The translations under genes were made by a program, and so were the position numbers. From Escherichia coli (GTDB lineage: Bacteria; Pseudomonadota; Gammaproteobacteria; Enterobacterales; Enterobacteriaceae), in assembly GCF_003334785.1 (NCBI RefSeq), contig NZ_QOWV01000002.1: a stretch of 64,000 bases of DNA. The stretch is one strand, 5' to 3'. Positions 1-64,000 of the stretch are shown one piece after another (within the stretch, counting starts at the first letter, position 1; every line of letters starts with the position of its first letter). A model generated the notes under the pieces. That model ran no database searches, was not told where the DNA came from, and worked only from the letters and a program-made list of their open reading frames with translations.

Positions 1-370
1 AAGAAACACCTTCCACTAAGGTTTTATCATTCACCATAGAACCCGCTGCCGCGCCTACAGCTCCGCCGCCAACTGCACCTGCCGTCGTTCCGGAATTGCT
101 GCCAGACCCGACGTTGTGGCCGATAACACCGCCAGCGACTGCGCCAATAAGCGCGCCGAAGGCTTGTGCGTTCCGTTTATTTTGGGAGTTGTCTACGGCA
201 ACTTTTGCGGGAAGAATGGAAATAATATTAACGGTTTTAGTTTCTTGTTTGGTATTCAGTTGATCGGTTTGATAAACATCGGCAGCATGATCGTCAGCAT
301 TTGACTGGCATCCTGCCAGAGTGAATGACGCTAACATTGCCACAGGCAGAAGACATTTTTTAAATTTCAT
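1..370 (-). CDS. yfgH: Outer-membrane lipoprotein YfgH, N-terminal ~123 codons; gene runs off the window start
   Basis: Minus-strand translation from the ATG at 368-370 gives MKFKKCLLPVAMLASFTLAGCQSN... with a lipobox (LAGC) and a Gly/Ala-rich glycine-zipper segment; AAGGA RBS upstream. Not in the ORF track because it has no in-window stop. Confidence 0.8.
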   Translation of the reverse strand, partial: MKFKKCLLPVAMLASFTLAGCQSNADDHAADVYQTDQLNTKQETKTVNIISILPAKVAVDNSQNKRNAQAFGALIGAVAGGVIGHNVGSGSNSGTTAGAVGGGAVGAAAGSMVNDKTLVEGVS

Positions 371-683
371 CACTATTCCTTGTTATACACATTACGAAAA
401 ATAAGACATTTAAGATCATCAAAAGAGGAAAGTAAATGTATTGCGTATAAAGGGATAGATTAAATTTATTAAAATTCACGCAGGGAATAATTTATAAAAA
501 TATATCATTACAACATATATATTAATTTTATATTTATTTCGCAGCCAAACAGGATAAACATCAGTCAGGATAAAGACGTAAAATTTAAGATGAAAGAATA
601 TCTGCCGCTTTGATAATCCCAAACAGCAAAAGCATCCGACAGCGAAGTGCCGTTATGTTCTGTGAAAGTGGAGAAGGTAACCG

Positions 684-875
684 CTAACGTTGTACCGGTG
701 ATTCGACGGAGAGTGTGGATTGCTGAGCTTCTTTTTTGCTCTGATGGTGCTGCCAGGCACCGACGGACGAGTAGATAAAACGGCCAAAGAAGAAGATAAA
801 GCTGATGAGCAGTACGATACGGGTCATGCGACTGTTAAATCGGTGTCGTTTTCGCATACTGGTTGCCTGACTCAC
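684..875 (-). CDS. yfgG: Small membrane protein YfgG (63 aa)
   Basis: ORF-track 63 aa product with one hydrophobic helix (IVLLISFIFFFGRFIY); position between yfgH and pdeF matches E. coli synteny. Confidence 0.75.
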   Translation of the reverse strand: MSQATSMRKRHRFNSRMTRIVLLISFIFFFGRFIYSSVGAWQHHQSKKEAQQSTLSVESPVQR

Positions 876-1085
876 AAAAGGTTCCTTGAAGTATGTCCCA
901 CGCTGTGGACGGTACTTACATTAAGGCACAACAGGACAAAATGGTCAATTCTTCGTTATGTAAAAAAGCGTCAGTGGATACATATTTTAATGTTATGGAA
1001 GTTAATTTAATTATTTACAATGATGATGTAATAATGATGAATTAACATGATAAACGTAATAATTCATTAATCAGGGTTATTTTGT

Positions 1086-1099
1086 TTGATATATATCAA
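1086..1099 (+). promoter_or_regulatory. FNR box (TTGAT-ATAT-ATCAA) of a class II promoter for pdeF
   Basis: Perfect match to the FNR consensus TTGAT-N4-ATCAA; a TAGAAT -10-like hexamer at ~1121-1126 puts the box centre ~41.5 bp upstream of the implied transcription start; ~130 bp upstream of the pdeF ATG. Confidence 0.7.
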
Positions 1100-1226
1100 T
1101 TGGTACTTTCATATGACACTTAGAATCAATGCTCTCTATAGTGATGAATAATCATCATTCGAAGTCAGGTGGGATGCCTGTCTGAATACACCTCCTTCAG
1201 GATGTGGGGGATTCTGCTGAGCATCT

Positions 1227-3470
1227 ATGAAACTGAATGCAACTTATATAAAAATACGTGATAAATGGTGGGGGCTTCCGCTGTTCCTGCCTTCTTTAAT
1301 CTTGCCCATTTTCGCCCACATTAATACTTTCGCGCATATTTCTTCCGGTGAGGTTTTTCTCTTTTATCTGCCTCTGGCACTGATGATCAGCATGATGATG
1401 TTTTTCAGCTGGGCGGCATTGCCAGGGATCGCCTTAGGGATTTTTGTCCGCAAATATGCAGAGCTGGGTTTTTACGAAACGCTATCATTAACGGCTAATT
1501 TTATTATCATTATCATTCTCTGTTGGGGCGGTTACAGGGTCTTTACTCCCCGGCGTAACAACGTTTCACATGGTGATACCCGTTTAATTTCCCAGCGTAT
1601 ATTCTGGCAGATTGTGTTTCCTGCAACGCTGTTTCTGATACTTTTCCAGTTTGCTGCATTTGTAGGATTACTGGCGAGCAGAGAAAATCTGGTCGGTGTC
1701 ATGCCTTTTAACCTCGGGACTTTAATCAATTATCAGGCCTTACTGGTGGGTAATCTGATCGGTGTCCCGCTGTGCTACTTCATCATTCGGGTAGTGCGAA
1801 ATCCATTTTATTTACGTAGCTATTATTCGCAATTAAAACAGCAGGTTGATGCCAAAGTCACCAAAAAAGAGTCCGCGCTCTGGCTACTGGCATTAGGTGC
1901 TTTATTGTTGCTGTTATGCATGCCGTTAAATGAAAAAAGCACAATTTTTAGCACCAATTATACCTTGTCATTATTGCTGCCCCTGATGATGTGGGGAGCG
2001 ATGCGCTATGGTTATAAGCTGATTTCGCTGCTCTGGGCGGTCGTGTTGATGATCAGCATCCACAGCTATCAAAATTACATTCCCATTTATCTTGGCTATA
2101 CCACGCAGCTGACCATAACCTCCTCCAGTTATCTGGTATTCTCTTTTATTGTCAATTATATGGCTGTACTGGCAACCCGTCAGAGAGCGGTAGTCAGACG
2201 CATTCAGCGGCTTGCGTATGTGGACCCGGTGGTTCATCTGCCAAATGTTCGCGCCCTGAATCGCGCGTTGCGTGATGCCCCCTGGTCTGCGCTTTGTTAT
2301 TTACGCATCCCTGGCATGGAAATGCTGGTTAAGAACTATGGCATCATGCTGCGGATTCAATACAAGCAAAAACTTTCTCACTGGCTGTCACCCTTGCTGG
2401 AACCGGGTGAAGATGTTTATCAGCTTTCGGGTAACGATCTCGCGCTGCGACTGAATACAGAATCGCACCAGGAGCGCATTACCGCACTGGATAGCCATCT
2501 CAAGCAATTTCGTTTCTTTTGGGATGGCATGCCGATGCAACCGCAGATTGGCGTCAGTTACTGCTATGTGCGCTCGCCAGTGAATCATATCTACCTGCTG
2601 CTGGGAGAGCTAAATACGGTCGCCGAACTTTCCATCGTGACCAACGCCCCGGAAAATATGCAGCGTCGCGGGGCAATGTATTTGCAACGCGAATTGAAAG
2701 ATAAAGTCGCGATGATGAATCGACTACAGCAGGCGCTGGAACACAACCATTTTTTCCTGATGGCCCAGCCGATTACCGGTATGCGTGGTGATGTTTACCA
2801 TGAAATTCTTCTGCGCATGAAAGGTGAGAATGATGAACTGATCAGCCCCGATAGCTTCTTGCCGGTCGCGCACGAATTTGGTTTATCGTCGAGTATCGAC
2901 ATGTGGGTCATTGAGCATACGCTGCAATTTATGGCTGAAAACAGAGCGAAGATGCCCGCTCACCGTTTTGCTATTAATCTGTCTCCAACCTCGGTATGTC
3001 AGGCTCGTTTTCCTGTTGAAGTCAGTCAGTTGCTGGCTAAATATCAGATTGAAGCGTGGCAACTTATTTTTGAAGTCACCGAAAGTAATGCTCTGACCAA
3101 TGTTAAGCAGGCGCAAATCACCTTGCAGCATCTTCAGGAATTAGGCTGCCAGATTGCGATTGATGATTTCGGCACCGGCTACGCCAGCTATGCGCGGCTT
3201 AAAAATGTGAATGCCGATCTGCTTAAAATTGACGGCAGTTTTATCCGCAATATTGTGTCAAATAGTCTGGATTATCAGATAGTGGCATCGATTTGCCACC
3301 TGGCGCGAATGAAGAAAATGCTGGTAGTGGCAGAGTACGTTGAAAACGAAGAGATCCGCGAGGCGGTGCTCTCTTTGGGGATCGATTATATGCAGGGTTA
3401 TCTTATTGGTAAGCCGCAGCCGTTAATTGATACGCTGAATGAAATCGAACCCATTCGCGAAAGTGCCTGA
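1227..3470 (+). CDS. pdeF: Cyclic-di-GMP phosphodiesterase PdeF (YfgF): N-terminal multi-pass membrane (MASE1-like) region, degenerate GGDEF, C-terminal EAL domain
   Basis: 747 aa ORF; hydrophobic N-terminal third; EAL-domain motifs (EVTES, DDFGTGYAS, KIDGSFI) in the C-terminal part. Confidence 0.9.
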   Translation: MKLNATYIKIRDKWWGLPLFLPSLILPIFAHINTFAHISSGEVFLFYLPLALMISMMMFFSWAALPGIALGIFVRKYAELGFYETLSLTANFIIIIILCWGGYRVFTPRRNNVSHGDTRLISQRIFWQIVFPATLFLILFQFAAFVGLLASRENLVGVMPFNLGTLINYQALLVGNLIGVPLCYFIIRVVRNPFYLRSYYSQLKQQVDAKVTKKESALWLLALGALLLLLCMPLNEKSTIFSTNYTLSLLLPLMMWGAMRYGYKLISLLWAVVLMISIHSYQNYIPIYLGYTTQLTITSSSYLVFSFIVNYMAVLATRQRAVVRRIQRLAYVDPVVHLPNVRALNRALRDAPWSALCYLRIPGMEMLVKNYGIMLRIQYKQKLSHWLSPLLEPGEDVYQLSGNDLALRLNTESHQERITALDSHLKQFRFFWDGMPMQPQIGVSYCYVRSPVNHIYLLLGELNTVAELSIVTNAPENMQRRGAMYLQRELKDKVAMMNRLQQALEHNHFFLMAQPITGMRGDVYHEILLRMKGENDELISPDSFLPVAHEFGLSSSIDMWVIEHTLQFMAENRAKMPAHRFAINLSPTSVCQARFPVEVSQLLAKYQIEAWQLIFEVTESNALTNVKQAQITLQHLQELGCQIAIDDFGTGYASYARLKNVNADLLKIDGSFIRNIVSNSLDYQIVASICHLARMKKMLVVAEYVENEEIREAVLSLGIDYMQGYLIGKPQPLIDTLNEIEPIRESA

Positions 3471-3475
3471 ATAAT

Positions 3476-3502
3476 GCGGGCCGACATTTCTCGTCGGCCC
3501 GC
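3476..3502. terminator. Bidirectional hairpin between convergent pdeF and ppx
   Basis: Perfect 10-bp inverted repeat GCGGGCCGAC / GTCGGCCCGC with a 7-nt loop in the 38-bp convergent spacer. Confidence 0.6.
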
Positions 3503-3508
3503 AAAGTA

Positions 3509-7121
<3,613 letters not shown>

Positions 7122-7292
7122 TACCACTTTTACTCCGTTTTATTCACGGGACACTGCCTGGATATTATGGCGAGCAATATTGGCAGATGTCCAACTATGC
7201 CAGAAAAGGGGGAAAAAAACTGCTGGAGCTTGCGATTTACAGGTGAATTGAAAAACGCCAGCGGCAGAGCTGGCGCTTTAATTACGGGGGTA

Positions 7293-7930
7293 TTACTCGT
7301 CGGCAGCGTAGCCCTGCGGCGGCAGACGTTGACCATCCAGCCACGCGGCGTTTTCGTGCATTTTCAGACGACCATCGGCAAACCAGCTAATCACCAGTGG
7401 ATAAATGGCGTGTTCCTGGGTTTGCACGCGGGCGGTGATGTCATCTTCCGAATCACCAGCAAATACCGGGACTTTCGCCTGTAAAATAACCGGGCCACCG
7501 TCCAGTTCATCGGTGACGAAATGCACCGATGTACCGTGCTCTTCATCGCCATTTTCCAGCGCCTGACGATGGGTGTGTAATCCGGGATATTTCGGCAGCA
7601 GAGAAGGGTGAATGTTCAGCAAACGCCCGGCATAGTGGGAGACAAACGCCGGGCTGAGAATGCGCATAAAACCAGCCAGCACGACCACATCGGGTGCGTA
7701 CATGTCGATTTCATGAATCAACTCCCGGTCATAGGCTTCACGACTGTCAAACGCGCTGGCGATGAGCGTATGCGTTGCAATACCCGCCTGGCGGGCGCGT
7801 TCAAGGCCGAACGCGTCGGCCTTATTGCTGAAAACTGCCCGTACGGTGCCTTTAATTTTGTTGGTTTTACAGGCGTCAATAATTGCCTGTAAATTACTTC
7901 CGTTGCCGGAAATAAGCACCACAATATTCA

Positions 7931-7931
<1 letters not shown>
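7293..7931 (-). CDS. purN: Phosphoribosylglycinamide formyltransferase (GAR transformylase)
   Basis: 212 aa; formyltransferase motifs (NIHPSLLPKYPGLHTH); immediately downstream of purM with 1-nt overlap. Confidence 0.92.
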
Positions 7932-8986
<1,055 letters not shown>

Positions 8987-9030
8987 TTACTTGCGGTAGA
9001 AAAATAAAATTCGGCGCAATTCTAACAGGG

Positions 9031-9046
9031 AAAGCAAACGTTTGCG
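9031..9046. promoter_or_regulatory. PurR operator (pur box) for purMN
   Basis: aaGCAAACGTTTGCga contains the palindromic PurR core GCAAACGTTTGC; lies in the purM-upp divergent spacer upstream of purM. Confidence 0.7.
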
Positions 9047-9243
9047 AGACTGCTTTACACAACCTTTTTGCACGTCTTTTCCCCAGGCGCGCGGCGAAAG
9101 AAGACTTGTGCCAGGGTAAAGGTTAGTTTTCGGATGGAATAATCTTCTTTCATAACCATCTGAATATAAAATAACTTTATCTCAAACCGTTATCATTTTG
9201 ACTAAAGTCAACGAAAAGAATATTGCCGCCTTGAAGAAAGGAG

Positions 9244-9267
9244 GTATAATCCGTCGATTTTTTTTGT
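9244..9267 (+). promoter_or_regulatory. upp promoter -10 (TATAAT) followed by the initially transcribed T-tract (GATTTTTTTTG)
   Basis: TATAAT hexamer then a run of about 8 T ~30 nt upstream of the upp ATG; matches the known UTP-sensitive reiterative-transcription control of upp. Confidence 0.65.
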
Positions 9268-9292
9268 GGCTGCCCCTCAAAGGAGAAAGAGT

Positions 9293-9919
9293 ATGAAGAT
9301 CGTGGAAGTCAAACACCCACTCGTCAAACACAAGCTGGGACTGATGCGTGAGCAAGATATCAGCACCAAGCGCTTTCGCGAACTCGCTTCCGAAGTGGGT
9401 AGCCTGCTGACTTACGAAGCGACCGCCGACCTCGAAACGGAAAAAGTAACTATCGAAGGCTGGAACGGCCCGGTAGAAATCGACCAGATCAAAGGTAAGA
9501 AAATTACCGTTGTGCCAATTCTGCGTGCGGGTCTTGGTATGATGGACGGTGTGCTGGAAAACGTTCCGAGCGCGCGCATCAGCGTTGTCGGTATGTACCG
9601 TAATGAAGAAACGCTGGAGCCGGTACCGTACTTCCAGAAACTGGTTTCTAACATCGATGAGCGTATGGCGCTGATCGTTGACCCAATGCTGGCAACCGGT
9701 GGTTCCGTTATCGCGACCATCGACCTGCTGAAAAAAGCGGGCTGCAGCAGCATCAAAGTTCTGGTGCTGGTAGCTGCGCCAGAAGGTATCGCTGCGCTGG
9801 AAAAAGCGCACCCGGACGTCGAACTGTATACCGCATCGATTGATCAGGGACTGAACGAGCACGGATACATTATTCCGGGCCTCGGCGATGCCGGTGACAA
9901 AATCTTTGGTACGAAATAA
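9293..9919 (+). CDS. upp: Uracil phosphoribosyltransferase
   Basis: 208 aa from [14 protein letters not shown]; PRPP-binding motif [12 protein letters not shown]; the ORF track extends 9 codons upstream from a GTG. Confidence 0.93.
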
Positions 9920-9935
9920 AGAATAAAAATAATTA

Positions 9936-9964
9936 AAGCCGACTTTAAGAGTCGGCTTTTTTTT
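9936..9964 (+). terminator. Hairpin plus T-run between upp and uraA (intra-operon terminator or attenuator)
   Basis: AGCCGACT-ttaag-AGTCGGCT followed by TTTTTTTT. Confidence 0.6.
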
Positions 9965-10004
9965 GAGTAAAGCGCCTATAACACATAATACAGAGGATAA
10001 TACT

Positions 10005-11294
10005 ATGACGCGCCGTGCTATCGGGGTGAGTGAAAGACCGCCACTTTTACAGACAATCCCGCTTAGTTTGCAACATTTGTTCGCCATGTTTGGTGCAACC
10101 GTCCTGGTGCCCGTCTTATTTCATATTAACCCGGCGACTGTACTGTTATTTAACGGTATTGGAACGCTGCTGTATCTCTTCATCTGTAAAGGGAAAATTC
10201 CGGCTTATCTTGGTTCCAGCTTTGCCTTTATTTCACCGGTATTGTTACTGTTGCCGTTAGGGTATGAAGTCGCGCTGGGCGGCTTTATTATGTGCGGCGT
10301 GCTGTTCTGCCTGGTTTCTTTTATCGTGAAGAAAGCGGGGACCGGCTGGCTGGACGTGCTGTTTCCACCTGCGGCAATGGGCGCAATCGTTGCCGTCATC
10401 GGTCTGGAGCTGGCGGGCGTAGCTGCCGGTATGGCGGGTTTACTCCCGGCTGAAGGGCAAACGCCAGACTCCAAAACCATCATCATCTCTATTACCACCC
10501 TGGCGGTCACGGTTTTAGGTTCCGTGCTGTTTCGTGGTTTCCTGGCAATTATCCCGATTTTAATTGGCGTGCTGGTGGGGTACGCGCTCTCTTTCGCAAT
10601 GGGAATTGTCGATACCACGCCGATTATTAATGCTCACTGGTTTGCGCTGCCAACCCTCTATACGCCGCGCTTCGAGTGGTTTGCCATTCTGACTATTCTG
10701 CCAGCGGCGTTAGTGGTTATTGCCGAACACGTAGGGCACCTGGTAGTAACGGCTAATATCGTCAAAAAAGATCTGCTGCGCGATCCAGGTCTGCACCGTT
10801 CGATGTTTGCTAATGGCTTGTCGACCGTGATTTCCGGCTTCTTTGGCTCTACGCCAAATACTACTTACGGAGAAAACATTGGCGTGATGGCGATCACCCG
10901 TGTTTACAGTACCTGGGTTATCGGCGGGGCGGCGATTTTCGCTATCCTGCTTTCCTGCGTCGGTAAACTGGCTGCCGCTATCCAGATGATCCCATTGCCG
11001 GTGATGGGCGGCGTTTCGCTGCTGCTTTATGGTGTCATCGGTGCTTCCGGTATTCGTGTTTTGATCGAATCGAAAGTGGATTACAACAAAGCACAGAACC
11101 TGATCCTGACTTCCGTGATTTTGATCATCGGCGTCAGTGGCGCGAAGGTAAACATCGGCGCGGCGGAGTTAAAAGGTATGGCGCTGGCGACCATCGTCGG
11201 TATCGGCTTAAGTTTGATCTTCAAACTGATCAGTGTGCTGCGCCCTGAAGAAGTGGTGCTGGACGCAGAAGACGCGGATATAACAGACAAATAA
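10005..11294 (+). CDS. uraA: Uracil permease (NCS2/NAT family)
   Basis: 429 aa from [36 protein letters not shown]; multi-pass membrane protein; the ORF track is extended by 14 codons. Confidence 0.92.
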
Positions 11295-11388
11295 TGTACC
11301 GACCGGGCAGTGTTGCTGCCCGGTTCAAACATCATGGGATTCTGTGGTAAACTTCTCGCGATTTTGTGAAATCCTGGTTGAGGTATCT

Positions 11389-12090
11389 CTGAACACACCG
11401 GCACAGCTCTCTTTGCCACTTTATCTTCCTGACGACGAAACCTTTGCAAGTTTCTGGCCGGGGGATAACTCCTCTTTACTGGCCGCGCTGCAAAACGTGC
11501 TGCGTCAGGAACATAGCGGTTACATCTATCTCTGGGCACGCGAAGGCGCGGGGCGCAGCCATCTGCTGCACGCGGCTTGCGCGGAATTGTCGCTGCGTGG
11601 CGATGCGGTGGGCTATGTCCCGCTGGATAAACGCACCTGGTTTGTTCCGGAAGTGCTCGACGGTATGGAGCATTTGTCGCTGGTCTGTATCGACAACATT
11701 GAGTGTATTGCAGGCGATGAGTTGTGGGAGATGGCGATTTTCGATCTCTACAATCGAATTCTGGAATCGGGCAAAACACGGTTGTTGATCACCGGCGATC
11801 GTCCACCGCGGCAGTTGAATCTGGGATTACCGGATCTCGCGTCGCGACTCGACTGGGGGCAGATCTACAAATTGCAGCCACTTTCTGATGAAGATAAGTT
11901 GCAGGCGCTACAGTTACGCGCGCGTTTGCGTGGTTTTGAACTGCCGGAAGATGTGGGGCGTTTCTTGCTGAAGCGGCTCGACAGAGAAATGCGCACGCTA
12001 TTTATGACGTTGGATCAGTTGGATCGTGCGTCGATTACCGCGCAACGTAAGCTGACCATTCCGTTTGTGAAAGAAATTCTGAAGTTGTAG
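11389..12090 (+). CDS. hda: DnaA-inactivating AAA+ protein Hda (regulatory inactivation of DnaA)
   Basis: DnaA-like AAA+ core ([27 protein letters not shown]); the mature N-terminus ...[18 protein letters not shown] aligns with an in-frame CTG (233 aa); the ORF-track GTG at 11344 would give 248 aa. Confidence 0.85.
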
Positions 12091-12104
12091 ATAAGGTGTT
12101 TATT

Positions 12105-12201
12105 GTCGGATGCGGCGCGAACGCCTTATCCGAACTACGCGAAGTTAATCCATAGTATTCGTAGGCCGGATAAGACGTGGCAAGCGTCGCATCCGGCAAT
12201 G
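12105..12201. repeat. REP/BIME: two inverted REP units between convergent hda and yfgD
   Basis: gtcGGATGCGGCGcgaacGCCTTATCCGaa and GCCGGATAAGacgtggcaagCGTCGCATCCGGCA; the canonical E. coli REP palindrome. Confidence 0.8.
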
Positions 12202-12227
12202 TGCTTCAACTAGCGATGGAGCACATC

Positions 12228-12587
12228 TTAACCCACGATTTCCAGTACCTGCTCCGGTGGACGACCAATCCGCGCTTTGCCATTCGCGACCACAATCGGG
12301 CGCTCCATCAGCTTCGGATTATCCACCATTGCCTGAATCAGCGCCTCTTCGCTAAGCGAACTGTCAGCCAGGTTCAGTTCTTTATAAAGATCCTCTTTCT
12401 GGCGCATCAATTCACGGGCGCTATTCATCCCCAGTATTTTCAGCAAATCGCGCAGCGTTGCCGCATCGGCGGGTGTCTCAAGGTAGAGCACCACTTCTGG
12501 CTCCACGCCGTTTTCTTTCAGCAGGTTCAGCGTTTCCCGGCTCTTTGAACAGCGTGGGTTATGGTAGATTTTTACCTGTTTGGTCAT
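12228..12587 (-). CDS. yfgD: ArsC/Spx-family small thiol protein YfgD
   Basis: 119 aa; N-terminal CxxS motif (HNPRCSKSRETL) typical of the ArsC family. Confidence 0.85.
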   Translation of the reverse strand: MTKQVKIYHNPRCSKSRETLNLLKENGVEPEVVLYLETPADAATLRDLLKILGMNSARELMRQKEDLYKELNLADSSLSEEALIQAMVDNPKLMERPIVVANGKARIGRPPEQVLEIVG

Positions 12588-12607
12588 TGTTCTTCCTTTA
12601 ATGCGAA

Positions 12608-14071
12608 TTACATCTTGGTATAAGGCTTAAAGCGTTCCTGCAGCTGGCGCAACTGGTCGATGCGCGCATCGTAACGCGCTTGTTGCAGGCTGCCTAATTT
12701 CACCTGCGAACTGGCGCTACTCAACAGCGAAATGGCCTGATCGAGTCGTCCGGCGAGCGCATAACCTTCTGCTCGCGCAGCCAGCTCCTGATCGCGGTTA
12801 TTTAGCGCGGCTTCCGCCTGTGCCAGCAAATCCCAGCCGTTGCTGTCATCTTTATTATTAAAGGTGTAGCGATTCAGAATATTGGCCGCTTCTTGTGGTT
12901 GACCGCCTTGCAAATAAGCGTTCGCCAGGTTGAGCTGCAACACCGGATTGGTGCGTAAATCGCGGGCATTTTTCAGACGATTGATCGCCTCATTGGCTTT
13001 GTTTTGCCCAAGATCGATATCAGTAGCCAGATCGAGATACCATGCGTTGCCAGGTTCTGCCGCCAGTAACGGTTGCAGCGTTTTACGCGCCTCGTCGTAT
13101 TTATTGGCTTCCATCGCCTGTAAAGCACGACCATATTGTGCTGCTCGTTGCTGACGAACGTTTCCTTTCGCCCATTCATCCAGCAAATCACTGGTGAGCT
13201 GGTTACGTCCGGAATTATACATCCCCAGTGTGCGCGCTTTCGCCAGATAGAAATCTTCCGACGACTGCACCACCATCGGGCGCATCTGATTAGCACGGTT
13301 GCGGGCATCTGCCAGACGACTTTCCGGCAACGGGTGAGTCAATAAAATTTCCGGCGGGCGCGAGGAGTAACGCGCCTGATCGAGTAATTTTTCGAGGAAG
13401 GTTGGCATCGCCTGCGGATCGAATCCCGAGCGTTGCAGCACCTGAATACCAATGCGGTCCGCTTCCTGTTCATTTTGCTGGGTGAAACTGATCATCCCCT
13501 GACGCGTTCCCGCCAGTGTACCGGTCAGCGCCGCCATCCCCGCCTGCGGACTGGCCATCGCCAGTAAAATAGAACCTAACGCGCCGACCCAGGTCAGCGG
13601 CGCGCTGCGCTGCTGATCTTCCATCGCTCGCGCCAGGTGACGTTGGGTGACGTGGGAGATTTCGTGCGCCATAACTGAAGCCAGTTGACTTTCGTTATCG
13701 GAATAACGGAACAGGGCAGAGTGCAGCACCACGTTGCCGCCAAAGAAAGCAAAGGCGTTAATTTCGTCGTTGTTGATCAGAAAAAAATGAAACGGTGTCT
13801 TAACCGAATTGGCATGCGAAACCAGACGCATCCCCAGCGAATTAATATATTGCGTTAACAGCGGGTCATTAATTAACGGCGCGCTGCCGCGTAGCTGGCG
13901 GACATAATAGTCGCCCATCTGCATTTCCTGACCAATGGAAAGCGTGCTTCCTGCGGAGGTTCCCATATCCGGCAAGGTGTCTGCGCTGTCGGCAAACGCC
14001 GGGGCTACCTGACCAATGGTCATAGCAGCAATGAGGGTTGCAACCAGGTTTTTTTTCAACTGCCTGAACAT
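12608..14071 (-). CDS. bepA: Periplasmic M48 metalloprotease/chaperone BepA (YfgC) with TPR domain
   Basis: 487 aa; signal peptide; HEISH zinc motif ([11 protein letters not shown]); TPR-like C-terminal half. Confidence 0.9.
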
Positions 14072-14283
14072 AACCTCTATCCTGTATTTCTGGAGATAGT
14101 CATTTGACCGATACTGTGAAATATCGTTCCCACCGCGCCGCCTTTGAGTGTAACGGCGAAGATTAGCCCACTCAAATGACTTTTCAGTTTCCTGAATCCG
14201 TCATAAAAAGCGAAGTCTTTTTTGTGACATTTCGATACAATTGCGGATCGCAATCCCGCTCTTGAGGTTCAGGGAAGGTCTTT

Positions 14284-15345
14284 ATGCTCGAAATGTTGAT
14301 GCAATGGTATCGCCGCCGTTTTAGCGACCCGGAAGCGATTGCCTTGCTGGTTATTTTAGTTGCCGGATTTGGCATTATCTTTTTCTTTAGTGGCCTGCTT
14401 GCTCCGTTGCTGGTGGCTATTGTGCTGGCCTATTTGCTGGAATGGCCAACCGTGCGTCTGCAATCTATTGGCTGCTCCCGCCGCTGGGCGACGTCGATTG
14501 TATTGGTGGTTTTCGTCGGTATATTGCTACTGATGGCGTTCGTGGTACTGCCTATCGCCTGGCAACAGGGCATCTACTTAATCCGCGATATGCCGGGGAT
14601 GCTCAATAAGCTTTCTGACTTTGCCGCCACGTTGCCGCGCCGCTATCCGGCGTTAATGGACGCGGGCATTATTGATGCAATGGCCGAAAATATGCGCAGT
14701 CGGATGCTGACCATGGGCGATTCGGTGGTGAAAATTTCCCTCGCCTCGCTGGTCGGTTTGCTGACCATAGCCGTCTATCTGGTGCTGGTGCCATTGATGG
14801 TCTTCTTCCTGCTGAAAGACAAAGAGCAGATGCTGAACGCCGTTCGCCGGGTGCTGCCGCGTAACCGTGGGCTGGCAGGACAGGTGTGGAAGGAGATGAA
14901 TCAACAAATCACCAACTATATCCGCGGCAAAGTGCTGGAGATGATCGTGGTGGGGATCGCCACCTGGCTGGGGTTCTTGCTCTTCGGGCTGAACTATTCG
15001 CTGCTGCTGGCAGTGCTGGTCGGCTTCTCGGTTCTTATTCCGTACATTGGCGCATTTGTGGTGACCATTCCGGTGGTTGGCGTGGCGCTATTCCAGTTTG
15101 GCGCAGGTACTGAATTCTGGAGCTGCTTCGCGGTGTATCTGATTATTCAGGCGCTGGACGGCAACCTGTTAGTGCCGGTGTTGTTCTCCGAAGCGGTTAA
15201 CCTGCATCCGCTGGTGATTATTTTATCGGTGGTGATCTTCGGTGGTTTGTGGGGATTCTGGGGCGTATTCTTCGCCATTCCGTTGGCGACGCTGATCAAA
15301 GCCGTGATTCATGCCTGGCCCGATGGGCAAATCGCGCAAGAATAA
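14284..15345 (+). CDS. perM: AI-2E/PerM-family permease (YfgO)
   Basis: 353 aa polytopic membrane protein with the conserved C-terminal motif typical of the family. Confidence 0.85.
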   Translation: MLEMLMQWYRRRFSDPEAIALLVILVAGFGIIFFFSGLLAPLLVAIVLAYLLEWPTVRLQSIGCSRRWATSIVLVVFVGILLLMAFVVLPIAWQQGIYLIRDMPGMLNKLSDFAATLPRRYPALMDAGIIDAMAENMRSRMLTMGDSVVKISLASLVGLLTIAVYLVLVPLMVFFLLKDKEQMLNAVRRVLPRNRGLAGQVWKEMNQQITNYIRGKVLEMIVVGIATWLGFLLFGLNYSLLLAVLVGFSVLIPYIGAFVVTIPVVGVALFQFGAGTEFWSCFAVYLIIQALDGNLLVPVLFSEAVNLHPLVIILSVVIFGGLWGFWGVFFAIPLATLIKAVIHAWPDGQIAQE

Positions 15346-15349
15346 TCTT

Positions 15350-15384
15350 CAGCCCGACGAACTGTTTCGCCGGGCTGATTTTTC
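15350..15384 (+). terminator. Hairpin plus T-run after perM in the perM/focB convergent spacer
   Basis: AGCCCG ... CGGGCT stem followed by GATTTTT. Confidence 0.5.
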
Positions 15385-16231
15385 AGGGTTCCTGACGTAA
15401 ATAAATAGCCCGATAACACATACTCACCAGCACCGCACCGCCGATAATATTACCCAGCATCACCGGGAGCAGATTGGCGGTAATAAAATGGCTGACCGTC
15501 AGTGCCGGAAAATTGTCTGCGCTACTGTGCGCCAGCTGCCAGAAGGGGGGAGGGGCGAAATGGCGAATGGCAATGGCGAACGGAATCACAAACAAATTGG
15601 CGATACAGTGCTCAAAGCCACTGGCGACAAACAGGGTGATGGGCAAAACCATGGCGACGATTTTGTCGCATAACGAACGCCCGCAATAACTCATCCACAG
15701 CGCCAGGCAAACCATCAGATTGCACATAATGCCGAGGCTGACAGATTCAGTAAATGTATGATGCATTTTGCCCTCGGCGCAGTGTAAAACCGCGACTCCC
15801 CACATCGCGTTTTCACTCATCACCAGCCCGGAAAACCAGATTAACAAACTGAAACAGGCAATACCTGCCAGATTACCGCAGGCCACCAGAAGTGCGTTAA
15901 TCAGCCAAGTTCGCCAACTAATAACGCCCCGACTTTTTGCCATCACCGTCATTACCGACGAGGTGAACAGGCTGGTGCCGCAAACCGCCAGCAAAATAAA
16001 GCCGAGTGTAAAGCAAAGGCCGCCCACCAGATGGGTTAATGCCTGTGAAGACGGGGCATCGGCGATAACGGAAAGGTAAAAAGTAAATCCGATCGCCATA
16101 AACACGCCAGCGGACATCGCCATTAAAAAGACCGACACTTTACTGCGGGCAATTTTATGGGCGGCAATCCGTTCAGCGATTGCCGCTTTTCTGGCGCTCA
16201 ACTGCAAGTCGAAAGAGAGTTTGTTTCTCAT
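15383..16231 (-). CDS. focB: Formate channel FocB (FNT family), last gene of the hyf operon
   Basis: 282 aa formate/nitrite-transporter-family membrane protein immediately downstream of hyfR. Confidence 0.9.
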   Translation of the reverse strand: MRNKLSFDLQLSARKAAIAERIAAHKIARSKVSVFLMAMSAGVFMAIGFTFYLSVIADAPSSQALTHLVGGLCFTLGFILLAVCGTSLFTSSVMTVMAKSRGVISWRTWLINALLVACGNLAGIACFSLLIWFSGLVMSENAMWGVAVLHCAEGKMHHTFTESVSLGIMCNLMVCLALWMSYCGRSLCDKIVAMVLPITLFVASGFEHCIANLFVIPFAIAIRHFAPPPFWQLAHSSADNFPALTVSHFITANLLPVMLGNIIGGAVLVSMCYRAIYLRQEP

Positions 16232-16252
16232 GCATACTCCTGCAAAAGCAGA

Positions 16253-18265
16253 TTACAACACCTCGCGAACCGAGATCCCCAGCCGCTGCATTCGTGACAG
16301 CAGCGTGGTGCGCTTCATCCCTAATCGCGTCGCTGCGCCACGGGGCCCGGCAACAATGCCATTGGTTTCTCGCAATACCTGAACAATGCGCTGACGTTCT
16401 TCTTCGTCATTCTCTGGCGTCGTCGGGTGCAGTAACTGCGCCATTGAACTGCGAAGCGCTGAATCTTCATTTAGCGTCGGCAGTAAACGGCTTTGTCGGA
16501 CATTTAGATGTAAATTCAGACTGTTACCACGAGTCAACAGTACCGCCCGCTCAATCACGTTTTCCAGCTCGCGCACGTTGCCCGGCCAATCCCACGACAT
16601 CAACTGGCGTAGTGCCTCGGTCGGGATGGCGTCAATTGCGCGATTCATATGGCGCGCCATTTTTTGCGTGAAATGTTTTGCTAAAAGAGGGATATCTTCC
16701 GGACGGTCGCGTAGCGGCGGCAATTCCAGTGGGAAGACATTCAGGCGATAAAAGAGATCGCTGCGAAACTGGCGATCTTCAACCATTTGCCACAAATCAC
16801 GGTTGGTGGCGGCAATGACTCTGACATTCACCGGGATCGTTCTACTCCCGCCGAGACGCTCAATCTCCCGCTCCTGCAATACGCGCAGCAGTTTAGGCTG
16901 AAGTTCTAACGGCAGATCGCCAATTTCATCGAGAAACAACGTGCCGCCATCGGCAATTTCAAAACGACCACGATGGGTATTAATCGCACCAGTAAACGCC
17001 CCTTTGTCATGACCGAATAACTCACTTTCCAGAAGACTGGCGGGGATGGCAGCGCAGTTGATTTTGACCAGCGGCTTGTCGCGTCGCGGGCTAAGTTGAT
17101 GGATCGCTCTGGCGATCACCTCTTTGCCAGTTCCGGTTTCACCACAAATCAACACCGTACTGTCGCTCTTCGCCACAATATCTACCTGCTGGAGCAGGTC
17201 TTCCATTGCCTGGCTTTGATAGATAATGTCACCGATGCCCAGATTCGAAAGGAGCTGCTCGCTAAGCTGGTGGTTTTCTTGCTGCAAACTTTCCTGCAAA
17301 TCGGTCATGCTACGCCAGGCATCGGCATTGCCAACGGCAATAGCGATGCGATCGGCTATGTGTTGTAGTAGCTGGCAGTTTTCCTCACTAAAGAGAGTGG
17401 AAGAGGTATGCGCCAGCAACAATGCACCCGGTGTATGGTTGCCAAAGGTAAGCGGTATAAGGAGCGCAGATTCGCAGCCGTTAGATGCAAGTAAGAGTAA
17501 TAACGGGTCGCGTTGCCAGAGAAACAGATCATCTGCACGGTGCGTCAAGGTCGGTTGTCGGGTTTGTAGCGTTTGTGTCAGCAATACACTTTCGCCAGGC
17601 ATACAGCGTGGCAGACACGCACAATGTGAGGCAGAAAGATCGCTGCACCACAGGCTGAACTTCTCGTTCTTTCGATGATCGCCCAGTACCATACTGACTG
17701 AAGCCAGACCGAAAAAATGATGGATCTCACGAGCGACGTCAGCGATCAGATCGTCGAGATCAAGATGTGACAGCACTGCATTAGTAATATCAACCAGTAC
17801 CCGATGATGATCGCGATCTTTCTCCAGCAAACGCAGCGCCACCTGCTGTTCTTCATCATTGAGCCATGATTGCAGAACCGGGGTGATTATCCGCGCCAGC
17901 CAGTTAAACAGTGTGCAATCCTGGGAAGTAAAACGACTGCCGTGGGTGCGAATAAAGCGTAGCTCCGCCATTCCACTACTGCCGAGAAGGACGGCGTGAC
18001 GCGAATAATCGACCATCTCGCCCTGATACTCTGTTGTTGCCGTCACATCGCTGCCATCATCATGGTAGCGGTAATAGAAGTTGCTTTTGAGAACATGCAG
18101 TTCAATAAGTTGTACCGGGCTGAACGGCGGCGGCAGCGGGATGAAGGCGCGTAATAAAGACGCCTTGCCGTGTTTCTGTGCTAACCGCTCCGCGAGCATT
18201 CCGTTTACCGCTTCAATTGTTATTCCTTGTGGCGGGGCAAACATCGCCTCGTCTGACATAGCCAT
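16253..18265 (-). CDS. hyfR: Sigma-54-dependent transcriptional activator HyfR (FhlA paralogue)
   Basis: AAA+ sigma-54 interaction domain (GETGTGKE Walker A, GAFTGA motif in [15 protein letters not shown]), N-terminal GAF-like region, C-terminal HTH. Confidence 0.9.
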
Positions 18266-18294
18266 CAACAGTCCTTATTAATGAGAAATCCTTC

Positions 18295-18708
18295 TCACGC
18301 AATTTTTCTGGCCATCAGATAGATGGCCGGTTCCTGCACAATTTCATCCAACAGATGAATGAATTGAATGCTACGCGCCTGCCACACAGACGTCGCGTCA
18401 TCCGCCAGTGGCGCGAATGCCCGGGTCAACAGGGCGGTGTGGCTGGCGTCAATAACAATCTCACCAAAAGTCATCACCCCCAGCATCTTACGTCGGGCTT
18501 GCTCCTCTTCGACCAGTGCAAGCCAATCTTCGTATTCCGTCAGTGGGCAGCGGAAGGCGACATTCAGACAATCAATCACGCCAACGTGATGGCCGATAGC
18601 TAGCGAGTAATACATTACCTGAGAGCTGTGTTCCGGCATCTCGTCGCTACTGGCGACAAACTTTTTTCGCAGCGTCCAGAAAACAATTTCCCCGCACTCT
18701 TCAGTCAT
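18295..18708 (-). CDS. hyfJ: Hydrogenase-4 maturation/assembly protein HyfJ (HycH-like)
   Basis: 137 aa from [17 protein letters not shown]; the ORF track is extended by 21 codons. Confidence 0.8.
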
Positions 18709-19459
18709 GTAACCCCCGGAGTACGCGAAAGAGTTGCTGAACGATACTATTGAGACGTGGATCGTCGGCATCGCGCAACCAGGTGTTAACCCGATTTCCT
18801 GTAGGATCGTCGCTTAAATGGCGCAGGAGCCGATCGCAAATTTCTCGCCCCTGACGATAGCCCGCCAGCCGCCGCGCTTCTCGCTCAATGGCGATACGCT
18901 GTGATGGCGGGATCTGCGGCCACAACGGTTGCATAGTCACCCCGGTGGGATCGCGATAATCCACAGCGTGAATCTTCTGTTGCAGCAAACCGAGCGCCAC
19001 GGCGAAACCGTGAATGGTGGCGGCCGGTGTTGGCGGGCAGCCGGGGATCCAAACATCAATGGGGACAATGGTGTCGCTACCGCCCCAGACGCTGTAGAGA
19101 TCGTGGAAAATACCGCCGCCGACACCGCACGCGCCGTAGGAAACACAAATTTTATGATCGGGGGCAGACTCATACGCCCGAAGTGCAGGCATACGCATCG
19201 CCCGGGTGACTGCGCCAGTAAATAACAAAATATCGGCGTGACGCGGTGATGAAACAACCTTAATGCCAAAACGTTCTGCGTCGAATACTGGTGTAATGGC
19301 AGCAAAAATTTCGATTTCACAGGCGTTGCAGCCGCCGCAATCGACGCGATAAACGTAAGCCGAGCGACGGATATCCTGTAGCAAATGCCGCTTCATCTTT
19401 TGCGTTTGCTCGTCCAGCGTGATGGGCTGGCTGACATGTTGTGTAAGCACTGGACTCAT
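18701..19459 (-). CDS. hyfI: Hydrogenase-4 small subunit HyfI (NuoB-like)
   Basis: 252 aa; NuoB-type Cys pattern ([16 protein letters not shown]). Confidence 0.9.
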
Positions 19460-20001
19460 AGCTGCTCCTTAGCCACCAGCAGTACATCTGTATCGTCGTT
19501 GATCAGCGTCGCGCGTTGTTTGCATTCCGGGCAGACGCTCGCTTGCGCCCACAACATTTCGCGGTTTTGTGGCGCATTTTGTTGCTGTGCTAACAATTCA
19601 GCAGCCAGTGCGATGGTTTTTTGCGGGGCAAACGGGCGTTCGCAACGGCTGCAACGTTGTAGATGGAACGTCGCGCGGGTATAGAGATCGGCTTTATTGG
19701 TGACGGTCAGTTCAAAGTTATTGGTAAGCTGGATGGCTCTGGTCGGGCACACTTCTTCACAACGTCCGCAGTAAATACAACGCCCCAGATAGAGCTGCCA
19801 GGTGCGCGAATTTTGCTGGTCGTCGGTCTGGATAGTCAGCGCATTTGCCGGACAAGCACAGGCGCAGGCACCGCAGGCAATACATTGGCTGGGCATCAGG
19901 TCCGGTTTTCCGCGAAAGCCAGGGCTGACCTCCAGTGGCGCGAAGGGATATTTCACCGTCGCGGTTCCGGCGCGCATAATAGTTTTCAGTAACTTCAGCA
20001 T
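19456..20001 (-). CDS. hyfH: Hydrogenase-4 2x[4Fe-4S] ferredoxin subunit HyfH
   Basis: 181 aa with CxxCxxCxxxCP motifs ([24 protein letters not shown]). Confidence 0.9.
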
Positions 20002-20010
20002 CTTCTGTCC

Positions 20011-21678
20011 TTACTTCAGCGGCGAACGGTTACGATCAATGCCGTAGCGTTCGATCTCTTTATACGGCACGGTTTTTGACTGGCGCTTGCGCACATCTAC
20101 CAGCGTCACACGGTCGGTACAGGAGTAGCAGGGATCAAGGCTACCGATAATCAGCGGTGCGTCAGAAACGGTATTGCCGCGCAGCATGTAACGCAACACC
20201 GGCCAGTTGGCGTAGGTGGCGGCACGGCAGCGCCAGCGGAACAATTTTTGGTTATCACCGAGCATGCTCCAGTGCACGTCTTCACCGCGTGGCGCTTCAA
20301 CAAAGCCCAGCGCGAATGCGTGAGGTTTATAGCTAAAGCCTTCGGTCAGCAGTGGGGTATCCGGCATGTTGTCGAGGGCAAATTCCAGCATTGCCAGCGA
20401 ATCAAACGTCTCTTTGACACGGACCATCACGCGGGAGAAAACATCGCCGCCGGTAAAGGTAAACAGTGTTTTTGGAATATTGCCGTAGTCGGCGTAGGGG
20501 TGATCAAAGCGCAAATCACGGGCGATTTGTCGGTCGAGAATGCCAATGCCCTGAGTGCGTTGTTCCATATTCGGCGTAGCAAGCAGCATCTCTACCAGCT
20601 CCGACACGTCGGCGCGCATCTCGCGCACCAGTTTCAGCGTTTGCAGACGTTGCTCTTTGAGAATATCGCGGCGAACACCACCAATCAGATTCAGACCGTA
20701 GGTTTTACGCGACCCGATCAGCAATTCCGCCATCGTCATCGACTTTTCCCGCACGCGGAAAAATTGCATAAAGCCGGTATCAAAACCAACGAAATGGCAG
20801 GAGAGGCCAAGGTTAAGCAAATGACTGTGTAGCCGTTCGACTTCCAGCAGAATCGAGCGAATAGTATGTGCTCGTTGCGGCACCTCAATCCCCAGTGCAT
20901 TTTCAACCGAATTGGTATAGGCCACACTGTGGGCAAAACCGCAAATCCCACACACGCGGTCCGATAAGAAGGTCACTTCGTTGTAGCCCATCCGCGTTTC
21001 TGCCAGTTTCTCCATGCCGCGATGGACATAAAACAGGCGGTAATCAGCATCGACAATTTGCTCGCCATCCACAAACAAGCGGAAGTGACCCGGTTCATCG
21101 GAGGTGATATGCAGCGGGCCGACAGGGATCACCCGCGCATCGCTGTTGCCCTCATTGATAAACGGATACGTTTCGGAATCAGTCGTCGGTTCAGGGCGCA
21201 GTCGATAATCCATCGCATCTTTGCGCAGCGGATGCATATCTTCCGGCCAGTCATCGGGCAACACCAGGCGACGCTGATCCGGCAGGCCAACCGGAATCAG
21301 CCCGTACATATCGCGAATTTCTCGCTCGCCCCAGACCGCGGCAGGGACGCGCGGTGTGACTGACGGAAACTCCCGACTGTCGGCATCGACCAGCGCCTTC
21401 ACCACAATCCAGCATTTTTCGGCCCCTTCCATTGAAAGGGCATAATAAACCGCGTAATGACCGTTAAGTGTCCGCTCGTCGTTGCCAAACAGGACCGGAA
21501 GCCAGCCATCATGTTGATAATAAAGATACTGTACAACGTCAGGCAGCAGATTGATTTTCACCGTAATGGTGACCTGTTCAGGCGTTTGTCGCTCTTCATC
21601 CAGCACCGCGCCGGGGAACTGCGTTTTCAGGGCGGCGAGAATCGCTTCGCCACGATTTGACGATGAATTAACGTTCAC
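20011..21678 (-). CDS. hyfG: Hydrogenase-4 [NiFe] large subunit HyfG (NuoD-like)
   Basis: N-terminal Ni-binding [11 protein letters not shown] and C-terminal DPCYSCTDR; start called at the GTG giving [14 protein letters not shown] (555 aa) with a GGAG RBS, overlapping the hyfF stop. Confidence 0.88.
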
Positions 21679-23248
21679 TGTGTTTCTCCGAAACAGATGC
21701 GGTGCCTGAAGGCAAAAAATCATGCCAGGTGCTACGTTGTGCAGGCAGATCGTGCGTCCCTGAGAGGACTATAGTGGAAGCGCCCGCCAGGATCCTGATG
21801 ACAGGTTGTGGAATATGCGTTCCCATCGCCAGCATCATGACCAGCAGAATCACCATTGGCGAGGTGGTCAACCAGCCGAGATCACCCCGGTTAACGGCCT
21901 GCGGCGGTTTCGCCATTAACACCCGCGCAGCCATCCGTACCAGGCCCGCCAGCACCAGCGTTAACAGCAATAACAGCAGGACGATAATCAGCAGGTGATT
22001 ACGTGCCAGTCCGGCGGTAATGGTCATAAATTCGCTAAGAAAAATGTTGAAGGGCGGCATCCCTGCCAGCGCCAGCGCACCGCCGCCAAACAGCACGGCG
22101 GTAAATGGCATGATTTTGAGCATCCCACAGACGACGTTGAGATCGCGCGTGCCGTACTTGAGCAGTACATTGCCGGAACCGCAGAACAGCAGCGTTTTTG
22201 CCAGACTGTGGTTTAAGATGTGCAGCAGCGCGGCAAAAATTCCCAGCGGCCCGCCAATGCCTAGCTCCACCGCGACCAGCCCCATGTTCTCCACGCTGGA
22301 GTACGCCAGCAGACGCTTAATGTCCCGCTGTACCAGAATGAAAAATGCCGCCACGGCAACCGACAACATGCCGAAGATGAGCAACAACCGGTTGGGGAAA
22401 TCGCTGCCGATGGCTTGGCAAATAATGATGTAATAGCGAATCAGCACCAACAGCGCGCAGTTCAGCAATACGGCGGAGAGCAGGGCGCTGACCGGACTCG
22501 GCGCTTCACTGTGAGCATCCGGCAGCCAGGCGTGCATGGGAAATAGCCCGGTTTTGGTACCAAAGCCAATTAGCAAAAACACAAAGGCCAACAGCATTAA
22601 TGTTGGGTCAAGCAAGGACGATTGCTTAAGAACCTCGCTCCAGAATATCGCCATTTCTGCCTGCGGCATAACGCTGGCGGCGTTGGCGTATACCAGCACG
22701 GTACCGAACAGACCAAAAGCGACACCAACAGTACAAATAATGATGTACTTCCATGCAGCTTCCAGCGATGAACGCTGACCGTAAATGCCTACCAGAAACG
22801 CCGAGCTTAAGGTGGTGGCTTCGATCGCCGCCCACATCACAATCAGGTTATTGCTGGTAACAACCAGCAGCATGGTGAACAAAAACAGATGGAAGAAACC
22901 GTAGTAATCGCACAGCGTAACGGGTGAAAGCTCGCCGTGTGCCACTTCATGACGCATGTAGCCAATCGAGTAAATACCGGTGAGAAAGCCAATCACACCA
23001 AGAATGGCGAGGAACAAACCGCCCAGACCATCAATATGAAGCCACAGTCCCGCAGCGAATATTTCTCCTGCATCAGCGGCAGTTTGGACCACCCAGAGTG
23101 CCAGAATCAGCAGCAGTATGATCCCTAAGCTATGTAATACGGTCACCGTGCGAGTCGCAGAAAGTCTCCGTTTCCGGCAGGCAAAACAGAGCAGCGAAAA
23201 AAGCAGCGGCGTGAGCAGGAGTAAAGCGAACATCACAGAATAACTCAT
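21668..23248 (-). CDS. hyfF: Hydrogenase-4 membrane subunit HyfF (NuoL/M/N antiporter-like)
   Basis: 526 aa polytopic membrane protein of the complex I antiporter family. Confidence 0.9.
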
Positions 23249-23252
23249 CTCA

Positions 23253-23903
23253 TTATCCCTTCAGCGCGGTCAAGTTGTTCACGTCCAGCGTGCCGTGGGT
23301 ACGCCATATTTTTCTTGCCAGTAACACCATCACAATGACGGCGAAGATGGCGTCGGTAGCGATACCTATTTCCACCAGTTCCGGTGCTCGCCAGGCAAGA
23401 AGCGCCAGCACCAGATGGGAGCCGTTTTCCATCAGGCAGTAACCAAAAATTTGCCGCAGGATATTGCGCTGGCTGACAATGCACAGCAGGCCAAGCAGAA
23501 AATGACCTAACGCTACCGCCAGCGCCGGTTTCAGCCCGGTAGCCATCGGTAGCTTCACGGGCTGAACGACAAATGCGCAAAGCAGGACAATTAACGCCGC
23601 GAGCAGTGCCATCATTGCCGGACCGAATAACGCTTTTTCCGGGATGTTCTGGGGAATATTTCGTGCAGCGTAAGTCATGATTAACGGTACCAGCAGCACT
23701 TTGGTGATAAAGGCGCTGGCGGACCAGATCAGCAGTTGCTCTGCGGCGAACAGGCACGAGAGAGTGGCGAAAATAGACACCAGCACCAGTGACTGGCAGG
23801 CGTAAAATCCGCATGACAGGCGATAGCTTTTGACGCTAATCACAAACAGCGATGTCAGCATCATCAGTCCCGCCAGATTATTTACGATCATAGAACCGGT
23901 CAT
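23253..23903 (-). CDS. hyfE: Hydrogenase-4 membrane subunit HyfE
   Basis: 216 aa hydrophobic protein between hyfD and hyfF. Confidence 0.85.
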
Positions 23904-23914
23904 TCATCATCTCC

Positions 23915-25354
23915 TTACTGCAACCAGGTCGCGGCGATTACGCTGGAAATCAGCGACATCACAATCAGTACAATCAACACCAGGCGCATTGATCCTGGCA
24001 GCGGTGCGGCATCGGCGACGGCCTCGCTCGGTTTGCCAGGCACAACGCGACCAAACCAGCGAATAAACCAGGCGAAACTGGCGACCGATTCAATCATCAG
24101 AAGAATCATGGCGGGCAGCAGGATCCAGTACTCCACTGACAACGCAAAACCGGCAGCAAACAGCGGGAATTTACTGAAGAAGCCGTTGAACGGCGGCACG
24201 CCGGTAATCGCCAGCGCTGCCACGCAGAAACCCACGCCTGGCAACGGCAGGGTGTGCAATACGCCACGCAGACGCGGCAACAAGCGCGTGCCGCAGCTGT
24301 AACTCAGCGCACCTGCTACAAGGAAAAACAGGCTTTTAGCGAACGCGTGGTTGACGATGTAGGCGATGCTGCCCTCCAGCGCCAGCCGCGAGCCGAAGAT
24401 GGAGAGCGACAAGCCGAAGAACATCCAGCCAAGTTGAGTGATGGTCGACCAGGCTAGCAACCGCTTCATATCCTGCTGTGGCAAATACATCAGAAAGCCA
24501 TAAAGAATGGTGACCAGTGCCATGACCATGCCAACGCCGCCAATCACATGCGGGATATTGCCGCCGTCGATAATAGCGCGGGCAAAAATGTAAACGCCCA
24601 CTTTCACCATCGATGCGGCGTGGAGATAGGCGCTGATCGGTGTTGGCGCTTCCATTGCGTCCGGTAGCCACGCTTGCATCGGTAGCTGGGCCGATTTCCC
24701 CCACGCGGCAAACAGGATGCCGCCATAAACCAGATAACGTGCGTCGCCGTGTAACTCGCTCATCGCGCTAAGCGCAAACGTTCCGGTCTGCAAAAACAGC
24801 GTGGCGGCGGCAAGATACAACCCCAACGAGCCGATATGAGTGATAAGTAACGCTTTTAGTGCTGAACGCTGCGCTTTATCGCTCTGGTAATAACTGATCA
24901 ACGCCCAGGAGCAGCCGCCTGTAATTTCAAAAAACAACAACTGACCGAGCAGCGTCGAGGAGAGTACCAGTCCCGCCATCGCGCCGATAAACACCAGTAA
25001 AAATGCGTAATAACGATTCGTGCCGTTATGCGGGTGTTCGCGATTTTTATCCGTCAGATAACCCGTGGAGTAGATCGTGACCAGCAAACCGAGAAACACC
25101 ACCACAAACAGAATCAGCGTACTCACGCGATCAATGACCAGGCCAAACAACGCCACATCCCCCACGTTGACCAACGTCAACGTGACGGCAACTTTATCGG
25201 CCTGATAAAACGCGGAGATCAGTGACAACATGCACAGCGTGGTCAGCGCGGCGAACAAAACCCCCCATTCGGCGGCCCGACGTTGTGGCGAAAACGAAAC
25301 GACCAGTGCGCCGATAAAAGGCAGCAATAACGTCGTCAGAGCAAGATTTTCCAT
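23915..25354 (-). CDS. hyfD: Hydrogenase-4 membrane subunit HyfD (NuoL/M/N antiporter-like)
   Basis: 479 aa antiporter-like membrane protein. Confidence 0.9.
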   Translation of the reverse strand: MENLALTTLLLPFIGALVVSFSPQRRAAEWGVLFAALTTLCMLSLISAFYQADKVAVTLTLVNVGDVALFGLVIDRVSTLILFVVVFLGLLVTIYSTGYLTDKNREHPHNGTNRYYAFLLVFIGAMAGLVLSSTLLGQLLFFEITGGCSWALISYYQSDKAQRSALKALLITHIGSLGLYLAAATLFLQTGTFALSAMSELHGDARYLVYGGILFAAWGKSAQLPMQAWLPDAMEAPTPISAYLHAASMVKVGVYIFARAIIDGGNIPHVIGGVGMVMALVTILYGFLMYLPQQDMKRLLAWSTITQLGWMFFGLSLSIFGSRLALEGSIAYIVNHAFAKSLFFLVAGALSYSCGTRLLPRLRGVLHTLPLPGVGFCVAALAITGVPPFNGFFSKFPLFAAGFALSVEYWILLPAMILLMIESVASFAWFIRWFGRVVPGKPSEAVADAAPLPGSMRLVLIVLIVMSLISSVIAATWLQ

Positions 25355-25370
25355 ATTCCGTCAGTGCTCC

Positions 25371-26318
25371 TTACAGACCGGTTAACCAGAAGACCCATGC
25401 AAGCGCAGCAAGGCTGAAGCCAAGCCAGGTCACATGGTGAATGAGTAAAAAACGCCCGCGTGCCAGCGTGTTTTCTGCGATTGAGGCCAGTACAAAAATC
25501 AGCAAAACCTTGAGCAGCGTAACGACAAGTGAAGTCAGCAGGCAGGCGAGAGAAAGTTCTTGCGCGCGCCCAAAGGGTAGAAACAGGGCCACAAACAGTG
25601 ATGCCATCACGACCTGTTTCAGCCCCAGCCCCCATTTCGCTAGCGCCAGCCCGGCACCGGAATATTCGGTCAGCGGGCCTTCCTGTAATTCCTGTTCTGC
25701 TTCAGCAACATCAAAGGGAATTTTTCCCATCTCAATGAAGCAGGCAAAACCACAGGCCAGTAACGCCAGTACGGTGGTTAGCGGCGAGTTCCAGCCCATC
25801 GCCAGCGTATTGCTGATCATCTCGATATGCGTGGAACCTGCTATCAGCGCCAATACCAGCAGTGAGAGAATAAGCATTGGTTCGACCAGAATGCCGAGCG
25901 TCAACTCGCGACTGGCACCGACTCCCGCAAACGGACTTCCGGTATCCAGCCCGGAAAGAGCAAAGAAAAAACGAAACAGGGCAAGAAGATAGATAAGGGT
26001 GATCAGATCGCCGCCGCCCGCAAAAGGGGAAACGGTAATAAACAGTGGTAAGGCCATCGCCAGCACCAGCATGCTGCTGATTAATACCCACGGCATCAGG
26101 CGGAACATCAGACCTGAAGATGTCGGCGCAACTTCCTGGCGTTTAAACAGTTTGTGGATATCGCGATAATCCTGCCAGATCCCCGGCCCGCGGCGGGAGT
26201 GCATACGCGCGCGTATCTGCCGGGAAATACCCGTAAAAAGTGGGGTTAGCATCAGCAGAATCACGGCCTGTGCTAACGCAAAAATGACCAGATATCCGTC
26301 GCAAAGAGTTTGTCTCAT
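25371..26318 (-). CDS. hyfC: Hydrogenase-4 membrane subunit HyfC (NuoH-like)
   Basis: 315 aa from MRQTLCDGYLVIFALAQAV; NuoH-like membrane protein. Confidence 0.88.
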   Translation of the reverse strand: MRQTLCDGYLVIFALAQAVILLMLTPLFTGISRQIRARMHSRRGPGIWQDYRDIHKLFKRQEVAPTSSGLMFRLMPWVLISSMLVLAMALPLFITVSPFAGGGDLITLIYLLALFRFFFALSGLDTGSPFAGVGASRELTLGILVEPMLILSLLVLALIAGSTHIEMISNTLAMGWNSPLTTVLALLACGFACFIEMGKIPFDVAEAEQELQEGPLTEYSGAGLALAKWGLGLKQVVMASLFVALFLPFGRAQELSLACLLTSLVVTLLKVLLIFVLASIAENTLARGRFLLIHHVTWLGFSLAALAWVFWLTGL

Positions 26319-26328
26319 GGTGATTTCC

Positions 26329-28347
26329 TTAGACGGCAATAGCGATTAGCAGCACAACCAGTGCGGCGACCACATACAGGCAATAGAGACGAAAGTCGCC
26401 GCTTTGCAGATGCTGTATTTCTTTGGCCAGCCGTTGGGTGGCGCTCACGATGGGGCGGATCACCCGCTCATCCCAGAAGGGTTCTGTGCTCTGAGCCCTG
26501 GCGGTGACGTGCGCAAGACCTTTATTTAGCCTCAGCGTAGGGTCGAGCTGTTGTCGTAGACGAAATAGCGCAGAAAAGACCACACGCAGCGGCTGCATCA
26601 CGCCATTGCCTGACGGGGCCATCGCATTTTCCCAGCCGTAGCCGCATGCCCAGGCATCTCCTGTGCGACGAAACGCTGCGCGGCGCGAACGACACCACAG
26701 CCAGTAAAGGCCAGGCAGCAAAGGCATCGCCAGTAGTAACAGCAACAGTAATGAGGGGGTGACCTGTGTATGAAACGTGCCGGGTACAAGTGCTATTCCG
26801 CTGGCGACAGTGGCGGGAGGGGTATTGGTAAACGCATGGGCAATATGCATTATCTTCGGTGCCAGCCAACTGGCACTAAGCGCAATTAATACGCAGAGTG
26901 CCGCGAGCAGTAGCATGGCGACGATCATCGTATTTGGCACTTCCTGTGCCTCTTCAGCGTGTGTACTGCGCGGCGCACCACAGAAAGTAATACCGTACAT
27001 TTTTACGAAGCACATTACTGCCAGCCCACCAGTGACTGCCAGCATTACCATAGCAATAGGACCCGCAAGTTGTAGCGCTACGGCTTCCACACGACTTAGT
27101 GAGAACAGCGACTGCCAGGTGTACCATTCGCTGATAAAACCATTCAGCGGAGGAATGGCTGATATCGCGAGGCAACCAATCAGGCATGCTGCGGCTGTCC
27201 ACGGCATCCGTTTCGCTAGTGCCCCCATTTTTTCCATGTCGTGGGTATGCAAACGCGAAATAATCGCTCCCGCGCCGAGAAATAGCAGCCCTTTGAACAG
27301 CGCATGGTTGAGCAGATGAAACAGTGCGCCGAGCAGTCCAACCACGGTGAGCAGCGGGTCGTGCAGTGACAGACCGACCATCGCCACACCGACTGCCAGC
27401 AAAATAATGCCGACGTTTTCGACGGTACTCCAGGCCAGCAGCCGTTTGATATCCTGTTCCGCCAGCGCATATAGCACGCCCAGGAGCGCGGAGATTGCGC
27501 CGATCGCCATCACCAGAATGCCCCACCACAGAGGCAAACCCGTTTGCGCCAGCAGATCCATCGCTACTTTCAGGATGCCGAAAATACCTATTTTGACCAT
27601 TACGCCAGACATCAACGCCGAAGCGTGCGATGGTGCGGCAGGGTGAGCGCGCGGCAACCAGCTGTGCAACGGCATCATCCCGGCTTTCGCGCCAAAACCG
27701 AAAAAGGCCAGCAGGAACACCGCCGACGCCAGCCCCGGAGAAAGTGAAAGCGTGCGGAAACTGGCAAAATCGAGGCTGCCGCTTTCGCGCCCCATCAGCA
27801 AGAAGGCGATCATTATCAGCACCGATCCGGCGTGGGCGATAAAAAAGTAGAGCATGCCAGCGTTGATCGACGTTTTATCCTGCCTGGCAATGACCAGAAA
27901 CCAGGAAGACAGCGACATCATTTCAAACAGCACGATGAACCAAAAAGCGTTGTCCATCACCAGCAGGGCAACCATCGATGCGATGAAAATATTCATAAAG
28001 AAGCCCATCGCCGCCGCGCCTTTGCCCTCGTATTCGCGCATATAAGTCAATGAATAGAGAGAACAAACCACCACCAGCAAGGAGATAACCAGCACCATAA
28101 ATGCCGAGAGGCTATCCATTCGCAGGGTTAAATCGGCAAATTCAAAAGGGGTGGCAAAACGGGCGACTAAAGTTACACCAGCATGTAATTGCGTAATTCC
28201 GCTGATGATGCCAATCACGCCGCCCACCAGCGATGTGATGCCGGAAAGCTTAATAGCCAGTCTGTCCAGACCGAGTAAAAACAGCGAAGCCAGACTAGCA
28301 AACAGATAGAGAATCAGCGACCAGGTTAATAATTGCAGGGCATCCAT
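26329..28347 (-). CDS. hyfB: Hydrogenase-4 membrane subunit HyfB (NuoL/M/N antiporter-like)
   Basis: 672 aa antiporter-like membrane protein. Confidence 0.9.
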   Translation of the reverse strand: MDALQLLTWSLILYLFASLASLFLLGLDRLAIKLSGITSLVGGVIGIISGITQLHAGVTLVARFATPFEFADLTLRMDSLSAFMVLVISLLVVVCSLYSLTYMREYEGKGAAAMGFFMNIFIASMVALLVMDNAFWFIVLFEMMSLSSWFLVIARQDKTSINAGMLYFFIAHAGSVLIMIAFLLMGRESGSLDFASFRTLSLSPGLASAVFLLAFFGFGAKAGMMPLHSWLPRAHPAAPSHASALMSGVMVKIGIFGILKVAMDLLAQTGLPLWWGILVMAIGAISALLGVLYALAEQDIKRLLAWSTVENVGIILLAVGVAMVGLSLHDPLLTVVGLLGALFHLLNHALFKGLLFLGAGAIISRLHTHDMEKMGALAKRMPWTAAACLIGCLAISAIPPLNGFISEWYTWQSLFSLSRVEAVALQLAGPIAMVMLAVTGGLAVMCFVKMYGITFCGAPRSTHAEEAQEVPNTMIVAMLLLAALCVLIALSASWLAPKIMHIAHAFTNTPPATVASGIALVPGTFHTQVTPSLLLLLLLAMPLLPGLYWLWCRSRRAAFRRTGDAWACGYGWENAMAPSGNGVMQPLRVVFSALFRLRQQLDPTLRLNKGLAHVTARAQSTEPFWDERVIRPIVSATQRLAKEIQHLQSGDFRLYCLYVVAALVVLLIAIAV

Positions 28348-28964
28348 TAGCGTTGCTCCTGAGTGAGGGAAAGGGGATCCTCCCCGCCATTGGCAAACCA
28401 GCTTGCGGCAAGGCGCTGTTTTTCTTTCATCTGACGTTGCAGGCTATCACCGGTGATCAGCCGTAACGCCTGATTCGGGCAAGCGCGAACGCAGGCCGGA
28501 CCTTCTGGCAAGAAATCACACAGGTCGCATTTCACCGCGACGGTCTGGACACCAGGTTCCCAGCGCAGCAAAGCATGTTGTGTTGGCGCGTTTTCTTCGC
28601 CGTCTTTGAGTGAGCCTTCAGCCTGAAAAACATATTGCGCATGGGCATTCACCGGACGGCTTCCTGAAGCGCTGATTGCGCCAAATGGGCAGACCACGGC
28701 GCAAAGCTTGCAGCCAATACAGAGGCTTTCGTTGAGTTGGATCGCATCATCCCTCTGAGAGATGGCATTGACCGGGCAGACCTGCAGGCAAGGGGCTTCC
28801 TCACAGTGATGACACACGACAGGGGCAGTGATTGTTGACGTCTTCGCCAGGGCCAGGCGCGGGTGTTGCTGTAAACCTTGCGTTTTATGCACGTCCGAAC
28901 AGGCAGCGAGACAGGTATTACATCCTGTACACCACAGTGGTTCGGCCACCACAAAGCGGTTCAT
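28347..28964 (-). CDS. hyfA: Hydrogenase-4 Fe-S subunit HyfA (4x[4Fe-4S] ferredoxin)
   Basis: 205 aa from MNRFVVAEPLWCTGCNTCLAACS; multiple CxxCxxCxxxC clusters; the ORF track is extended by 13 codons. Confidence 0.9.
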   Translation of the reverse strand: MNRFVVAEPLWCTGCNTCLAACSDVHKTQGLQQHPRLALAKTSTITAPVVCHHCEEAPCLQVCPVNAISQRDDAIQLNESLCIGCKLCAVVCPFGAISASGSRPVNAHAQYVFQAEGSLKDGEENAPTQHALLRWEPGVQTVAVKCDLCDFLPEGPACVRACPNQALRLITGDSLQRQMKEKQRLAASWFANGGEDPLSLTQEQR

Positions 28965-29005
28965 GTCGGCTCCTTGAAAATGATATGAAACATTGCATTT
29001 CATAT

Positions 29006-29021
29006 TGCATAAAGGATGCCA
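29006..29021 (-). promoter_or_regulatory. Sigma-54 (-24/-12) promoter of the hyf operon
   Basis: Minus-strand TGGCATcctttATGCA matches the TGGCAC-N5-TTGCA consensus with GG and GC at the correct spacing, ~45 bp upstream of the hyfA ATG; the operon encodes a sigma-54 activator (HyfR). Confidence 0.7.
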
Positions 29022-29216
29022 TTCTGATTAACTCAATATATTCAATAAGTTATGTATTAACTGGATTCTGAACGGTACAAAAATGATGGTCATTAACGTT
29101 CAGCAAAAAATGGATTCGACACCCGTGTCGCAGGGGAAAGCGAGAATGTGATCTTGATCACGAGAAGTGAGGTATGCTGGCCGCAAGCGCAGCCAGCACG
29201 GAATGGAGCAAAGTAA

Positions 29217-29687
29217 TCAGGCGTGTTCTTTCAGCCAGTTCAGCACAACGTCGTGGTGATTGCTGGTTTTGAAATCGTCAAAGACATGTTCGATTTTGCC
29301 ATCAGCGTCAATCAGGAAGCTGATGCGATGAATGCCATCGTAGGTTTTGCCCATGAAGGACTTTTCACCCCAGACGCCGAATTGTTCGCACACCTGGTGG
29401 TCCTCATCAGACAGGAGCGTAAAGTTAAGCAGCTCTTTTTCCGCAAAACGGGAGAGTTTTTCGGGTTTATCGGTGCTGATACCCAGCACATCAACGCCCG
29501 CTTTTTTCAACTCATCCATGTTATCGCGTAAGCCGCAGGCCTGTACGGTACAGCCGGGGGTCATGGCTTTCGGGTAGAAATAAACCAGAACACGCTGTCC
29601 CTGGAAGTCGGTCAAATTAACTTGTTCTCCGTCTTGATCCGGCAAGCTAAATTTCGGTGCGATATCACCGGCTTTCAGTGGATTCAT
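29217..29687 (-). CDS. bcp: Thiol peroxidase Bcp (peroxiredoxin)
   Basis: 156 aa; peroxidatic Cys in MTPGCTVQACG; its start overlaps the gcvR stop. Confidence 0.92.
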   Translation of the reverse strand: MNPLKAGDIAPKFSLPDQDGEQVNLTDFQGQRVLVYFYPKAMTPGCTVQACGLRDNMDELKKAGVDVLGISTDKPEKLSRFAEKELLNFTLLSDEDHQVCEQFGVWGEKSFMGKTYDGIHRISFLIDADGKIEHVFDDFKTSNHHDVVLNWLKEHA

Positions 29688-30259
29688 TACTTAACTCCAT
29701 CCTGTTCATCATGTTGGGAATAATTGACGACGTTAATACTGCCTTGTGCATTGAGTTCTGTACATAGGGCTTTGAACGCTTGCTCAATATTTGCTGCGTC
29801 CGCAGATGCGGGGCTGTGGGCGGTTATCTGAATATGCAACTGCGCAGCCCGTTCATTTTCAGCAGGTTGCGTGCGCGACACCAGCTCCGCAATGTTCATA
29901 TGATGCGCGTCGAAAAGTGCTGTGAAGCGTTCAATTAAATGCGGGGAGTCTGCCACATCGACCTGAACCCAGACAGATGCTGGCATTGGCGGACGCGGAC
30001 GCGCCGTCGTGCGCTTCATCACGATTAAAAGATCCAGTTCGGCACCTTTCAACGGTAACGTTGATTCAATCAGAGTAATGGCATTCCATGAACCGGAAAG
30101 CAGCATAATAAACGTGAACTCTTCTCCCAGCATCGCCAGGCGACTGTCTTCAATATTACAGCCGCAACTACTGACATGACGGGTGATGGTGTTCACAATT
30201 CCAGGGCGATCGGCACCCAACGCAGTGATCACCAGATAATGTTGCGATGACAGTGTCAA
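29687..30259 (-). CDS. gcvR: Glycine cleavage system transcriptional repressor GcvR
   Basis: Tandem ACT-like domains; the remembered N-terminus MTLSSQHYLVITALGADRPGIV corresponds to an in-frame TTG (190 aa), the ORF track extends 22 codons upstream. Confidence 0.85.
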   Translation of the reverse strand: MTLSSQHYLVITALGADRPGIVNTITRHVSSCGCNIEDSRLAMLGEEFTFIMLLSGSWNAITLIESTLPLKGAELDLLIVMKRTTARPRPPMPASVWVQVDVADSPHLIERFTALFDAHHMNIAELVSRTQPAENERAAQLHIQITAHSPASADAANIEQAFKALCTELNAQGSINVVNYSQHDEQDGVK

Positions 30260-30404
30260 ACTGGTTATTCCTTTAAGGGGTGAGTTGTTCTTAAGGAAAG
30301 CATAAAAAAAACATGCATACAACAATCAGAACGGTTCTGTCTGCTTGCTTTTAATGCCATACCAAACGTACCATTGAGACACTTGTTTGCACAGAGGATG
30401 GCCC

Positions 30405-31283
30405 ATGTTCACGGGAAGTATTGTCGCGATTGTTACTCCGATGGATGAAAAAGGTAATGTCTGTCGGGCTAGCTTGAAAAAACTGATTGATTATCATGTC
30501 GCCAGCGGTACTTCGGCGATCGTTTCTGTTGGCACCACTGGCGAGTCCGCTACCTTAAATCATGACGAACATGCTGATGTGGTGATGATGACGCTGGATC
30601 TGGCTGATGGGCGCATTCCGGTAATTGCCGGGACCGGCGCTAACGCTACTGCGGAAGCCATTAGCCTGACGCAGCGCTTCAATGACAGTGGTATCGTCGG
30701 CTGCCTGACGGTAACCCCTTACTACAATCGTCCGTCGCAAGAAGGTTTGTATCAGCATTTCAAAGCCATCGCTGAGCATACTGACCTGCCGCAAATTCTG
30801 TATAATGTGCCGTCCCGTACTGGCTGCGATCTGCTCCCGGAAACGGTGGGCCGTCTGGCGAAAGTAAAAAATATTATCGGAATCAAAGAGGCAACAGGGA
30901 ACTTAACGCGTGTAAACCAGATCAAAGAGCTGGTTTCAGATGATTTTGTTCTGCTGAGCGGCGATGATGCGAGCGCGCTGGACTTCATGCAATTGGGCGG
31001 TCATGGGGTTATTTCCGTTACGGCTAACGTCGCAGCGCGTGATATGGCCCAGATGTGCAAACTGGCAGCAGAAGGGCATTTTGCCGAGGCACGCGTTATT
31101 AATCAGCGTCTGATGCCATTACACAACAAACTATTTGTCGAACCCAATCCAATCCCGGTGAAATGGGCATGTAAGGAACTGGGTCTTGTGGCGACCGATA
31201 CGCTGCGCCTGCCAATGACACCAATCACCGACAGTGGTCGTGAGACGGTCAGAGCGGCGCTTAAGCATGCCGGTTTGCTGTAA
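30405..31283 (+). CDS. dapA: 4-hydroxy-tetrahydrodipicolinate synthase
   Basis: 292 aa from [17 protein letters not shown]; DHDPS motifs (VGTTGES). Confidence 0.93.
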
Positions 31284-31299
31284 AGTTTAGGGAGATTTG

Positions 31300-32334
31300 A
31301 TGGCTTACTCTGTTCAAAAGTCGCGCCTGGCAAAGGTTGCGGGTGTTTCGCTTGTTTTATTACTCGCTGCCTGTAGTTCTGACTCACGCTATAAGCGTCA
31401 GGTCAGTGGTGATGAAGCCTACCTGGAAGCGGCACCGCTTGCGGAGCTTCATGCCCCGGCTGGAATGATTTTGCCGGTGACCTCCGGTGATTATGCAATC
31501 CCGGTGACCAACGGTAGTGGTGCTGTCGGTAAGGCGCTGGACATTCGTCCACCAGCCCAGCCGCTGGCACTGGTTTCTGGCGCGCGTACCCAGTTCACGG
31601 GCGATACCGCTTCATTGCTGGTGGAAAATGGTCGTGGCAATACTCTGTGGCCGCAGGTGGTTAGCGTGCTGCAGGCGAAAAACTACACCATCACCCAACG
31701 TGATGATGCTGGTCAGACACTGACCACCGATTGGGTACAATGGAACCGTCTGGACGAAGACGAGCAGTATCGTGGTCGTTATCAAATCTCTGTTAAGCCG
31801 CAGGGTTATCAGCAGGCGGTTACGGTTAAACTGCTGAACCTGGAACAGGCGGGCAAACCGGTTGCAGACGCGGCTTCCATGCAGCGTTACAGCACGGAGA
31901 TGATGAACGTTATTTCCGCCGGTCTGGATAAATCTGCCACTGACGCCGCGAACGCTGCGCAAAATCGTGCCTCCACCACTATGGACGTACAAAGTGCAGC
32001 TGATGACACCGGTTTACCAATGCTGGTCGTACGCGGGCCGTTCAATGTGGTTTGGCAACGTCTGCCAGCGGCGCTGGAAAAAGTGGGCATGAAAGTGACC
32101 GACAGCACCCGTTCGCAGGGCAACATGGCCGTAACTTATAAGCCGCTGTCTGACAGCGACTGGCAGGAACTGGGCGCGAGCGATCCAGGCCTGGCATCCG
32201 GTGACTATAAACTGCAGGTTGGCGATTTAGATAACCGCAGCAGCCTACAGTTCATCGATCCGAAAGGTCATACTCTGACTCAGAGTCAGAACGACGCGCT
32301 GGTAGCTGTCTTCCAGGCTGCGTTTAGCAAGTAA
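31300..32334 (+). CDS. bamC: Outer-membrane protein assembly factor BamC (NlpB) lipoprotein
   Basis: 344 aa; signal peptide with lipobox LLAACSS; 16 bp downstream of dapA. Confidence 0.92.
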
Positions 32335-32377
32335 AAATACAGGGCTGGAATCATCCGGCCCTTTTTTCTGATATGAT

Positions 32378-32393
32378 ACGCAAACGTGTGCGT
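32378..32393. promoter_or_regulatory. PurR operator (pur box) for purC
   Basis: ACGCAAACGTGTGCGT, a near-perfect PurR palindrome in the bamC-purC spacer. Confidence 0.7.
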
Positions 32394-32438
32394 CTGCAGG
32401 AAAACGCGATTTTAGCGGTAATTCGCACGAAATTTGTT

Positions 32439-32483
<45 letters not shown>

Positions 32484-32546
32484 ACATCCGGCACACCAGA
32501 CAGCAAAAGATTTTAAAACGTTAATTCACACCCAGGAGTGATAAAG

Positions 32547-33260
32547 ATGCAAAAGCAAGCTGAGTTGTATCGTGGTAAAGCGAAAACCGTATACAGCACG
32601 GAAAACCCGGACCTGTTGGTGCTCGAATTCCGCAATGATACGTCAGCAGGGGATGGCGCGCGCATTGAGCAGTTTGATCGCAAAGGTATGGTGAACAACA
32701 AGTTCAACTACTTCATTATGAGCAAACTGGCTGAAGCGGGTATCCCGACTCAAATGGAGCGTCTGCTCTCCGATACCGAATGTCTGGTGAAAAAGCTGGA
32801 TATGGTGCCGGTTGAGTGTGTCGTGCGTAACCGTGCTGCTGGCTCTCTGGTGAAACGTCTTGGAATCGAAGAAGGTATTGAGCTGAACCCGCCGCTGTTC
32901 GATCTGTTCCTGAAAAACGACGCCATGCACGATCCGATGGTCAACGAATCTTACTGCGAAACCTTTGGCTGGGTGAGCAAAGAGAACCTGGCGCGTATGA
33001 AAGAGCTGACCTACAAAGCGAACGACGTGCTGAAAAAACTGTTCGATGATGCTGGTCTGATTCTGGTCGACTTCAAGCTGGAATTTGGTCTGTACAAAGG
33101 CGAAGTGGTACTGGGTGATGAGTTCTCCCCGGACGGTAGCCGCCTGTGGGACAAAGAAACGCTGGAGAAAATGGACAAAGACCGTTTCCGCCAGAGCCTC
33201 GGTGGCCTGATCGAAGCCTATGAAGCCGTCGCCCGCCGCCTGGGTGTACAGCTGGACTGA
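32547..33260 (+). CDS. purC: Phosphoribosylaminoimidazole-succinocarboxamide (SAICAR) synthase
   Basis: 237 aa from [28 protein letters not shown]. Confidence 0.93.
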
Positions 33261-33427
33261 TTTTTCTGTTCATCATCTTGCCGTGCAGCTGGCACGGCAA
33301 GACAACCGCTCTCGGAATATATGCATTGAACGCTCATTCCTCCGCCATTTCATCCCGCTTTCCTGTGGTAATCTTCCTCTGAACCACCTACGATCATTTC
33401 TATAATGAATATATTGTTGAGGTATCT

Positions 33428-34291
33428 ATGCGTTGGCAAGGGCGACGTGAAAGTGACAATGTTGAAGACAGGCGCAACAGCTCTGGTGGTCCATCTATGG
33501 GCGGTCCCGGTTTTCGCCTGCCAAGCGGTAAAGGCGGGCTGATTTTACTGATAGTCGTGCTGGTTGCAGGCTACTATGGTGTTGATTTAACCGGGTTGAT
33601 GACCGGGCAGCCGGTTTCCCAACAACAATCAACGCGGTCAATTAGCCCAAATGAAGACGAAGCCGCAAAATTCACCTCGGTGATTCTGGCAACCACGGAA
33701 GACACCTGGGGACAACAGTTCGAGAAGATGGGTAAGACCTATCAGCAACCGAAGCTGGTCATGTACCGTGGAATGACGCGTACCGGCTGCGGGGCGGGCC
33801 AGTCCATAATGGGGCCGTTCTATTGCCCGGCGGATGGCACGGTTTATATCGATCTCTCCTTCTATGATGACATGAAAGACAAACTTGGCGCGGATGGCGA
33901 TTTTGCCCAGGGGTACGTTATCGCCCATGAAGTCGGTCATCATGTGCAGAAACTGTTAGGCATCGAGCCGAAAGTTCGTCAACTGCAACAAAACGCGACG
34001 CAGGCGGAAGTAAACCGCTTATCTGTGCGTATGGAACTCCAGGCCGACTGTTTTGCCGGTGTCTGGGGGCATAGTATGCAGCAGCAAGGCGTTCTGGAAA
34101 CCGGCGATCTGGAAGAGGCGCTGAACGCGGCGCAGGCCATCGGCGATGACCGTTTACAACAGCAAAGTCAGGGGCGAGTAGTACCAGACAGTTTCACTCA
34201 TGGCACTTCTCAGCAACGCTACAGCTGGTTGAAACGTGGTTTCGACAGCGGCGATCCGGCACAATGCAATACTTTTGGTAAAAGCATTTAA
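33428..34291 (+). CDS. ypfJ: Putative zinc metallopeptidase YpfJ
   Basis: 287 aa; N-terminal membrane anchor; HExxH zinc motif ([11 protein letters not shown]). Confidence 0.85.
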
Positions 34292-34305
34292 CTTCCGGGG
34301 CAGGG

Positions 34306-36321
34306 ATGGCTGAACTGACTGCGCTTCACACATTAACAGCGCAAATGAAACGTGAAGGGATCCGCCGCTTGCTGGTGTTGAGCGGGGAAGAGGGTTGGTG
34401 TTTTGAGCATACTCTTAAGTTGCGTGATGCCTTACCTGGCGACTGGCTGTGGATTTCGCCGCGGCCAGATGCTGAAAACCACTGTTCTCCCTCGGCACTA
34501 CAAACTTTACTTGGGCGCGAGTTCCGGCATGCGGTATTCGACGCCCGCCACGGCTTTGATGCCGCTGCCTTTGCCGCACTTAGCGGAACGTTGAAAGCGG
34601 GAAGCTGGCTGGTTTTGTTACTCCCTGTATGGGAAGAGTGGGAAAACCAACCTGATGCCGACTCGCTGCGCTGGAGTGATTGCCCTGACCCTATTGCGAC
34701 GCCGCATTTTGTCCAGCATCTCAAACGCGTACTTACGGCGGATAACGAGGCTATCCTCTGGCGGCAAAACCAGCCATTCTCGTTGGCGCATTTTACTCCC
34801 CGTACTGACTGGTACCCCGCGACTGGCGCACCACAACCAGAACAACAGCAACTCTTAAAGCAGCTAATGACCATGCCGCCGGGCGTGGCAGCGGTAACGG
34901 CTGCGCGTGGGCGCGGTAAGTCGGCGTTGGCAGGGCAACTCATTTCTCGTATTGCGGGCAGAGCGATTGTCACCGCGCCCGCAAAAGCGTCAACGGATGT
35001 ACTGGCACAATTTGCGGGCGAGAAGTTTCGCTTTATTGCGCCGGATGCCTTGTTAGCCAGCGATGAGCAAGCCGACTGGCTGGTGGTCGATGAAGCCGCA
35101 GCCATACCTGCGCCATTGTTGCATCAACTGGTATCGCGTTTTCCTCGAACGTTGTTAACCACTACGGTGCAGGGCTACGAAGGCACCGGACGTGGTTTTT
35201 TGCTGAAATTTTGCGCTCGCTTTCCGCATTTACACCGTTTTGAACTGCAACAGCCGATCCGCTGGGCGCAGGGATGCCCGCTGGAAAAAATGGTCAGCGA
35301 GGCACTGGTTTTTGACGATGAAAACTTCACCCATACACCACAAGGCAATATTGTCATTTCCGCATTTGAACAGACGTTATGGCAAAGCGATCCAGAAACG
35401 CCGTTAAAGGTTTATCAGCTCTTGTCTGGTGCGCACTATCGGACTTCGCCGCTGGATTTACGCCGGATGATGGATGCACCAGGGCAACATTTTTTACAGG
35501 CGGCTGGCGAAAACGAGATTGCCGGGGCGCTGTGGCTGGTGGATGAGGGTGGATTATCTCAACAACTCAGTCAGGCGGTATGGGCAGGTTTTCGTCGCCC
35601 GCGGGGTAATCTGGTGGCCCAGTCGCTGGCGGCGCACGGCAACAATCCACTGGCGGCGACATTGCGTGGACGGCGGGTCAGCCGGATAGCAGTTCATCCG
35701 GCTCGTCAGCGGGAAGGCACAGGGCGGCAACTTATTGCTGGTGCTTTGCAATATACGCAAGACCTCGACTATCTTTCGGTGAGTTTTGGTTACACCGGGG
35801 AGTTATGGCGTTTCTGGCAACGCTGCGGTTTTGTGCTGGTGCGGATGGGTAATCATCGGGAAGCCAGCAGCGGTTGCTATACGGCGATGGCGCTGTTACC
35901 GATGAGTGATGCGGGTAAACAGCTGGCTGAACGTGAGCATTACCGTTTACGTCGCGATGCGCAAGCTCTCGCGCAGTGGAATGGCGAAACGCTTCCTGTT
36001 GATCCACTAAACGATGCCGTCCTTTCTGACGACGACTGGCTTGAACTGGCCGGTTTTGCTTTCGCTCATCGTCCGCTATTAACGTCGTTAGGTTGCTTAT
36101 TGCGTCTGTTACAAACCAGTGAACTGGCATTACCGGCGCTGCGTGGGCGTTTACAGAAAAACGCCAGTGATGCGCAGTTATGTACCACACTTAAACTTTC
36201 AGGCCGCAAGATGTTACTGGTCCGTCAGCGGGAAGAGGCCGCGCAGGCGCTGTTCGCACTTAATGATGTTCGCACTGAGCGTCTGCGCGATCGCATAACG
36301 CAATGGCAATTATTTCACTGA
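34306..36321 (+). CDS. tmcA: tRNA(Met) cytidine acetyltransferase TmcA (YpfI)
   Basis: 671 aa; Walker A (ARGRGKSAL) helicase-like domain plus C-terminal GNAT acetyltransferase region. Confidence 0.88.
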   Translation: MAELTALHTLTAQMKREGIRRLLVLSGEEGWCFEHTLKLRDALPGDWLWISPRPDAENHCSPSALQTLLGREFRHAVFDARHGFDAAAFAALSGTLKAGSWLVLLLPVWEEWENQPDADSLRWSDCPDPIATPHFVQHLKRVLTADNEAILWRQNQPFSLAHFTPRTDWYPATGAPQPEQQQLLKQLMTMPPGVAAVTAARGRGKSALAGQLISRIAGRAIVTAPAKASTDVLAQFAGEKFRFIAPDALLASDEQADWLVVDEAAAIPAPLLHQLVSRFPRTLLTTTVQGYEGTGRGFLLKFCARFPHLHRFELQQPIRWAQGCPLEKMVSEALVFDDENFTHTPQGNIVISAFEQTLWQSDPETPLKVYQLLSGAHYRTSPLDLRRMMDAPGQHFLQAAGENEIAGALWLVDEGGLSQQLSQAVWAGFRRPRGNLVAQSLAAHGNNPLAATLRGRRVSRIAVHPARQREGTGRQLIAGALQYTQDLDYLSVSFGYTGELWRFWQRCGFVLVRMGNHREASSGCYTAMALLPMSDAGKQLAEREHYRLRRDAQALAQWNGETLPVDPLNDAVLSDDDWLELAGFAFAHRPLLTSLGCLLRLLQTSELALPALRGRLQKNASDAQLCTTLKLSGRKMLLVRQREEAAQALFALNDVRTERLRDRITQWQLFH

Positions 36322-36394
36322 CTCCTTCAATTTTATCTCATGGTCATTGTGAGTCAGCGGCGTAAAATTAATGACATCAGTTAAGGAGTTCGCC

Positions 36395-37093
36395 ATGAAA
36401 CATGACCATTTTGTTGTTCAAAGCCCGGATAAACCTGCGCAACAGTTGTTACTGCTTTTCCACGGTGTCGGGGATAACCCGGTGGCAATGGGGGAAATAG
36501 GCAACTGGTTTGCACCGCTGTTTCCTGATGCGCTGGTGGTGAGTGTCGGTGGCGCGGAGCCGAGCGGTAATCCGGCGGGGCGTCAGTGGTTTTCGGTGCA
36601 GGGTATTACGGAAGATAATCGCCAGGCGCGTGTGGATGCGATCATGCCGACGTTTATTGAAACGGTGCGCTACTGGCAGAAACAGAGCGGAGTAGGGGCT
36701 AACGCCACGGCGCTCATCGGTTTCTCTCAAGGCGCGATTATGGTGCTGGAGAGCATTAAAGCCGAACCGGGCCTTGCTTCACGCGTCATTGCTTTTAACG
36801 GACGCTATGCGAGCCTGCCGGAAACTGCGTCTACAGCCACGACAATTCACCTGATTCATGGCGGTGAAGATCCGGTTATCGATCTGGCGCATGCGGTTGC
36901 TGCGCAGGAAGCGTTAATCAGTGCCGGTGGTGACGTGACGCTGGATATCGTGGAGGATTTAGGCCATGCGATCGACAATCGCAGTATGCAATTTGCCCTG
37001 GATCACTTGCGTTATACCATTCCGAAACATTATTTCGACGAAGCGCTAAGTGGCGGTAAGCCTGGCGATGATGATGTGATTGAAATGATGTAA
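36395..37093 (+). CDS. ypfH: Alpha/beta-hydrolase esterase YpfH
   Basis: 232 aa from MKHDHFVVQ; GxSxG nucleophile elbow (GFSQG). Confidence 0.85.
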   Translation: MKHDHFVVQSPDKPAQQLLLLFHGVGDNPVAMGEIGNWFAPLFPDALVVSVGGAEPSGNPAGRQWFSVQGITEDNRQARVDAIMPTFIETVRYWQKQSGVGANATALIGFSQGAIMVLESIKAEPGLASRVIAFNGRYASLPETASTATTIHLIHGGEDPVIDLAHAVAAQEALISAGGDVTLDIVEDLGHAIDNRSMQFALDHLRYTIPKHYFDEALSGGKPGDDDVIEMM

Positions 37094-37104
37094 AAGACAG
37101 ATTA

Positions 37105-37190
37105 CCTGGCCTGATAAGACGCGTGAGCGTCGCATCAGGCATCGTTCACCATTGCCGGATGCGGCGTTAACGCCTTATCCGGCCTACGGT
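37105..37190. repeat. REP/BIME: two inverted REP units between convergent ypfH and ypfN
   Basis: GCCTGATAAGACGCGtgagCGTCGCATCAGGC and GCCGGATGCGGCGttaaCGCCTTATCCGGCCTAC. Confidence 0.8.
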
Positions 37191-37202
37191 TGAGCACTCA
37201 GC

Positions 37203-37403
37203 TTACTTCTTCGGTTGATCCTTTTTCGGCCAGTCGTCGTCATCGTCCCACTTATCGTTGAAATCACGATGCGGGGGAAGCTCCGGCTTGTTGGCGAGAA
37301 ATTTCTTATGGTCGACGCGCTTGAGATCTTTAATCACGTTCAGCAGGACGCCTACCAAAAAGACAATCACCAGAATCCACCAATATTTAGCCAGCCAGTC
37401 CAT
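37203..37403 (-). CDS. ypfN: Small membrane protein YpfN (66 aa)
   Basis: [23 protein letters not shown] single TM helix followed by a charged tail ([14 protein letters not shown]); the ORF track is extended by 8 codons. Confidence 0.75.
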
Positions 37404-37430
37404 GCTTATTTCCTCTTGCAGAACCACTCA

Positions 37431-38558
37431 TCAGGCGACGAGCTGTTCCATGATACGTTGATACATACGGGCAAGTAGCTGCAGGTCGGCAGCGTTCACA
37501 CATTCATTAATTTTATGAATAGTGGCATTGACCGGCCCGAGTTCCACCACCTGCGCCCCCATGCGGGCAATAAAGCGCCCGTCGGACGTTCCGCCTGTGG
37601 TCAGTAGCTGCGGTTTAATTTCATTATAGTGCTCAACCGCGTTAACGACCGCATCCACCAGTTTACCGCGCGCGGTCAAAAATGGCTGCCCGGAAAGCCA
37701 CCAATCCACCGTATAGCGCAGTTGATGTTTTTCAAGCAGGGCAAGCACCTGCGCTTTGATCATCTCATCAGTCAGTTCGGTGCTGAAGCGGAAGTTAAAC
37801 TGCACAAACAGTTCACCCGGAATAACGTTGTTACTGCCCGTTCCCGCCTGAATATTGGCAATCTGCATACTGGTCGCCGGGAAGAATTCATTGCCCTGAT
37901 CCCACTCAATAGCCACTAATTCATTAAGGAAAGGTGCTGCGCGATGTACCGGATTGTCAGCCAGATGTGGGTAGGCAACATGCCCCTGAACGCCATGAAT
38001 GGTAAGGTTGCAGGTTAATGATCCGCGACGACCATTTTTCACCACATCACCTACCACTTCGATACTCGACGGTTCGCCAACCAGGCAGTAATCGAGACGC
38101 TCATTACGTGCCATTAACGCTTCGACGACTTTTACCGTACCGTTGTGGGCACTGGCTTCTTCATCAGAGGTGATCAGAAATGCCAGTCGCCCCGTATGGT
38201 TGGGATGTTGTGCGACAAAACGTTCTGCCGCCACCACCATCGCCGCCAGCGAGCCTTTCATATCTGCCGCACCGCGCCCGAATAACATGCCGTCACGAAT
38301 GGTGGGTTCAAACGGGGGATTGATCCAACGATCGGCGTCGCCAGGCGGCACCACGTCGGTATGCCCGGCAAAGGCTAACGTTTCACCCTGCCCACGCCAT
38401 GCCCAAAAATTCTGCGTATCGGCAAAGTCCATGCGTTCAACGGTAAAACCGATCGCCTGCAAACGTTCAATCAACAAAGCCTGGCATCCTGCATCATCAG
38501 GACTCAGGGAAGGGCGGCGAATAAGCTGTTGTGTCAGCTCAATAACCGGGCACGACAT
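37431..38558 (-). CDS. dapE: Succinyl-diaminopimelate desuccinylase (M20 peptidase)
   Basis: 375 aa; M20 family metal-binding motifs ([15 protein letters not shown]). Confidence 0.93.
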
Positions 38559-38561
38559 AGA

Positions 38562-38936
<375 letters not shown>

Positions 38937-39298
38937 TTATGAGAATAAATACTCATTTAAGGGTGAAAACATTTTGCCTGCAAATGATTATCAGGAAATA
39001 TAACATTATCGAAGTATTCAAATTAACAACTATTAAATAATATTAAACATTTTTAACGTAAACATTAAGAATATTCATCTTGTTATCTGTCTGTATTTTA
39101 ACCAGAATTAAATCAGTATTAGATGCCGTATGAATATCTCGAAATGTTGCTGTGTATCACATACAAATCATCACCGCAGGACCATAGTATTTACATAAGA
39201 TTTGTCCCCCGGAGGTAGTCATCGCAGCAATCGAGTAAATTAGCTTCACCACGGTATATTGTTTCCGTAGAATACCCATAATTATAAGAGAGGTTGTT

Positions 39299-39358
39299 AT
39301 GATTGAACGTGAACTGGGGAACTGGAAAGACTTTATCGAAGTTATGCTTCGTAAGTAA
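39299..39358 (+). CDS. ypfM: Very small protein YpfM (19 aa)
   Basis: atg att gaa cgt gaa ctg ggg aac tgg aaa gac ttt atc gaa gtt atg ctt cgt aag taa translates to MIERELGNWKDFIEVMLRK; AGAGAGG RBS 6 nt upstream; followed by hairpin terminators; absent from the ORF track because it is under 60 aa. Confidence 0.75.
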   Translation: MIERELGNWKDFIEVMLRK

Positions 39359-39419
39359 TTCCTGAGACAAAGTACAAACAGCAAGAACCCGCTGAGCAGG
39401 TTCTTAATCGGAAAGTTGA

Positions 39420-39452
39420 AAAAGGCGACACATTGGCATGTCGCCTTTTTTA
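39420..39452. terminator. Bidirectional rho-independent terminator between ypfM and the acrD 3' end
   Basis: GGCGACA-cattggca-TGTCGCC followed by TTTTTT on the plus strand, with an A-run on the other side. Confidence 0.65.
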
Positions 39453-39456
39453 TTGC

Positions 39457-42400
39457 TTATTCCGGGCGCGGCTTCAGCGGGAAGCGGCGGCGCACCAGCA
39501 CAAAGAACAGCGGCACGAAGTAAATAGCCAGAATAGTGGCCGAAATCATCCCGCCCATTACGCCAGTACCCACCGCATGCTGACCACCGGAACCGGCACC
39601 CGTGCTGGTTGCCATTGGCAATACGCCGAAGATAAATGCCAGCGAGGTCATCAGAATCGGGCGTAAACGCTGACGGCAGGCGTGGAGCGTCGCTTCAAAC
39701 AGGTCGTGGCCTTTTTGGTTCATCTCGTTAGCAAACTCGACGATCAGGATGGCGTTTTTCGCCGATAAACCAATGACCGTTAACAGGCCCACCTGGAAGT
39801 AAACGTCGTTTTCCAGCCCGCGCATCCAGGTTGCCAGCAGCGCGCCGATTACCCCCAGCGGCACGACCAGCATTACCGAGAACGGCACCGACCAGCTTTC
39901 ATACAACGCAGCCAGACACAGGAATACCACCAGCAAGGAAATGGCGTACAGCGCCGGAGCCTGCGCGCCGGAAAGCCGCTCCTGATACGACATCGCCGTC
40001 CACTCCAGACCAAAGCCGTTTGGCAGCTGCTTCACTAACGATTCCATAATATCCATCGCCGTACCGGTACTGACCCCCGGTGCGGCTTCCCCAACAATCT
40101 CAACCGCAGAATAACCGTTATAGCGTTCCAGACGCGGCGAGCCTGTTTCCCAGCGTGAGGTCGCGAAAGCAGAGAAGGGCACCATGCCGCCATCTTTATT
40201 TCGGACATACCAGAGATTGATGTCATCTGGCAGCATGCGATACGGCGCAGCTGCCTGCACATAGACTTTCTTCACGCGACCGCGATCCATAAAGTCATTC
40301 ACATAGCTCGAACCCCAGGCGGTTTGCAGTGTGTCGTTAATATCGTCGATAGCAACGCCCAGCGCCTGAGCTTTACGCTGGTCGATATCAATCTGCAACT
40401 GCGGACTGTCGTCGAGGCCGTTATGGCGCACACGGGTTAGCTCCGGGTTTTCCGCCGCCAGCGCCAGCAACTGATTACGTGCTGCCATCAGCGCATCGTG
40501 ACCCGCTCCAGCGTGGTCCTGCAACTCCATATCAAAACCTGCAGAACTACCAAGACCGCTAATTGCTGGCGGGCTGCTGGCGATAACGCGAGCTTCTTTA
40601 ATTTGGTTAAACGCCTTCGTTGCACGCTCGATAATGGCAAACGAGGTGCCGGTCTTACTGTCGCGTTCGCTCCAGTCTTTCAGGCGGATAAACATTCGCG
40701 CCACGTTTTGCCCGTTACCCCCAGGGCCAGAACCAACGGTGGCAAACACCGACATGATGTTGTCTTTTTCATGGGTGAAGTAGTATTTCTCGATTTGCTC
40801 AACGACTTTCAGGGTCTGTTGTTGCGTTGAACCGCTGGGCAACTGTACCGAGGTAGTAAACATGCCACGGTCTTCCAGCGGTAAGAACGACGTCGGCAAA
40901 CGCAGGAACAGGAACACCATGCCGCCAAGCAGCAGGACATAAATCACAATCCAGCGCAGGCTACGGTGGAGAATTTTCGCCACCCCTTTTTCGTAGCGTT
41001 CGGCGTTGCGGTTAAACATCTGGTTAAACCAGGCAAAAAAGCCTTTTTGCCCATGATGCTCACCTTTTTTCAGTGGCTTAAGTAGTGTGGCACACAGAGC
41101 CGGAGTGAGGATCATCGCTACCAGTACTGACAGCACCATCGCCGCAACAATGGTAATAGAGAACTGGCGATAGATGGCACCGGTGGTGCCGCCGAAGAAG
41201 GCCATTGGTACAAATACCGCCGAAAGAACCATCGCAATCCCGACCAGTGCCCCCTGGATCTGCCCCATCGATTTACGTGTGGCTTCGCGAGGAGTGAGTC
41301 CTTCCTCACTCATAATACGTTCGACGTTTTCCACCACCACGATGGCGTCATCCACCAGCAGACCGATCGCCAGCACCATCGCGAACATGGTTAAGGTGTT
41401 GACGCTGTAACCGAAGGCGTAAAGTACGGAGAAGGTTCCCATCAACACCACCGGCACGGCGATAGTGGGTATCAGCGTGGCGCGGAAGTTTTGCAGGAAC
41501 AGATACATAACGAGGAAAACCAGAGCGATAGCTTCCAGCAGCGTTTTCACCACGTCTTCAATGGAGGCTTTAACAAACGAGGTGGTTTCATACGCCACCT
41601 TGTATTCCAGTCCATGCGGGAAATACTGCGCCAGCTCGTCGAGACGATTGAGCACCAGCTCCGCTGTCGCCATTTCGTTAGCGCCGGAGGCCAGTTTTAC
41701 CCCCAGCCCGGAGGCTGGCTTACCATTGAAGCGGCTAAGATAATCGTATTTCTCCGCCCCCATTTCGACGGTGGCGACATCGCCCAGCCTTACCTCTGAG
41801 CCGTCCTGATTGACCCGCAAGGTGATATCGCGGAACTGTTCTGGTGTTTGCAGCAGTGACTGGGCGTTAATGGTGGCGTTGAGCGCCTGCTTATCGACGG
41901 AAGGTGTACCACCAAGTTGCCCAACCGCAATCTGCGCGTTCTGTGACTCAATGGCATCAGTGACATCTTTAGCCGTCATCTGGAAACTGTTGAGTTTCGC
42001 CGGGTCCAGCCAGATACGCATGGAATATTGCGAACCATAGGCATCGATATCCCCGACGCCATTCACGCGGCTTAACGGGTCCTGAATATTACTGGCAACA
42101 TAATCAGCAATATCCTGTTTATCCATCGAACCATCGGTAGAGACGAAGGCAATGGTCAGAATGTTGGTATCGCCGGTTTTACGCACCGTCACGCCCTGAT
42201 TTTGCACCGCCTGCGGTAACTTTCGCATGGCTGATTGCAGCTGGTTTTGTACTTGCTGCACGGCTTCGTCCGGATCGGTGCCTGCTTTAAAACTTAAAGT
42301 GACAGATGCCTGACCGGTGCCACTGCTCTGAGATGACATATACATGAGATTATCGAGGCCGGTCATATTTTGCTCGATAACCTGGGTCACGGTGTTTTCC

Positions 42401-42570
42401 AGCGTCTGGGCCGATGCGCCGGGATAGTTAGCGGTCACTCGCACATTCGGTGGCGCGAGATCGGGGTATTGTTCAACGGGCAATGAAAAAATCGCCAGGG
42501 TACCTGTCAGACACAACAGGATTGCCAGCACCCAGGCAAAAATGGGGCGATCAATAAAGAAATTCGCCAT
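39457..42570 (-). CDS. acrD: RND aminoglycoside/multidrug efflux pump AcrD
   Basis: 1037 aa RND transporter with 12 TM segments and two large periplasmic loops; N-terminus [23 protein letters not shown]. Confidence 0.93.
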
Positions 42571-42733
42571 TAAAAGAGGACCTCGTGTTTCTGCGTATCG
42601 TTGTAGGCTTGACTTGCTTCACTGTAGCGGCAAGGTACGAGCCAATCGTGGAGAAAAAAAGGAGTTAATGTAAATTATCATGCCCTTTTATACTGAACCT
42701 TAAGTGCAAGTATTCTTTGGTCAGTAGGAGGCA

Positions 42734-44434
42734 TTACATTAACTGACTTTCCTCACCCTCCGCAGAGCGAAAGCTAATACTCACTAACGTGCCGCCGCCG
42801 GAAGGTTGTGAAAAAGTCAGCGTCCCACCTAGCCGTTCCGCGCGTTCGCGCATGATATTCAGACCATAATGACCTTCGGGTTCTTTCGGTTCACCGATAC
42901 CAATCCCGTTATCACGGATATAAACCGTGTGATTGCCGTCCGGCGCGGTGACGCAACTGACGGCGATTTCGCTGGCGTTGGCGTGCTTCATCGCATTCAG
43001 CACCGCTTCGCGAATAATTTGCAACAAATGCACCTGCATTTGCGCATCCAGTGCCAGGGTTGGCAGACGGCAGTCGAGGGTCAGTTTGGCGCTGGTTTGA
43101 TTTTGTAACGTATCCAGCATTTCCCTCAATGCGGAGGGGAGATCCGCCTGCTGCAGCGTCAGGCGGAAAGTAGTCAACAGCTCGCGTAACTGCCGATAAG
43201 CATCATTCAACGCCTGGGAAAAATCGGCCATGATACTTTGTGCGGTGGCGTTATCTTCCGGTATCGAACGCTTCAGTAACGTCAACTGGATACGTAAGTA
43301 AGAAAGTACCTGAGCCAGCGAGTCGTGCAATTCGCGGGCGATGGTCGCACGTTCTTCCATCAACAATAATTGCTGAAAATGCTTCTGCGCCTGATTAAAG
43401 TACAAACCGCGTCCCAGCATCGACGAAACGCTGTTAAGCAGCGGTTCTGATGATGAAACGTGACTATTTTGCCAGTGCAGTTCGCCGTAAACCGTCTCTT
43501 GCATTGTCACCGGTAAAATCTGCATCGGCAATTCCGGGTTTGGTTGCCCTTCGCTAATCCGCCAGTTTTCACCGACATTTAACTCCAGATATTCAGCCGC
43601 TTCATTGTCGCGAACAATCTGCAAAATATGGCGGAAACAATGCACATCAATCTGGCTAGTGTTCAGCGCCTGCGAACACTGATACAACACCTCCAGACGA
43701 CGCTTGGCCTCGTGGAGATCGCGGGTCTTTTCTTCTACTGACGCTTCCAGCGAACGGTACAATTTATGCAGCTCGCTCGACATCTGGTTAAAGGTTTTTG
43801 CAAGCAGACCAAGCTCATTCGGCAGGTTGGTATCCAGCGGCGGCGAGTCGAACTGCCCGTGTTCAATACGCTGACTGGCGGTAACCAGCTGATTCAGCGG
43901 GGCAACCACCTGATGGCGTATGCGGCGCAAAGTAAAAAAGACCAGCGTGAAAATACCGATGCCGCCAGCCAGGGAAATCGCCACCACCAGCAGCATTTTG
44001 CGTTCAGCGTAGTGCTGTAAAGCCAGTACGAACAGGTCTATCTGATTAACATAATTATTAATATTGGCCTGATACCACGGCAAATCGCCCTTGCTGAGCC
44101 GATTATTCATCTCCAGCCAGTTGGCATTCAGATGCGCATAGCGAGTTTTTACTGCTTCTGGCACATACCAGACGTTGAGGTTGGTTAATACCGGTGAATG
44201 CAGTGCCTGCTGAAATAACTGGCGATGTGCATTGAGTTGTGGACTGCCACTTTGCAAGTCGTAGCCCAGGCGGTAACTCTGCATACGCAGCGATCCGGCA
44301 ATATTGATAGCCTCAGCGTCGCGCAAACTGCTCGCCAGAGTTAGCAGAGCGATACCCGTGGAAAGAATCGACAGCAGCACAATGTAAAAAAAGGCCCGGG
44401 CCAGACTGGCCGAGACGGGTCGTTTAACAATCAC
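42734..44434 (-). CDS. narQ: Nitrate/nitrite sensor histidine kinase NarQ
   Basis: HAMP domain, H-box (LHDSLAQ), HATPase region (IRDNGIGIG); remembered start MIVKRPVSASLARAFFYIV = second in-frame GTG (566 aa); the ORF track begins 5 codons upstream at another GTG. Confidence 0.88.
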   Translation of the reverse strand: MIVKRPVSASLARAFFYIVLLSILSTGIALLTLASSLRDAEAINIAGSLRMQSYRLGYDLQSGSPQLNAHRQLFQQALHSPVLTNLNVWYVPEAVKTRYAHLNANWLEMNNRLSKGDLPWYQANINNYVNQIDLFVLALQHYAERKMLLVVAISLAGGIGIFTLVFFTLRRIRHQVVAPLNQLVTASQRIEHGQFDSPPLDTNLPNELGLLAKTFNQMSSELHKLYRSLEASVEEKTRDLHEAKRRLEVLYQCSQALNTSQIDVHCFRHILQIVRDNEAAEYLELNVGENWRISEGQPNPELPMQILPVTMQETVYGELHWQNSHVSSSEPLLNSVSSMLGRGLYFNQAQKHFQQLLLMEERATIARELHDSLAQVLSYLRIQLTLLKRSIPEDNATAQSIMADFSQALNDAYRQLRELLTTFRLTLQQADLPSALREMLDTLQNQTSAKLTLDCRLPTLALDAQMQVHLLQIIREAVLNAMKHANASEIAVSCVTAPDGNHTVYIRDNGIGIGEPKEPEGHYGLNIMRERAERLGGTLTFSQPSGGGTLVSISFRSAEGEESQLM

Positions 44435-44639
44435 ACGCGTCTTCTCCACAAAAAATCATTAATGTTCCAGTTCGCTGAAACGCAATTTAGTCAGTGATGG
44501 GATTATTTGATCTGCCACAGTTTATAGCGAAATAGTTACTTATTCTGGGCACATGAACATTGCCGATTCCCCTGTAAGTCGGGTAATAACAACACTCATA
44601 TAAAGAATAAGGTTTTTACAACCAAAAAAGAAGGTCGTT

Positions 44640-46619
44640 ATGAATCGTTTTATTATGGCCAACAGTCAGCAATGTCTGGGTTGTCATGCTTGTGAAATCG
44701 CCTGTGTCATGGCTCACAATGATGAGCAACATGTCCTGAGCCAACACCATTTTCATCCCCGAATTACGGTTATCAAACATCAACAGCAACGTAGTGCAGT
44801 GACCTGTCACCATTGTGAAGATGCGCCCTGCGCCCGTAGCTGCCCTAATGGCGCAATCAGCCACGTTGATGACAGCATTCAGGTCAATCAGCAAAAGTGT
44901 ATTGGCTGTAAATCCTGCGTGGTGGCCTGTCCTTTTGGTACGATGCAAATCGTCCTGACACCCGTCGCGGCAGGAAAAGTAAAAGCCACGGCGCATAAAT
45001 GCGACCTTTGTGCGGGGCGCGAAAACGGTCCTGCCTGTGTTGAGAATTGCCCGGCGGACGCGCTGCAACTGGTCACTGACGTCGCACTCTCCGGCATGGC
45101 GAAATCCCGCCGCTTGCGCACCGCGCGTCAGGAACATCAACCGTGGCATGCCAGTACCGCGGCGCAAGAAATGCCGGTAATGAGTAAAGTCGAACAAATG
45201 CAGGCAACGCCCGCGCGTGGCGAGCCGGATAAACTGGCGATTGAAGCGCGCAAAACCGGTTTTGATGAAATTTATCTGCCATTTCGCGCCGACCAGGCAC
45301 AACGGGAAGCCTCGCGCTGCCTTAAGTGCGGCGAGCACAGCGTTTGTGAATGGACCTGCCCGCTGCATAACCATATACCGCAGTGGATTGAACTGGTGAA
45401 AGCCGGAAACATCGACGCCGCCGTCGAGCTTTCTCACCAGACCAACACCCTGCCGGAAATTACCGGACGCGTTTGTCCGCAAGACCGTTTGTGTGAAGGT
45501 GCCTGTACTATTCGCGATGAGCACGGCGCGGTAACTATCGGCAACATTGAACGCTACATTTCAGATCAGGCGTTGGCGAAAGGTTGGCGTCCTGACTTAA
45601 GCCATGTCACCAAAGTGGACAAGCGGGTGGCGATTATCGGTGCAGGTCCGGCAGGGCTGGCCTGTGCGGATGTTCTGACCCGCAATGGCGTGGGGGTGAC
45701 GGTGTACGATCGCCATCCAGAAATCGGTGGCTTGCTCACTTTCGGCATTCCTTCTTTCAAACTGGATAAATCCCTGCTGGCACGCCGTCGGGAAATCTTC
45801 AGCGCGATGGGGATTCACTTCGAACTCAATTGTGAAGTGGGTAAAGATGTCTCTTTGGATTCGCTTTTGGAACAATACGACGCGGTCTTCGTTGGCGTAG
45901 GCACTTACCGTTCCATGAAAGCGGGTTTACCCAATGAAGATGCGCCGGGCGTTTATGACGCGCTGCCGTTCCTCATTGCCAACACTAAACAGGTGATGGG
46001 GCTCGAAGAGCTACCGGAAGAGCCGTTTATCAATACCGCCGGACTTAACGTCGTGGTACTGGGCGGCGGCGACACCGCGATGGACTGTGTGCGTACCGCA
46101 CTGCGCCACGGCGCGAGTAACGTCACCTGCGCTTATCGTCGTGATGAAGCTAACATGCCAGGCTCGAAGAAAGAAGTGAAGAACGCCCGCGAAGAGGGGG
46201 CCAACTTCGAATTTAACGTCCAGCCGGTGGCGCTTGAGCTGAATGAACAAGGTCACGTCTGCGGGATTCGTTTCCTGCGCACGCGTCTTGGAGAGCCGGA
46301 TGCCCAGGGGCGTCGGCGTCCAGTGCCGGTGGAAGGCAGTGAATTTGTCATGCCAGCCGACGCGGTGATTATGGCGTTTGGCTTCAATCCGCACGGGATG
46401 CCGTGGCTGGAGTCGCACGGTGTAACGGTAGACAAATGGGGCCGCATCATCGCGGATGTGGAAAGCCAGTACCGTTACCAGACCACCAATCCGAAAATCT
46501 TCGCTGGTGGTGACGCCGTGCGTGGTGCGGATCTGGTGGTTACCGCAATGGCAGAAGGACGTCATGCGGCACAGGGGATTATTGACTGGCTGGGGGTAAA
46601 ATCAGTCAAATCTCACTGA
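44640..46619 (+). CDS. aegA: Anaerobically expressed Fe-S/FAD oxidoreductase AegA (N-terminal ferredoxin domain fused to a GltD-like domain)
   Basis: 659 aa; multiple CxxCxxCxxxCP clusters at the N-terminus; dinucleotide-binding GxGxxG motifs (IIGAGPAGLA, VVLGGGDTA). Confidence 0.88.
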   Translation: MNRFIMANSQQCLGCHACEIACVMAHNDEQHVLSQHHFHPRITVIKHQQQRSAVTCHHCEDAPCARSCPNGAISHVDDSIQVNQQKCIGCKSCVVACPFGTMQIVLTPVAAGKVKATAHKCDLCAGRENGPACVENCPADALQLVTDVALSGMAKSRRLRTARQEHQPWHASTAAQEMPVMSKVEQMQATPARGEPDKLAIEARKTGFDEIYLPFRADQAQREASRCLKCGEHSVCEWTCPLHNHIPQWIELVKAGNIDAAVELSHQTNTLPEITGRVCPQDRLCEGACTIRDEHGAVTIGNIERYISDQALAKGWRPDLSHVTKVDKRVAIIGAGPAGLACADVLTRNGVGVTVYDRHPEIGGLLTFGIPSFKLDKSLLARRREIFSAMGIHFELNCEVGKDVSLDSLLEQYDAVFVGVGTYRSMKAGLPNEDAPGVYDALPFLIANTKQVMGLEELPEEPFINTAGLNVVVLGGGDTAMDCVRTALRHGASNVTCAYRRDEANMPGSKKEVKNAREEGANFEFNVQPVALELNEQGHVCGIRFLRTRLGEPDAQGRRRPVPVEGSEFVMPADAVIMAFGFNPHGMPWLESHGVTVDKWGRIIADVESQYRYQTTNPKIFAGGDAVRGADLVVTAMAEGRHAAQGIIDWLGVKSVKSH

Positions 46620-46686
46620 TAGCCTGCGCAGACAAACCCGACTTCACAGCGTAAGATAATTGTTCATTTCGCGCTGTGGAGTCGGT

Positions 46687-47262
46687 ATGACGCAACAAAT
46701 CACCCTCATTAAAGACAAAATTCTCTCCGATAACTATTTCACCCTGCACAACATTACTTACGATCTCACGCGCAAAGACGGCGAAGTTATCCGCCATAAA
46801 CGTGAAGTGTACGATCGCGGCAATGGTGCGACGATCCTCCTGTACAACACGAAGAAAAAGACCGTGGTTCTGATTCGTCAGTTCCGTGTCGCTACCTGGG
46901 TTAATGGCAATGAAAGCGGGCAGCTGATTGAAAGCTGCGCCGGGCTGCTGGATAACGACGAACCGGAAGTGTGTATTCGCAAAGAAGCGATTGAAGAGAC
47001 GGGCTATGAAGTGGGTGAAGTGCGCAAATTATTTGAACTGTATATGTCGCCAGGCGGTGTGACTGAGCTAATCCACTTTTTTATCGCCGAATACAGTGAC
47101 AATCAGCGCGCTAACGCCGGTGGCGGTGTCGAAGATGAAGATATTGAAGTGCTCGAGCTGCCGTTCAGCCAGGCGCTGGAGATGATCAAAACCGGCGAGA
47201 TACGTGACGGTAAGACGGTGTTATTGCTTAACTATTTGCAAACGTCACATTTAATGGACTGA
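46687..47262 (+). CDS. nudK: GDP-mannose pyrophosphatase NudK (Nudix hydrolase)
   Basis: 191 aa from [13 protein letters not shown]; Nudix box ([22 protein letters not shown]). Confidence 0.88.
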
Positions 47263-47387
47263 AAAATAACAATAATATTTCGTTGTTTATTATTGGCTCA
47301 ATCCGACAAATCCGATTGAGCCGCGCTACCTGCGCAACGAAGATACGACTTGTGCTGTTTGTTTGAACTTCTGGGGTCGTACCGTCC

Positions 47388-48431
47388 ATGCGCTATCGCA
47401 TTTTCCTTCTCTTTTTTTTCGCTTTGTTGCCGACGTCTTTGGTGTGGGCGGCACCAGCGCAACGGGCGTTTTCCGACTGGCAGGTCACCTGTAATAACCA
47501 AAATTTCTGCGTGGCGCGTAATACGGGCGATCATAATGGACTGGTGATGACCCTGAGCCGCAGCGCCGGGGCGCATACCGATGCCGTTTTACGTATTGAG
47601 CGCGGCGGATTGAAGTCGCCGGAGGCGTCAGAAGGGGAGATAGCGCCACGGCTGCTGTTAGATGGCGAGCCGTTGGCGTTAAGTGGTGACAAGTGGCGGA
47701 TTTCACCATGGTTATTAGTAACCGATGATACGGCAACCATCACCGCGTTTTTGCAGATGATTCAGGAAGGGAAGGCAATCACCTTACGCGATGGCGATCA
47801 GACCATTTCTCTGAGTGGCTTAAAAGCAGCGTTGTTGTTTATTGATGCTCAGCAAAAGCGCGTTGGCAGTGAAACCGCGTGGATCAAGAAAGGGGACGAA
47901 CCGCCGCTCAGCGTACCGCCCGCGCCTGCGCTGAAAGAGGTCGCGGTGGTTAACCCAACGCCGACGCCACTCTCACTCGAAGAACGCAACGATTTGCTGG
48001 ATTATGGAAACTGGCGGATGAATGGTCTGCGCTGCTCGCTTGATCCATTGCGTCGTGAGGTGAATGTCACTGCGCTGACTGATGATAAAGCGCTGATGAT
48101 GATTAGCTGTGAGGCAGGGGCCTATAACACCATTGATTTGGCATGGATTGTGTCGCGTAAAAAGCCACTAGCTTCGCGCCCGGTTCGGTTGCGTTTGCCG
48201 TTCAACAACGGTCAGGAGACGAATGAACTGGAACTGATGAACGCAACATTTGATGAGAAATCGCGTGAACTGGTGACCTTAGCGAAAGGGCGCGGATTAA
48301 GCGATTGTGGCATTCAGGCGCGCTGGCGCTTTGACGGTCAGCGTTTTCGCCTGGTGCGTTACGCCGCAGAACCCACCTGCGATAACTGGCATGGGCCAGA
48401 CGCCTGGCCCACGTTGTGGATCACCCGTTAA
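47388..48431 (+). CDS. ypfG: Periplasmic DUF1176 protein YpfG
   Basis: 347 aa; cleavable signal peptide (MRYRIFLLFFFALLPTSLVWAAPAQ). Confidence 0.8.
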   Translation: MRYRIFLLFFFALLPTSLVWAAPAQRAFSDWQVTCNNQNFCVARNTGDHNGLVMTLSRSAGAHTDAVLRIERGGLKSPEASEGEIAPRLLLDGEPLALSGDKWRISPWLLVTDDTATITAFLQMIQEGKAITLRDGDQTISLSGLKAALLFIDAQQKRVGSETAWIKKGDEPPLSVPPAPALKEVAVVNPTPTPLSLEERNDLLDYGNWRMNGLRCSLDPLRREVNVTALTDDKALMMISCEAGAYNTIDLAWIVSRKKPLASRPVRLRLPFNNGQETNELELMNATFDEKSRELVTLAKGRGLSDCGIQARWRFDGQRFRLVRYAAEPTCDNWHGPDAWPTLWITR

Positions 48432-48445
48432 ACAAAATGGCGGGA

Positions 48446-48520
48446 CATGTAGGCCGGATAAGACGCTGTAGGCCGGATAAGACGCGTCAGCGTCGCATCC
48501 GGCAATCAGCATCCGGCAAT
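48446..48520. repeat. REP/BIME cluster between ypfG and the tktB 3' end
   Basis: GTAGGCCGGATAAGACGC occurs twice in tandem, followed by CGTCGCATCCGGCAATCAGCATCCGGCAAT. Confidence 0.8.
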
Positions 48521-48525
48521 CACCA

Positions 48526-50529
48526 TCAGGCACCTTTCACTCCCAGCACCTTATGCGCTTTTGCCACAATATTCTCGGCGGTAAAGCCAAAGAACGGGAA
48601 CAGCTTATCCGCCGGAGCAGATTCCCCGTAACCCGTCATCCCGACAATTGCCCCTTTCAGACCAACATACTTGTACCAGTAATCGGCAATACCTGCTTCC
48701 ACCGCCACGCGAGCCGCAACGTTAGAAGGCAACACCGACTCCCGATATTCCTCATCCTGGGCGTCGAAAATATCGGTCGAGGGCAGGGAAACTACGCGTA
48801 CATTGCGACCTTCTCCTGCTAATTTCTCTGCCGCTTGCAGGGTAATTTCCATCTCTGAACCGGTGGCAATCAGAATAATATCTGGCTTACCGCCGCTGTC
48901 TTTCAGCACATAACCGCCACGAGCAATCTCTTTAACCTGATCCGGCGTACGTTCCACCTGGGCCAGATTCTGCCTTGAGAGGATCAGTGCCGTCGGTCCG
49001 TTGTGGCGCTCAACCGCCAGCTTCCAGCCCACCGCCGCTTCCACCTGATCGCACGGTCGCCAGGTGCTGAAATTTGGCGTTAAGCGCAGGCTGGCCAGTT
49101 GCTCAACAGCCTGGTGCGTCGGACCATCTTCGCCCAGGCCAATTGAGTCGTGGGTATAAACCATAATCTGCCGCGCTTTCATCAGTGCCGCCATCCGCGC
49201 GGCGTTACGGGCGTATTCAACAAACATCAGGAACGTCGCGGTATACGGCACAAAGCCGCCGTGGTGCGCGATGCCGTTGGCGATAGCGGTCATGCCAAAT
49301 TCACGCACCCCGTAGTGAATGTAGTTGCCCGCTGGATCTTCCTTCAGCGAAACAGAACCTTTCCAGATGGTCAGGTTGCTGGGAGCCAGATCCGCCGAAC
49401 CGCCGAGCAACTCAGGCAGCATCGGCCCGTAAGCGTTAAGCGTATTTTGCGAAGCCTTACGGGTAGCGATTTTCGCCGGATTTGCCTGTAACTCATTGAT
49501 ATATTTCTGAGTCGTTTTCTCCCAGTCCTTCGGTAAACCACCGCTCATCCGTCGGGTAAACTCTTCTGCCAGTTGCGGATGAGCCTTTTTATAGGCGGCA
49601 AACTTCTCATTCCAGCTCTGCTGCGCTTTTTCGCCTTTTTCACGGGCATCCCAGGCGTGATAAATCTCTTTAGGGATCTCAAATGGCGGATGGTGCCAGC
49701 CCAGTTTTTGCCGTGCCAGCGCCACTTCTTCTTCCCCCAGTGGTGCGCCGTGCGCCTCTTCCTTACCTGCTTTATTCGGCGAACCAAAGCCAATCACCGT
49801 ACGGCAGATAATCAGCGACGGCTTATCTTTCACGCTTTGCGCTTCAAGGATCGCTTCCTTCACCGCCTGCGGATCGTGACCGTCGATTTCATGGATCACA
49901 TGCCAGTGATAGGCTTCAAAACGTTTTGCCGTATCGTCGGTAAACCAGCCTTCTGTTTCACCGTCGATGGAAATACCGTTGTGATCGTAAAAACCAATCA
50001 GCTTGCCCAGTCCCAGCGTGCCTGCCAGCGAACAGACTTCGTGGGAAATACCTTCCATCAGGCAGCCGTCGCCCATAAACACATAGGTGAAGTGATCGAC
50101 GATCTCATGGTCTGGCTGGTTAAACTGCGCCGCCAGTGTACGCTCTGCTATCGCCAGCCCGACGGCGTTCGCCAAACCTTGTCCAAGCGGGCCGGTGGTG
50201 GTTTCAACGCCTGGCGTATAGCCAATCTCCGGGTGGCCTGGGGTTTTCGAATGCAACTGACGGAAGTTCTTCAGTTCTTCCAGCGGCAGGTCGTAACCGG
50301 TCAGATGTAGCAAACTGTAGAGCAGCATCGACGCGTGACCGTTGGAAAGAATAAAGCGGTCGCGATCATACCAGGTTGGGTCGGTAGGGTTATGTTTAAG
50401 AAAATCGTTCCACAGCACTTCGGCAATATCAGCCATGCCCATCGGCGCGCCGGGATGACCAGAGTTGGCTTTTTGTACCGCATCCATACTGAGTGCGCGA
50501 ATCGCATTGGCAAGGTCTTTTCGGGACAT
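48526..50529 (-). CDS. tktB: Transketolase 2
   Basis: 667 aa from [35 protein letters not shown]; TPP-binding motifs; the ORF track is extended by 21 codons. Confidence 0.92.
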
Positions 50530-50548
50530 ATAACACTCCGTGGCTGGT

Positions 50549-51499
50549 TTATAGTTTGGCGGCAAGAAGATCTTCCAGTTTGCGTTGATCAACGGCGAAC
50601 AGACGAATGCCTTCAGACAGTTTTTCTACCGCCATCGCATCCTGATTGTGCTCCCAACGGAACTCCGCTTCGCTCATGGGAGCTGGGCGTGGGAACGTCT
50701 GAGAAGGTGGGATTAATTTACGTACCACTGGCGAAACTTTTTCCTGCAGCTCCTTCAGTAAATTCGGTGCGATAGTCAGTCGATCGCAGCCGGTTAAGGC
50801 GAGGATTTGTTCGGTGCGACGGAAGCTCGCGCCCATCACAATGGTTTCATAGTGGTGTTGCTTATAGTAGTCGTAGATATTGCGCACCGATTTAACGCCC
50901 GGATCTTCTTCCACCACATACGGGTCCATCGGCTTGCGTGCCTGATACCAGTCATAAATACGCCCGACAAACGGCGAAATCAGAAAAACGCCTGCTTCCG
51001 CACAGGCCCGTGCCTGTGCAAAAGAAAACAGCAGCGTCAGGTTGCAGTTAATACCTTCTTTTTCCAGCTCTTCTGCCGCGCGAATTCCTTCCCAGGTCGA
51101 AGCCAGCTTGATCAGAATGCGTGATTTCTCAACGCCTTGTTGCTGATACAAGTCCACCAGATGGCGCGCCTTCTCAATACTCTTTTCTTTATCAAAAGAG
51201 AGGCGTGCATCAACTTCTGTTGACACGCGACCGGGTACGATTTTGAGGATTTCAGCACCGAAATTGACCGCCAGTTTGTCACACGCTGCGACCACCTGTT
51301 GTTCCTGGGTCTTGCCATTTTTTTTACCCCAGGCGATAGCATCGTCTATTAAATGCTCATATTGTGATAATCCGGCAGCTTTGAGTAACAGCGAAGGATT
51401 GGTGGTGGCATCCTGGGGATGATAATGGCGAATGGACTCAATATCGCCGCTGTCTGCCACGACAGTGGTGAACTGTTTGATGCCGTCTAACTCGTTCAT
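50549..51499 (-). CDS. talA: Transaldolase A
   Basis: 316 aa class I transaldolase; upstream of tktB in a talA-tktB operon. Confidence 0.92.
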
Positions 51500-51787
51500 A
51501 GGAAATACTCCTTGAAAAGTAAAGTGTTAGATGAGTGCGTTAATTCACACTTCTGAGAAATTTCGCTAAACGCATCAAAAAAGCATAGCAGACAGGCATG
51601 GTATTGCTGGATTAAGCAGGTAACATCAGTGTTATAGGATTATTACCAAAACATTATATTAATGGTGAGAGTTTGGACTTGCTCAAAGTCTGTAGACTCC
51701 GGCAGGGTAATAATGTGCGCCACGTTGTGGGCAGGGGCTGTTGCCCACACACTTTATTTGTGAACGTTACGTGAAAGGAACAACCAA

Positions 51788-54067
51788 ATGGATGACCAGT
51801 TAAAACAAAGTGCACTTGATTTCCATGAATTTCCAGTTCCAGGGAAAATCCAGGTTTCTCCAACCAAGCCTCTGGCAACACAGCGCGATCTGGCGCTGGC
51901 CTACTCACCAGGCGTTGCCGCACCTTGTCTTGAAATCGAAAAAGACCCGTTAAAAGCCTACAAATATACCGCCCGCGGTAACCTGGTGGCGGTGATCTCT
52001 AACGGTACGGCGGTGCTGGGGTTAGGCAACATTGGCGCGCTGGCAGGCAAACCGGTGATGGAAGGCAAGGGCGTTCTGTTTAAGAAATTCGCCGGGATTG
52101 ATGTATTTGACATTGAAGTTGACGAACTCGACCCGGACAAATTTATTGAAGTTGTCGCCGCGCTCGAACCAACCTTCGGCGGCATCAACCTCGAAGACAT
52201 TAAAGCGCCAGAATGTTTCTATATTGAACAGAAACTGCGCGAGCGGATGAATATTCCGGTATTCCACGACGATCAGCACGGCACGGCAATTATCAGCACT
52301 GCCGCCATCCTCAACGGCTTGCGCGTGGTGGAGAAAAACATCTCCGACGTGCGGATGGTGGTTTCCGGCGCGGGTGCCGCAGCAATCGCCTGTATGAACC
52401 TGCTGGTAGCGCTGGGTCTGCAAAAACATAACATCGTGGTTTGCGATTCAAAAGGCGTTATCTATCAGGGCCGTGAGCCAAACATGGCGGAAACCAAAGC
52501 CGCATATGCGGTGGTGGATGACGGCAAACGTACCCTCGATGATGTGATTGAAGGCGCGGATATTTTCCTGGGCTGTTCCGGCCCGAAAGTGCTGACCCAG
52601 GAAATGGTGAAGAAAATGGCTCGTGCGCCAATGATCCTGGCGCTGGCGAACCCGGAACCGGAAATTCTGCCGCCGCTGGCGAAAGAAGTGCGTCCGGATG
52701 CCATCATTTGCACCGGTCGTTCTGACTATCCGAACCAGGTGAACAACGTCCTGTGCTTCCCGTTCATCTTCCGTGGCGCGCTGGACGTTGGCGCAACCGC
52801 CATCAACGAAGAGATGAAACTGGCGGCGGTACGTGCGATTGCAGAACTCGCCCATGCGGAACAGAGCGAAGTGGTGGCTTCAGCGTATGGCGATCAGGAT
52901 CTGAGCTTTGGTCCGGAATACATCATTCCAAAACCGTTTGATCCGCGCTTGATCGTTAAGATCGCTCCTGCGGTCGCTAAAGCCGCGATGGAGTCGGGCG
53001 TGGCGACTCGTCCGATTGCTGATTTCGACGTCTACATCGACAAGCTGACTGAGTTCGTTTACAAAACCAACCTGTTTATGAAGCCGATTTTCTCCCAGGC
53101 TCGCAAAGCGCCGAAGCGCGTTGTTCTGCCGGAAGGGGAAGAGGCGCGCGTTCTGCATGCCACTCAGGAACTGGTAACGCTGGGACTGGCGAAACCGATC
53201 CTTATCGGTCGTCCGAACGTGATCGAAATGCGCATTCAGAAACTGGGCTTGCAGATCAAAGCGGGCGTTGATTTTGAGATCGTCAATAACGAATCCGATC
53301 CGCGCTTTAAAGAGTACTGGACCGAATACTTCCAGATCATGAAGCGTCGCGGCGTCACTCAGGAACAGGCGCAGCGGGCGCTGATCAGTAACCCGACAGT
53401 GATCGGCGCGATCATGGTTCAGCGTGGGGAAGCCGATGCAATGATTTGCGGTACGGTGGGTGATTATCATGAACATTTTAGCGTGGTGAAAAATGTCTTT
53501 GGTTATCGCGATGGCGTTCACACCGCAGGTGCCATGAACGCGCTGCTGCTGCCGAGTGGTAACACCTTTATTGCCGATACATATGTTAATGATGAACCGG
53601 ATGCAGAAGAGCTGGCGGAGATCACCTTGATGGCGGCAGAAACTGTCCGTCGTTTTGGTATTGAGCCGCGCGTTGCTTTGTTGTCGCACTCCAACTTTGG
53701 TTCTTCTGACTGCCCGTCGTCGAGCAAAATGCGTCAGGCGCTGGAACTGGTCAGGGAACGTGCACCAGAACTGATGATTGATGGTGAAATGCACGGCGAT
53801 GCAGCGCTGGTGGAAGCGATTCGCAACGACCGTATGCCGGACAGCTCTTTGAAAGGTTCCGCCAATATTCTGGTGATGCCGAACATGGAAGCTGCCCGCA
53901 TTAGTTACAACTTACTGCGTGTTTCCAGCTCGGAAGGTGTGACTGTCGGCCCGGTGCTGATGGGTGTGGCGAAACCGGTTCACGTGTTAACGCCGATCGC
54001 ATCGGTGCGTCGTATCGTCAACATGGTGGCGCTGGCCGTGGTAGAAGCGCAAACCCAACCGCTGTAA
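51788..54067 (+). CDS. maeB: NADP-dependent malic enzyme (malic enzyme domain fused to a C-terminal phosphotransacetylase-like domain)
   Basis: 759 aa; N-terminal malic enzyme/NAD(P)-binding region and PTA-like C-terminal half. Confidence 0.93.
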
Positions 54068-54085
54068 TTTTTTTTAACTCTCACG

Positions 54086-54109
54086 CTTACCCTGAATATT
54101 CAGGGTAAG
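54086..54109. other. Perfect 24-bp palindrome CTTACCCTGAATATTCAGGGTAAG downstream of maeB (terminator hairpin or operator-like site)
   Basis: Exact reverse-complement symmetry about the central AATATT; lies 19 bp after the maeB stop and ~250 bp upstream of eutS. Confidence 0.5.
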
Positions 54110-54359
54110 CAGTTTAGCTGCAATATATTAGTAAAGCTTATTACTGAGTTTGCGAATAATAAAAAAAAGCAGTCTATATAATATCTCGATATTATTTTAT
54201 TTATATTCATGCGTTGCATATGAAAGTTTATGCACCACAGCGAATATCTCTCCATTCTTAGTGATCTACCTCACCTTTTAAACGCGCTTGCCGAATTTTG
54301 TTATTTACTCTGACGAAAAATTGTCACGATACACGAAAGTTTTTCACAGGCGGCGACTC

Positions 54360-54695
54360 ATGGATAAAGAACGCATCATTCAGGAATTTGTGCCCGGCAA
54401 ACAGGTCACACTGGCGCATCTCATCGCGCATCCCGGTGAGGAACTGGCGAAGAAAATCGGCGTTCCGGATGCGGGCGCAATTGGCATTATGACGCTAACT
54501 CCCGGCGAAACGGCGATGATCGCCGGTGATTTAGCGCTGAAAGCCGCTGATGTGCATATCGGTTTTCTCGACCGATTCAGCGGTGCATTGGTGATTTATG
54601 GCTCGGTGGGCGCAGTAGAAGAAGCGTTATCACAAACCGTCAGCGGTTTAGGTCGCTTATTAAATTATACGCTTTGTGAAATGACCAAAAGTTAA
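54360..54695 (+). CDS. eutS: Ethanolamine microcompartment shell protein EutS (permuted BMC domain)
   Basis: 111 aa from [32 protein letters not shown]; the ORF track is extended by 24 codons. Confidence 0.9.
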
Positions 54696-54707
54696 TACGA
54701 GGCATTC

Positions 54708-55187
54708 ATGAAACGAATTGCGTTTGTGGGTAGCGTCGGGGCAGGAAAAACAACGTTATTTAATGCGTTGCAGGGGAATTATACCCTCGCCAGAAAAACA
54801 CAGGCCGTGGAATTTAATGATAAGGGCGATATTGATACGCCGGGTGAATATTTTAACCATCCCCGCTGGTATCACGCCTTAATTACCACGCTACAGGATG
54901 TAGACATGCTGATCTATGTCCATGGCGCAAATGACCCGGAAAGTCGGTTGCCTGCCGGGTTGCTGGATATTGGCGTCAGCAAACGGCAAATCGCCGTCAT
55001 CAGTAAAACGGACATGCCAGATGCTGACGTCGCCGCAACGCGAAAGTTATTGCTTGAGACGGGCTTCGAAGAGCCGATTTTCGAGCTAAACAGCCACGAC
55101 CCGCAAAGCGTGCAGCAACTGGTGGATTATCTGGCATCTCTCACCAAACAGGAGGAAGCAGGTGAAAAAACTCATCACAGCGAATGA
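54708..55187 (+). CDS. eutP: Ethanolamine utilisation P-loop NTPase EutP
   Basis: 159 aa; Walker A (GSVGAGKTTLFNAL). Confidence 0.9.
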   Translation: MKRIAFVGSVGAGKTTLFNALQGNYTLARKTQAVEFNDKGDIDTPGEYFNHPRWYHALITTLQDVDMLIYVHGANDPESRLPAGLLDIGVSKRQIAVISKTDMPDADVAATRKLLLETGFEEPIFELNSHDPQSVQQLVDYLASLTKQEEAGEKTHHSE

Positions 55188-55863
55188 TATTCGTGAAGTA
55201 CACGCGCGCGGCGAACAGGCAATGTCCGTGGTTCTGCGCGCCAGCATTATTACCCCGGAAGCCCGTGAAGTGGCGGATCTACTGGGTTTTACCATCACCG
55301 AATGTGATGAATCGATCCCGGTAACGGCGTCCGTGCCCGCCAGCGTGCCAGCCGACAAAACCGAAAGCCAGCGCATCCGCGAAACCATCATTGCCCAGCT
55401 GCCGGAAGGCCAGTTTACCGAAAGCCTGGTCGCACAGCTGATGGAAAAAGTGATGAAGGAAAAACAGTCGCTGGAGCAGGGCGCAATGCAGCCGAGCTTC
55501 AAATCGGTGACCGGCAAAGGCGGCATCAAAGTGATTGATGGCAGTAGCGTCAAGTTTGGTCGTTTCGACGGCGCAGAGCCGCATTGCGTGGGCTTGACTG
55601 ATCTTGTGACCGGAGACGACGGCAGCAGCATGGCCGCCGGTTTTATGCAGTGGGAGAACGCATTCTTCCCGTGGACCCTGAACTACGACGAAATCGACAT
55701 GGTGCTGGAAGGGGAGCTGCATGTTCGCCACGAAGGCCAAACCATGATCGCCAAAGCAGGCGACGTGATGTTTATCCCGAAAGGCTCCAGCATCGAATTT
55801 GGTACGACATCCAGCGTGAAATTCCTGTATGTCGCCTGGCCGGCTAACTGGCAATCCCTATGA
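55162..55863 (+). CDS. eutQ: Ethanolamine utilisation cupin-fold protein EutQ
   Basis: 233 aa from MKKLITANDIREVH; C-terminal cupin barrel; overlaps eutP by 26 nt. Confidence 0.88.
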   Translation: MKKLITANDIREVHARGEQAMSVVLRASIITPEAREVADLLGFTITECDESIPVTASVPASVPADKTESQRIRETIIAQLPEGQFTESLVAQLMEKVMKEKQSLEQGAMQPSFKSVTGKGGIKVIDGSSVKFGRFDGAEPHCVGLTDLVTGDDGSSMAAGFMQWENAFFPWTLNYDEIDMVLEGELHVRHEGQTMIAKAGDVMFIPKGSSIEFGTTSSVKFLYVAWPANWQSL

Positions 55864-56663
55864 AAGATTTCATCACCGAAGCATGGCTAAGAGCGAACCA
55901 TACGCTCAGCGAAGGCGCAGAGATCCATCTCCCTGCGGACAGTCGCCTGACGCCCTCTGCCCGGGAGTTGCTGGAAAGCCGCCATCTGCGCATCAAGTTT
56001 ATTGACGAGCAGGGCCGCCTGTTTGTTGACGATGAACAGCAGCAGCCGCAGCCCGTTCATGGGCTGACCAGTAGCGATGAACATCCGCAGGCGTGCTGCG
56101 AACTGTGTCGCCAGCCGGTGGCAAAAAAGCCGGATACGCTGACTCACCTGTCGGCGGAAAAAATGGTCGCCAAAAGCGATCCGCGTCTGGGTTTTCGCGC
56201 GGTTCTCGACAGCACCATTGCGCTGGCAGTGTGGCTGCAAATTGAACTGGCGGAACCGTGGCAGCCGTGGCTGGCGGATATCCGTTCGCGTCTTGGCAAC
56301 ATTATGCGCGCCGATGCGCTGGGGGAACCGCTGGGCTGCCAGGCGATTGTCGGGCTTTCTGACGAAGATCTGCATCGGCTTTCTCATCAGCCGCTGCGCT
56401 ATCTCGACCACGATCATCTGGTGCCGGAAGCCAGCCACGGGCGCGATGCTGCGTTGCTCAATCTGCTACGCACCAAAGTGCGGGAAACCGAAACCGTAGC
56501 GGCGCAGGTCTTTATCACCCGCAGCTTTGAAGTATTACGCCCGGACATTTTGCAGGCGCTGAACCGCCTTTCGAGCACGGTCTACGTGATGATGATCCTG
56601 AGCGTAACGAAGCAGCCGCTAACGGTGAAGCAGATCCAACAACGACTGGGGGAAACGCAATGA
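55860..56663 (+). CDS. eutT: EutT-type corrinoid cobalamin adenosyltransferase
   Basis: 267 aa; Cys-rich motif ([13 protein letters not shown]); ATGA overlap with eutQ. Confidence 0.9.
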
Positions 56664-57676
56664 TTATTGAACGTTGTCGTGAACTGGCGTTGCGAGCGCC
56701 CGCCAGAGTGGTTTTTCCGGATGCGTTAGACCAACGTGTGCTGAAAGCCGCGCAATATTTACATCAACAAGGTCTGGCAACGCCCATTCTGGTCGCCAAT
56801 CCGTTTGAACTTCGTCAGTTTGCGCTCAGTCACGGCGTGGCGATGGACGGGCTACAGGTGATTGATCCGCATGGCAACCTCGCAATGCGGGAAGAATTTG
56901 CTCATCGCTGGCTGGCCCGCGCGGGCGAAAAAACGCCGCCGGATGCGCTGGAAAAACTTACCGACCCTCTGATGTTCGCCGCAGCAATGGTCAGCGCCGG
57001 TAAAGCGGATGTCTGTATCGCGGGCAACCTCTCTTCCACGGCAAATGTGCTGCGTGCCGGATTACGCATTATCGGCTTGCAGCCAGGCTGTAAAACGCTC
57101 TCTTCCATTTTCCTGATGTTGCCACAGTACAGCGGCCCGGCGTTGGGCTTTGCCGATTGCAGCGTGGTGCCACAGCCGACGGCGGCGCAGCTGGCGGATA
57201 TCGCGCTTGCCAGTGCCGAAACCTGGCGCGCCATCACCGGAGAAGAGCCGCGCGTGGCGATGCTGTCGTTTTCCAGCAATGGTAGCGCCCGTCACCCCTG
57301 TGTTGCTAACGTCCAGCAGGCGACAGAAATCGTCCGTGAGCGCGCACCAAAGCTGGTGGTGGATGGCGAGTTACAGTTTGACGCCGCCTTCGTGCCGGAA
57401 GTGGCGGCGCAAAAAGCGCCTGCCAGCCCGCTACAGGGCAAGGCCAATGTGATGGTTTTTCCGTCGCTGGAAGCCGGAAATATTGGTTACAAAATCGCAC
57501 AACGACTCGGCGGATATCGTGCCGTCGGGCCACTGATACAAGGACTTGCCGCGCCGATGCACGATCTCTCTCGTGGTTGTAGCGTGCAGGAAATTATCGA
57601 GCTGGCGCTGGTGGCAGCTGTGCCGCGTCAGACAGAAGTGAACCGCGAAAGCAGTTTACAAACACTGGTTGAATGA
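56660..57676 (+). CDS. eutD: Phosphotransacetylase EutD (EutI)
   Basis: 338 aa PTA-family enzyme; ATGA overlap with eutT. Confidence 0.9.
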
Positions 57677-57714
57677 ACGGTCCCGTTCTGGACCCTGATA
57701 AAGAGGAAAGCACA

Positions 57715-58008
57715 ATGGAAGCATTAGGAATGATCGAAACCCGGGGCCTGGTTGCACTGATTGAGGCTTCTGACGCGATGGTGAAAGCTGCGCGCGTCAA
57801 GCTGGTTGGTGTTAAGCAGATTGGCGGCGGCCTGTGTACTGCCATGGTTCGTGGTGATGTTGCAGCCTGTAAAGCCGCGACCGATGCAGGTGCCGCAGCG
57901 GCACAGCGTATCGGCGAGCTGGTATCTGTACACGTTATCCCGCGTCCGCACGGCGACCTGGAAGAAGTCTTCCCGATCGGCCTGAAAGGCGATAGCAGCA
58001 ACCTGTAA
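57715..58008 (+). CDS. eutM: Major hexameric shell protein EutM (BMC-H)
   Basis: 97 aa from [28 protein letters not shown]; canonical BMC domain; the ORF track is extended by 14 codons. Confidence 0.92.
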
Positions 58009-58114
58009 TCACCCTGTGTGACGTCGATTCGGGCGTCACGCTCTCTCCTTTTTCATTTTACCTTCTGCGGAGGGTAGGGGGAGCTTTTACCTGAAATACG
58101 CCACGGAGGCGGGT

Positions 58115-58402
58115 ATGAAACTGGCAGTCGTCACTGGACAAATTGTTTGTACCGTACGCCATCACGGACTGGCGCATGACAAATTGCTGATGGTGGAAAT
58201 GATTGATCCACAAGGTAATCCTGACGGGCAATGCGCCGTCGCCATCGACAATATTGGCGCGGGAACCGGGGAGTGGGTGTTACTGGTGAGTGGCAGTTCC
58301 GCCCGCCAGGCGCATAAAAGCGAAACGTCACCGGTCGATCTGTGCGTGATTGGCATTGTCGATGAGGTGGTGTCTGGCGGTCAGGTAATTTTCCACAAAT
58401 AA
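58115..58402 (+). CDS. eutN: Pentameric vertex shell protein EutN (EutN/CcmL family)
   Basis: 95 aa from MKLAVVTGQIVCTVRHHGLAHDKLLMVEM. Confidence 0.9.
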   Translation: MKLAVVTGQIVCTVRHHGLAHDKLLMVEMIDPQGNPDGQCAVAIDNIGAGTGEWVLLVSGSSARQAHKSETSPVDLCVIGIVDEVVSGGQVIFHK

Positions 58403-58413
58403 GGCAGAACATC

Positions 58414-59817
58414 ATGAATCAACAGGATATTGAACAGGTGGTGAAAGCGGTACTGCTGAAAATGCAAAGCAGTGACACGCCGTCCGCCGCCGTTCATGAG
58501 ATGGGCGTTTTCGCGTCCCTGGATGACGCCGTTGCGGCAGCCAAAGTCGCCCAGCAAGGGTTAAAAAGCGTGGCAATGCGCCAGTTAGCCATTGCTGCCA
58601 TTCGTGAAGCAGGCGAAAAACACGCCAGAGATTTAGCGGAACTTGCCGTCAGTGAAACCGGCATGGGGCGCGTTGAAGATAAATTTGCAAAAAACGTCGC
58701 TCAGGCGCGCGGCACACCAGGCGTTGAGTGCCTCTCTCCGCAAGTGCTGACTGGCGACAACGGCCTGACCCTAATTGAAAACGCACCCTGGGGCGTGGTG
58801 GCTTCGGTGACGCCTTCCACTAACCCGGCGGCAACCGTAATTAACAACGCCATCAGCCTGATTGCCGCGGGCAACAGCGTCATTTTTGCCCCGCATCCGG
58901 CGGCGAAAAAAGTCTCCCAGCGGGCGATTACGCTGCTCAACCAGGCGATTGTTGCCGCAGGTGGGCCGGAAAACTTACTGGTTACTGTGGCAAATCCGGA
59001 TATCGAAACCGCGCAACGCTTGTTCAAGTTTCCGGGTATCGGCCTGCTGGTGGTAACCGGCGGCGAAGCGGTAGTAGAAGCGGCGCGTAAACACACCAAT
59101 AAACGTCTGATTGCCGCAGGCGCTGGCAACCCGCCGGTAGTGGTGGATGAAACCGCCGACCTCGCCCGTGCCGCTCAGTCCATCGTCAAAGGCGCTTCTT
59201 TCGATAACAACATCATTTGTGCCGACGAAAAGGTACTGATTGTTGTTGATAGCGTAGCCGATGAACTGATGCGTCTGATGGAAGGCCAGCACGCGGTGAA
59301 ACTGACCGCAGAACAGGCGCAGCAGCTGCAACCGGTGTTGCTGAAAAATATCGACGAGCGCGGAAAAGGCACCGTCAGCCGTGACTGGGTTGGTCGCGAC
59401 GCAGGCAAAATCGCGGCGGCAATCGGCCTTAAAGTTCCGCAAGAAACGCGCCTGCTGTTTGTGGAAACCACCGCAGAACATCCGTTTGCCGTGACTGAAC
59501 TGATGATGCCGGTGTTGCCCGTCGTGCGCGTCGCCAACGTGGCGGATGCCATTGCGCTAGCGGTGAAACTGGAAGGCGGTTGCCACCACACGGCGGCAAT
59601 GCACTCGCGCAACATCGAAAACATGAACCAGATGGCGAATGCTATTGATACCAGCATTTTCGTTAAGAACGGACCGTGCATTGCCGGGCTGGGGCTGGGC
59701 GGGGAAGGCTGGACCACCATGACCATCACCACGCCAACCGGTGAAGGGGTAACCAGCGCGCGTACGTTTGTCCGTCTGCGTCGCTGTGTATTAGTCGATG
59801 CGTTTCGCATTGTTTAA
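58414..59817 (+). CDS. eutE: CoA-acylating acetaldehyde dehydrogenase EutE
   Basis: 467 aa aldehyde dehydrogenase family protein with an N-terminal encapsulation-like extension. Confidence 0.9.
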   Translation: MNQQDIEQVVKAVLLKMQSSDTPSAAVHEMGVFASLDDAVAAAKVAQQGLKSVAMRQLAIAAIREAGEKHARDLAELAVSETGMGRVEDKFAKNVAQARGTPGVECLSPQVLTGDNGLTLIENAPWGVVASVTPSTNPAATVINNAISLIAAGNSVIFAPHPAAKKVSQRAITLLNQAIVAAGGPENLLVTVANPDIETAQRLFKFPGIGLLVVTGGEAVVEAARKHTNKRLIAAGAGNPPVVVDETADLARAAQSIVKGASFDNNIICADEKVLIVVDSVADELMRLMEGQHAVKLTAEQAQQLQPVLLKNIDERGKGTVSRDWVGRDAGKIAAAIGLKVPQETRLLFVETTAEHPFAVTELMMPVLPVVRVANVADAIALAVKLEGGCHHTAAMHSRNIENMNQMANAIDTSIFVKNGPCIAGLGLGGEGWTTMTITTPTGEGVTSARTFVRLRRCVLVDAFRIV

Positions 59818-59827
59818 GGAGTAACAG

Positions 59828-60664
59828 ATGGCGCACGACGAACAATGGCTCACCCCACGTCTGCAAACGGCGGCAACGCTGTGTAACCAGACGCCCGCCG
59901 CGACGGAATCTCCGCTGTGGCTGGGGGTGGATCTGGGCACCTGCGATGTGGTGTCGATGGTTGTCGACCGCGACGGTCAGCCAGTGGCGGTATGCCTCGA
60001 CTGGGCCGATGTGGTTCGCGACGGCATCGTCTGGGATTTCTTCGGCGCTGTCACCATTGTTCGTCGCCATCTCGACACGCTCGAGCAGCAATTCGGTCGT
60101 CGTTTTAGCCATGCGGCGACTTCATTTCCTCCAGGTACGGACCCGCGTATTTCCATCAACGTGCTGGAATCTGCCGGACTGGAAGTGAGCCATGTGCTGG
60201 ATGAGCCAACCGCAGTTGCGGATCTGCTGCAACTGGACAACGCCGGTGTAGTGGATATCGGCGGCGGCACTACCGGCATTGCCATCGTGAAAAAGGGCAA
60301 GGTGACGTACTCGGCGGATGAAGCCACCGGCGGACATCACATCTCTCTGACTCTCGCCGGAAATCGCCGTATTTCGCTGGAAGAGGCGGAGCAGTACAAG
60401 CGCGGTCACGGTGAAGAGATTTGGCCTGCGGTGAAACCGGTGTACGAAAAAATGGCGGACATTGTCGCCCGGCATATTGAAGGGCAGGGCATTACTGATT
60501 TATGGCTGGCGGGCGGCTCTTGTATGCAACCGGGCGTGGCGGAACTGTTTCGCAAACAATTCCCGGCGTTACAGGTGCATTTACCGCAGCACAGTTTGTT
60601 TATGACCCCGCTGGCGATCGCCAGTAGTGGGCGAGAGAAAGCGGAGGGGCTATATGCAAAATGA
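59828..60664 (+). CDS. eutJ: Hsp70/actin-fold chaperone-like protein EutJ
   Basis: 278 aa; ATPase fold motifs (LGVDLGTCDV, VVDIGGGTTGIAIV). Confidence 0.88.
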   Translation: MAHDEQWLTPRLQTAATLCNQTPAATESPLWLGVDLGTCDVVSMVVDRDGQPVAVCLDWADVVRDGIVWDFFGAVTIVRRHLDTLEQQFGRRFSHAATSFPPGTDPRISINVLESAGLEVSHVLDEPTAVADLLQLDNAGVVDIGGGTTGIAIVKKGKVTYSADEATGGHHISLTLAGNRRISLEEAEQYKRGHGEEIWPAVKPVYEKMADIVARHIEGQGITDLWLAGGSCMQPGVAELFRKQFPALQVHLPQHSLFMTPLAIASSGREKAEGLYAK

Positions 60665-61841
60665 ATTGCAGACCGCGCTCTTTCAGGCGTTCGATACCCT
60701 GAATCTGCAACGGGTAAAAACATTTAGCGTTCCACCGGTGACGCTTTGCGGTCCGGGCTCGGTGAGCAGTTGCGGACAGCAAGCGCAAACGCGTGGGCTG
60801 AAACATCTGTTCGTGATGGCAGACAGCTTTTTGCATCAGGCAGGGATGACCGCCGGGCTGACGCGTAGCCTGACCGTTAAAGGTATCGCCATGACGCTCT
60901 GGCCATGTCCGGTGGGCGAACCGTGCATTACCGACGTGTGTGCAGCCGTGGCGCAGTTGCGTGAGTCAGGCTGTGATGGGGTGATCGCGTTTGGCGGCGG
61001 CTCGGTGCTGGATGCGGCGAAAGCCGTGACGTTGCTGGTGACGAACCCGGATAGCACGCTGGCAGAGATGTCAGAAACCAGCGTTCTGCAACCGCGCTTG
61101 CCGCTGATTGCCATTCCAACTACCGCCGGAACCGGCTCTGAAACCACCAATGTAACGGTGATTATCGACGCGGTGAGCGGGCGCAAGCAGGTGTTAGCCC
61201 ATGCCTCGCTGATGCCGGATGTGGCGATCCTCGACGCCGCATTGACCGAAGGTGTGCCGTCGCATGTCACGGCGATGACCGGCATTGATGCGTTAACCCA
61301 TGCCATTGAAGCATACAGCGCCCTGAACGCTACACCGTTTACCGACAGTCTGGCGATTGGTGCCATTGCGATGATTGGCAAATCGCTGCCGAAAGCGGTG
61401 GGCTACGGTCACGACCTTGCCGCGCGCGAGAGCATGTTGCTGGCTTCATGTATGGCGGGAATGGCGTTTTCCAGTGCGGGTCTTGGGTTGTGCCACGCGA
61501 TGGCGCATCAGCCGGGCGCGGCGCTGCATATTCCGCACGGTCTCGCGAACGCCATGTTGCTGCCAACGGTGATGGAATTTAACCGGATGGTTTGTCGTGA
61601 ACGCTTTAGTCAGATTGGTCGGGCACTGCGAACTAAAAAATCCGACGATCGTGACGCTATTAACGCGGTAAGTGAGCTGATTGCGGAAGTTGGGATTGGT
61701 AAACGACTGGGCGATGTTGGTGCGACATCTGCGCATTACGGCGCATGGGCGCAGGCCGCGCTGGAAGATATTTGTCTGCGCAGTAACCCGCGTACCGCCA
61801 GCCTGGAGCAGATTGTCGGCCTGTACGCAGCGGCGCAATAA
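60654..61841 (+). CDS. eutG: Iron-containing alcohol dehydrogenase EutG
   Basis: 395 aa from MQNELQTALFQAFDTLNLQ; Fe-ADH motifs (GGGSVLDAAKA); overlaps eutJ by 11 nt. Confidence 0.88.
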   Translation: MQNELQTALFQAFDTLNLQRVKTFSVPPVTLCGPGSVSSCGQQAQTRGLKHLFVMADSFLHQAGMTAGLTRSLTVKGIAMTLWPCPVGEPCITDVCAAVAQLRESGCDGVIAFGGGSVLDAAKAVTLLVTNPDSTLAEMSETSVLQPRLPLIAIPTTAGTGSETTNVTVIIDAVSGRKQVLAHASLMPDVAILDAALTEGVPSHVTAMTGIDALTHAIEAYSALNATPFTDSLAIGAIAMIGKSLPKAVGYGHDLAARESMLLASCMAGMAFSSAGLGLCHAMAHQPGAALHIPHGLANAMLLPTVMEFNRMVCRERFSQIGRALRTKKSDDRDAINAVSELIAEVGIGKRLGDVGATSAHYGAWAQAALEDICLRSNPRTASLEQIVGLYAAAQ

Positions 61842-62030
<189 letters not shown>

Positions 62031-62057
62031 AATAACAACTAACAGGGAGTAAAGGCG

Positions 62058-63284
62058 ATGGGAATTAACGAAATCATCATGTACATCATGATGTTCTTTA
62101 TGCTGATAGCTGCCGTAGACAGGATCCTGTCGCAGTTCGGCGGTTCTGCTCGTTTCCTCGGTAAGTTCGGTAAAAGTATCGAAGGATCAGGCGGTCAGTT
62201 CGAAGAAGGCTTTATGGCAATGGGCGCACTGGGCCTGGCGATGGTCGGTATGACCGCGCTGGCACCGGTACTGGCTCACGTTCTCGGGCCGGTAATTATT
62301 CCGGTTTACGAAATGCTCGGCGCTAACCCATCGATGTTCGCCGGAACACTGCTGGCGTGCGATATGGGCGGCTTCTTCCTCGCCAAAGAGCTGGCGGGCG
62401 GCGACGTAGCCGCGTGGCTATACTCTGGGTTAATTCTCGGGTCGATGATGGGGCCAACGATTGTGTTTTCCATTCCGGTGGCGCTCGGCATTATCGAACC
62501 TTCTGACCGTCGTTATCTGGCGCTCGGCGTGCTGGCGGGCATTGTGACCATTCCGATTGGTTGTATCGCTGGTGGTCTGGTTGCTATGTACTCCGGTGTG
62601 CAGATCAACGGCCAGCCGGTGGAATTCACTTTCGCCCTGATCCTGATGAACATGATCCCGGTGATCATTGTTGCGATTCTGGTGGCGCTGGGGCTGAAAT
62701 TCATCCCGGAAAAAATGATCAACGGCTTCCAGATCTTCGCCAAATTCCTCGTTGCATTGATCACCCTCGGTCTTGCCGCTGCGGTAGTGAAATTCCTGCT
62801 TGGCTGGGAACTGATCCCCGGTCTGGATCCTATCTTTATGGCCCCTGGCGATAAACCCGGTGAGGTGATGCGCGCCATTGAAGTTATCGGTTCTATCTCC
62901 TGCGTTCTGTTAGGGGCGTATCCGATGGTGCTGCTGCTGACTCGCTGGTTTGAAAAACCGCTGATGAGCGTCGGTAAAGTACTGAATATGAACAACATCG
63001 CGGCAGCCGGCATGGTGGCAACGCTTGCCAACAACATCCCGATGTTCGGCATGATGAAGCAGATGGATACCCGCGGCAAAGTCATCAACTGCGCCTTCGC
63101 CGTTTCCGCTGCTTTCGCCCTGGGCGACCACTTAGGCTTCGCCGCTGCCAACATGAACGCCATGATCTTCCCGATGATTGTCGGCAAGTTGATCGGCGGC
63201 GTAACGGCGATTGGCGTGGCGATGATGCTGGTGCCAAAAGAAGACGCGACCGCGACTAAAACCGAAGCGGAGGCACAATCGTGA
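62058..63284 (+). CDS. eutH: Ethanolamine permease EutH
   Basis: 408 aa polytopic membrane protein; GGAG RBS upstream. Confidence 0.9.
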   Translation: MGINEIIMYIMMFFMLIAAVDRILSQFGGSARFLGKFGKSIEGSGGQFEEGFMAMGALGLAMVGMTALAPVLAHVLGPVIIPVYEMLGANPSMFAGTLLACDMGGFFLAKELAGGDVAAWLYSGLILGSMMGPTIVFSIPVALGIIEPSDRRYLALGVLAGIVTIPIGCIAGGLVAMYSGVQINGQPVEFTFALILMNMIPVIIVAILVALGLKFIPEKMINGFQIFAKFLVALITLGLAAAVVKFLLGWELIPGLDPIFMAPGDKPGEVMRAIEVIGSISCVLLGAYPMVLLLTRWFEKPLMSVGKVLNMNNIAAAGMVATLANNIPMFGMMKQMDTRGKVINCAFAVSAAFALGDHLGFAAANMNAMIFPMIVGKLIGGVTAIGVAMMLVPKEDATATKTEAEAQS

Positions 63285-64000
63285 ACACTCGCCAGCTATT
63301 GAGCGTCGGTATCGATATCGGCACCACCACCACCCAGGTGATTTTCTCCCGGCTGGAGCTGGTTAACCGTGCGGCGGTGTCGCAGGTGCCGCGCTACGAA
63401 TTCATTAAACGCGAAATTAGCTGGCAAAGTCCGGTGTTCTTTACCCCTGTCGATAAACAGGGCGGTTTAAAAGAAGCGGAACTGAAAACCTTAATACTCG
63501 AGCAATATCATGCTGCGGGTATTGAGCCGGAAAGCGTTGATTCTGGTGCCATCATCATCACCGGTGAAAGCGCGAAAACCCGCAATGCTCGCCCGGCGGT
63601 GATGGCGCTCTCTCAGTCGCTGGGCGATTTTGTCGTTGCCAGCGCCGGGCCGCACCTCGAATCCGTGATCGCCGGTCACGGAGCCGGGGCACAAACCCTT
63701 TCTGAACAACGGCTGTGTCGGGTACTGAATATCGACATCGGCGGTGGCACCGCGAACTACGCCCTGTTCGATGCCGGAAAAATCAGCGGCACTGCCTGCC
63801 TCAACGTCGGTGGTCGCCTGCTGGAAACCGACAGCCACGGGCGCGTGGTTTACGCTCATAAACCGGGGCAGATGATTGTGGATGAGTGCTTCGGTGCAGG
63901 CACCGACGCCCGTTCGCTGACCGGCGCGCAGCTGGTGCAGGTGACCCGGCGGATGGCAGAACTGATTGTCGAAGTGATTGACGGAACGCTCTCACCGCTC
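63281..64000 (+). CDS. eutA: Ethanolamine ammonia-lyase reactivase EutA, 5' ~240 codons; gene runs off the window end
   Basis: GTG start overlapping the eutH stop (GTGA) gives MNTRQLLSVGIDIGTTTTQVIFSRLEL; the frame is open to the window end; ASKHA-type ATPase motifs (IDIGTTTT, IDIGGGTAN). Confidence 0.85.
   Translation, partial: MNTRQLLSVGIDIGTTTTQVIFSRLELVNRAAVSQVPRYEFIKREISWQSPVFFTPVDKQGGLKEAELKTLILEQYHAAGIEPESVDSGAIIITGESAKTRNARPAVMALSQSLGDFVVASAGPHLESVIAGHGAGAQTLSEQRLCRVLNIDIGGGTANYALFDAGKISGTACLNVGGRLLETDSHGRVVYAHKPGQMIVDECFGAGTDARSLTGAQLVQVTRRMAELIVEVIDGTLSPL

Follow-up and report, generated by a model that had tools for sequence, protein, structure and literature searches.

Canonical class II FNR-dependent promoters, including those of narG and dmsA, that of yfiD (-40.5) and the synthetic FF-41.5, carry their FNR site near -41.5. 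The FNR consensus reads TTGAT-N4-ATCAA, as against TGTGA-N6-TCACA for CRP. The E. coli gene yfgF, also named pdeF, is reportedly expressed most strongly at 28 °C and in stationary phase. Where it deals with yfgF, Lacey 2013 (PMC3718329), citing Lacey, Partridge and Green 2010, describes a class II promoter with the box at -41.5 and a TAGAAT -10 element, and states that FNR activates yfgF expression, which is maximal under anaerobic conditions. Additionally, Myers 2013 (PMC3688515) reported, under the label yfgF/yfgG, an FNR ChIP peak at 2627146 (Table S5), listed the exact 14-mer of the box at K-12 position 2627088 as an FNR-bound predicted site with a PWM score of 16.08 (Table S6), and assigned yfgF, for which one start site is known, as the target. 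The occupancy of the site by FNR in vivo, the dependence of the promoter on FNR and anaerobiosis, and the -41.5 position have all been shown in this literature.

The DNA analysed here, a stretch of 64,000 nucleotides referred to as the window, derives from an E. coli chromosome and contains the gene order yfgH, yfgG, pdeF, ppx. The RefSeq annotation of a locus identical to the window lists guaB, guaA, yfgI, yfgH, yfgG, a 50-aa hypothetical protein, pdeF, ppx and ppk1. According to this annotation and to the list of open reading frames, pdeF (positions 1227–3470, plus strand) encodes a c-di-GMP phosphodiesterase of 747 aa, while the annotation and the synteny in all genera place yfgG (684–875, minus strand, 63 aa) divergently upstream of it. 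The two genes are separated by a spacer of 351 bp (876–1226); of the 5426 complete genomes of E. coli, 5423 carry this spacer at 95% identity or more. The divergent adjacency of the two genes is kept in every genus compared, and the spacer is colinear throughout. Published coordinates were transferred by the relation K-12 = 2626953 + (1227 - window position), by which 2627088 maps onto window position 1092.5. As a check, this relation predicts window positions 9198–9211 for the upp/purM FNR site, and the site is found there.

The FNR-binding site, TTGATATATATCAA, occupies positions 1086–1099 with its centre at 1092.5, and was identified as a perfect consensus palindrome by direct reading of the sequence, by conservation, and by its entry in Table S6 of Myers 2013. 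It is composed of TTGAT (1086–1090), ATAT (1091–1094) and ATCAA (1095–1099), and agrees with the TTGAT-N4-ATCAA consensus at 10/10 positions. A perfect match to TTGATNNNNATCAA occurs once in the 64 kb, both strands counted, with 0.10 expected from dinucleotide shuffles and one match present in 10 of 100 shuffles. When one mismatch is allowed, the window holds four FNR-like sites against 2.6 expected, so that relaxed sites are no commoner than chance would provide. Since the DNA around the box is AT-rich (GC content of 0.24 at 950–1130, against 0.53 in the whole window), the uniqueness of the box alone is modest evidence. Of the other FNR-like sites, TTGACTAAAGTCAA at 9198–9211 is that of upp/purM, for which Myers 2013 gives an FNR ChIP peak. 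Two more, TTGACCAACGTCAA at 25167–25180 and TTGATGTTTTTCAA at 37722–37735, fall within long open reading frames (23915–25354 and 37431–38558, minus strand) and are probably chance matches.

The -10 hexamer of the FNR-dependent pdeF promoter, TAGAAT (1121–1126, plus strand), lies 21 bp after the box; TAnAAT is found at the same spacing in every genus, and the hexamer is the one named by Lacey 2013. If it is set at -12 to -7, the start falls at 1133 and the box centre at -40.5, while a start at 1134 puts the centre at -41.5; both are class II positions. From the geometry of box and -10 element and from the published -41.5, we infer that pdeF transcription starts at 1133–1134 (plus strand), and at 1134 if the box is at -41.5. 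An earlier note, made from the sequence alone, had placed a perfect FNR palindrome ~130 bp upstream of pdeF and a TAGAAT hexamer where a class II (-41.5) architecture predicts it. The palindrome is indeed at 1086–1099, with a measured distance of 134.5 bp between its centre and the pdeF ATG at 1227, and the predicted position of the hexamer is accurate to within 1 bp (centre at -40.5 or -41.5). No usable -35 element goes with this hexamer: the six bases 17 bp upstream of TAGAAT are AATTGG (1098–1103), which match TTGACA at 0/6 positions, and the core pdeF promoter should therefore need an activator. In these respects the promoter resembles those of narG, dmsA and yfiD and FF-41.5, having a consensus FNR site that overlaps a missing -35 region, a dependence on the activator, and, as in canonical class II FNR promoters, a good -10 element 21–22 bp downstream of the site. 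Unlike narG or dmsA, the pdeF promoter has, to our knowledge, no documented co-regulation by NarL/NarP.

The strongest evidence comes from the comparison of 18 pdeF loci, 14 from genome assemblies and four from metagenomes, the set spanning Escherichia, Enterobacter, Phytobacter and Kluyvera in addition to the metagenomes. A scan for PdeF in one genome per species yielded full-length orthologues in further Escherichia lineages, Enterobacter asburiae, Phytobacter, Kluyvera and an Enterobacteriaceae isolate; the peptide patterns used for this genome collection were too specific to catch Salmonella, Citrobacter and Klebsiella. Metagenomes were scanned with the leader 15-mer CAGGTTGGATGCCTG, which gave at least 120 loci; among the matches listed, four are genuine pdeF leaders (L119, L127, L130 and L144) and the remainder are chance matches. 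PdeF is 57–63% identical outside Escherichia. A TTGAY-N4-RTCAA box is present in all 18 loci, and in 18/18 TAnAAT begins exactly 35 nt after the start of the box, leaving a 21-bp gap. The box lies ~134–174 bp upstream of the start of the tblastn match, a point that is itself up to 10 codons inside pdeF. Specifically, an alignment of the whole spacer from 11 sequences has among its unchanging columns the T-T-G-A and T-C-A-A of the box as well as the T-A-n-A-A-T of the hexamer, with variation in the N4 spacer of the box and at adjacent bases. Both elements lie between -150 and -68, counted from the ATG, and over this stretch the other genera are 52–59% identical to E. coli, no higher than over the coding sequence (~59–62%). 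Judged from these alignments, an invariant box, -10 element and spacing amid diverged DNA constitute a classical phylogenetic footprint, which points to strict selection on all three and which we take as the decisive argument that the box is real. The same comparison supports TAGAAT as the -10 element in use.

Within E. coli, 1577 genomes match the 55 bp at 1080–1134 exactly, and another 2734 do so with one mismatch. The sampled promoter variants differ at positions 1104 and 1129 only, and never in the box or the hexamer. Position 1104, located between box and -10 element, is T in the window and A in every other sampled E. coli strain, and the 2734 single-mismatch genomes also point to A; at 1129, some strains have T instead of A. 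In strain ES6 (L201, NZ_CM184335.1), an IS1 element is inserted at ~1101/1102, between the FNR box and the pdeF -10 element. This insertion parts the box from the core promoter, and the strain is thus a natural promoter mutant.

Two other explanations bear on the promoter itself. The palindrome might be a product of chance, or a site for CRP or some other regulator, without FNR function: local GC is only 0.24, and one in ten shuffled windows holds a perfect site. However, the half-site cores do not change from genus to genus, unlike the N4 spacer, FNR is bound there in vivo (Myers 2013, PMC3688515), and the sequence of the box is the FNR consensus, not that of CRP, which leaves this explanation a negligible weight. 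Alternatively, pdeF could be transcribed mainly from a sigma-70-like match, ATGACA (1113–1118)-18-TATAGT (1137–1142), spanning 1113–1142 on the plus strand, in which case the FNR site would be near -56.5, a non-canonical location, and would not be a class II activator site. This pair is the sole match of a consensus scan of 600–1400, and the same pair was predicted by Shimada 2014 for a genomic-SELEX site of RNA polymerase alone; yet the scan gives fewer matches than shuffles do (1 versus a mean of 2.4), and -56.5 is a non-activating position for FNR. Furthermore, neither hexamer is conserved beyond Escherichia, in contrast to the invariant TAnAAT, and the account of yfgF in Lacey 2013 (PMC3718329) names TAGAAT. 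We consider it highly improbable that most pdeF transcription comes from this pair. As the FNR-dependent core it is ruled out by its lack of conservation, and it could at most be a minor, FNR-independent promoter in Escherichia.

The remaining alternative concerns the target gene. The yfgG promoter, recognized by blocks that are invariant across genera, comprises a -35 element TTGACC (948–943) and a -10 element CTTAAT (925–920) on the minus strand, separated by a 17-bp spacer. Shimada 2014 predicted the same hexamers, and Peano 2015 found a ChIP peak of sigma-S RNA polymerase over this region (window 918–950). FNR at 1086–1099 might have its main effect at this divergent promoter instead of at pdeF, or might serve both genes: the site lies in the shared spacer, which is colinear in all genera, the peak of Myers 2013 is labelled yfgF/yfgG, and in Table S12 of that study (PMC3688515) yfgG is ~2.2-fold higher anaerobically in the wild type (0.45) while yfgF is absent. 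The positions argue otherwise, since the centre of the box precedes the yfgG start region (~905–913) by ~180 bp, a distance far outside class I and class II positions, whereas its spacing to the pdeF -10 element is fixed across genera. Moreover, the names yfgG and yfgF are both missing from Table S8, which gives the operons found to differ between the wild type and delta-fnr, and the authors themselves assign yfgF as the target (Myers 2013, PMC3688515). Direct control of yfgG by FNR is unlikely, and a main action of the site on yfgG, or a shared one, is very unlikely.

The feature is, with a probability of roughly 0.93, the class II promoter of E. coli pdeF (yfgF) that is already known to be activated by FNR. 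The site, its uniqueness in the window, its spacing to the -10 element, the missing -35 element and the conservation across genera were all observed here. The class II reading given in the earlier note agrees with Lacey 2013 (PMC3718329), with the ChIP data of Myers 2013 and with this conservation. The note's appeal to reports of anaerobic, FNR-dependent induction of yfgF/pdeF is likewise borne out by the statement on yfgF in Lacey 2013 (PMC3718329). Compared with the K-12 yfgF promoter, as far as it is described from Lacey 2010 (Microbiology 156:2873), the box, TAGAAT, the -41.5 assignment and the gene are the same, and we see no difference of substance apart from the T at 1104 in the window. 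The FNR promoter of pdeF is thus already known, having been published in 2010, and the note is a correct re-reading of it that contains nothing new. Mechanistically, FNR carrying its [4Fe-4S] cluster would dimerise under anoxia and bind the palindrome at 1086–1099, overlapping the region of the missing -35 element. From about -41.5 it would recruit and activate RNA polymerase at TAGAAT (1121–1126), and a transcript starting near 1134 would have a leader of ~93 nt before pdeF. Oxygen would inactivate FNR and shut the promoter. In this way the promoter couples oxygen sensing by FNR to the degradation of c-di-GMP, and hence to motility, surface properties and tolerance of oxidative stress, a link that has been published since 2010.

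The output of the promoter is not that of a simple switch. As reported in Table S9 of Myers 2013 (PMC3688515), yfgF has an FNR peak without an FNR-dependent change of expression in glucose minimal medium, so FNR binding at yfgF does not always give activation. The word textbook in the earlier note is therefore too simple for this promoter. In Table S11 of the same study, yfgF is O2-dependent (0.23, +O2/-O2) only in a delta-hns/delta-stpA strain, and Table S7 gives an FNR ChIP-chip signal of 1.68 in that background, up from 0.35 (PMC3688515). H-NS is marked in the yfgG-pdeF spacer by Shimada 2014. Based on its composition (GC content of 0.24) and on these two studies, the AT-rich DNA at 950–1085 is likely an H-NS/StpA-sensitive region that masks the promoter. 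Sensitivity of this AT-rich upstream DNA to silencing by H-NS/StpA would make induction dependent on the growth condition. We infer that H-NS acts in this manner; the promoter itself is conditionally silenced, with nucleoid proteins and the growth state gating its output. Sarenko 2017 did not detect PdeF protein by immunoblot at any growth stage in complex medium, and attributed this to its anaerobic induction.

In having AT-rich upstream DNA and an induction seen only in delta-hns/delta-stpA, the pdeF promoter is like hlyE and other FNR targets masked by H-NS (Category 7 of Myers 2013). It is unlike the Category 7 sites, which are unmasked only in the mutant, in that yfgF is bound by FNR in the wild type and its occupancy merely rises without H-NS. 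It also differs from most class II FNR promoters, in that a near-perfect site does not prevent its output from being masked during exponential growth on glucose. A perfect FNR site that is occupied by FNR can thus stay transcriptionally silent because of H-NS/StpA.

Next to the promoter, the leader of the transcript is conserved as well. The 5' leader of pdeF would extend for ~93 nt from the inferred start to the ATG (1134–1226, plus strand). Over its last 67 nt before the ATG, the genera share 63–79% identity with E. coli, more than in the coding sequence, and this part includes two near-invariant blocks, CAGGT(G/T)GGATGCCTG at 1166–1180 and GCATCTATGA at 1221–1230, the latter preceded by GA in most sequences. 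The second block overlaps the ribosome-binding block GAGCAUCUAUG (1219–1229, plus strand), of which GCAUCUAUG (1221–1229) is invariant. RNAalifold predicts two hairpins, HP1 and HP2. HP1 (1166–1180, plus strand), defined by the alignments and by RNAalifold, has the form CAGGU-GGGAU-GCCUG in E. coli and CAGGU-(G/U)GGAU-GCCUG in the consensus, with GGA in the loop; it is invariant but for one loop base (G/T), all five pairs included, and hence carries no covariation information. HP2 (1184–1214, plus strand), defined by folds and by changes in its stem, has an inner stem of CCUCC (1191–1195) and GGGGG (1206–1210) and the loop UUCAGGAUGU, with GGA at 1200–1202. Individual folds place GGA in the HP2 loop in 14/15 distinct sequences, the exception being Kluyvera intermedia, in which it is paired. 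The arms of the HP2 stem change in a compensatory manner between lineages, the forms being CCUCC/GGGGG, CCCUU/AAGGG, CCCAC/GUGGG, CCCU/AGGG, CCCA/UGGG and AUACCC/GGGUAU. In a covariance-model alignment, 94% of cells are paired, and two of the four HP2 pairs have substitutions in both partners. Shuffles average a covariation score of 0.095, compared with 0.153 for the alignment, a value that 2 of 500 shuffles and one slid control also reach, so the statistical support for covariation in HP2 is modest.

A second fold competes with HP1. GGAUGC of HP1 (1172–1177) can pair with GCAUCU (1221–1226), just 5' of the AUG, and this helix is in the minimum-energy fold of ~11 of 15 sequences, as well as in the fold of the E. 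coli leader. The helix covers the ribosome-binding region and excludes HP1; as a predicted structure, the alternative pairing could hide this region from the ribosome. The fold of the whole leader is no more stable than those of shuffles (z = -0.14). A scan of 300–1500 against Rfam at E<=1 returned only two implausible eukaryotic hits and none in the leader, and our literature searches found no paper describing the pdeF leader and nothing relevant on links of yfgF/pdeF to NsrR or of pdeF to a small RNA. A sigma-54 or second-promoter reading of the invariant leader block was checked by eye and did not fit. As a separate observation, a mini-ORF, ATG CCT GTC TGA (Met-Pro-Val-stop), lies at 1174–1185 inside the invariant hairpin and is preceded by AGGTGG. 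It was rejected as a conserved leader peptide, since its stop is lost in Enterobacter, in the MGYG isolate and in the metagenomic locus L119, so that the reading frame continues, in L119 in frame with pdeF.

These folds raise the possibility, which we regard as tentative, that the structured leader (1166–1229) is a functional post-transcriptional element acting on top of FNR control. CsrA is the candidate regulator suggested by the pattern of two GGA motifs in hairpin loops, (G/U)GGAU in HP1 and GGA in HP2 in 14/15 sequences. As in the CsrA-controlled leaders of glgC, ymdA, dgcT/ycdT and dgcZ/ydeH, GGA is displayed in two short hairpin loops, and pdeF belongs to c-di-GMP metabolism, a known CsrA theme. 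Additionally, the HP2 loop of E. coli, UUCAGGAUGU, fits RGGAUGU of the SELEX consensus for CsrA and includes the CsrB repeat, CAGGAUG. Unlike the CsrA-controlled leaders, however, that of pdeF has no GGA overlapping the Shine-Dalgarno sequence, the likeness being one of sequence and predicted folds. No GGA is present in 1215–1229, and thus no CsrA-type motif overlaps the Shine-Dalgarno sequence or the start codon, so that only indirect mechanisms, such as the remodelling of hairpins in ymdA, would fit. The supplements of Potts 2017 on E. coli CsrA (CLIP and transcriptome) and the Salmonella CsrA supplements have no entry for yfgF/pdeF, which is weak evidence because pdeF would be little expressed unless the cultures were anaerobic. 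CsrA specifically is a more doubtful proposal than a post-transcriptional element in general. Were the leader functional, CsrA, or another factor or signal choosing between the two folds, would set the amount of PdeF once FNR has switched transcription on. Such an arrangement would link carbon and growth-phase signalling to the anaerobic turnover of c-di-GMP, and a conserved RNA element of this kind could explain the condition-dependent expression reported for pdeF.

The spacer on the yfgG side has features of its own. The 50-aa hypothetical protein WP_000017552.1, annotated by PGAP at 893–1045 on the plus strand inside the AT-rich spacer, is probably a spurious annotation and not a real gene: outside Escherichia the ATG is missing, and the tblastn similarity comes from the yfgG promoter, whose DNA is conserved. 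YfgG itself (63 aa) is 74–81% conserved at the amino acid level, against 57–63% for PdeF. Between the yfgG and pdeF promoters lies the invariant block TGTAAAAAAGCGTCAG at 959–974, followed by a palindrome at 980–993, which reads ACATATTTTAATGT in E. coli and takes the perfect form ACATTAATTAATGT in Kluyvera and the MGYG isolate. This conserved upstream palindrome and the leader element might be the only parts of the locus worth further work. Another invariant block of the spacer, TATTTACA, is located at 1012–1019.

Follow-up and report, generated by a model that had tools for sequence, protein, structure and literature searches.

The genes upp and uraA of Escherichia coli belong to a pyrimidine salvage operon and lie on the same strand, and the short spacer between them contains a hairpin with the look of a transcription terminator. 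What such a structure does between two genes of one operon is the question that this locus raises. The window that we analyzed is a 64-kb stretch of DNA, in which positions 9200-11400 are E. coli K-12 DNA; a 2501-nt stretch over hda-uraA-upp is 100% identical to MG1655 2618700-2621200, where it lies on the minus strand. The identities of upp and uraA are firm, as both proteins match NCBIfam equivalogs (Table 1). The initial annotation had described a strong hairpin followed by eight T at 9936-9964 within an 85-nt spacer between two genes of the same orientation, and had proposed either that it is a partial terminator setting the uraA:upp ratio or that uraA has a promoter of its own downstream. 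The structure is real, the spacer length and the common orientation are as described, and there are indeed eight T, counted from 9957 after AGTCGGC, the one trivial slip being that the last T of the arm had been counted twice.

Table 1. Features of the upp-uraA locus, in window coordinates.
Feature	Position	Strand	Evidence or remarks
upp-uraA promoter, -35 TTGCCG, 16-nt spacer, -10 TATAAT	9223..9250	+	consensus scan, 10/12 matches
Transcription start G9256, then A, T8, G (GATTTTTTTTG)	9256..9266	+	SMRT-Cappable-seq TSS 2620909
upp, uracil phosphoribosyltransferase	9293..9919	+	NCBIfam equivalog NF001097, 303 bits; RefSeq annotation
upp stop codon	9917-9919		uraA ATG at 10005, giving a spacer of 85 nt
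A-rich spacer, upp stop to hairpin	9920..9934	+	15 nt to the A-U extension, 18 nt to G9938
Terminator hairpin, 11 pairs	9935..9959	+	G+C core GCCGAC/GUCGGC at 9938-9943 and 9951-9956; loop 9946-9948
U8 tract	9957..9964	+	in vivo RNA 3' end at 9964 (PMC6131387 end 2620201, mapped)
uraA leader on read-through RNA, 40 nt	9965..10004	+	Shine-Dalgarno AGAGGA at 9992-9997
uraA, uracil:H+ symporter	10005..11294	+	NCBIfam equivalog NF007995 (uracil permease), 814 bits; RefSeq annotation
Distal hairpin without U tract	11301..11327	+	fold of 11285-11335, -22.2 kcal/mol; upp-uraA RNA end 11327, 2 nt past the hairpin

The segment 9935-9965 has the sequence AAAGCCGACTTTAAGAGTCGGCTTTTTTTTG. Within the 85-nt spacer, 9935-9959 reads AAAGCCGACTT-TAA-GAGTCGGCTTT, after which the T-run continues to 9964 and is followed by G. 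The two arms, AGCCGACT at 9937-9944 and AGTCGGCT at 9950-9957, are fully complementary, and an AAA/UUU extension together with a closing U.G pair brings the stem to 11 pairs around a 3-nt loop. The anatomy is thus that of a canonical intrinsic terminator, with a G+C-rich stem-loop built on a core of six pairs and a perfect U8 tract directly 3' of it. The hairpin has an energy of -14.6 kcal/mol, compared with -3.35 +/- 2.17 kcal/mol for 200 shuffled sequences (z = -5.2), none of which folded as well. We also scanned both strands of the whole window with a strict custom definition that required a stem of seven or more bp without mismatch, four or more of them G-C, and seven or more T directly adjoining it, and the upp-uraA hairpin was the sole site found, while 100 block shuffles gave a mean of 0.01 sites. 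A lenient consensus scan of the region returned 6 terminator-like sites where 5.0 were expected, which is about chance. When 9860-9966 was folded, the terminator hairpin was kept and no competing antiterminator appeared in the 3' end of upp.

Several other identities for the structure were considered and set aside. A permissive Rfam scan of 9000-10300 gave no family above threshold (16-28 bits against thresholds of 41-75), and the sub-threshold matches (STnc240, Trp/Phe/Thr leaders, sroD and others) all fell on the hairpin and T-run and reflect a generic likeness to terminators. A small ORF running across the hairpin is rejected because changes in loop length between species shift the frame, and a bidirectional terminator because the A/T-rich flank upstream of the hairpin is not conserved. 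REP-type palindromes are repeated in many copies, and this one occurs once in the window and at one place per E. coli genome. Two inverted REP-like copies (GTCGGATGCGGCG...GCCTTATCCG and CGGATAAGACG...CGCATCCGGCA) are present at 12095-12205, between hda and a convergent arsC-family gene. A further perfect palindrome, GCAAACGTTTGC, lies at 9031-9048 upstream of purM and resembles a PurR box, presumably the PurR operator of purMN.

Published transcript data place an RNA 3' end in vivo at this hairpin. SMRT-Cappable-seq, which sequences whole primary transcripts, reports a transcript at 2620201-2620909 carrying b2498 (upp) alone in rich medium, and a transcript at 2618838-2620909 carrying b2498 and b2497 (upp-uraA) in both rich and M9 medium (PMC6131387, Supplementary Data 1). 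Mapping these coordinates through the MG1655 record, we find that the start at 2620909 is G9256 of the window, within CCGTCGATTTTTTTTG and right after the TATAAT box; that the end at 2620201 is T9964, the last T of the run; and that the end at 2618838 is position 11327. The operon table of that study lists three units from the start at 2620909, namely b2498, b2498-b2497 and b2498-b2497-b2496 (upp, upp-uraA and upp-uraA-hda). For hda the table has its own start at 2618805 (window 11360), and across rich and M9 medium it contains no unit that begins with b2497 (uraA) (PMC6131387). An RNA that stops at the end of the U-tract and RNAs that continue past it therefore arise from one and the same start, which is the behavior of a partial terminator and supports the first proposal of the initial annotation. 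About two thirds of the reads that reach the distal hairpin pass on towards hda. The hda start, G11360, lies in GATTTTG, a sequence that resembles the upp start GATTTTTTTTG.

How often polymerase stops at the hairpin is less easily read from these data. In the rich-medium sheet, 214 reads are assigned to the start at 2620909, of which 24 end at 2620201 and 30 at 2618838, and the row for 2620201, a site labelled 'novelTTS' in the supplementary table, carries 4 and 154 in its other two count columns (PMC6131387). The 'passing-through' and 'within 50 bp downstream' columns of the Rich_TTS sheet seem to be swapped relative to their header. The header as printed (4 reads as read-through and 154 within 50 bp) cannot hold, since 30 reads that share this start extend another 1363 nt before they end, and the median read-through is given as 1544.5 nt; row 2705019 of the same sheet contains the same inconsistency. 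We infer that 154 is the read-through count for 2620201. On that assignment the apparent termination in rich medium is ∼13% (24 of the 182 reads reaching the site), a value that is a floor and not a measurement because only cDNA of 1-6 kb had been selected for the libraries (PMC6131387) and the 709-nt upp-only product is consequently under-counted. In the M9 sheet, 260 reads are found at the start, 37 end at 2618838 and 95 pass further, and the 2620201 site is not called (PMC6131387). The curated MG1655 Term-seq list (PMC7815308) contains no 3' end anywhere in 2619xxx-2621xxx, and the Term-seq supplements of PMC7815308 and PMC12207403 have no entry for upp, uraA or 26202xx. The annotation's expectation of a 3' end at the T-run is thus upheld by SMRT-Cappable-seq and finds no counterpart in the curated Term-seq list. 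The absence of the site from that list and from the M9 calls suggests that termination here may be weak or condition-dependent.

Based on the structure and the transcripts, we conclude that the hairpin is very probably a Rho-independent terminator inside the upp-uraA operon that works part of the time. Transcription would begin at G9256 and proceed through upp, upon which the RNA would fold into the 9935-9959 hairpin while polymerase stands on the U8 tract. Some polymerases would release there and yield a 709-nt upp-only mRNA ending at U9964, whose 3' hairpin should protect it against 3' exonucleases. Other polymerases would read through, which is the only recorded route to the transcription of uraA and, in part, of hda. 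An element of this kind would keep the mRNA level of the transporter below that of the enzyme, and we infer that setting this ratio is its purpose.

The start from which these RNAs arise is a conserved element in its own right, as GGTATAAT is found across nearly all Enterobacterales loci. We take 9256-9266 to be the UTP-sensitive start-site and reiterative-transcription element of upp; Tu and Turnbough are said to have described UTP-sensitive start-site selection and reiterative transcription at upp in 1997. Conservation of this UTP-sensing promoter element extends to the pattern TATAAT-N5-GA-Tn but not to the length of its T-run, which is 7 to 9 depending on the species; the T-run of the terminator is fixed at 8. 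The -35 and -10 hexamers given for upp-uraA in PMC3946193 are those found here. The initially transcribed sequence GTCGA-T8-G (9256-9266) resembles the 3' arm of the terminator, GTCGGC-T8-G (9951-9965).

Comparison between species adds what the initial annotation could not see, namely an extreme conservation of the hairpin and, as described below, its likeness to the pyrE attenuator. We collected 80 upp loci, one genome per species, of which 79 have uraA downstream and one is too short to tell; with Xenorhabdus and a Providencia-like contig added, 81 upp-uraA junctions were available. The hairpin is present in all 81, which span Enterobacteriaceae, Yersiniaceae, Erwiniaceae, Pectobacteriaceae, Hafniaceae, Morganellaceae and others. 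Of the 78 loci that a regular expression matched, 65 have the arms GCCGACT/AGTCGGC, 74 have a T-run of exactly 8, and in 75 a G comes directly after the run. Around these fixed elements the surroundings vary, with 25 loop forms, differing flanks on both sides and spacers of 56 to 533 nt. The 12 core positions of the stem diverge from E. coli at 1.1% of sites (11/972), against 49% for four-fold degenerate positions within the neighboring 59-60 codons of upp and uraA.

The position of the hairpin relative to the two genes also differs between species. In 43 of the 78 regex-matched loci, mostly Enterobacteriaceae including E. coli, the upp stop lies 17-19 nt from the G of the GCCGAC arm; in 28, comprising other families as well as Cedecea and Buttiauxella, it lies 5-13 nt and mostly 5-9 nt from the stem; and in the remaining 7 the distance exceeds 90 nt owing to insertions. 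Insertions of 90-180 nt between the upp stop and the hairpin were seen in some Yersinia (three loci), in Pantoea (two loci) and in Brenneria, whose 533-nt spacer contains a tandemly repeated unit with a terminator-like hairpin at its own end. These insertions are probably small mobile or repeated elements, and the upp-uraA hairpin is retained in every species that carries one. Downstream, the T-run is 40 nt from the uraA ATG in E. coli, 24-50 nt in most species and 24-31 nt in some, and within the uraA leader a (C/T)AGAGGA box upstream of the ATG is conserved while the remainder is not.

An alignment of 64 distinct sequences indicates what is being conserved. Across eight base pairs, all 486 of 486 cells contain standard pairs, and the few stem variants are A-U to G.U and G-C to G.U changes (A to G in the 5' arm, C to U in the 3' arm) plus a single two-sided G-C to A-U change in Erwinia persicina. 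All of these variants would mismatch on the opposite strand, and covariation is minimal because the stem hardly varies. As every substitution pairs only in the sense-strand RNA, the object under selection is the sense-strand RNA helix and not the DNA. Other terminators of the neighborhood do not behave in this way. For the purN terminator of these loci (∼7246-7275, minus strand), nearly every genus has a hairpin of its own. In this window that terminator reads GCGCCAGC-TCTGCC-GCTGGCG-TTTTT (7246-7275, minus strand), and the consensus scan missed it there. The hairpin 3' of uraA keeps its lower stem within Enterobacteriaceae only, shows covariation in its upper stem and is replaced outside the family. 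Outside the order, in Vibrio, Shewanella, Aeromonas and Pasteurella, upp does not have uraA next to it and ends in unrelated terminators. The internal terminator is the most conserved non-coding element of the upp-uraA operon, above the UTP-sensing promoter.

This degree of conservation is not what is expected of the class to which the hairpin would otherwise belong. The intra-operon terminators of prs-dauA and dapA-bamC likewise combine a canonical hairpin and U-tract between co-oriented genes, and they yield terminated and read-through RNAs from one start such that leak-through sets the level of the downstream transcript (PMC6131387). Unlike what would be expected of that class, the upp-uraA hairpin is far more conserved (1.1% stem divergence across the order, against 49% at four-fold sites). 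In the same study a perfect U8 goes with low, not high, read-through (PMC6131387), and the upp-uraA terminator has a perfect U8. The element is ordinary in kind and its 3' end was already present in a public dataset; the conservation is the new part, and it is not obvious why a plain terminator that sets a ratio would need a stem of fixed sequence.

Given the place of the operon in pyrimidine salvage, we compared the hairpin with two classical UTP-sensitive attenuators of MG1655. The rph-pyrE attenuator of E. coli and Salmonella couples transcription to translation in a UTP-sensitive manner. Its junction in MG1655 has the sequence TGA-TTTTTAA-GGCGACT-GATG-AGTCGCC-TTTTTTTT-G and is followed by 33 nt to the pyrE ATG; the known rph-1 frameshift of this strain introduces a stop (TAG) 27 nt further upstream of the rph stop. 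The attenuators lie at L088:2780-2830 (minus strand) and, in loci L090-L095, just upstream of position 1001. The two hairpins are both intercistronic and upstream of a pyrimidine gene, and their stems match at six of seven pairs (GGCGACU/AGUCGCC versus GCCGACU/AGUCGGC at upp), the second pair being flipped. Both are followed by U8-G, and GAAA, GAAG and GAGA loops occur in both sets, in the case of upp-uraA in hairpins from outside Enterobacteriaceae. In both systems the hairpin sequence is conserved across Enterobacterales, with the pyrE form GGCGAC(U/C)...(A/G)GUCGCC nearly fixed in seven genera (MG1655 plus six) and the rph stop 5-9 nt upstream in all 7 junctions; in most upp species outside the 17-19-nt group the ORF stop is likewise 5-9 nt from the stem. 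The pyrBI (pyrL) attenuator shares a 7-bp G+C stem, a 4-nt loop, exactly T8 followed by G and ∼30 nt to the structural gene, but its stem (GCCCCUC/GAGGGGC) is unrelated and its leader ORF crosses the hairpin instead of ending upstream of it.

These likenesses raise the possibility that the upp-uraA hairpin is a regulated attenuator of the pyrE type, a reading that would elaborate on the leaky terminator rather than replace it and that we regard as possible, though not the likelier case. At low UTP, polymerase would slow on the U-tract and a ribosome finishing upp would hinder the hairpin, giving more read-through; when UTP is plentiful the hairpin would fold, and shut-off would be stronger for uraA than for upp. 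The order of elements agrees with rph-pyrE throughout, from an ORF stop and a few nucleotides to hairpin, U8, G, 33-40 nt and the ATG of a pyrimidine gene, and outside the 17-19-nt group the stop falls 5-13 nt before the stem, within or near the range seen at rph. The sequence conservation of the pyrE hairpin, which the ordinary purN terminator of the upp loci does not share, points in the same direction. The 3' end was called in rich medium and not in M9 (PMC6131387), a difference that rests on the calling threshold. Furthermore, uraA is among the most changed pyrimidine genes in three transcriptome studies, in whose main-text top lists upp is absent, although these hints could also reflect mRNA stability.

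The attenuator reading meets its main difficulty in E. coli itself. Here and in most Enterobacteriaceae 15-18 nt separate the upp stop from the stem, a distance that, judging from ribosome footprints, a ribosome waiting at the stop codon would not span, so that in this window the upp ORF would end too far from the hairpin for such coupling. Some upp loci, in about 7-8 species, even tolerate the 90-180-nt insertions between stop and hairpin. The RNA before the upp-uraA stem, AGAAUAAAAAUAAUUAAAG, is A-rich and offers no U-rich pause stretch comparable to the UUUUUAA that precedes the pyrE stem.

The likeness of the stems is also weakened by how widely the stem is used. We scanned metagenome contigs for the pattern CGACT-N3-6-AGTCGSC-T6 and found it at 11 upp-uraA loci, 6 rph-pyrE loci, nine copies of the sRNA FnrS and dozens of unrelated terminators of other environments. 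One FnrS copy (Rfam RF01796, 134.8 bits) lies at L170:8255-8372 between zntB-like and dbpA-like genes; across this and the eight other copies the terminator loop is variable and 8-9 U follow. The 7-bp stem of the FnrS terminator, GCCGACU/AGUCGGC, is identical to that of upp-uraA and is likewise followed by 8 or more U. In view of these contexts we rejected the stem as a pyrimidine-specific signature; it is a commonly used terminator design, and its likeness to pyrE is only modest evidence. The sequence-conserved terminators met in this work, those of pyrE and of FnrS (for the latter, stem conservation is known only through a scan that required the stem), do more than stop transcription, and by this reasoning the upp-uraA hairpin probably does so too. 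What that additional role might be we suggest tentatively: a second pyrimidine-sensing step of the pyrE type, arisen by descent or convergence and dependent on UTP and the ribosome, or an invariant stem that is read by a specific factor.

A different account of the 3' end is that it results from processing. All polymerases would then read through, and the hairpin would halt 3' exonucleases after a downstream endonucleolytic cleavage, thereby stabilizing upp. Long-read 3' ends cannot separate termination from exonuclease trimming back to a hairpin, the sequence just 3' of the hairpin is A/U-rich as RNase E prefers, and the distal end at 11327, 2 nt past a hairpin without a U tract, has the appearance of trimming. 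Yet a protective hairpin needs no U8, and the upp-uraA hairpin is followed by exactly 8 T in nearly all species. Its RNA end at the last U of the tract is moreover the classic position of release in an element of textbook terminator anatomy. We therefore consider processing unlikely and favor termination at the hairpin as the origin of the end, with a true efficiency presumably above the apparent one.

Conservation beyond that of a plain terminator could also be explained if Hfq, ProQ or another specific factor bound the terminated upp 3' end or, on RNAs that read through, the hairpin. A hairpin with a long U tail is a known Hfq 3' module, and the identity of the stem with the FnrS terminator fits such a role. 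FnrS is, however, a free-standing Hfq-dependent sRNA with a long conserved upstream body, and nothing non-coding is conserved upstream of the upp hairpin: the 5-19 nt between stop and hairpin are unconserved, leaving neither a single-stranded seed nor an sRNA body, and no Rfam family reaches threshold here. Binding of chaperones to terminators is mainly structure-specific and not sequence-specific. The papers that we found naming uraA together with Hfq and sRNA draw no link between them in E. coli. On balance we consider a chaperone or factor module at this site quite improbable.

The second proposal of the initial annotation, a promoter for uraA downstream of the hairpin, is not supported. 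With a uraA promoter within or beside the spacer, the hairpin would be a full stop for upp. A promoter-like match (TTGGTA-16-AATAAT) does exist at 9906-9933, and in many species the T8-G followed by A creates TTGA.. hexamers resembling a -35 box. Nevertheless, the 9906-9933 match lies in unconserved sequence and is dismissed as chance, since promoter-like sites are fewer than expected (2 found against 3.3). The 24-50 nt between T-run and ATG in most species count against a promoter as well, the 40 nt of E. coli and the 24-31 nt of some species being too little to accommodate a promoter and a leader. Under two growth conditions no unit starts at b2497, and many reads from the upp start cover uraA (PMC6131387). 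A separate uraA promoter is therefore very unlikely. A role of the inverted repeat as the DNA operator of a dimeric regulator, for which its perfect and sequence-conserved palindrome could be cited, is hardly tenable and was rejected because the arm spacing differs by 1 nt in 26 of the 64 distinct sequences and substitutions keep G.U pairing on the sense strand only, in addition to which the adjoining T8 is as conserved as the arms and the single copy per genome forms no regulon-like set of repeats.

The reading that we prefer, a terminator that acts part of the time between upp and uraA, agrees with the main interpretation of the initial annotation, which holds, and this instance was already on record as a line in a supplementary table. 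On its own it is routine operon architecture in the best-studied bacterium, and, for the two growth conditions covered, it points to read-through rather than a promoter of its own as the route by which uraA is transcribed. The conservation of the hairpin and its likeness to pyrE lead to a testable hypothesis, namely that uracil uptake has a second point of control by pyrimidines, and if the pyrE-type reading is true uraA would have a wider regulatory range than upp. This would be of relevance to fluoropyrimidine uptake by gut bacteria. More generally, sequence fixation across an order may serve as a marker of terminator hairpins that do more than terminate.

Follow-up and report, generated by a model that had tools for sequence, protein, structure and literature searches.

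The hda gene of the Escherichia coli sequence analyzed here (64,000 nucleotides, referred to below as the window) is translated from a CUG codon. We are highly confident that it is transcribed from an extended −10 promoter starting at G11360, that a GAGGT sequence guides initiation to the CUG at 11389-11391, that the product is the 233-aa form of Hda and that the CUG would act as a brake on its level. The CTG start of hda is already known and is part of standard annotation, and there is nothing new in the start-codon call itself: the published start, its annotation, the transcription start and the conservation are all on record or directly observed. What we add is small and refines the known result without changing it. 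The start codon, the Shine-Dalgarno spacing and the extended −10 element are invariant across six Enterobacterales families, the GTG that formerly served as the annotated start falls within the promoter and precedes the mapped transcription start, and the nearest sampled outgroups use GTG. The features discussed below are collected in Table 1.

Table 1. Features of the hda start region and coding sequence in the window.
Feature	Position	Strand	Basis
Hairpin after uraA, CCGGGCAG-tgttg-CTGCCCGG	11303-11323	+	Sequence reading
Possible −35 element TTCAAA, 18 bp upstream of the −10	11324-11329	+	Inferred; 4/6 match to TTGACA
3′ end of the upp-uraA transcript	11327	+	SMRT-Cappable-seq end at NC_000913.3 2618838 (−), b2498 and b2497
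GTG, start of the longest ORF and of the former 248-aa annotation, not the functional start	11344-11346	+	ORF list, alignment, mapped transcription start
Extended −10 element TG-g-TAAACT of hda	11345-11353	+	Conservation; hexamer ends 7 nt before the transcription start
Transcription start of the monocistronic hda mRNA (G)	11360	+	SMRT-Cappable-seq; position invariant in the alignment
5′ untranslated leader, 29 nt	11360-11388	+	Interval between the mapped transcription start and the CTG
Shine-Dalgarno sequence GAGGT	11380-11384	+	Invariant; 4 nt to the CTG in 88/88
CTG initiation codon of hda	11389-11391	+	RefSeq CDS start, literature, conservation
hda coding sequence, 233 aa and TAG stop, DnaA inactivator Hda	11389-12090	+	NCBIfam profiles, PDB match
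Clamp-binding motif QLSLPL, residues 6-11 in the numbering of the CTG form	11404-11421	+	Sequence; PMC5397184

The hda reading frame and its annotated start

The longest open reading frame of hda in the ORF list extends from 11344 to 12090 on the plus strand, opens at a GTG and encodes 248 aa, as the initial annotation of this DNA had stated. Read from that GTG, the frame is GTG GTA AAC TTC TCG CGA TTT TGT GAA ATC CTG GTT GAG GTA TCT CTG. The CTG that ends this series occupies 11389-11391 and is followed by AAC ACA CCG GCA CAG CTC TCT TTG CCA (NTPAQLSLP); the conserved N-terminus of Hda thus begins directly after an in-frame CTG, where the initial annotation had placed it. The GTG form of the protein is 15 residues longer than the CTG form (248 versus 233 aa). 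This count had been given correctly, whereas the letters quoted for the added residues were shifted by one, omitting the residue encoded by the GTG and including the leucine encoded by the CTG.

The RefSeq start of hda was checked in three strains, JKHS016, NC101 and K-12 MG1655. In JKHS016, which is 100% identical to the window over 11200-12150, the annotated locus (1690..2391) corresponds to 11389..12090 of the window and encodes 233 aa from the CTG. The gene is likewise annotated from the CTG, with 233 aa, in NC101, and K-12 MG1655 hda (2618075..2618776, NP_416991.2) also encodes 233 aa starting at the CTG. A 951-nt query around hda found matches in all 5,426 complete E. coli genomes, the JKHS016 match being at 100%. 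The K-12 gene (b2496) is the same gene with the same start codon, and a comparison of 201 bases around that codon showed no difference between K-12 and the window.

The initial annotation noted that a CUG start had been reported for hda, which is correct: it was published in 2008. EcoGene 3.0 cites Su'etsugu et al. 2008 (J Biol Chem 283:36118) for the CTG start of hda and, in its account of that paper, for the native N-terminus of Hda at the CUG. EcoGene 3.0 lists hda as the first proven CTG start in E. coli and yfjD as the second confirmed one in E. coli K-12. Like hda, yfjD is a chromosomal gene; its CTG was predicted from conservation and inspection of the ribosome binding site and was confirmed by start-codon mutagenesis, but the gene is unrelated to hda. 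CTG starts in E. coli are thus rare (two or three cases) but accepted.

Structural data agree with the shorter protein. In the crystal structure of Hda with the clamp, the clamp motif is numbered 6-QLSLPL-11, which is the numbering of the CTG form (PMC5397184), and PDB chain 5X06_E consists of a 20-residue tag followed by MNTPAQ..., the 233-aa form. Models of 248, 241 and 235 aa nevertheless persist because automatic gene callers cannot choose CTG. These models put extra residues before the clamp-binding motif, and herein lies the value of the correct start for annotation.

The identity of the protein is clear from profile searches, in which Hda scored 470.9 bits against NCBIfam NF005982 (cut-off, 268) and 279.2 bits against TIGR03420 (cut-off, 194.8). 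The β-clamp-binding motif QL[SP]LPL is present near the N-terminus as QLSLPL, and the Box VII arginine finger of the AAA+ domain is present as well, residue 153 being R; a role for Arg153 in Hda is stated in PMC5397184. The protein aligned with all 233 Hda residues of 5X06_E except for Q69L. This substitution is also the only difference from K-12 MG1655 Hda (AELSLRG in the window versus AELSQRG; codon 69 at 11593-11595), and the variant has a RefSeq entry of its own, WP_072005141.1.

Promoter, transcription start and leader of hda

A SMRT-Cappable-seq data set (Yan et al. 2018, PMC6131387, Supplementary Data 2) contains a monocistronic hda transcript with its start site at NC_000913.3 2618805 on the reverse strand (the row reads 'b2496 2618805 reverse same b2496'). 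Since the window matches K-12 at every one of the 201 nt compared, this position corresponds to G11360 of the window. In an alignment of 81 Enterobacteriaceae sequences, positions 11345-46, 11348-49 and 11351-53 were invariant, and all 88 Enterobacterales sequences had TGnTAnnnT at 42-48 nt 5′ of the CTG. The invariant intergenic positions comprise TG-n-TA-n-ACT (11345-11353), G11360, GAGGT (11380-11384) and the CTG, and in its composition the TG-n-TA-n-ACT block is a textbook extended −10 element. The TTC of the possible −35 element (11324-11326) was also invariant in the 81 Enterobacteriaceae sequences.

A consensus promoter and terminator scan of 11150-11500 called nothing. The scan missed the hda promoter because its two hexamers match the consensus at 8 of 12 positions, the threshold being 9, and the promoter depends on the extended TG; the hairpin after uraA was not called because it has no T-run. 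Instead of the scan, conservation and SMRT-Cappable-seq support both the promoter and the hairpin. A text search of the literature found no paper using the phrase 'hda promoter'. We also considered a DnaA box at TGTGGTAAA (11343-11351), and with it control of hda by DnaA, and rejected it, the conserved T at position 4 being missing. No match to TTWTNCACA was found near hda, and the TGTGGTAAA element is therefore read as an extended −10 only.

The position of the promoter bears directly on the former 248-aa gene model, which takes GTG 11344 as the start of Hda and reads the CTG as an ordinary leucine codon inside the gene. That GTG is a canonical start codon at the head of the longest ORF, and automatic gene calling has yielded the 248-aa form in thousands of cases (cluster P0002 has 3510 member sequences). 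However, it sits in the −10 element, its T and G being the TG dinucleotide of the extended −10, and transcription of hda begins 16 nt downstream of it, at G11360. The hda-specific mRNA therefore does not contain the GTG.

The same SMRT-Cappable-seq data (PMC6131387) also list a read-through RNA covering b2498, b2497 and b2496 (upp-uraA-hda), with its start site at 2620909. This RNA, a minority species, contains GTG 11344, and one could imagine two isoforms of Hda: the short mRNA would yield most of the protein from the CUG, and read-through transcripts would yield a little of the 248-aa form from the GTG. A weak GGGA does lie 4 nt upstream of the GTG. On the other hand, upp-uraA transcripts mostly end at 11327, we found no protein evidence for a 248-aa isoform, and even Escherichia and Salmonella do not conserve the extension, so that no selected function is apparent. 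We therefore regard a two-isoform arrangement as very unlikely, although a trace of the 248-aa form from the read-through upp-uraA-hda transcript is possible.

The leader and early coding region (11360-11440) folded no better than shuffled sequence (z = +1.25), indicating that the ribosome binding site is not buried in structure, and the leader matched no Rfam family. The 5 nt that follow GAGG give a near-optimal Shine-Dalgarno spacing.

Conservation of the CTG across Enterobacterales

For the comparison, 80 Enterobacteriaceae loci (93-99% protein identity) were taken from a scan of species-representative genomes, and seven genera of other Enterobacterales families (Yersinia, Erwinia, Hafnia, Proteus, Dickeya, Xenorhabdus and Serratia) were added. 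Together with the window this gave 88 sequences from six families, and 81 in the Enterobacteriaceae alignment. All 88 had a CTG at the homologous position, and in each of them GAGGT stood precisely 4 nt 5′ of it. Among the 37 conserved leucine columns (n=88), only that of the start CTG kept the same codon throughout; each of the remaining 36 showed 3-8 different codons, the commonest of which never exceeded 86%. In general, the codon was invariant in only 2 of 135 columns in which a (degenerate) amino acid was invariant. Codon invariance at the CTG thus indicates a constraint on the nucleotides, as an initiation codon should show; a leucine codon within the gene would instead be expected to vary as the other 36 columns do. 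Judged from the aligned sequences, the CTG pattern at the hda start is far beyond chance.

By contrast, the 15-codon extension required by the GTG start is not conserved. An in-frame GTG at −15 was kept in only 9 of the 88 sequences, 48 had no in-frame ATG, GTG or TTG between the upstream stop and the conserved N-terminus, and in 30 an in-frame stop occurred at most 7 codons upstream of the CTG. Indels or stops broke the frame in most sequences, including one genome labelled E. coli (L007). RefSeq and the literature also reject GTG 11344 as a start. We conclude that the 248-aa reading is refuted for practical purposes and assign it next to no probability. CUG initiation of hda, as proposed in the initial annotation, is supported by four independent lines: the RefSeq annotation, the literature together with the numbering of the structure, the comparative data and the mapped transcription start.

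Of 5,427 E. coli records, 5,411 were at least 99% identical over the 61-nt stretch that runs from the transcription start to codon 11 (11360-11420). To the position of the start within the wider family we applied a test based on 137 full-length (at least 220 aa) cluster representatives from a protein search. The Q of the clamp motif was found by pattern in 126 of the 137, and in 122 of these 126 the called start preceded it by 1-13 residues, most often by 3; the corresponding offset is 5 in the CTG form versus 20 in the GTG form.

A second stretch of unusual constancy follows the start codon. CCGGC (11398-11402; codons 4-5, CCG GCA) was invariant in the 81 Enterobacteriaceae sequences, and the CCG codon, including its third position, was invariant in 88 of 88, making it the only other codon-invariant column of hda. 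A requirement of the translation initiation region immediately 3′ of the weak start may underlie this invariance.

The sequence around the CTG also offers a different route to the same codon, in which ribosomes would reach the CUG by termination and reinitiation from a tiny upstream ORF ending at the overlapping UGA (CUGA). The UGA in CTGA is indeed invariant, 75 of the 88 sequences have an ATG, GTG or TTG in the frame of this ORF within 45 nt, and in E. coli the ORF would start at GTG 11366 (GTG AAA TCC TGG TTG AGG TAT CTC TGA). However, the UGA is forced because the CTG is followed by an Asn codon, and most of the 75 upstream starts are probably accounted for by the TTG inside the conserved gTTGAGGT (judged by eye), a Shine-Dalgarno context in which the TTG has no ribosome binding site of its own. 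The remaining 13 sequences have no start at all in this frame, and the invariant GAGGT at ideal spacing already accounts for start selection. Reinitiation at the CUGA was therefore rejected, and we consider it exceedingly improbable.

The CUG start as a proposed brake on Hda synthesis

Taken together, direct initiation at the CUG remains the preferred reading, and it can be set out as follows. The hda mRNA is made from the conserved extended −10 promoter TGnTAAACT, starting at G11360. The 30S subunit binds GAGGT (11380-11384) and initiates with fMet-tRNA at the near-cognate CUG (11389-11391), and the product is a 233-aa Hda with the clamp-binding motif almost at its N-terminus. The upstream GTG 11344 is a part of the promoter and not a start codon.

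Too little Hda leads to over-initiation of replication, and elevated Hda is harmful; the cell contains about 50 Hda monomers. The AUU start of infC, which encodes IF3, is a non-canonical start codon that IF3 discriminates against and that limits a dosage-sensitive protein. It is also the sensor of an autoregulatory loop, in which IF3 represses its own AUU start. By analogy, hda may resemble infC in having a non-canonical start that limits a dosage-sensitive protein; no feedback of the infC type is known for hda.

Hecht et al. reported that CUG initiates at 1-2% of the AUG rate, with values of 0.02-3% across constructs. At such a rate the codon would act as a built-in brake, holding Hda at about 50 molecules per cell, and a fixed brake on a dosage-sensitive regulator is plausible where so weak a start codon follows a strong ribosome binding site. 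The suggestion in the initial annotation that a rare CUG start fits a low abundance of Hda is consistent with the number of monomers per cell, with the harm caused by excess Hda and with the low efficiency of CUG. We infer that the invariance of the CUG, which was never TTG, GTG or ATG in the 88 sequences, reflects selection for low expression. The hda CUG would then be a textbook case of a near-cognate start that holds a dosage-sensitive replication regulator at very low copy number.

It could also be argued that the CUG is kept as a regulatory sensor: a start codon that IF3 discriminates against and through which Hda synthesis would follow the state of the translation apparatus, much as with the AUU of infC. 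This idea arises because the CUG was never replaced in 88 sequences, although a single change converts CTG to TTG and would create a canonical start, and because the Shine-Dalgarno spacing is fixed. We consider a sensor function unlikely; if it were true, Hda, the level of DnaA-ATP and the initiation of replication would be linked to growth rate, cold shock or stress. The conservation is compatible both with a fixed low set-point and with a regulated one.

Start-site variation beyond E. coli

In ten sequences from Salmonella arizonae and Citrobacter spp. (L004, L005 and L008-L015), the leader is longer by a single G some 24 nt before the CTG, and this brings an ATG (gattttATGaaatcc) into the hda frame 8 codons 5′ of the CTG. 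This ATG has no Shine-Dalgarno sequence and would lie about 6 nt from the 5′ end of the mRNA if the transcription start is homologous. Going by the reading frame, a 241-aa isoform of Hda is possible in these organisms.

In the families other than Enterobacteriaceae (L083-L089), the start region reads GAGGTG-nTT-CTG, with a GTG in frame two codons before the CTG. The GTG within GAGGTG was chosen as the start in many 235-aa database entries (MLLNTPAQ or VLLNTPAQ), whereas some NCBI records give 233-aa forms instead. The 80 Enterobacteriaceae loci have GTA or GTC at that codon, never GTG.

Hda orthologues outside Enterobacterales belong to the same family, and their clamp motif is likewise close to the N-terminus. 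In the three nearest outgroup hda loci retrieved (L092, L093 and L094; identity about 48-63%), the called start was a canonical GTG, not ATG, in contrast to the CTG of Enterobacterales. In this sample, with an outgroup of three, a CTG start was apparent only in Enterobacterales, and the GTG starts of the same three loci hint that hda may have been initiated weakly, or at a codon other than AUG, before the CTG arose.

Gene context

In the window, upp, uraA and hda lie on the plus strand and arsC and bepA on the minus strand, in the conserved enterobacterial order upp-uraA-hda-arsC(yfgD)-bepA. In Yersinia and Dickeya, too, uraA is upstream and arsC downstream of hda. The gene ends in a TAG stop codon (12088-12090). 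Mukai et al. 2010 counted hda among only seven essential E. coli ORFs that end in UAG, and it was the ORF that needed recoding to UAA before RF1 could be deleted. The gene thus combines a rare start codon, CTG, with TAG, the rarest of the stop codons. Palindromic repeats (gccggatg..., cggataag...) in the hda-arsC spacer (12098-12232) gave sub-threshold Rfam naRNA4 hits on both strands and look like ordinary REP elements.

Follow-up and report, generated by a model that had tools for sequence, protein, structure and literature searches.

Two ArsC-fold genes in separate operons

The window, a 64-kb stretch of Escherichia coli chromosomal DNA, holds two genes of the ArsC/Spx fold, both on the minus strand. 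The first, yfgD (12228-12587), encodes a 119-aa cytoplasmic, glutaredoxin-type protein of the ArsC clade whose N-terminus reads ...HNPRC13SKS16R.... It follows bepA (yfgC; 12608-14071, minus strand), the first gene of the operon, which encodes a periplasmic M48 zinc metallopeptidase/chaperone (742.6 bits on NF052400, M48_BAM_BepA, against a cut-off of 570). The second, yffB (38562-38918), encodes a 118-aa monothiol protein of the YffB family with the motif G6-x3-C10-x3-K14 and precedes dapE (37431-38558, minus strand), the gene for succinyl-diaminopimelate desuccinylase (585.6 bits on NF009557 and 574.3 bits on TIGR01246), a member of the M20 peptidase family. PGAP labels the gene beside bepA 'arsC: arsenate reductase (glutaredoxin)' and the gene beside dapE 'yffB: ArsC family reductase'. 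Our check of the open reading frames reproduced the coordinates, strands, lengths, and CxxS N-terminus of YfgD given in the first-pass annotation, as well as the abutment of yfgD on the M48 gene and the close coupling of yffB to dapE, with gaps of 20 nt and 3 nt, respectively. Both regions are carried by all 5426 of 5426 complete genomes, and the window contains no further ArsC-fold gene, no arsR, and no arsB.

The two genes had been described as paralogues. This holds at the level of the superfamily, where both proteins match the Pfam ArsC model PF03960 (YfgD E = 2.4e-26, YffB E = 5.6e-22) and hhalign pairs them with a probability of 94.8%, but not for any closer kinship: their identity is 18%, and BLASTP of YfgD against YffB returned zero alignments at E <= 100. 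Judged by the sequences, so deep a divergence excludes a recent duplication. The chance that two PF03960 genes lie 26 kb or less apart is about 0.03, a rough estimate for three genes (arsC, yfgD, and yffB) in a 4.6-Mb genome. Most likely, yfgD and yffB separated early within the ArsC/Spx thioredoxin-like superfamily, function independently of each other, and lie 26 kb apart by happenstance.

The stop codon of bepA (TAA, 12610-12608) stands 20 nt ahead of the yfgD ATG (12587). This spacer (12588-12607, minus strand) holds only the yfgD Shine-Dalgarno sequence AAGGAAG (12598-12592); a scan for a promoter or terminator inside it was negative, and it is too short for either. Upstream of bepA lies a candidate sigma-E-type promoter, GGAACGA-N16-TCAAA (14103-14130, minus strand), the single match to this pattern across the 64-kb window (0.13 expected). 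The motif fits published work in which bepA-yfgD is a bicistronic operon dependent on sigma-E (PMC7075262, PMC2731931); the co-expression analysis that the first-pass annotation had proposed for this pair was thus anticipated by existing work. Downstream, yfgD and hda converge on an intergenic region (12100-12227, no strand assigned) with REP-like GC-rich palindromes, GCCGGATGCG...CGCATCCG. A scan of this region detected no canonical T-tract terminator; the transcript probably ends here.

At the second locus, the yffB stop codon (TAG, 38564-38562) is separated by 3 nt from the dapE ATG (38558), and the dapE Shine-Dalgarno sequence (GAGG, 38570-38567) lies within yffB, such that the junction (38556-38570, minus strand) reads GAGG, then TAG, tct, ATG. 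By its sequence, this layout indicates translational coupling to dapE of yffB, the first gene of the yffB-dapE operon. In the acrD-yffB intergenic region (38919-39456, minus strand), the acrD terminator hairpin (39417-39452) is followed by an AT-rich stretch, which should be the site of the putative yffB-dapE promoter. The same region holds, on the opposite strand, the small gene ypfM, and a MarA ChIP peak has been reported in Salmonella at 'ypfM<>yffB' (PMC10268841). Around both operons, scans for sigma-70 promoters and for terminators gave nothing exceeding shuffled expectation, and Rfam models identified no riboswitch or leader close to either.

YfgD retains the catalytic residues of ArsC

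On the TIGR00014 'arsC' equivalog model, to which YffB has no match, YfgD reaches 161.9 bits (cut-off 106.05), and its identity to E. coli ArsC is 42% (E = 1e-30). In an alignment to R773 ArsC (1I9D), YfgD C13, S16, R17, R62, R96, and R109 correspond to ArsC C12, S15, R16, R60, R94, and R107, which places the catalytic cysteine at C13 and the arginine triad at R62, R96, and R109; the equivalents of ArsC H8, N9, and P108 are retained as well (YfgD H9, N10, and P110). The ArsC catalytic positions are kept in at least 98 of 104 diverse YfgD relatives (50%-cluster representatives), among which the clade-specific residues R12, S14, K15, E65, E95, G108, and P111 are conserved too. YfgD contains both residue sets 1 and 2 (Cys12, Arg60/Arg94/Arg107, and His8/Asn9/Ser15) that have been termed 'required for arsenic resistance' (PMC5593903).

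From the location of both genes outside an ars operon, the first-pass annotation had concluded that an arsenate-reductase role is unlikely. The premise is correct. In addition to the window, we surveyed 87 YfgD-like loci from elsewhere; the metagenome loci were retrieved with a DNA pattern encoding RCSKSR, the active-site loop, and represent that sub-clade only. No arsR and no convincing arsB was found near the YfgD-like gene in any of them (0/87, in a search for ArsR and ArsB); the sole match, in L135, was a 22%-identity ArsB several kb away. For YfgD the conclusion nevertheless does not follow because of the TIGR00014 score, the identity to ArsC, and the complete catalytic set. YfgD can probably reduce arsenate. 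Its chemistry would most likely be ArsC-like: Arg62, Arg96, and Arg109 would hold a tetrahedral oxyanion for attack by the Cys13 thiolate, and glutathione and glutaredoxin would then resolve the adduct. By its loop, RCSKSR rather than ACGTSR, YfgD is assigned to a housekeeping, stress-linked sub-clade, and the clade-specific loop residues could give it a substrate other than arsenate.

We regard it as doubtful that E. coli has in YfgD a second, bona fide arsenate reductase that accounts for As(V) reduction without ArsC in arsC deletion mutants. The full catalytic set and the score above the equivalog cut-off are what such an enzyme would have, and in one study, whose authors did not consider yfgD, E. 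coli deleted for arsC went on reducing >94% of the As(V) supplied (PMC6176005). However, the deletion strain was 10-fold more sensitive to As(V), which implies that YfgD at its native level is no substitute for ArsC in resistance (PMC6176005), and the screen of Chrysostomou et al. (2015) for As(V) resistance in a delta-arsC background, as that paper cites it, led to overexpressed GstB. Moreover, yfgD is regulated by sigma-E rather than by arsenic (PMC7075262), its loop reads RCSKS in place of ACGTS with E65 and E95 specific to the clade, and the conserved partners in the 87 loci are wrbA and DUF2069 instead of arsR and arsB. YfgD carries the automatic annotation 'arsenate reductase (glutaredoxin)'. 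It has been overlooked in work on how E. coli reduces arsenate independently of ArsC.

YffB lacks the ArsC arginine triad and the Spx CxxC motif

YffB scores 227.4 bits on NF008107 (cut-off 121) and is 54% and 48% identical to the proteins of structures 2KOK and 1RW1, respectively. At least 95% of 80 YffB sequences share G6, C10, K14, N56, and K91, and C10 is invariant (80/80). YffB therefore shows the features of its family: the NF008107 score, a G-x3-C-x3-K motif with one conserved Cys, and Asn60/Lys93 in ArsC numbering. When it is aligned to YfgD by hhalign, YfgD R62 is replaced by N and R109 by F (R60 and R107 in ArsC numbering), and only K-R-P is kept; ArsC H8 and S15 are replaced by G and I. 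Loss of the catalytic arginines in the YffB family has likewise been reported (PMC3169414, PMC5593903), and a coevolution signature sets YffB N60/K93 against ArsC R60/R107/P108 (PMC5593903). Knockout of a Campylobacter member of the YffB subfamily left arsenic MICs unchanged (PMC3598800). An arsenate-reductase role is thus unlikely for YffB, because the oxyanion-binding arginine triad is lacking, and for this protein the earlier verdict stands.

Several observations would fit YffB being a redox-sensing regulator of the Spx/MgsR type, with RNA polymerase or some other partner as its target and no enzymatic function. YffB passes the TIGR01617 'Spx/MgsR family' model (116.9 bits, cut-off 75.05), its next-best PDB matches are Spx structures (E about 3e-9 to 3e-7), and some sources label YffB relatives 'Spx/MgsR family transcriptional regulator'. 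We nonetheless consider this improbable because YffB has neither a CxxC motif nor the C-terminal tail of Spx. At position 13 all 80 sequences (80/80) carry I, V, or M, leaving no CxxC in any, and in the alignment of 81 sequences, E. coli YffB counted in, 47 have just one Cys. The 118-aa protein has no C-terminal extension, and the 131-132-aa Spx chains match it only across residues 1-115. NF008107, which is more specific than the broad TIGR01617, scores YffB far higher, and its orthologues from Pseudomonas and Brucella are monomers in which glutathione binds beside the active-site Cys (PMC3169414). YfgD falls under the TIGR01617 cut-off (49.8 bits), and its CxxS motif provides no CxxC switch. 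As we read it, this YffB-family protein would be a glutathione-binding thiol reductase of the monothiol type (Cys10).

Neighborhoods of yffB and YfgD-type genes

To place yffB in context we used the 80 loci most similar to E. coli YffB, a set in which Beta- and Alphaproteobacteria are undersampled. Seventy-four were evaluable gammaproteobacterial loci; two others (L001 and L014) end directly downstream of yffB, and four (L066, L077, L079, and L080) are alphaproteobacterial. In all 74 evaluable loci, dapE, dapD, and/or dapC lie beside yffB on the same strand, in arrangements that vary by lineage: yffB-dapE in Enterobacterales, Aeromonas, Vibrionaceae, and Alishewanella; dapC-dapD-yffB-dapE in Chromatiaceae; glnD-dapC-dapD-yffB-dapE in Marinomonas; glnD-dapC-(nth)-yffB-dapD...dapE in Pseudomonadales and Cellvibrionaceae; and dapD-yffB alone in L056. 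None of the four alphaproteobacterial loci has dap neighbors (0/4). We conclude that across Gammaproteobacteria yffB is linked to the succinylase branch of diaminopimelate (DAP) synthesis (dapC, dapD, and dapE) and not to peptidases. The most likely role of YffB would be thiol-dependent maintenance or repair in the service of this pathway, although conserved gene order can also be inherited synteny without a functional link, and the glnD-dapD block is itself an old synteny.

YfgD-type genes keep different company. At the position immediately downstream, wrbA is found in 23 of 68 evaluable YfgD-like loci, with gaps mostly of -4 to +10 nt, and WrbA or DUF2069 is encoded downstream in 31 of the 68. 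Immediately upstream, bepA is found in 5 of 60 evaluable environmental loci (~8%). Four further YfgD representatives that we examined have contexts without bepA, and one (P0252) sits on an 857-bp contig with no readable neighbors. The bepA-yfgD pair also occurs in loci whose BepA is 39-45% identical to that of E. coli, an identity that places these bepA-linked metagenome loci outside Enterobacteriaceae, and intermediate forms exist: bepA-yfgD-wrbA-DUF2069 (L128) and perM-bepA-tlpA-yfgD-wrbA-DUF2069 (L126). The ancestral operon partners of the YfgD sub-clade were probably a WrbA-type NAD(P)H:quinone oxidoreductase and the DUF2069 membrane protein, and the placement of yfgD behind bepA would be lineage-restricted synteny rather than a protease-reductase partnership. 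Such a partnership is disfavored because BepA is periplasmic, with a signal peptide visible in its translation, and YfgD has no signal peptide.

The first-pass annotation had implied a common theme, an ArsC-fold protein beside a metallopeptidase. If the theme had a functional basis, YfgD and YffB would act on the adjacent zinc metallopeptidases BepA and DapE, for example as redox chaperones or regulators, and both pairs are indeed co-oriented, tightly spaced, and found beyond Escherichia (yffB-dapE throughout Enterobacterales, Aeromonas, and Vibrionaceae; bepA-yfgD with the divergent BepA proteins described above). We find this highly improbable. In addition to the separation of BepA and YfgD by compartment and the scarcity of bepA before YfgD-like genes, yffB remains beside dapD (an acyltransferase gene) and dapC (an aminotransferase gene) in loci that lack dapE or have it at a distance of 1-4 kb, and the two ArsC-fold proteins share no pairwise similarity detectable by BLASTP. 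The metallopeptidase neighbor in both pairs is a coincidence.

Some leads on YfgD-type operons did not hold up. A transmembrane electron relay from the YfgD-like protein through DUF2069 to a periplasmic TlpA-like protein was rejected because DUF2069 has no conserved cysteine; the TlpA-like protein does contain WCxPC. AlgU/sigma-E control of an Azotobacter arsC-wrbA operon was also rejected, because the 'arsC' in question is an alkylresorcinol synthase gene (PMC10651043). A study of PA0949/WrbA says nothing about the adjoining arsC-like gene (PMC4051601).

Interpretation

Both gene names, both operons, and the orthologue structures are already known. The protein identities, residues, operon geometry, and neighborhood statistics reported here are observations; we infer the substrates and physiological roles, since our search of the literature turned up neither an enzymatic nor a genetic test for YfgD or YffB of E. 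coli. On balance, we favor the view, with somewhat better than even confidence, that YfgD is a stress-linked enzyme of the ArsC clade and YffB a dap-linked, glutathione-binding thiol reductase, each independent of the other.

Only tentatively would we go further and propose that neither protein exists primarily for arsenic, YffB serving the succinylase DAP pathway and YfgD-type proteins belonging with a WrbA/DUF2069 stress module. For YfgD, the 'short ArsC' proteins would then be housekeeping ancestors of plasmid ArsC and, with their WrbA and DUF2069 partners, would form an envelope-stress or quinone-redox module whose physiological substrate is an oxyanion or a thiol adduct. YffB would be a thiol reductase or repair factor that depends on glutathione and is dedicated to the succinylase pathway, where it might keep DapD, DapC, DapE, or a CoA/thiol by-product reduced. 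If this is true, YffB is an unrecognized accessory part of the DAP pathway, which is essential and is itself a target of antibiotic development. The linkage to dapC, dapD, and dapE gives a family known only from structural genomics a testable hypothesis, one that bears on the synthesis of DAP and peptidoglycan precursors.

Comparison with known systems

The closest known structures to YfgD are its orthologues 3RDW (E = 1.6e-47, 67% identity) and 3F0I (E = 4.6e-42, 62%), which match over the full length and share the RCSKSR loop. These structural-genomics 'putative arsenate reductases' come from Yersinia pestis and Vibrio cholerae, respectively, and inform on structure and not on function. With ArsC itself (R773 and E. 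coli arsRBC; 1I9D), YfgD shares the fold, the TIGR00014 family, the catalytic Cys, the His/Asn/Ser residues, and the arginine triad. It differs in length (119 aa against 141 aa, without the C-terminal ~25 residues), in the active-site loop (R-C-S-K-S-R against A-C-G-T-S-R) with the clade-specific E65, E95, G108, and P111, and in its genomic setting, sigma-E-regulated behind bepA and, in the related loci, without an arsR/arsB neighbor. The arsC-like/wrbA/DUF2069 operons of other Gammaproteobacteria, of which PA0950-PA0949 of P. aeruginosa is presumably an example of the arsC-like/wrbA pair, encode proteins of the same YfgD-type sub-clade with the RCSKSR loop. Unlike these operons, E. coli has lost the wrbA linkage: yfgD is followed by the convergent hda, and wrbA is not adjacent.

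YffB stands further from ArsC (21% identity to the E. coli protein, E = 0.007), with two of the three arginines absent. Its fold is common to the Spx/MgsR regulators, whose TIGR01617 model it passes; the regulators have a CxxC switch and a C-terminal tail, whereas YffB has neither and sits in a metabolic genomic context. PA3664 (1RW1, P. aeruginosa) and BR0369 (2KOK, B. melitensis) share with E. coli YffB the G-x3-C-x3-K motif and the single conserved Cys. E. coli YffB differs from these two proteins in carrying one more Cys, which is not conserved, and whereas Brucella-type yffB loci have no dap genes nearby, those of E. coli and other Gammaproteobacteria do.

The two loci in the window and the relationship of their products

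The window is E. coli chromosome. The segments 11300–14300 (annotated hda/arsC (= yfgD)/bepA/yfgO) and 37400–39000 (ypfN/dapE/yffB) each match 5426 of 5426 complete E. coli genomes, the former at no less than 95% identity. Each region also has one extra copy in a "plasmid" record among 20,395 E. coli records, which may be a wrongly assigned replicon or a plasmid carrying a large piece of chromosome. The ORF positions from the first-pass annotation were borne out. On the minus strand, yfgD (12228–12587; 119 aa, N-terminus ...IYHNPRC13SKS16RETL) follows bepA (12608–14071); a 20-nt spacer separates the bepA stop codon from the yfgD ATG, and the Shine-Dalgarno sequence AAGGAAG is its only feature. 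On the same strand, yffB (38562–38918; 118 aa) and dapE (37431–38558) form a classic translationally coupled arrangement, with the dapE ribosome-binding site inside the last yffB codons and a junction reading GAGGTG-TAG-tct-ATG. The convergent yfgD/hda intergenic region (12100–12227) is filled with REP-like GC-rich palindromes (GCCGGATGCGACGC...GCGCCGCATCCG), and no canonical T-tract terminator was detected there. Directly after acrD, a 14-bp hairpin (39417–39452), strong and flanked by T/A tracts on either side, looks like a bidirectional terminator between acrD and the ypfM/yffB region. Rfam naRNA4 (nucleoid-associated ncRNA 4/CssrE, a REP-derived element) matches at 37108–37184 (92.7 bits; in the ypfH–ypfN gap and directly downstream of yffB-dapE-ypfN) and at 61896–61977 (71.8 bits).

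YfgD and YffB had been described as paralogues. Both match Pfam ArsC (PF03960), so the shared family stands, but close kinship does not: the two proteins gave no BLASTP alignment even at E ≤ 100, and their homology was recovered by profile–profile comparison (94.8% probability, 18% identity). Searched against the window, E. coli ArsC matched only yfgD and B. subtilis Spx matched only yffB; a PDB search, independent of the Spx query, returned Spx structures as distant YffB matches. NCBIfam models separate the two cleanly. YfgD belongs to the TIGR00014 "arsenate reductase (glutaredoxin)" equivalog (161.9 bits versus a cut-off of 106) and YffB to the NF008107 "ArsC family reductase" (227.4 versus 121), with YffB also exceeding the cut-off of the broad Spx/MgsR subfamily model TIGR01617 (116.9 versus 75).

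yffB is linked to succinylase-branch diaminopimelate genes in Gammaproteobacteria

We scanned one genome per GTDB species for yffB context and mapped DapE, DapD (long and short types), DapC, GlnD, and Nth onto the 80 named loci returned, which are those most similar to E. coli YffB. The dap families scored above curated cut-offs (DapD_gpp 574 bits, DapC_gpp 673 bits, and dapD (TIGR00965) 396 bits). One or more same-strand dap genes of the succinylase branch lay beside yffB in all 74 evaluable gammaproteobacterial loci; the other six are two that end directly downstream of yffB (L001 and L014) and four alphaproteobacterial loci (Brucella and relatives), which have no dap gene near yffB. The order varies. 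In Enterobacterales, Aeromonas, Photobacterium/Aliivibrio, Alishewanella, and Orbaceae, dapE follows yffB by 6–126 nt on the same strand; Chromatiaceae have dapC-dapD-yffB-dapE and Marinomonas has glnD-dapC-dapD-yffB-dapE; Pseudomonadales, Cellvibrionaceae, and other marine gammaproteobacterial MAGs have glnD-dapC-(nth)-yffB-dapD, with dapE 1–4 kb further on or outside the locus; and a single locus (L056) has dapD-yffB only. Because a dap neighbor is kept through several different rearrangements, and only one of the three partners is a peptidase, we conclude that the meaningful association of yffB is with the succinylase diaminopimelate pathway and not with a metallopeptidase.

The endonuclease III (nth) homologue (TIGR01083, 222 bits) sits between dapC and yffB, ∼60–2300 nt upstream of yffB, in Pseudomonadales-type glnD-dapC-yffB-dapD clusters (L053, L054, L059, L067, L071, L074, and L078). 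Brucella-type loci carry an ArsR/SmtB-family regulator ∼4 kb downstream of yffB, 38% identical to E. coli ArsR (L066, 10070–10303; L077, 9556–9789); the link to yffB is probably fortuitous.

Our literature search found no paper on a link between yffB and the pathway. However, dapE sequencing work from 1992 reportedly already noted the yffB-dapE operon structure, and subsystem databases display the adjacency, so we do not claim the link as new. On regulation, MarA ChIP in Salmonella gave a peak in the ypfM–yffB interval (PMC10268841), and a yffB reporter fusion is repressed by the sRNA SdsR (PMC5137417). In one of the 5426 genomes (E. coli WP2-S18-ESBL-08, NZ_AP021946.1), an IS1A lies directly upstream of yffB (L210, 2028–2725) and overlaps the yffB start as annotated there (N-terminally extended), so that this viable strain has a displaced native yffB-dapE promoter region.

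YffB is probably neither an ArsC-type reductase nor an Spx-type regulator

E. coli YffB shares 54% identity with B. melitensis YffB (2KOK) and 48% with P. aeruginosa YffB (1RW1). In its profile alignment with YfgD, the cysteine and K/E-R-P motif are kept, while the equivalents of R773 ArsC R60 and R107 become Asn and Phe; such replacements have been described structurally (PMC3169414) and match the coevolving signature N60/K93 (PMC5593903). Moreover, knockout of the YffB-subfamily gene cj0717 in C. jejuni left arsenite, arsenate, and roxarsone MICs all unchanged (PMC3598800). An ArsC-type arsenate reductase is thereby rejected, and for YffB the earlier judgment that this role is unlikely holds. 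Among 80 genome-derived sequences C10 is invariant and position 13 is always occupied by I, V, or M rather than Cys, which argues against an Spx-type CxxC regulator. Also conserved are the G6-x3-C10-x3-K14 motif, H30, D31, N56, R58, T60, T61, K91, R92, and P93, and 47 of the 81 sequences in the alignment (the 80 plus E. coli) carry just one cysteine. The B. melitensis and P. aeruginosa orthologues are reported to bind glutathione adjacent to the G-x3-C-x3-K motif (PMC3169414). The best-supported mechanism is that of a monothiol, glutathione-dependent thiol reductase.

yfgD-like genes are associated with wrbA and DUF2069 more often than with bepA

For conservation of the yfgD context outside E. 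coli, we combined genomic contexts of diverse representatives with metagenome contigs scanned with a degenerate DNA pattern (HNPRCSKSR..[T/A]L loop), then clustered and annotated the neighboring ORFs. All 80 metagenome loci returned, a sub-clade with the RCSKSR loop given the pattern used, encode a YfgD-like protein (34–78% identity to E. coli YfgD). A WrbA-type NAD(P)H:quinone oxidoreductase (NF002999, 173 bits versus a cut-off of 141) is encoded directly downstream on the same strand in 23 of 68 evaluable loci, mostly with gaps of −4 to +10 nt, and WrbA or a DUF2069 membrane protein (PF09842) downstream in 31 of 68. Other neighbors are a divergent upstream YihY/BrkB membrane protein (15/60), an upstream TlpA/ResA-like thiol:disulfide oxidoreductase (10/60), and Hda within three genes (12/76). 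BepA is directly upstream on the same strand in 5 of 60 loci; counting loci with less upstream sequence and context look-ups it precedes the yfgD-like gene in seven, with one more at −2. These loci (YfgD identity 46–78%, BepA identity down to 39%) place the adjacency beyond E. coli, and intermediate orders occur (bepA-yfgD-wrbA-DUF2069 in L128; perM-bepA-tlpA-yfgD-wrbA-DUF2069 in L126). The bepA adjacency is therefore a minority arrangement inside a broader synteny block made up of envelope and housekeeping genes; wrbA and DUF2069 are the dominant operon partner of yfgD-like genes and probably the functional one. Given the bepA count, and with DapC and DapD as non-peptidase partners of yffB, the "metallopeptidase neighbor" theme proposed for both genes is coincidental.

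The arsC-like/wrbA/DUF2069 unit recurs with overlapping stop and start codons (L089, L111, L125, L127, L131, L160–L162, and others), often divergent from yihY/brkB and a TlpA-like WCxPC thiol:disulfide oxidoreductase, with sppA often next; its DUF2069 protein has no conserved cysteine. In some more distant YfgD-like loci (43–53% identity; L097, L114, L116, and L117), another quinone-linked neighbor, pyrD (quinone-dependent dihydroorotate dehydrogenase), lies directly upstream on the same strand.

The claim that neither yfgD nor yffB stands in an ars context was right. For yfgD, none of the 87 YfgD-like loci yielded an arsR, and the sole ArsB match among them is weak (22% identity) and several kilobases away (L135).

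In E. coli, published work places bepA and yfgD (formerly yfgC and yfgD) together in one bicistronic operon that depends on sigma-E (PMC2731931, in a table that cites Rhodius et al.; PMC7075262). The 64-kb window holds a single match to a sigma-E-type motif (GGAACGA-N16-TCAAA, 14103–14130; 0.13 expected by chance), and it lies ∼30 nt ahead of the bepA start codon. BepA has a signal peptide and YfgD has none, which argues against direct cooperation of the two proteins.

YfgD retains the ArsC catalytic residues

YfgD is 42% identical to the E. coli K-12 chromosomal ArsC (E = 1e-30). In a HMMER alignment to R773 ArsC (1I9D), YfgD H9, N10, C13, S16, R17, R62, R96, R109, and P110 correspond to H8, N9, C12, S15, R16, R60, R94, R107, and P108, comprising the catalytic cysteine, the arginine triad, and both residue sets described as requirements for arsenic resistance (PMC5593903). 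Of 104 full-length representatives of 50%-identity clusters from a search of 1.84 billion proteins, at least 98 retain the residue at each of these positions. Judged by its sequence, YfgD has everything that ArsC-type chemistry needs. Here the judgment that arsenate reduction is unlikely fails: the capability cannot be dismissed for a protein that belongs to the ArsC clade and carries its complete catalytic set. We found no experimental test of YfgD in the literature.

An E. coli arsC deletion strain still reduced >94% of supplied As(V) (PMC6176005). The authors ascribed this to GstB, citing Chrysostomou et al. 2015, and stated that the strain had no other annotated arsenic determinants; yfgD was therefore overlooked, and its product is an obvious candidate for the residual activity. 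Sensitivity of this strain to As(V) is 10-fold that of the wild type (PMC6176005); native-level YfgD is clearly no substitute for ArsC in resistance.

Discussion

Neither the genes nor their operons nor the structures of orthologues are new, which makes the finding itself an ordinary one. Two leads deserve mention, as each offers a way to approach gene function experimentally: an accessory role of YffB in the succinylase diaminopimelate pathway, and YfgD-type "short ArsC" proteins as possible partners of WrbA and DUF2069 and, in E. coli, as candidate enzymes of arsenate reduction without ArsC. YfgD is 67% and 62% identical to the structural-genomics "arsenate reductases" 3RDW and 3F0I, respectively. 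Across the 104 cluster representatives, YfgD-type proteins are distinguished by R12, S14, K15, E65, E95, G108, and P111, where R773 ArsC has A, G, T, V, N, C, and S, and the altered active-site loop leaves room for a preferred substrate different from that of ArsC.

Follow-up and report, generated by a model that had tools for sequence, protein, structure and literature searches.

The hydrogenase-4 (hyf) operon in the 64-kb stretch of E. coli DNA that we analysed (the window) has twelve open genes, and one of them, the catalytic gene hyfG, is a derived deletion allele. As in K-12, hyfG here lacks 48 bp (16 codons) in frame, and the missing residues are ARDYSPVGPLIRGSGF. This deletion is derived and was formed between two 10-bp direct repeats. 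Because the lost block is conserved in the family and includes the equivalent of Arg395 of HycE, a proton-pathway residue, an impaired HyfG is likely, and the deletion copy probably encodes a large subunit that is inactive or severely impaired in catalysis and perhaps unstable. Most work on E. coli Hyd-4 has, as far as is known, been done on the K-12-type reference copy. In the copy behind the experiments on MG1655 and MC4100 derivatives the catalytic gene is in a derived state, and the deletion offers a testable explanation for the inactive Hyd-4 of K-12.

A known operon with twelve open genes

The operon itself is the already known textbook hydrogenase-4 operon of E. coli, since only 4 of 13,834 nt distinguish it from K-12 MG1655 b2481-b2492 (99.97% identity). 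Annotation of identical copies and the protein-family scans support this identity. It has the same context (bcp ... yfgO), and over its full length the window aligns colinearly and without gaps to K-12 positions 2,566,165-2,630,164, where 14 bases are mismatched. An earlier note on this DNA had described a complete hyfABCDEFGHIJ-hyfR-focB locus with tight or overlapping junctions. All of these genes were found in that order as open reading frames on the minus strand between 15383 and 28964 (Table 1), with junctions from hyfA to focB of -1, 10, 16, 11, 4, -11, 9, -4, -8, 29 and 21 nt (a range of -11 to +29). The twelve genes contain no frameshift or internal stop; the earlier note had named frameshifts and premature stops on resequencing as counting against its reading. 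The word "intact" in that note is right for the reading frames, but not for hyfG, a derived 16-codon deletion allele that is without a proton-pathway residue. The case is a warning that "no frameshift" is not the same as "intact".

Table 1. Genes and sequence elements of the hyf locus (positions in the window; NCBIfam scores in bits, with the curated cut-offs that were applied to the hydrogenase 4 subunit models)
Feature	Position	Strand	Description
hyfA	28347..28964	minus	205 aa, 16 Cys; ferredoxin-like electron-transfer subunit; HycB paralogue
hyfB	26329..28347	minus	672 aa; antiporter-like membrane subunit, HycC-like; NF005086, 977 (cut-off 667)
hyfC	25371..26318	minus	315 aa; NuoH/HycD-like membrane subunit
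hyfD	23915..25354	minus	479 aa; antiporter-like, NuoL/MrpA-like; NF005097, 811 (cut-off 430); intact in this copy
hyfE	23253..23903	minus	216 aa; small membrane subunit specific to FHL-2-type complexes; NF008556, 369.5 (cut-off 136)
hyfF	21668..23248	minus	526 aa; antiporter-like, NuoN/M-like; NF005041, 1175 (cut-off 951)
hyfG	20011..21678	minus	555 aa, GTG start; [NiFe] large subunit with fused NuoC-like domain; 48-bp deletion allele
hyfG deletion junction	20514..20523	minus	one surviving copy of the 10-bp direct repeat GCCCGTGATT
hyfH	19456..20001	minus	181 aa; 2x[4Fe-4S] ferredoxin-like, NuoI/HycF-like, two CxxCxxCxxxC motifs; NF006076 (hydrogenase 4 subunit H), 362 (cut-off 270)
hyfI	18701..19459	minus	252 aa; hydrogenase small subunit, NuoB/HycG-like
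hyfJ	18295..18708	minus	137 aa; HycH-family assembly protein; NF011664, 208 (cut-off 145)
hyfR	16253..18265	minus	670 aa; sigma-54-dependent activator, FhlA-related; C-terminal HTH
focB	15383..16231	minus	282 aa; formate/nitrite-transporter-family channel, FocA paralogue; NF007261, 648 (cut-off 499); TIGR00790, 290 (cut-off 232)
Sigma-54 type -24/-12 element	29006..29021	minus	TGGCATCCTTTATGCA; 41 nt upstream of the hyfA ATG
Inverted repeat	29068..29103	minus	CTGAACGGTA / TAACGTTCAG; 10-nt arms, 16 nt between; from a repeat search
Perfect 8-nt inverted repeat	28983..29005	minus	ATATGAAA-N7-TTTCATAT; leader, directly downstream of the -12 element
Terminator-like hairpin	15349..15378	minus	strong (13 pairs, 8 G-C); directly 3' of the focB stop codon

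The description of HyfB, HyfD and HyfF as antiporter-like held up as well. All three score above their cut-offs, match the NuoL/M/N and Mrp families and, by residue mapping, retain the TM5 Glu, the TM7 Lys and the TM12 Glu/Lys. The conserved charged residues are E142, K221, K252 and E407 in HyfB, E143, K220, K251 and K395 in HyfD, and E143, K232 and E406 in HyfF, in which Asn263 replaces the TM8 Lys of NuoM and NuoN. With HyfE, which has been named as a marker of FHL-2 (bioRxiv 10.1101/563510), and the NuoH-like HyfC, they make up an FHL-2-specific membrane arm. The small subunit HyfI, which matches NuoB family models, is accompanied by the two ferredoxin-like subunits HyfH and HyfA. The expected formate channel and sigma-54 activator were also present. 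FocB belongs to the FNT family and has its conserved central residue, His208, in the motif GFEHCIANLF. HyfR has GAFTGA at residues 422-427, a Walker B motif (LFLDE) and a C-terminal HTH, and matches the FhlA, NifA, NorR and PspF models with E-values of 1e-90 to 1e-192. Against the FhlA model NF011958 it scores 642 bits, under the cut-off of 830, since the initial ~130 model positions are unmatched; the alignment covers FhlA positions 134-690 and starts at HyfR residue 101. From these motifs and matches, together with the -24/-12 promoter, we assign HyfR to the FhlA subfamily of sigma-54 enhancer-binding proteins.

The -24/-12 element is the sole match to TGGCAYN6TGCW in the window. Chance alone would give about one match in a window of this size, so the motif is supported by its position and not by statistics. 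Its 5' end, 29021, is where the earlier note had placed the end of the locus. The element and the whole bcp-hyfA intergenic region are identical in K-12. The longer inverted repeat is located 47-97 nt upstream of the -24 element and is a candidate binding site for the activator (HyfR/FhlA). An Rfam scan of the window gave no match inside the hyf locus.

The system appears to be designed as formate hydrogenlyase-2 (FHL-2). Formate would enter via FocB or FocA and activate HyfR (and FhlA), which would switch on transcription from the sigma-54 promoter ahead of hyfA. Electrons from formate dehydrogenase H, which is encoded elsewhere, would pass via HyfA, HyfH and HyfI to the [NiFe] site of HyfG, where protons would be reduced to H2, and the membrane arm of HyfC, HyfE, HyfB, HyfD and HyfF could couple H2 formation to ion translocation.

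The deletion in hyfG is derived

The 48-bp gap was defined by DNA alignment with hyfG of strain 43905 and hycE of K-12, and the hycE paralogue retains the equivalent segment. HyfG has 555 residues in the window and in K-12, versus 571 in 43905, O157:H7 F6294, ECC-1470 and SW07099. Full-length alleles carry two copies of the direct repeat, 38 bp apart, and slippage between them removed the 48 bp. The block is ungapped in all 116 close homologues that have the region (73-99% identity, many genera), and 11 of its 16 positions are invariant among them. Gapped sequences among the close homologues were of the E. coli/Shigella type only, and the deletion is thus the derived state. Conservation extends much further: of 123 representatives of diverse clusters that span the region, 118-119 have the block ungapped, 120 keep the Gly and 119 the Arg, and there are no gaps in its alignment to HycE (7z0s), to MbhL of P. 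furiosus (6cfw) and to ND7/Nqo4 of complex I.

Two other origins for the difference were considered and rejected. A sequencing or assembly artefact was ruled out by the presence of the exact junction in 2,113 complete genomes. Gene conversion from hycE as the source of the long hyfG was ruled out because the 48 bp differ from hycE at many positions; the presence of the block in every other genus also counters it. We found no report of the deletion in the accessible literature on hyfG and the hyf operon.

The deleted block contains R397 of full-length HyfG, the equivalent of HycE Arg395. In the cryo-EM structure of FHL-1, Arg395 is part of a conserved putative proton pathway (R478/D529/H284/E437/R395) and is equivalent to R297 of NDUFS2 (PMC9474812). 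The remainder of the active site is preserved. HyfG retains the [NiFe] cysteines C243, C246, C517 and C520 within the ligand motifs RxCGxCxxxH and DPCxxCxxR, the cleavage-site residue R523, a 32-residue tail that aligns to HycE, the canopy residues R464, D515 and S285, and H286 and E423. The proton pathway and canopy set (R478, D529, S283, H284, E437 and R395 in HycE) is thus incomplete, with five of six residues present. The pathway is called putative, and no HycE Arg395 mutant was found in the literature; both points count against the case for impairment. AlphaFold2 models of both HyfG alleles, built with 30 homologues (73-89% identical), had mean pLDDT values of 56.6 and 58.1, too low to place the block or to show the effect of losing it.

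Decay of hyf and the activity of Hyd-4 in E. coli

In a census of 5,426 complete E. coli genomes, hyf was present in 4,299 and absent from 1,127. The 48-bp segment of full-length hyfG was found in 2,007 complete genomes and the exact 44-mer spanning the deletion junction in at least 2,113 (at least 39%); in a systematic sample of 60, 30 had the deletion and 29 were full-length. About half of hyf-carrying E. coli, K-12 and BL21 included, therefore have the deletion allele. Other lesions are also frequent. A 1-bp frameshift in hyfB occurs in 1,264 complete E. coli genomes and a frameshifting 208-bp deletion in hyfD in about 930 E. coli genomes, shared frameshifts in focB and hyfD occur in B1-type strains, and ML35 has IS421 inserted in hyf. 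Lesions and whole-locus loss across E. coli have also been described by others (PMC6896753, PMC2617782). The operon has been lost by several independent routes in one species, a clean case of ongoing operon decay, and is therefore dispensable in many lineages. In O157:H7 F6294 and strain 43905 all twelve genes are open, and the dN/dS of 0.03 for their hyfG points to purifying selection still at work where the full-length allele is kept.

Substitution patterns were used to look for relaxed selection on the window lineage. Across the operon this lineage has 74 synonymous and 23 nonsynonymous changes and the O157 branch 54 and 21; there was no nonsynonymous excess over the O157 branch, and long-term relaxation is therefore not detectable. 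Operon-wide dN/dS is ~0.10-0.115 and is not elevated on the branch of the window. Within hyfG, nonsynonymous and synonymous differences number ~5:5 among deletion alleles versus 3:30 between deep full-length lineages, a comparison that is far too small and suggestive at most.

These values have a bearing on the possibility that the operon is fully functional but tightly regulated, with the loss of 16 residues from HyfG tolerated and Hyd-4 activity confined to special conditions outside the reach of standard assays (stationary phase, a particular pH, formate or osmotic stress). We regard this as unlikely, although the twelve open frames and preserved junctions, the low dN/dS and the retention of the [NiFe] ligands, canopy residues, C-terminal processing site and antiporter charged residues are all in its favor. 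One group has, on indirect evidence, credited Hyd-4 of K-12 derivatives with H2 production and ion-flux phenotypes (Mirzoyan 2017, as cited in PMC11841067; PMC10758574). However, divergence among the deletion alleles is only ~0.4%, so the low dN/dS mostly reflects history that predates the deletion. The block is ungapped in nearly all relatives, enterobacterial proteins as well as archaeal MBH and mitochondrial complex I, and holds a named proton-pathway arginine. Forced expression also failed to reveal an active enzyme: in MG1655 and MC4100, Hyd-4 gave no H2 even with the Phyc or PT5 promoter, the HycE tail on HyfG and extra HycI/HyfK (PMC7654741).

The absence of H2 with the operon under the hyc or T5 promoter means that expression alone is not the problem. 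The earlier note had called the locus largely silent, with an open physiological role. Published work concurs that expression of E. coli Hyd-4 is poor and its function unsettled (PMC7384014, PMC7654741, bioRxiv 10.1101/563510), but "silent" understates the situation, as no H2 appears even when expression is forced. A lack of activity under inducing conditions, which the same note had listed as counting against its reading, is largely what the accessible published work reports for K-12.

A second explanation places the cause outside the deletion. E. coli hyf may be inactive because of a missing maturation protease, poor translation or assembly, the absence of a suitable partner (HydN or a formate dehydrogenase, for instance) or low expression of hyfR; the full-length alleles of O157:H7 and phylogroup D would then be equally inactive and hyf a decaying relic throughout the species. 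The window has no HycI-like or HycA-like coding capacity anywhere in its 64 kb, poor expression and a missing accessory gene have been listed as obstacles (PMC7384014), and the many independent lesions and losses fit a relic. We give this explanation a similarly small chance, since HycI and HyfK can substitute for each other and adding them was no help (PMC7654741), strong promoters did not help either, and F6294 and 43905 keep twelve open genes with hyfG under purifying selection. Other deficits could be sufficient by themselves: the operon has no gene for a hycI/hyfK-like protease, hyfR is weakly expressed, and a conserved position carries T321I.

An impaired HyfG fits the published record, in which the negative Hyd-4 results all come from K-12 derivatives, whereas the HyfG of Pectobacterium, which possesses the 16-residue segment, is active (PMC7384014). 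Combined with weak native expression, it would silence the operon in K-12-like strains. Several observations sit less easily with impairment: the deletion keeps the reading frame, the allele is very common, the K-12-type operon has acquired no frameshift in its other genes, the substitution pattern on the window branch is no worse than that on the O157 branch, and one group's physiological studies credit Hyd-4 of K-12 derivatives with phenotypes. More tentatively, the 48-bp deletion might be a null allele and the main cause of 25 years without Hyd-4 activity in laboratory strains. The lineages with a 571-residue HyfG and twelve open genes (O157:H7 and 43905-like phylogroups) might then have a working, possibly energy-conserving FHL-2, and repair of the 48 bp might awaken the K-12 enzyme. 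We consider this extended proposal possible but doubtful. If it is true, energy conservation by FHL-2 could be approached in E. coli itself, with the full-length allele used directly or transplanted.

Comparison with known hydrogenase systems

The hyfABCDEFGHIJ-hyfR-focB operon of K-12 MG1655 (b2481-b2492) was reportedly described by Andrews et al. in 1997. The window shares with it the genes, their order and junctions, the promoter region and the hyfG deletion allele, and 13,830 of the 13,834 bases. The differences are one synonymous change in hyfC and the substitutions HyfB P66T, HyfF T44I and FocB I195V. The operons of O157:H7 F6294 and strain 43905 have the same twelve genes at the same site between bcp and yfgO, with 97.9-98.7% nucleotide identity, but their hyfG is 1716 nt long (571 aa) and keeps the block, R397 included.

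The paralogous Hyd-3/FHL-1 system (hycABCDEFGHI; 7Z0S/7Z0T, PMC9474812) has a related soluble arm, with identities of 50% for HyfA/HycB, 70% for HyfG/HycE, 45% for HyfH/HycF, 62% for HyfI/HycG and 48% for HyfJ/HycH; for the membrane subunits the values are 52% for HyfC/HycD and 37% for HyfB/HycC. Both systems are under control of the FhlA/sigma-54 type. In contrast to hyc, hyf has the extra subunits HyfD, HyfE and HyfF, its own activator and a formate channel, and is without hycA and hycI. HyfB keeps the TM7 Lys (K221), whereas HycC has Leu208 at that position (PMC9474812), and HycE keeps the 16-residue block that HyfG of the window is without.

The FHL-2 systems of Pectobacterium atrosepticum and Trabulsiella guamensis share the hyfA-J architecture, the five membrane subunits and an FdhF-type formate dehydrogenase as electron donor (PMC7384014; bioRxiv 10.1101/563510). 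Their operons encode the protease HyfK and are without focB, the opposite of E. coli hyf. Their HyfG homologues are ~575-580 residues long and contain the conserved block, and these FHL-2 enzymes evolve H2, whereas Hyd-4 of K-12 evolves none.

The hyf locus of the window

The minus strand holds twelve reading frames in succession. In a megablast search of 5,426 complete E. coli genomes, 100% identical copies of the interval marked out in the earlier note, whose upper limit is the first base of a sigma-54 element, carry the annotation hyfABCDEFGHIJ, hyfR and focB. Gene coordinates were transferred to the window from the RefSeq annotation of one such copy. None of the twelve translated genes contains an internal stop, and neighbouring genes overlap by up to 11 nt or lie up to 29 nt apart. 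The reading frames, the identical annotated copies and the stop-free translations confirm the twelve-gene hyf locus that had been claimed, on the minus strand. Its description as intact was right as to gene content but needs qualification, since hyfG is an allele with a 16-residue deletion (555 instead of 571 amino acids).

Compared with K-12 MG1655 b2481-b2492, 4 of 13,834 positions differ, the bcp-hyfA intergenic region included; one difference is synonymous (hyfC) and the others change amino acids (HyfB P66T, HyfF T44I and FocB I195V). The entire 64-kb window is the reverse complement of MG1655 2,566,165-2,630,164, colinear with 14 substitutions and no indels, and runs from yfgH through ppk-ppx, purMN, hyf, dapA, acrD, narQ, tktB-talA and maeB to the eut operon. 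The locus is the reference hyf operon of a K-12-like strain and is already known, not new.

The gene-family content claimed previously agreed with the family scans. HyfB, HyfD, HyfE, HyfF, HyfH, HyfJ (HycH family) and FocB scored above the NCBIfam curated cut-offs, HyfC matched NuoH, HyfI matched NuoB, and HyfG matched NuoC/D and hydrogenase large subunits. HyfR, which contains GAFTGA, matched other sigma-54 activators and the FhlA model, the latter at 642 bits (cut-off 830) because the first ~130 model positions are unmatched and the match starts at HyfR residue 101. Among NCBIfam models, HyfA best matched the ferredoxin-like N-terminal portion of AegA ("formate-dependent uric acid utilization protein"), which likewise has a formate dehydrogenase H link; aegA itself, placed by coordinate transfer from K-12 b2468, lies ~15 kb from hyf. 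Two Rfam naRNA4 matches (nucleoid-associated RNA/REP-type element) were above the gathering score. The two inverted repeats flanking the sigma-54 promoter are possible regulator sites.

Coordinates of features of the hyf locus and its surroundings (window positions unless another sequence is named)
Feature	Position	Strand	Remark
hyfABCDEFGHIJ-hyfR-focB	15383-28964	-	
Twelve successive reading frames	15383-29003	-	ORF list
Sigma-54 -24/-12 element TGGCATCCTTTATGCA	29021 (first base)	-	41 nt upstream of hyfA start codon; 29021 is the upper coordinate of the earlier note
13-pair hairpin			directly after focB; found in window sequence
Perfect inverted repeat ATATGAAA-N7-TTTCATAT	28983-29005		just downstream of -12 element
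Inverted repeat CTGAACGGTA...TAACGTTCAG	29068-29103		upstream of sigma-54 promoter
Single GCCCGTGATT copy in hyfG	20514-20523		
hyfG codon 321	20716-20718		T321I
hyfF	21668-23248		
hyfD segment of 208-bp deletion	24390-24594		intact in window
hyfB nt 591	about 27757		intact in window
IS421 junction of ML35-type strains	near 28347		
naRNA4 match	37108-37184	both	
naRNA4 match	61896-61977		
aegA	44640-46619	+	
IS421 in strain ML35 (L014)	13257-14369 of L014		
yfgO/bcp hyf-negative site in strain NGF1 (L006)	4562-4661 of L006		

A 48-bp deletion in hyfG

More distant E. coli copies of hyf, taken originally for measuring selection, have hyfG annotated at 1716 nt, compared with 1668 nt in the window. 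In a protein alignment, the 16 residues ARDYSPVGPLIRGSGF are missing from HyfG of the window and of K-12 between ...GILDRQI and ARDLRFDHP..., and HycE has the block as ARDFSNVGPMVRASGH. At the DNA level, the full-length alleles carry GCCCGTGATT twice, 38 bp apart; the window retains a single copy and the intervening 48 bp are gone, a pattern characteristic of deletion by slippage from one direct repeat to the other.

The block was kept in all 116 close homologues covering the region (73-99% identity; Enterobacter, Yokenella, Atlantibacter, Serratia, Proteus, Morganella, Providencia, Pectobacterium, Dickeya, Brenneria, Sodalis, Gilliamella, Shewanella and others), with 11 of its 16 positions invariant (ARDxSxVGPxxRxSG), and the gapped sequences were exclusively of E. 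coli/Shigella type. Among 50%-identity cluster representatives from 1.8 billion proteins, 123 cover the block region. It is ungapped in 118-119 of these, the four exceptions being fragments or frameshifted predictions, and the core Gly and Arg are present in 120 and 119, respectively. The block also aligned without gaps to solved HycE, P. furiosus MbhL, the MBS subunit and complex I ND7/Nqo4; no solved Hyd-4 structure was found. Judged from these alignments, the hyfG deletion is the derived state.

Cryo-EM of FHL-1, the formate hydrogenlyase with Hyd-3, described a proton pathway from bulk to the active-site canopy via HycE R478/D529/H284/E437/R395 that is reported to be conserved across FHL, MBH, soluble hydrogenases and complex I, with NDUFS2 R297 as the complex I counterpart of R395 (PMC9474812). 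In the alignment, R395 of HycE pairs with R397 of full-length HyfG, which falls within the deleted block. We lean towards the reading that the large subunit of the window copy is catalytically impaired, on top of weak expression. Window HyfG retains the four Ni-Fe cysteines, the canopy residues, H286, E423 and the cleavage-site arginine, and PMC11841067 cites one group for indirect evidence that Hyd-4 is active in derivatives of K-12. An enzyme that copes with the deletion and functions under unusual conditions nevertheless seems unlikely to us, given the conservation of the block. HyfG also carries T321I; Thr occupies this position in 115 of the 122 close homologues, and Thr or Ser in most distant ones, and Ile321 is confined to E. 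coli-type alleles, one of them full-length (SW07099).

E. coli Hyd-4 is poorly expressed and its operon lacks a protease gene (PMC7654741, PMC7384014). In K-12, placing hyf under Phyc or PT5, a HycE-tailed HyfG, and extra HycI or HyfK yielded no Hyd-4-dependent H2 (PMC7654741); the HyfG alignment in that study comprises the last 93 residues and does not reach the deletion. The FHL-2 homologues (with Hyd-4) of Pectobacterium and Trabulsiella are active (PMC7384014, bioRxiv 10.1101/563510), and the Trabulsiella paper calls E. coli FHL-2 a "long-standing mystery" and asks which deficiencies block activity (bioRxiv 10.1101/563510). The 48-bp deletion allele bears directly on this open question. 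No mention of an internal hyfG deletion was found in the accessible literature on hyfG; the hyf papers of 1997, 2002 and 2004 fall outside that scope.

Lesions, losses and selection across E. coli

The hyf locus is present in 4,299 of the 5,426 genomes; 2,007 of the 5,426 contain the 48-bp hyfG block and 2,113 the exact deletion junction. Of 60 hyf-positive genomes sampled systematically, 30 had deleted and 29 full-length hyfG, and one had a large deletion. A 196-bp piece of hyfD, absent in ~930 genomes, corresponds to a 208-bp frameshifting deletion, carried by 12 of the 60 sampled genomes and also by the B1-type genomes QA-1986 630 and SW07099. It occurs with deleted and with full-length hyfG, which points to recombination inside the operon or to a long-standing polymorphism.

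Three independent B1-type genomes, QA-1986 630, ECC-1470 and SW07099, share a 1-bp deletion at hyfB nt 591 with a stop at codon 224 (exact 44-mer in 1,264 of 5,426 genomes) and a focB frameshift (nt 681). ECC-1470 and QA-1986 630 have a 1-bp deletion at hyfD nt 89 with a stop at codon 37, a similar stop being found in the error-prone assembly of SMN197SH3. A 6-bp deletion of hyfH nt 131-136 in ECC-1470 and SW07099 deprives the first CxxCxxCxxxC motif of one Cys, and among the three only ECC-1470 has the further hyfD frameshift at nt 434 and a 3-bp deletion of hyfC nt 65-67. In ML35-type strains, IS421 (IS4-like) lies between hyfA and hyfB and hyfA is cut to 603 nt; several IS421-bearing strains are otherwise 100% identical to the window. 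The 1,127 hyf-negative genomes have a 98-bp yfgO-bcp spacer with nothing replacing the 13.8-kb operon, and loss of hyf from B2 or F/G/B2 lineages has been published (PMC2617782, PMC6896753).

Such lesions, together with the poor expression and missing protease gene, could fit a reading in which all E. coli hyf operons are inactive through other deficits. We consider this improbable. All twelve genes are open and hyfG is full-length in O157:H7 F6294 and strain 43905. Between deep lineages dN/dS is about 0.10-0.115 for the operon and 0.03-0.04 for hyfG, so that for most of the history of E. coli the operon was functional. Replacements are not enriched on the branch to the window (74 synonymous/23 nonsynonymous, versus 54/21 on the O157 branch). 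The hyfG deletion alleles are ~0.4% apart and about half of their differences, very few in count, are replacements; this hints at relaxed selection, in numbers too small to weigh.

Comparison with FHL-1 and complex I

The system is a formate hydrogenlyase-2 under sigma-54/HyfR control with a complex I-like membrane arm, in which electrons would pass from FdhH through HyfA, HyfH and HyfI to HyfG. This scheme rests on what is established for FHL-1 and for functional FHL-2 homologues, and on the family assignments. Pairwise identities of Hyf proteins with the Hyc proteins of FHL-1 are 37-70%, and no HycI- or HycA-like coding capacity was found in the whole 64-kb window.

NuoL/M/N and Mrp antiporter models also matched HyfB, HyfD and HyfF. 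Alignment with NuoL/M/N placed the charged residues of the antiporter fold at E142, K221, K252 and E407 in HyfB, at E143, K220, K251 and K395 in HyfD, and at E143, K232 and E406 in HyfF. These matches and residues bear out the earlier designation of the three proteins as antiporter-like. Of the 23 amino-acid changes that arose on the lineage to the window, 8 fall in HyfF (G28R, H29L, T44I, V92I, V225L, A328E, T344I and V410I).

The TM8 lysine is kept in NuoM, NuoN, HyfB, HyfD and HycC, whereas HyfF has Asn263 in its place. HycC of FHL-1 has Leu208 at the position of the TM7 lysine, in agreement with PMC9474812. By sequence, the Hyd-4 membrane arm thus looks closer to complex I than the FHL-1 arm does, and it is on this likeness that the energy-conservation proposal is based.

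Follow-up and report, generated by a model that had tools for sequence, protein, structure and literature searches.

The 252-bp spacer between bcp and hyfA, at positions 28965-29216 of the window (by which we mean the whole 64,000-nucleotide stretch of Escherichia coli DNA analysed here), is the already mapped sigma-54 promoter of the K-12 hydrogenase-4 (hyf) operon, hyfAp, an identification that is correct but ordinary. Taken as a whole, the spacer is with very little doubt best explained as the regulatory region of this operon, in which a sigma-54 promoter is accompanied upstream by putative sites for an activator, IHF and CRP. This promoter belongs to textbook knowledge of the operon, and finding it adds nothing new, beyond illustrating that a genuine sigma-54 promoter is recognisable from sequence alone. 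The addition to the known hyfAp is a footprint of its upstream blocks drawn from several genera, which places candidate activator, IHF and CRP sites on particular bases and bares one conserved block without an assigned factor. Footprint and block could help in understanding or engineering the expression of the silent hydrogenase-4 operon.

The spacer is delimited exactly by the end of bcp at 29217 and the hyfA ATG at 28964-28962, with both genes on the minus strand. Over the surrounding 1.36 kb, identity to E. coli K-12 MG1655 is 100%, and the spacer does not differ in any respect from the K-12 promoter of hyfABCDEFGHIJR-focB, having the same sequence and the motif as given for hyfA in PMC4591121. 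As annotated, the operon runs on the minus strand from 28964 down to 15383; hyfA (28347-28964, minus strand) is its first gene and hyfR (16253-18265, minus strand) encodes its own sigma-54 enhancer-binding protein, a paralogue of FhlA.

The sigma-54 -24/-12 element, TGGCATCCTTTATGCA, occupies 29006-29021 on the minus strand and is thus oriented towards hyfA. Its GG (29020-29019) and GC (29008-29007) are exactly 10 bp apart, as is canonical for the sigma-54 consensus TGGCAC-N5-TTGCW. A preliminary description of this DNA had pointed to a sigma-54 consensus match with correct GG/GC spacing, some 45 bp upstream of hyfA, and had read it as a sigma-54 promoter. The match is indeed present on the hyfA strand, the distance is a fair approximation (41 nt separate motif and ATG, the distance from the GC being about 43 bp) and the reading is both correct and already established (PMC4591121, PMC8743547).

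The motif is not significant by itself. TGGCAYN6TGCW is matched once in the window against 1.08 matches expected, and on the 186-promoter Barrios matrix, as printed in PMC7658346, TGGCATCCTTTATGCA scores 12.2 bits and ranks seventh, the six higher-scoring sites all lying inside genes. These figures are what would be seen if the match were a functionless product of chance. Set against such a reading are the sigma-54 occupancy recorded at the motif in vivo (PMC4591121), the binding of the holoenzyme in vitro (PMC8743547) and the conservation of GG and GC across genera, together with the invariance of the motif among E. coli alleles; we give the chance reading practically no credence, as it is already refuted by the published binding data. 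The place and orientation of the motif within the 252-bp spacer have a chance probability of roughly 0.002 and, with the score itself at chance level, the case for a promoter rests on position, orientation and the published data.

Three of the sigma-54-like motifs inside hyf genes (24518-24533, 17826-17841 and 16428-16443, all on the minus strand) score 13.2-13.6 bits, more than the real promoter. The last of these, TGGCGCAGTTACTGCA, is found within hyfR about 200 bp before focB. In the main text of Bonocora 2015, a search for 'hyf' returns the hyfA entry of Table 1 only (PMC4591121). A second sigma-54 promoter placed on the second TGCA of the spacer was considered and rejected, as GG is absent 10 bp upstream.

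Published evidence for the promoter is direct. Table 1 of Bonocora 2015 lists an intergenic sigma-54 ChIP-seq peak, OS23, with the exact 17-mer ATGGCATCCTTTATGCA upstream of hyfA (FAT score 16), carrying the flag 'C' for experimentally confirmed in EcoCyc; counted 19 bp on from the centre of the motif, the start is predicted to lie 31 nt from hyfA (PMC4591121). Both the binding of sigma-54 at this exact motif and the status of confirmed promoter are thus matters of record. In the RpoN-holoenzyme gSELEX data reported by Shimada 2021, the bcp-hyfA spacer is among the strongest binding sites, at 92% of the highest peak and 100% with NtrC added (PMC8743547), and hyf is stated to be FhlA-regulated in PMC7658346, where Skibinski 2002 is cited.

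From prediction and literature combined, the hyfA transcription start falls at 28994-28995 on the minus strand, 30-31 nt before the ATG. Transcription from sigma-54 promoters is rpoN-dependent and starts about 12 nt after the GC. A sigma-54 promoter was reportedly predicted for hyf by Andrews 1997, and Skibinski 2002 reportedly mapped a start 30 bases ahead of hyfA by primer extension; purified HyfR is likewise reported to have bound the hyf promoter region in that study. With this body of promoter work in print, the experiments proposed in the preliminary description have largely been done already.

To place the upstream sequences in a comparative setting, we used a scan for HyfA with one genome per species, which gave 45 loci, 43 of them with upstream DNA. 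A -24/-12 match of at least 10 bits is present at 32 of these 43 hyfA/hycB-like loci, and in all but two of the 32 it ends 38-83 nt before the start codon. The bcp-hyfA arrangement is kept in four Citrobacter and two Kosakonia loci, where the whole spacer can be aligned with that of E. coli, and the resulting alignment of seven spacers resolves into discrete conserved blocks with diverged DNA between them. Five divergent E. coli alleles have substitutions between the blocks and none inside. The -24/-12 element is unchanged in all five, its GG and GC do not vary in Citrobacter (where the sequence is ATGGCATCCTTTGTGCA) or Kosakonia, and a short AAYGTTT block just after the start, at about +1 to +8, is conserved in the relatives.

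A survey of the -12 element in the upstream regions of L004-L047, L049, L050 and L051 also showed that, in promoters of the formate-hydrogenlyase type, the base before TGC is almost always A, G or C rather than the consensus T (as in ATGCT, GTGCA and CTGCT). TTGC at -12 was seen only in two related loci (L033 and L043) and at K-12 hypA.

The preliminary description had also suggested that the DNA upstream of the promoter could hold enhancer sites for HyfR or FhlA, and this suggestion is supported by a palindrome, CGACACGGGTGTCG (CGWCA-N4-TGWCG), at 29117-29130, centred at about -129. This is the only match to the pattern in the 64-kb window, where 0.37 would be expected, and it is invariant among E. 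coli alleles. The pattern surfaced when related promoters were scanned with the published FhlA matrix: with up to one mismatch allowed, 33 of 36 related sigma-54 promoters have it between -83 and -160, where shuffled sequences average 0.8. This enrichment is inflated, since the pattern was defined after looking at the same loci, many of which are close relatives. In Escherichia, Citrobacter, Kosakonia and Atlantibacter the palindrome sits at -127 to -129, and among K-12 promoters known to depend on FhlA it is found at fdhF (-104) and hydN (-94). Because the spacer of the E. coli hyf copy is G-rich, its score on the published 13-site FhlA matrix is low, at 4.7 bits. The strict palindrome was not found in the K-12 hyc-hyp spacer, which contains the look-alike stretch CGTCGACACGGCGACGAAATTCAT (compare CTGCGACACGGGTGTCGAATCCAT in hyf).

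From these sequence comparisons, the palindrome at about -129 is most likely where the activator would bind. As to which activator this might be, the top NCBIfam match of HyfR is the FhlA model, at 642 bits (below the model's cutoff of 830), and the alignment reaches the C-terminal DNA-binding end, so that a type of site common to HyfR and FhlA is reasonable. A pattern scan had labelled the same palindrome (29130-29117) terminator-like; this label was rejected in favour of a site in DNA, as the minimum free energy fold lacks that stem and the T-run is absent in relatives.

Between the palindrome and the promoter lies a candidate IHF site, ATTCAATAAGTTA (WATCAA-N4-TTR with one mismatch), at 29040-29052 on the plus strand, centred at about -52. 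A match is present at the same place in six of the seven aligned spacers and is perfect in three Citrobacter, in DNA whose AT-richness yields such matches easily. The match may be an IHF site between enhancer and promoter. It falls in a stretch, 29022-29075, that is 72% AT, against 52% for 29076-29216 and 47% for the whole window. Of the roughly 200 bp of AT-rich upstream DNA described earlier, the claim accordingly holds for about 55 bp next to the promoter and not for the remainder.

Further upstream, at 29147-29162 and centred at about -160, is a second palindrome, TGTGATCTTGATCACG, which matches TGTGA-N6-TCACA at nine of ten positions; across the seven aligned spacers the agreement is nine or ten out of ten in every case. 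Four CRP-like matches of this kind occur in the window against 1.6 expected. EcoCyc, as quoted in PMC5155068, classes the hyf transcription unit as CRP-cAMP regulated. On this evidence the palindrome is probably a CRP site. Its identity is not certain, given that it is also the best match in the spacer to the published FhlA matrix, at 10.2 bits with the base composition of the window as background; under equal base frequencies the E. coli site reaches 9.9 bits and that of three Citrobacter 11.4. A position of about -160 is moreover within the distance range of FhlA-type sites, and the palindrome might instead be an enhancer site for HyfR or FhlA. We consider this rather unlikely. Conservation extends over the full 16 bp of TGTGA-N6-TCACA, including the outer TG that lies outside the FhlA 14-mer, and the most conserved G of the matrix, in the right half-site, is a C here. 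Also against it is the EcoCyc listing of hyf under CRP-cAMP control (PMC5155068).

Self 2004 reportedly found CRP-cAMP to be required for optimal expression of hyf, which likewise speaks against a HyfR or FhlA enhancer site here. The palindrome also contains two Dam GATC sites (29150-29153 and 29156-29159) 6 bp apart, so that protein binding there could compete with methylation.

Another conserved upstream sequence is an invariant 16-bp block, TGACCATCATTTTTGT (TGACCATCAYTTTTGT), at 29077-29092 on the minus strand, centred at about -90, which, one Y position aside, is the same in the spacers of E. coli, four Citrobacter and two Kosakonia. It is confined to the bcp-hyfA spacers of Escherichia, Citrobacter and Kosakonia; neither the other related loci nor the DNA upstream of K-12 hyc, fdhF and hydN contains it. 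The block is a candidate HyfR-specific or second activator site, and we tentatively raise the possibility, itself not a strong one, that TGACCATCAYTTTTGT might serve HyfR as a recognition element of its own, separate from the FhlA-type palindrome. Were that so, it would explain the unequal activation of hyf by HyfR and FhlA and would give a starting point for explaining the silence of the operon in E. coli. Inspected by eye as an IHF, FNR or ArcA site, the block gave poor matches. In E. coli it is bracketed by a 10-nt inverted repeat, CTGAACGGTA/TAACGTTCAG (29068-29077 and 29094-29103, 90% complementary), the right arm of which is not conserved in relatives.

The block also bears on the proposal that a sigma-70 promoter accounts for some or all hyf transcription, with the -24/-12 element secondary. 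The RpoD-holoenzyme gSELEX study of Shimada 2014 reports a 'constitutive promoter' in the bcp-hyfA spacer, ATGACC (29093-29088) and CAGAAT (29070-29065) separated by a 17-nt spacer, as well as proposing an internal promoter between hyfA and hyfB (PMC3946193), and the -35-like part of the former falls in the invariant block. Both hexamers are, however, poor matches, and a sigma-70 consensus scan of 28800-29400 found no sigma-70-like promoter. Nor is the CAGAAT -10 conserved in Citrobacter or Kosakonia, for which reason the block was also rejected as a sigma-70 -35 element. The -24/-12 element is occupied by sigma-54 in vivo, its promoter is curated as confirmed (PMC4591121), and poor expression or silence is what has been described for the operon. 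We therefore think a sigma-70 contribution improbable and retain sigma-54 as the sigma factor of hyfAp.

The preliminary description had further noted a reiterated ATTGCAT motif in the promoter region. The pair is real: on the minus strand, ATGCAAT (ATTGCAT on the plus strand) is found at 29010-29004 and 28998-28992, 12 nt apart. What the pair lacks is statistical and comparative support. A 7-mer repeated within 20 nt turns up in 420 of 2000 dinucleotide shuffles of the spacer (21%), and ATGCAAT is under-represented in the window, with 10 occurrences against 17 expected. The first copy overlaps the -12 element, amounting to that element plus two bases, and the second overlaps the start. The second copy is replaced by GCTGAAC, GCGTAAC or GCTCAAT in relatives, with only AAYGTTT conserved there, and in one E. 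coli allele the first is ATGCATT. We treat the repeat as coincidence.

An alternative is that the heptamers, with a perfect 8-bp inverted repeat (ATATGAAA/TTTCATAT) that spans 28983-29005 around the start, form a repressor operator over the -12 element and start and so keep hyf silent in E. coli. The geometry is suggestive, with two exact copies about one helical turn apart that fall on the -12 element and the start respectively, and both are kept in four of the five divergent E. coli alleles. Against this stand the frequency of such repeats in shuffled sequence, the scarcity of the heptamer in the window, the divergence of the second copy in relatives, the variant first copy in one allele and the fact that the -12 element itself accounts for the first copy. 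An operator here thus appears very improbable, and coincidence remains our reading of the repeat. NsrR was tried as a candidate for the ATGCAAT repeats and rejected: by eye the half-site matches at 6-7 of 11 positions, and a literature search found no link between NsrR and the hyfA promoter.

Assembled into a working model of hyfAp, these elements would act as follows. RNA polymerase containing sigma-54 would form a closed complex on TGGCAT-N5-ATGCA (29021-29006), and transcription from 28994-28995, about 30 nt before hyfA, would begin only after an AAA+ enhancer-binding protein had remodelled that complex. Either HyfR, the product of a gene at the end of the operon, or the paralogous FhlA would do the remodelling, looping to contact the holoenzyme from a site at about -129 and perhaps from another at about -90. 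The AT-rich DNA with the IHF-like site at about -52 would be bent, allowing the activator to reach the polymerase, and CRP at about -160 would add catabolite control. The assignment of a protein to each upstream block, like the looping, is something we infer from the arrangement of the sites.

Much of this arrangement is shared with known systems. Like the FhlA-dependent promoters of fdhF, hycA, hypA and hydN, hyf has a -24/-12 element with ATGC or TTGC at -12; the fdhF element, TGGCATAAAAGATGCA, is close to TGGCATCCTTTATGCA, and the hyc-hyp spacer has CGACACGG...CGAAAT as in hyf. The upstream CGWCA-N4-TGWCG palindrome is a feature common to hyf, fdhF and hydN. Promoters of this formate regulon would be activated by FhlA or HyfR and induced by formate, low pH and anaerobiosis. 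The hyf palindrome differs from the others in the G-richness of its spacer (CGGG) and in its greater distance upstream, and an activator gene belonging to the operon (hyfR), a CRP-like site and the invariant 16-bp block set hyf apart from fdhF, hycA, hypA and hydN. The order of enhancer, AT-rich DNA with a WATCAA-N4-TTR match and -24/-12 element is also that of IHF-assisted sigma-54 promoters such as nifH and glnHp2, although in E. coli hyf the IHF-like site has one consensus mismatch and is predicted from sequence only.

The borders of the spacer show features of their own. A Shine-Dalgarno sequence for hyfA, AAGGAG, lies at 28970-28975 on the minus strand, within an ARGGAGCC that is present in all seven aligned spacers. 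In a mechanical list of open reading frames, hyfA is 218 amino acids long and begins with an in-frame ATG at 29003, whereas the annotated start at 28964 gives 205. The annotated start is favoured by the AAGGAG site and by cross-species conservation, which begins there, and the longer reading frame would start upstream of the transcription start. At the opposite end, folding predicts a bcp 3' hairpin at 29174-29199 on the minus strand, with an 11-bp G+C-rich stem and a GCUU loop. No U-run follows the stem, and a hairpin with a different stem sequence is predicted at the same place in Citrobacter and Kosakonia; the E. coli hairpin is likely to be a bcp terminator that would insulate hyf. An Rfam scan of 28700-29500 for known RNAs returned only PhrS, inside bcp, at 13.6 bits (E = 0.67).

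Not all E. coli possess the operon. About 1128 of 5426 complete E. coli genomes, ST131 among them, are without the whole hyf-focB cluster, and in these bcp is directly followed by yfgO. The junction lies at a GCTGAA(C/G) microhomology that is present at both ends in K-12 (15347-15353 and 29095-29101), about 13.7 kb apart. Since bcp-hyfA is syntenic in Citrobacter and Kosakonia, the absence of hyf seems to reflect loss by deletion, and not an insertion of the cluster into the other strains. In a hyf-less allele (L002, 2520-2640) the upstream half of the spacer has decayed: CGACAC has become CAACAC, TGTCG has become TTTCA, and 19 bp containing most of the CRP-like site are missing.
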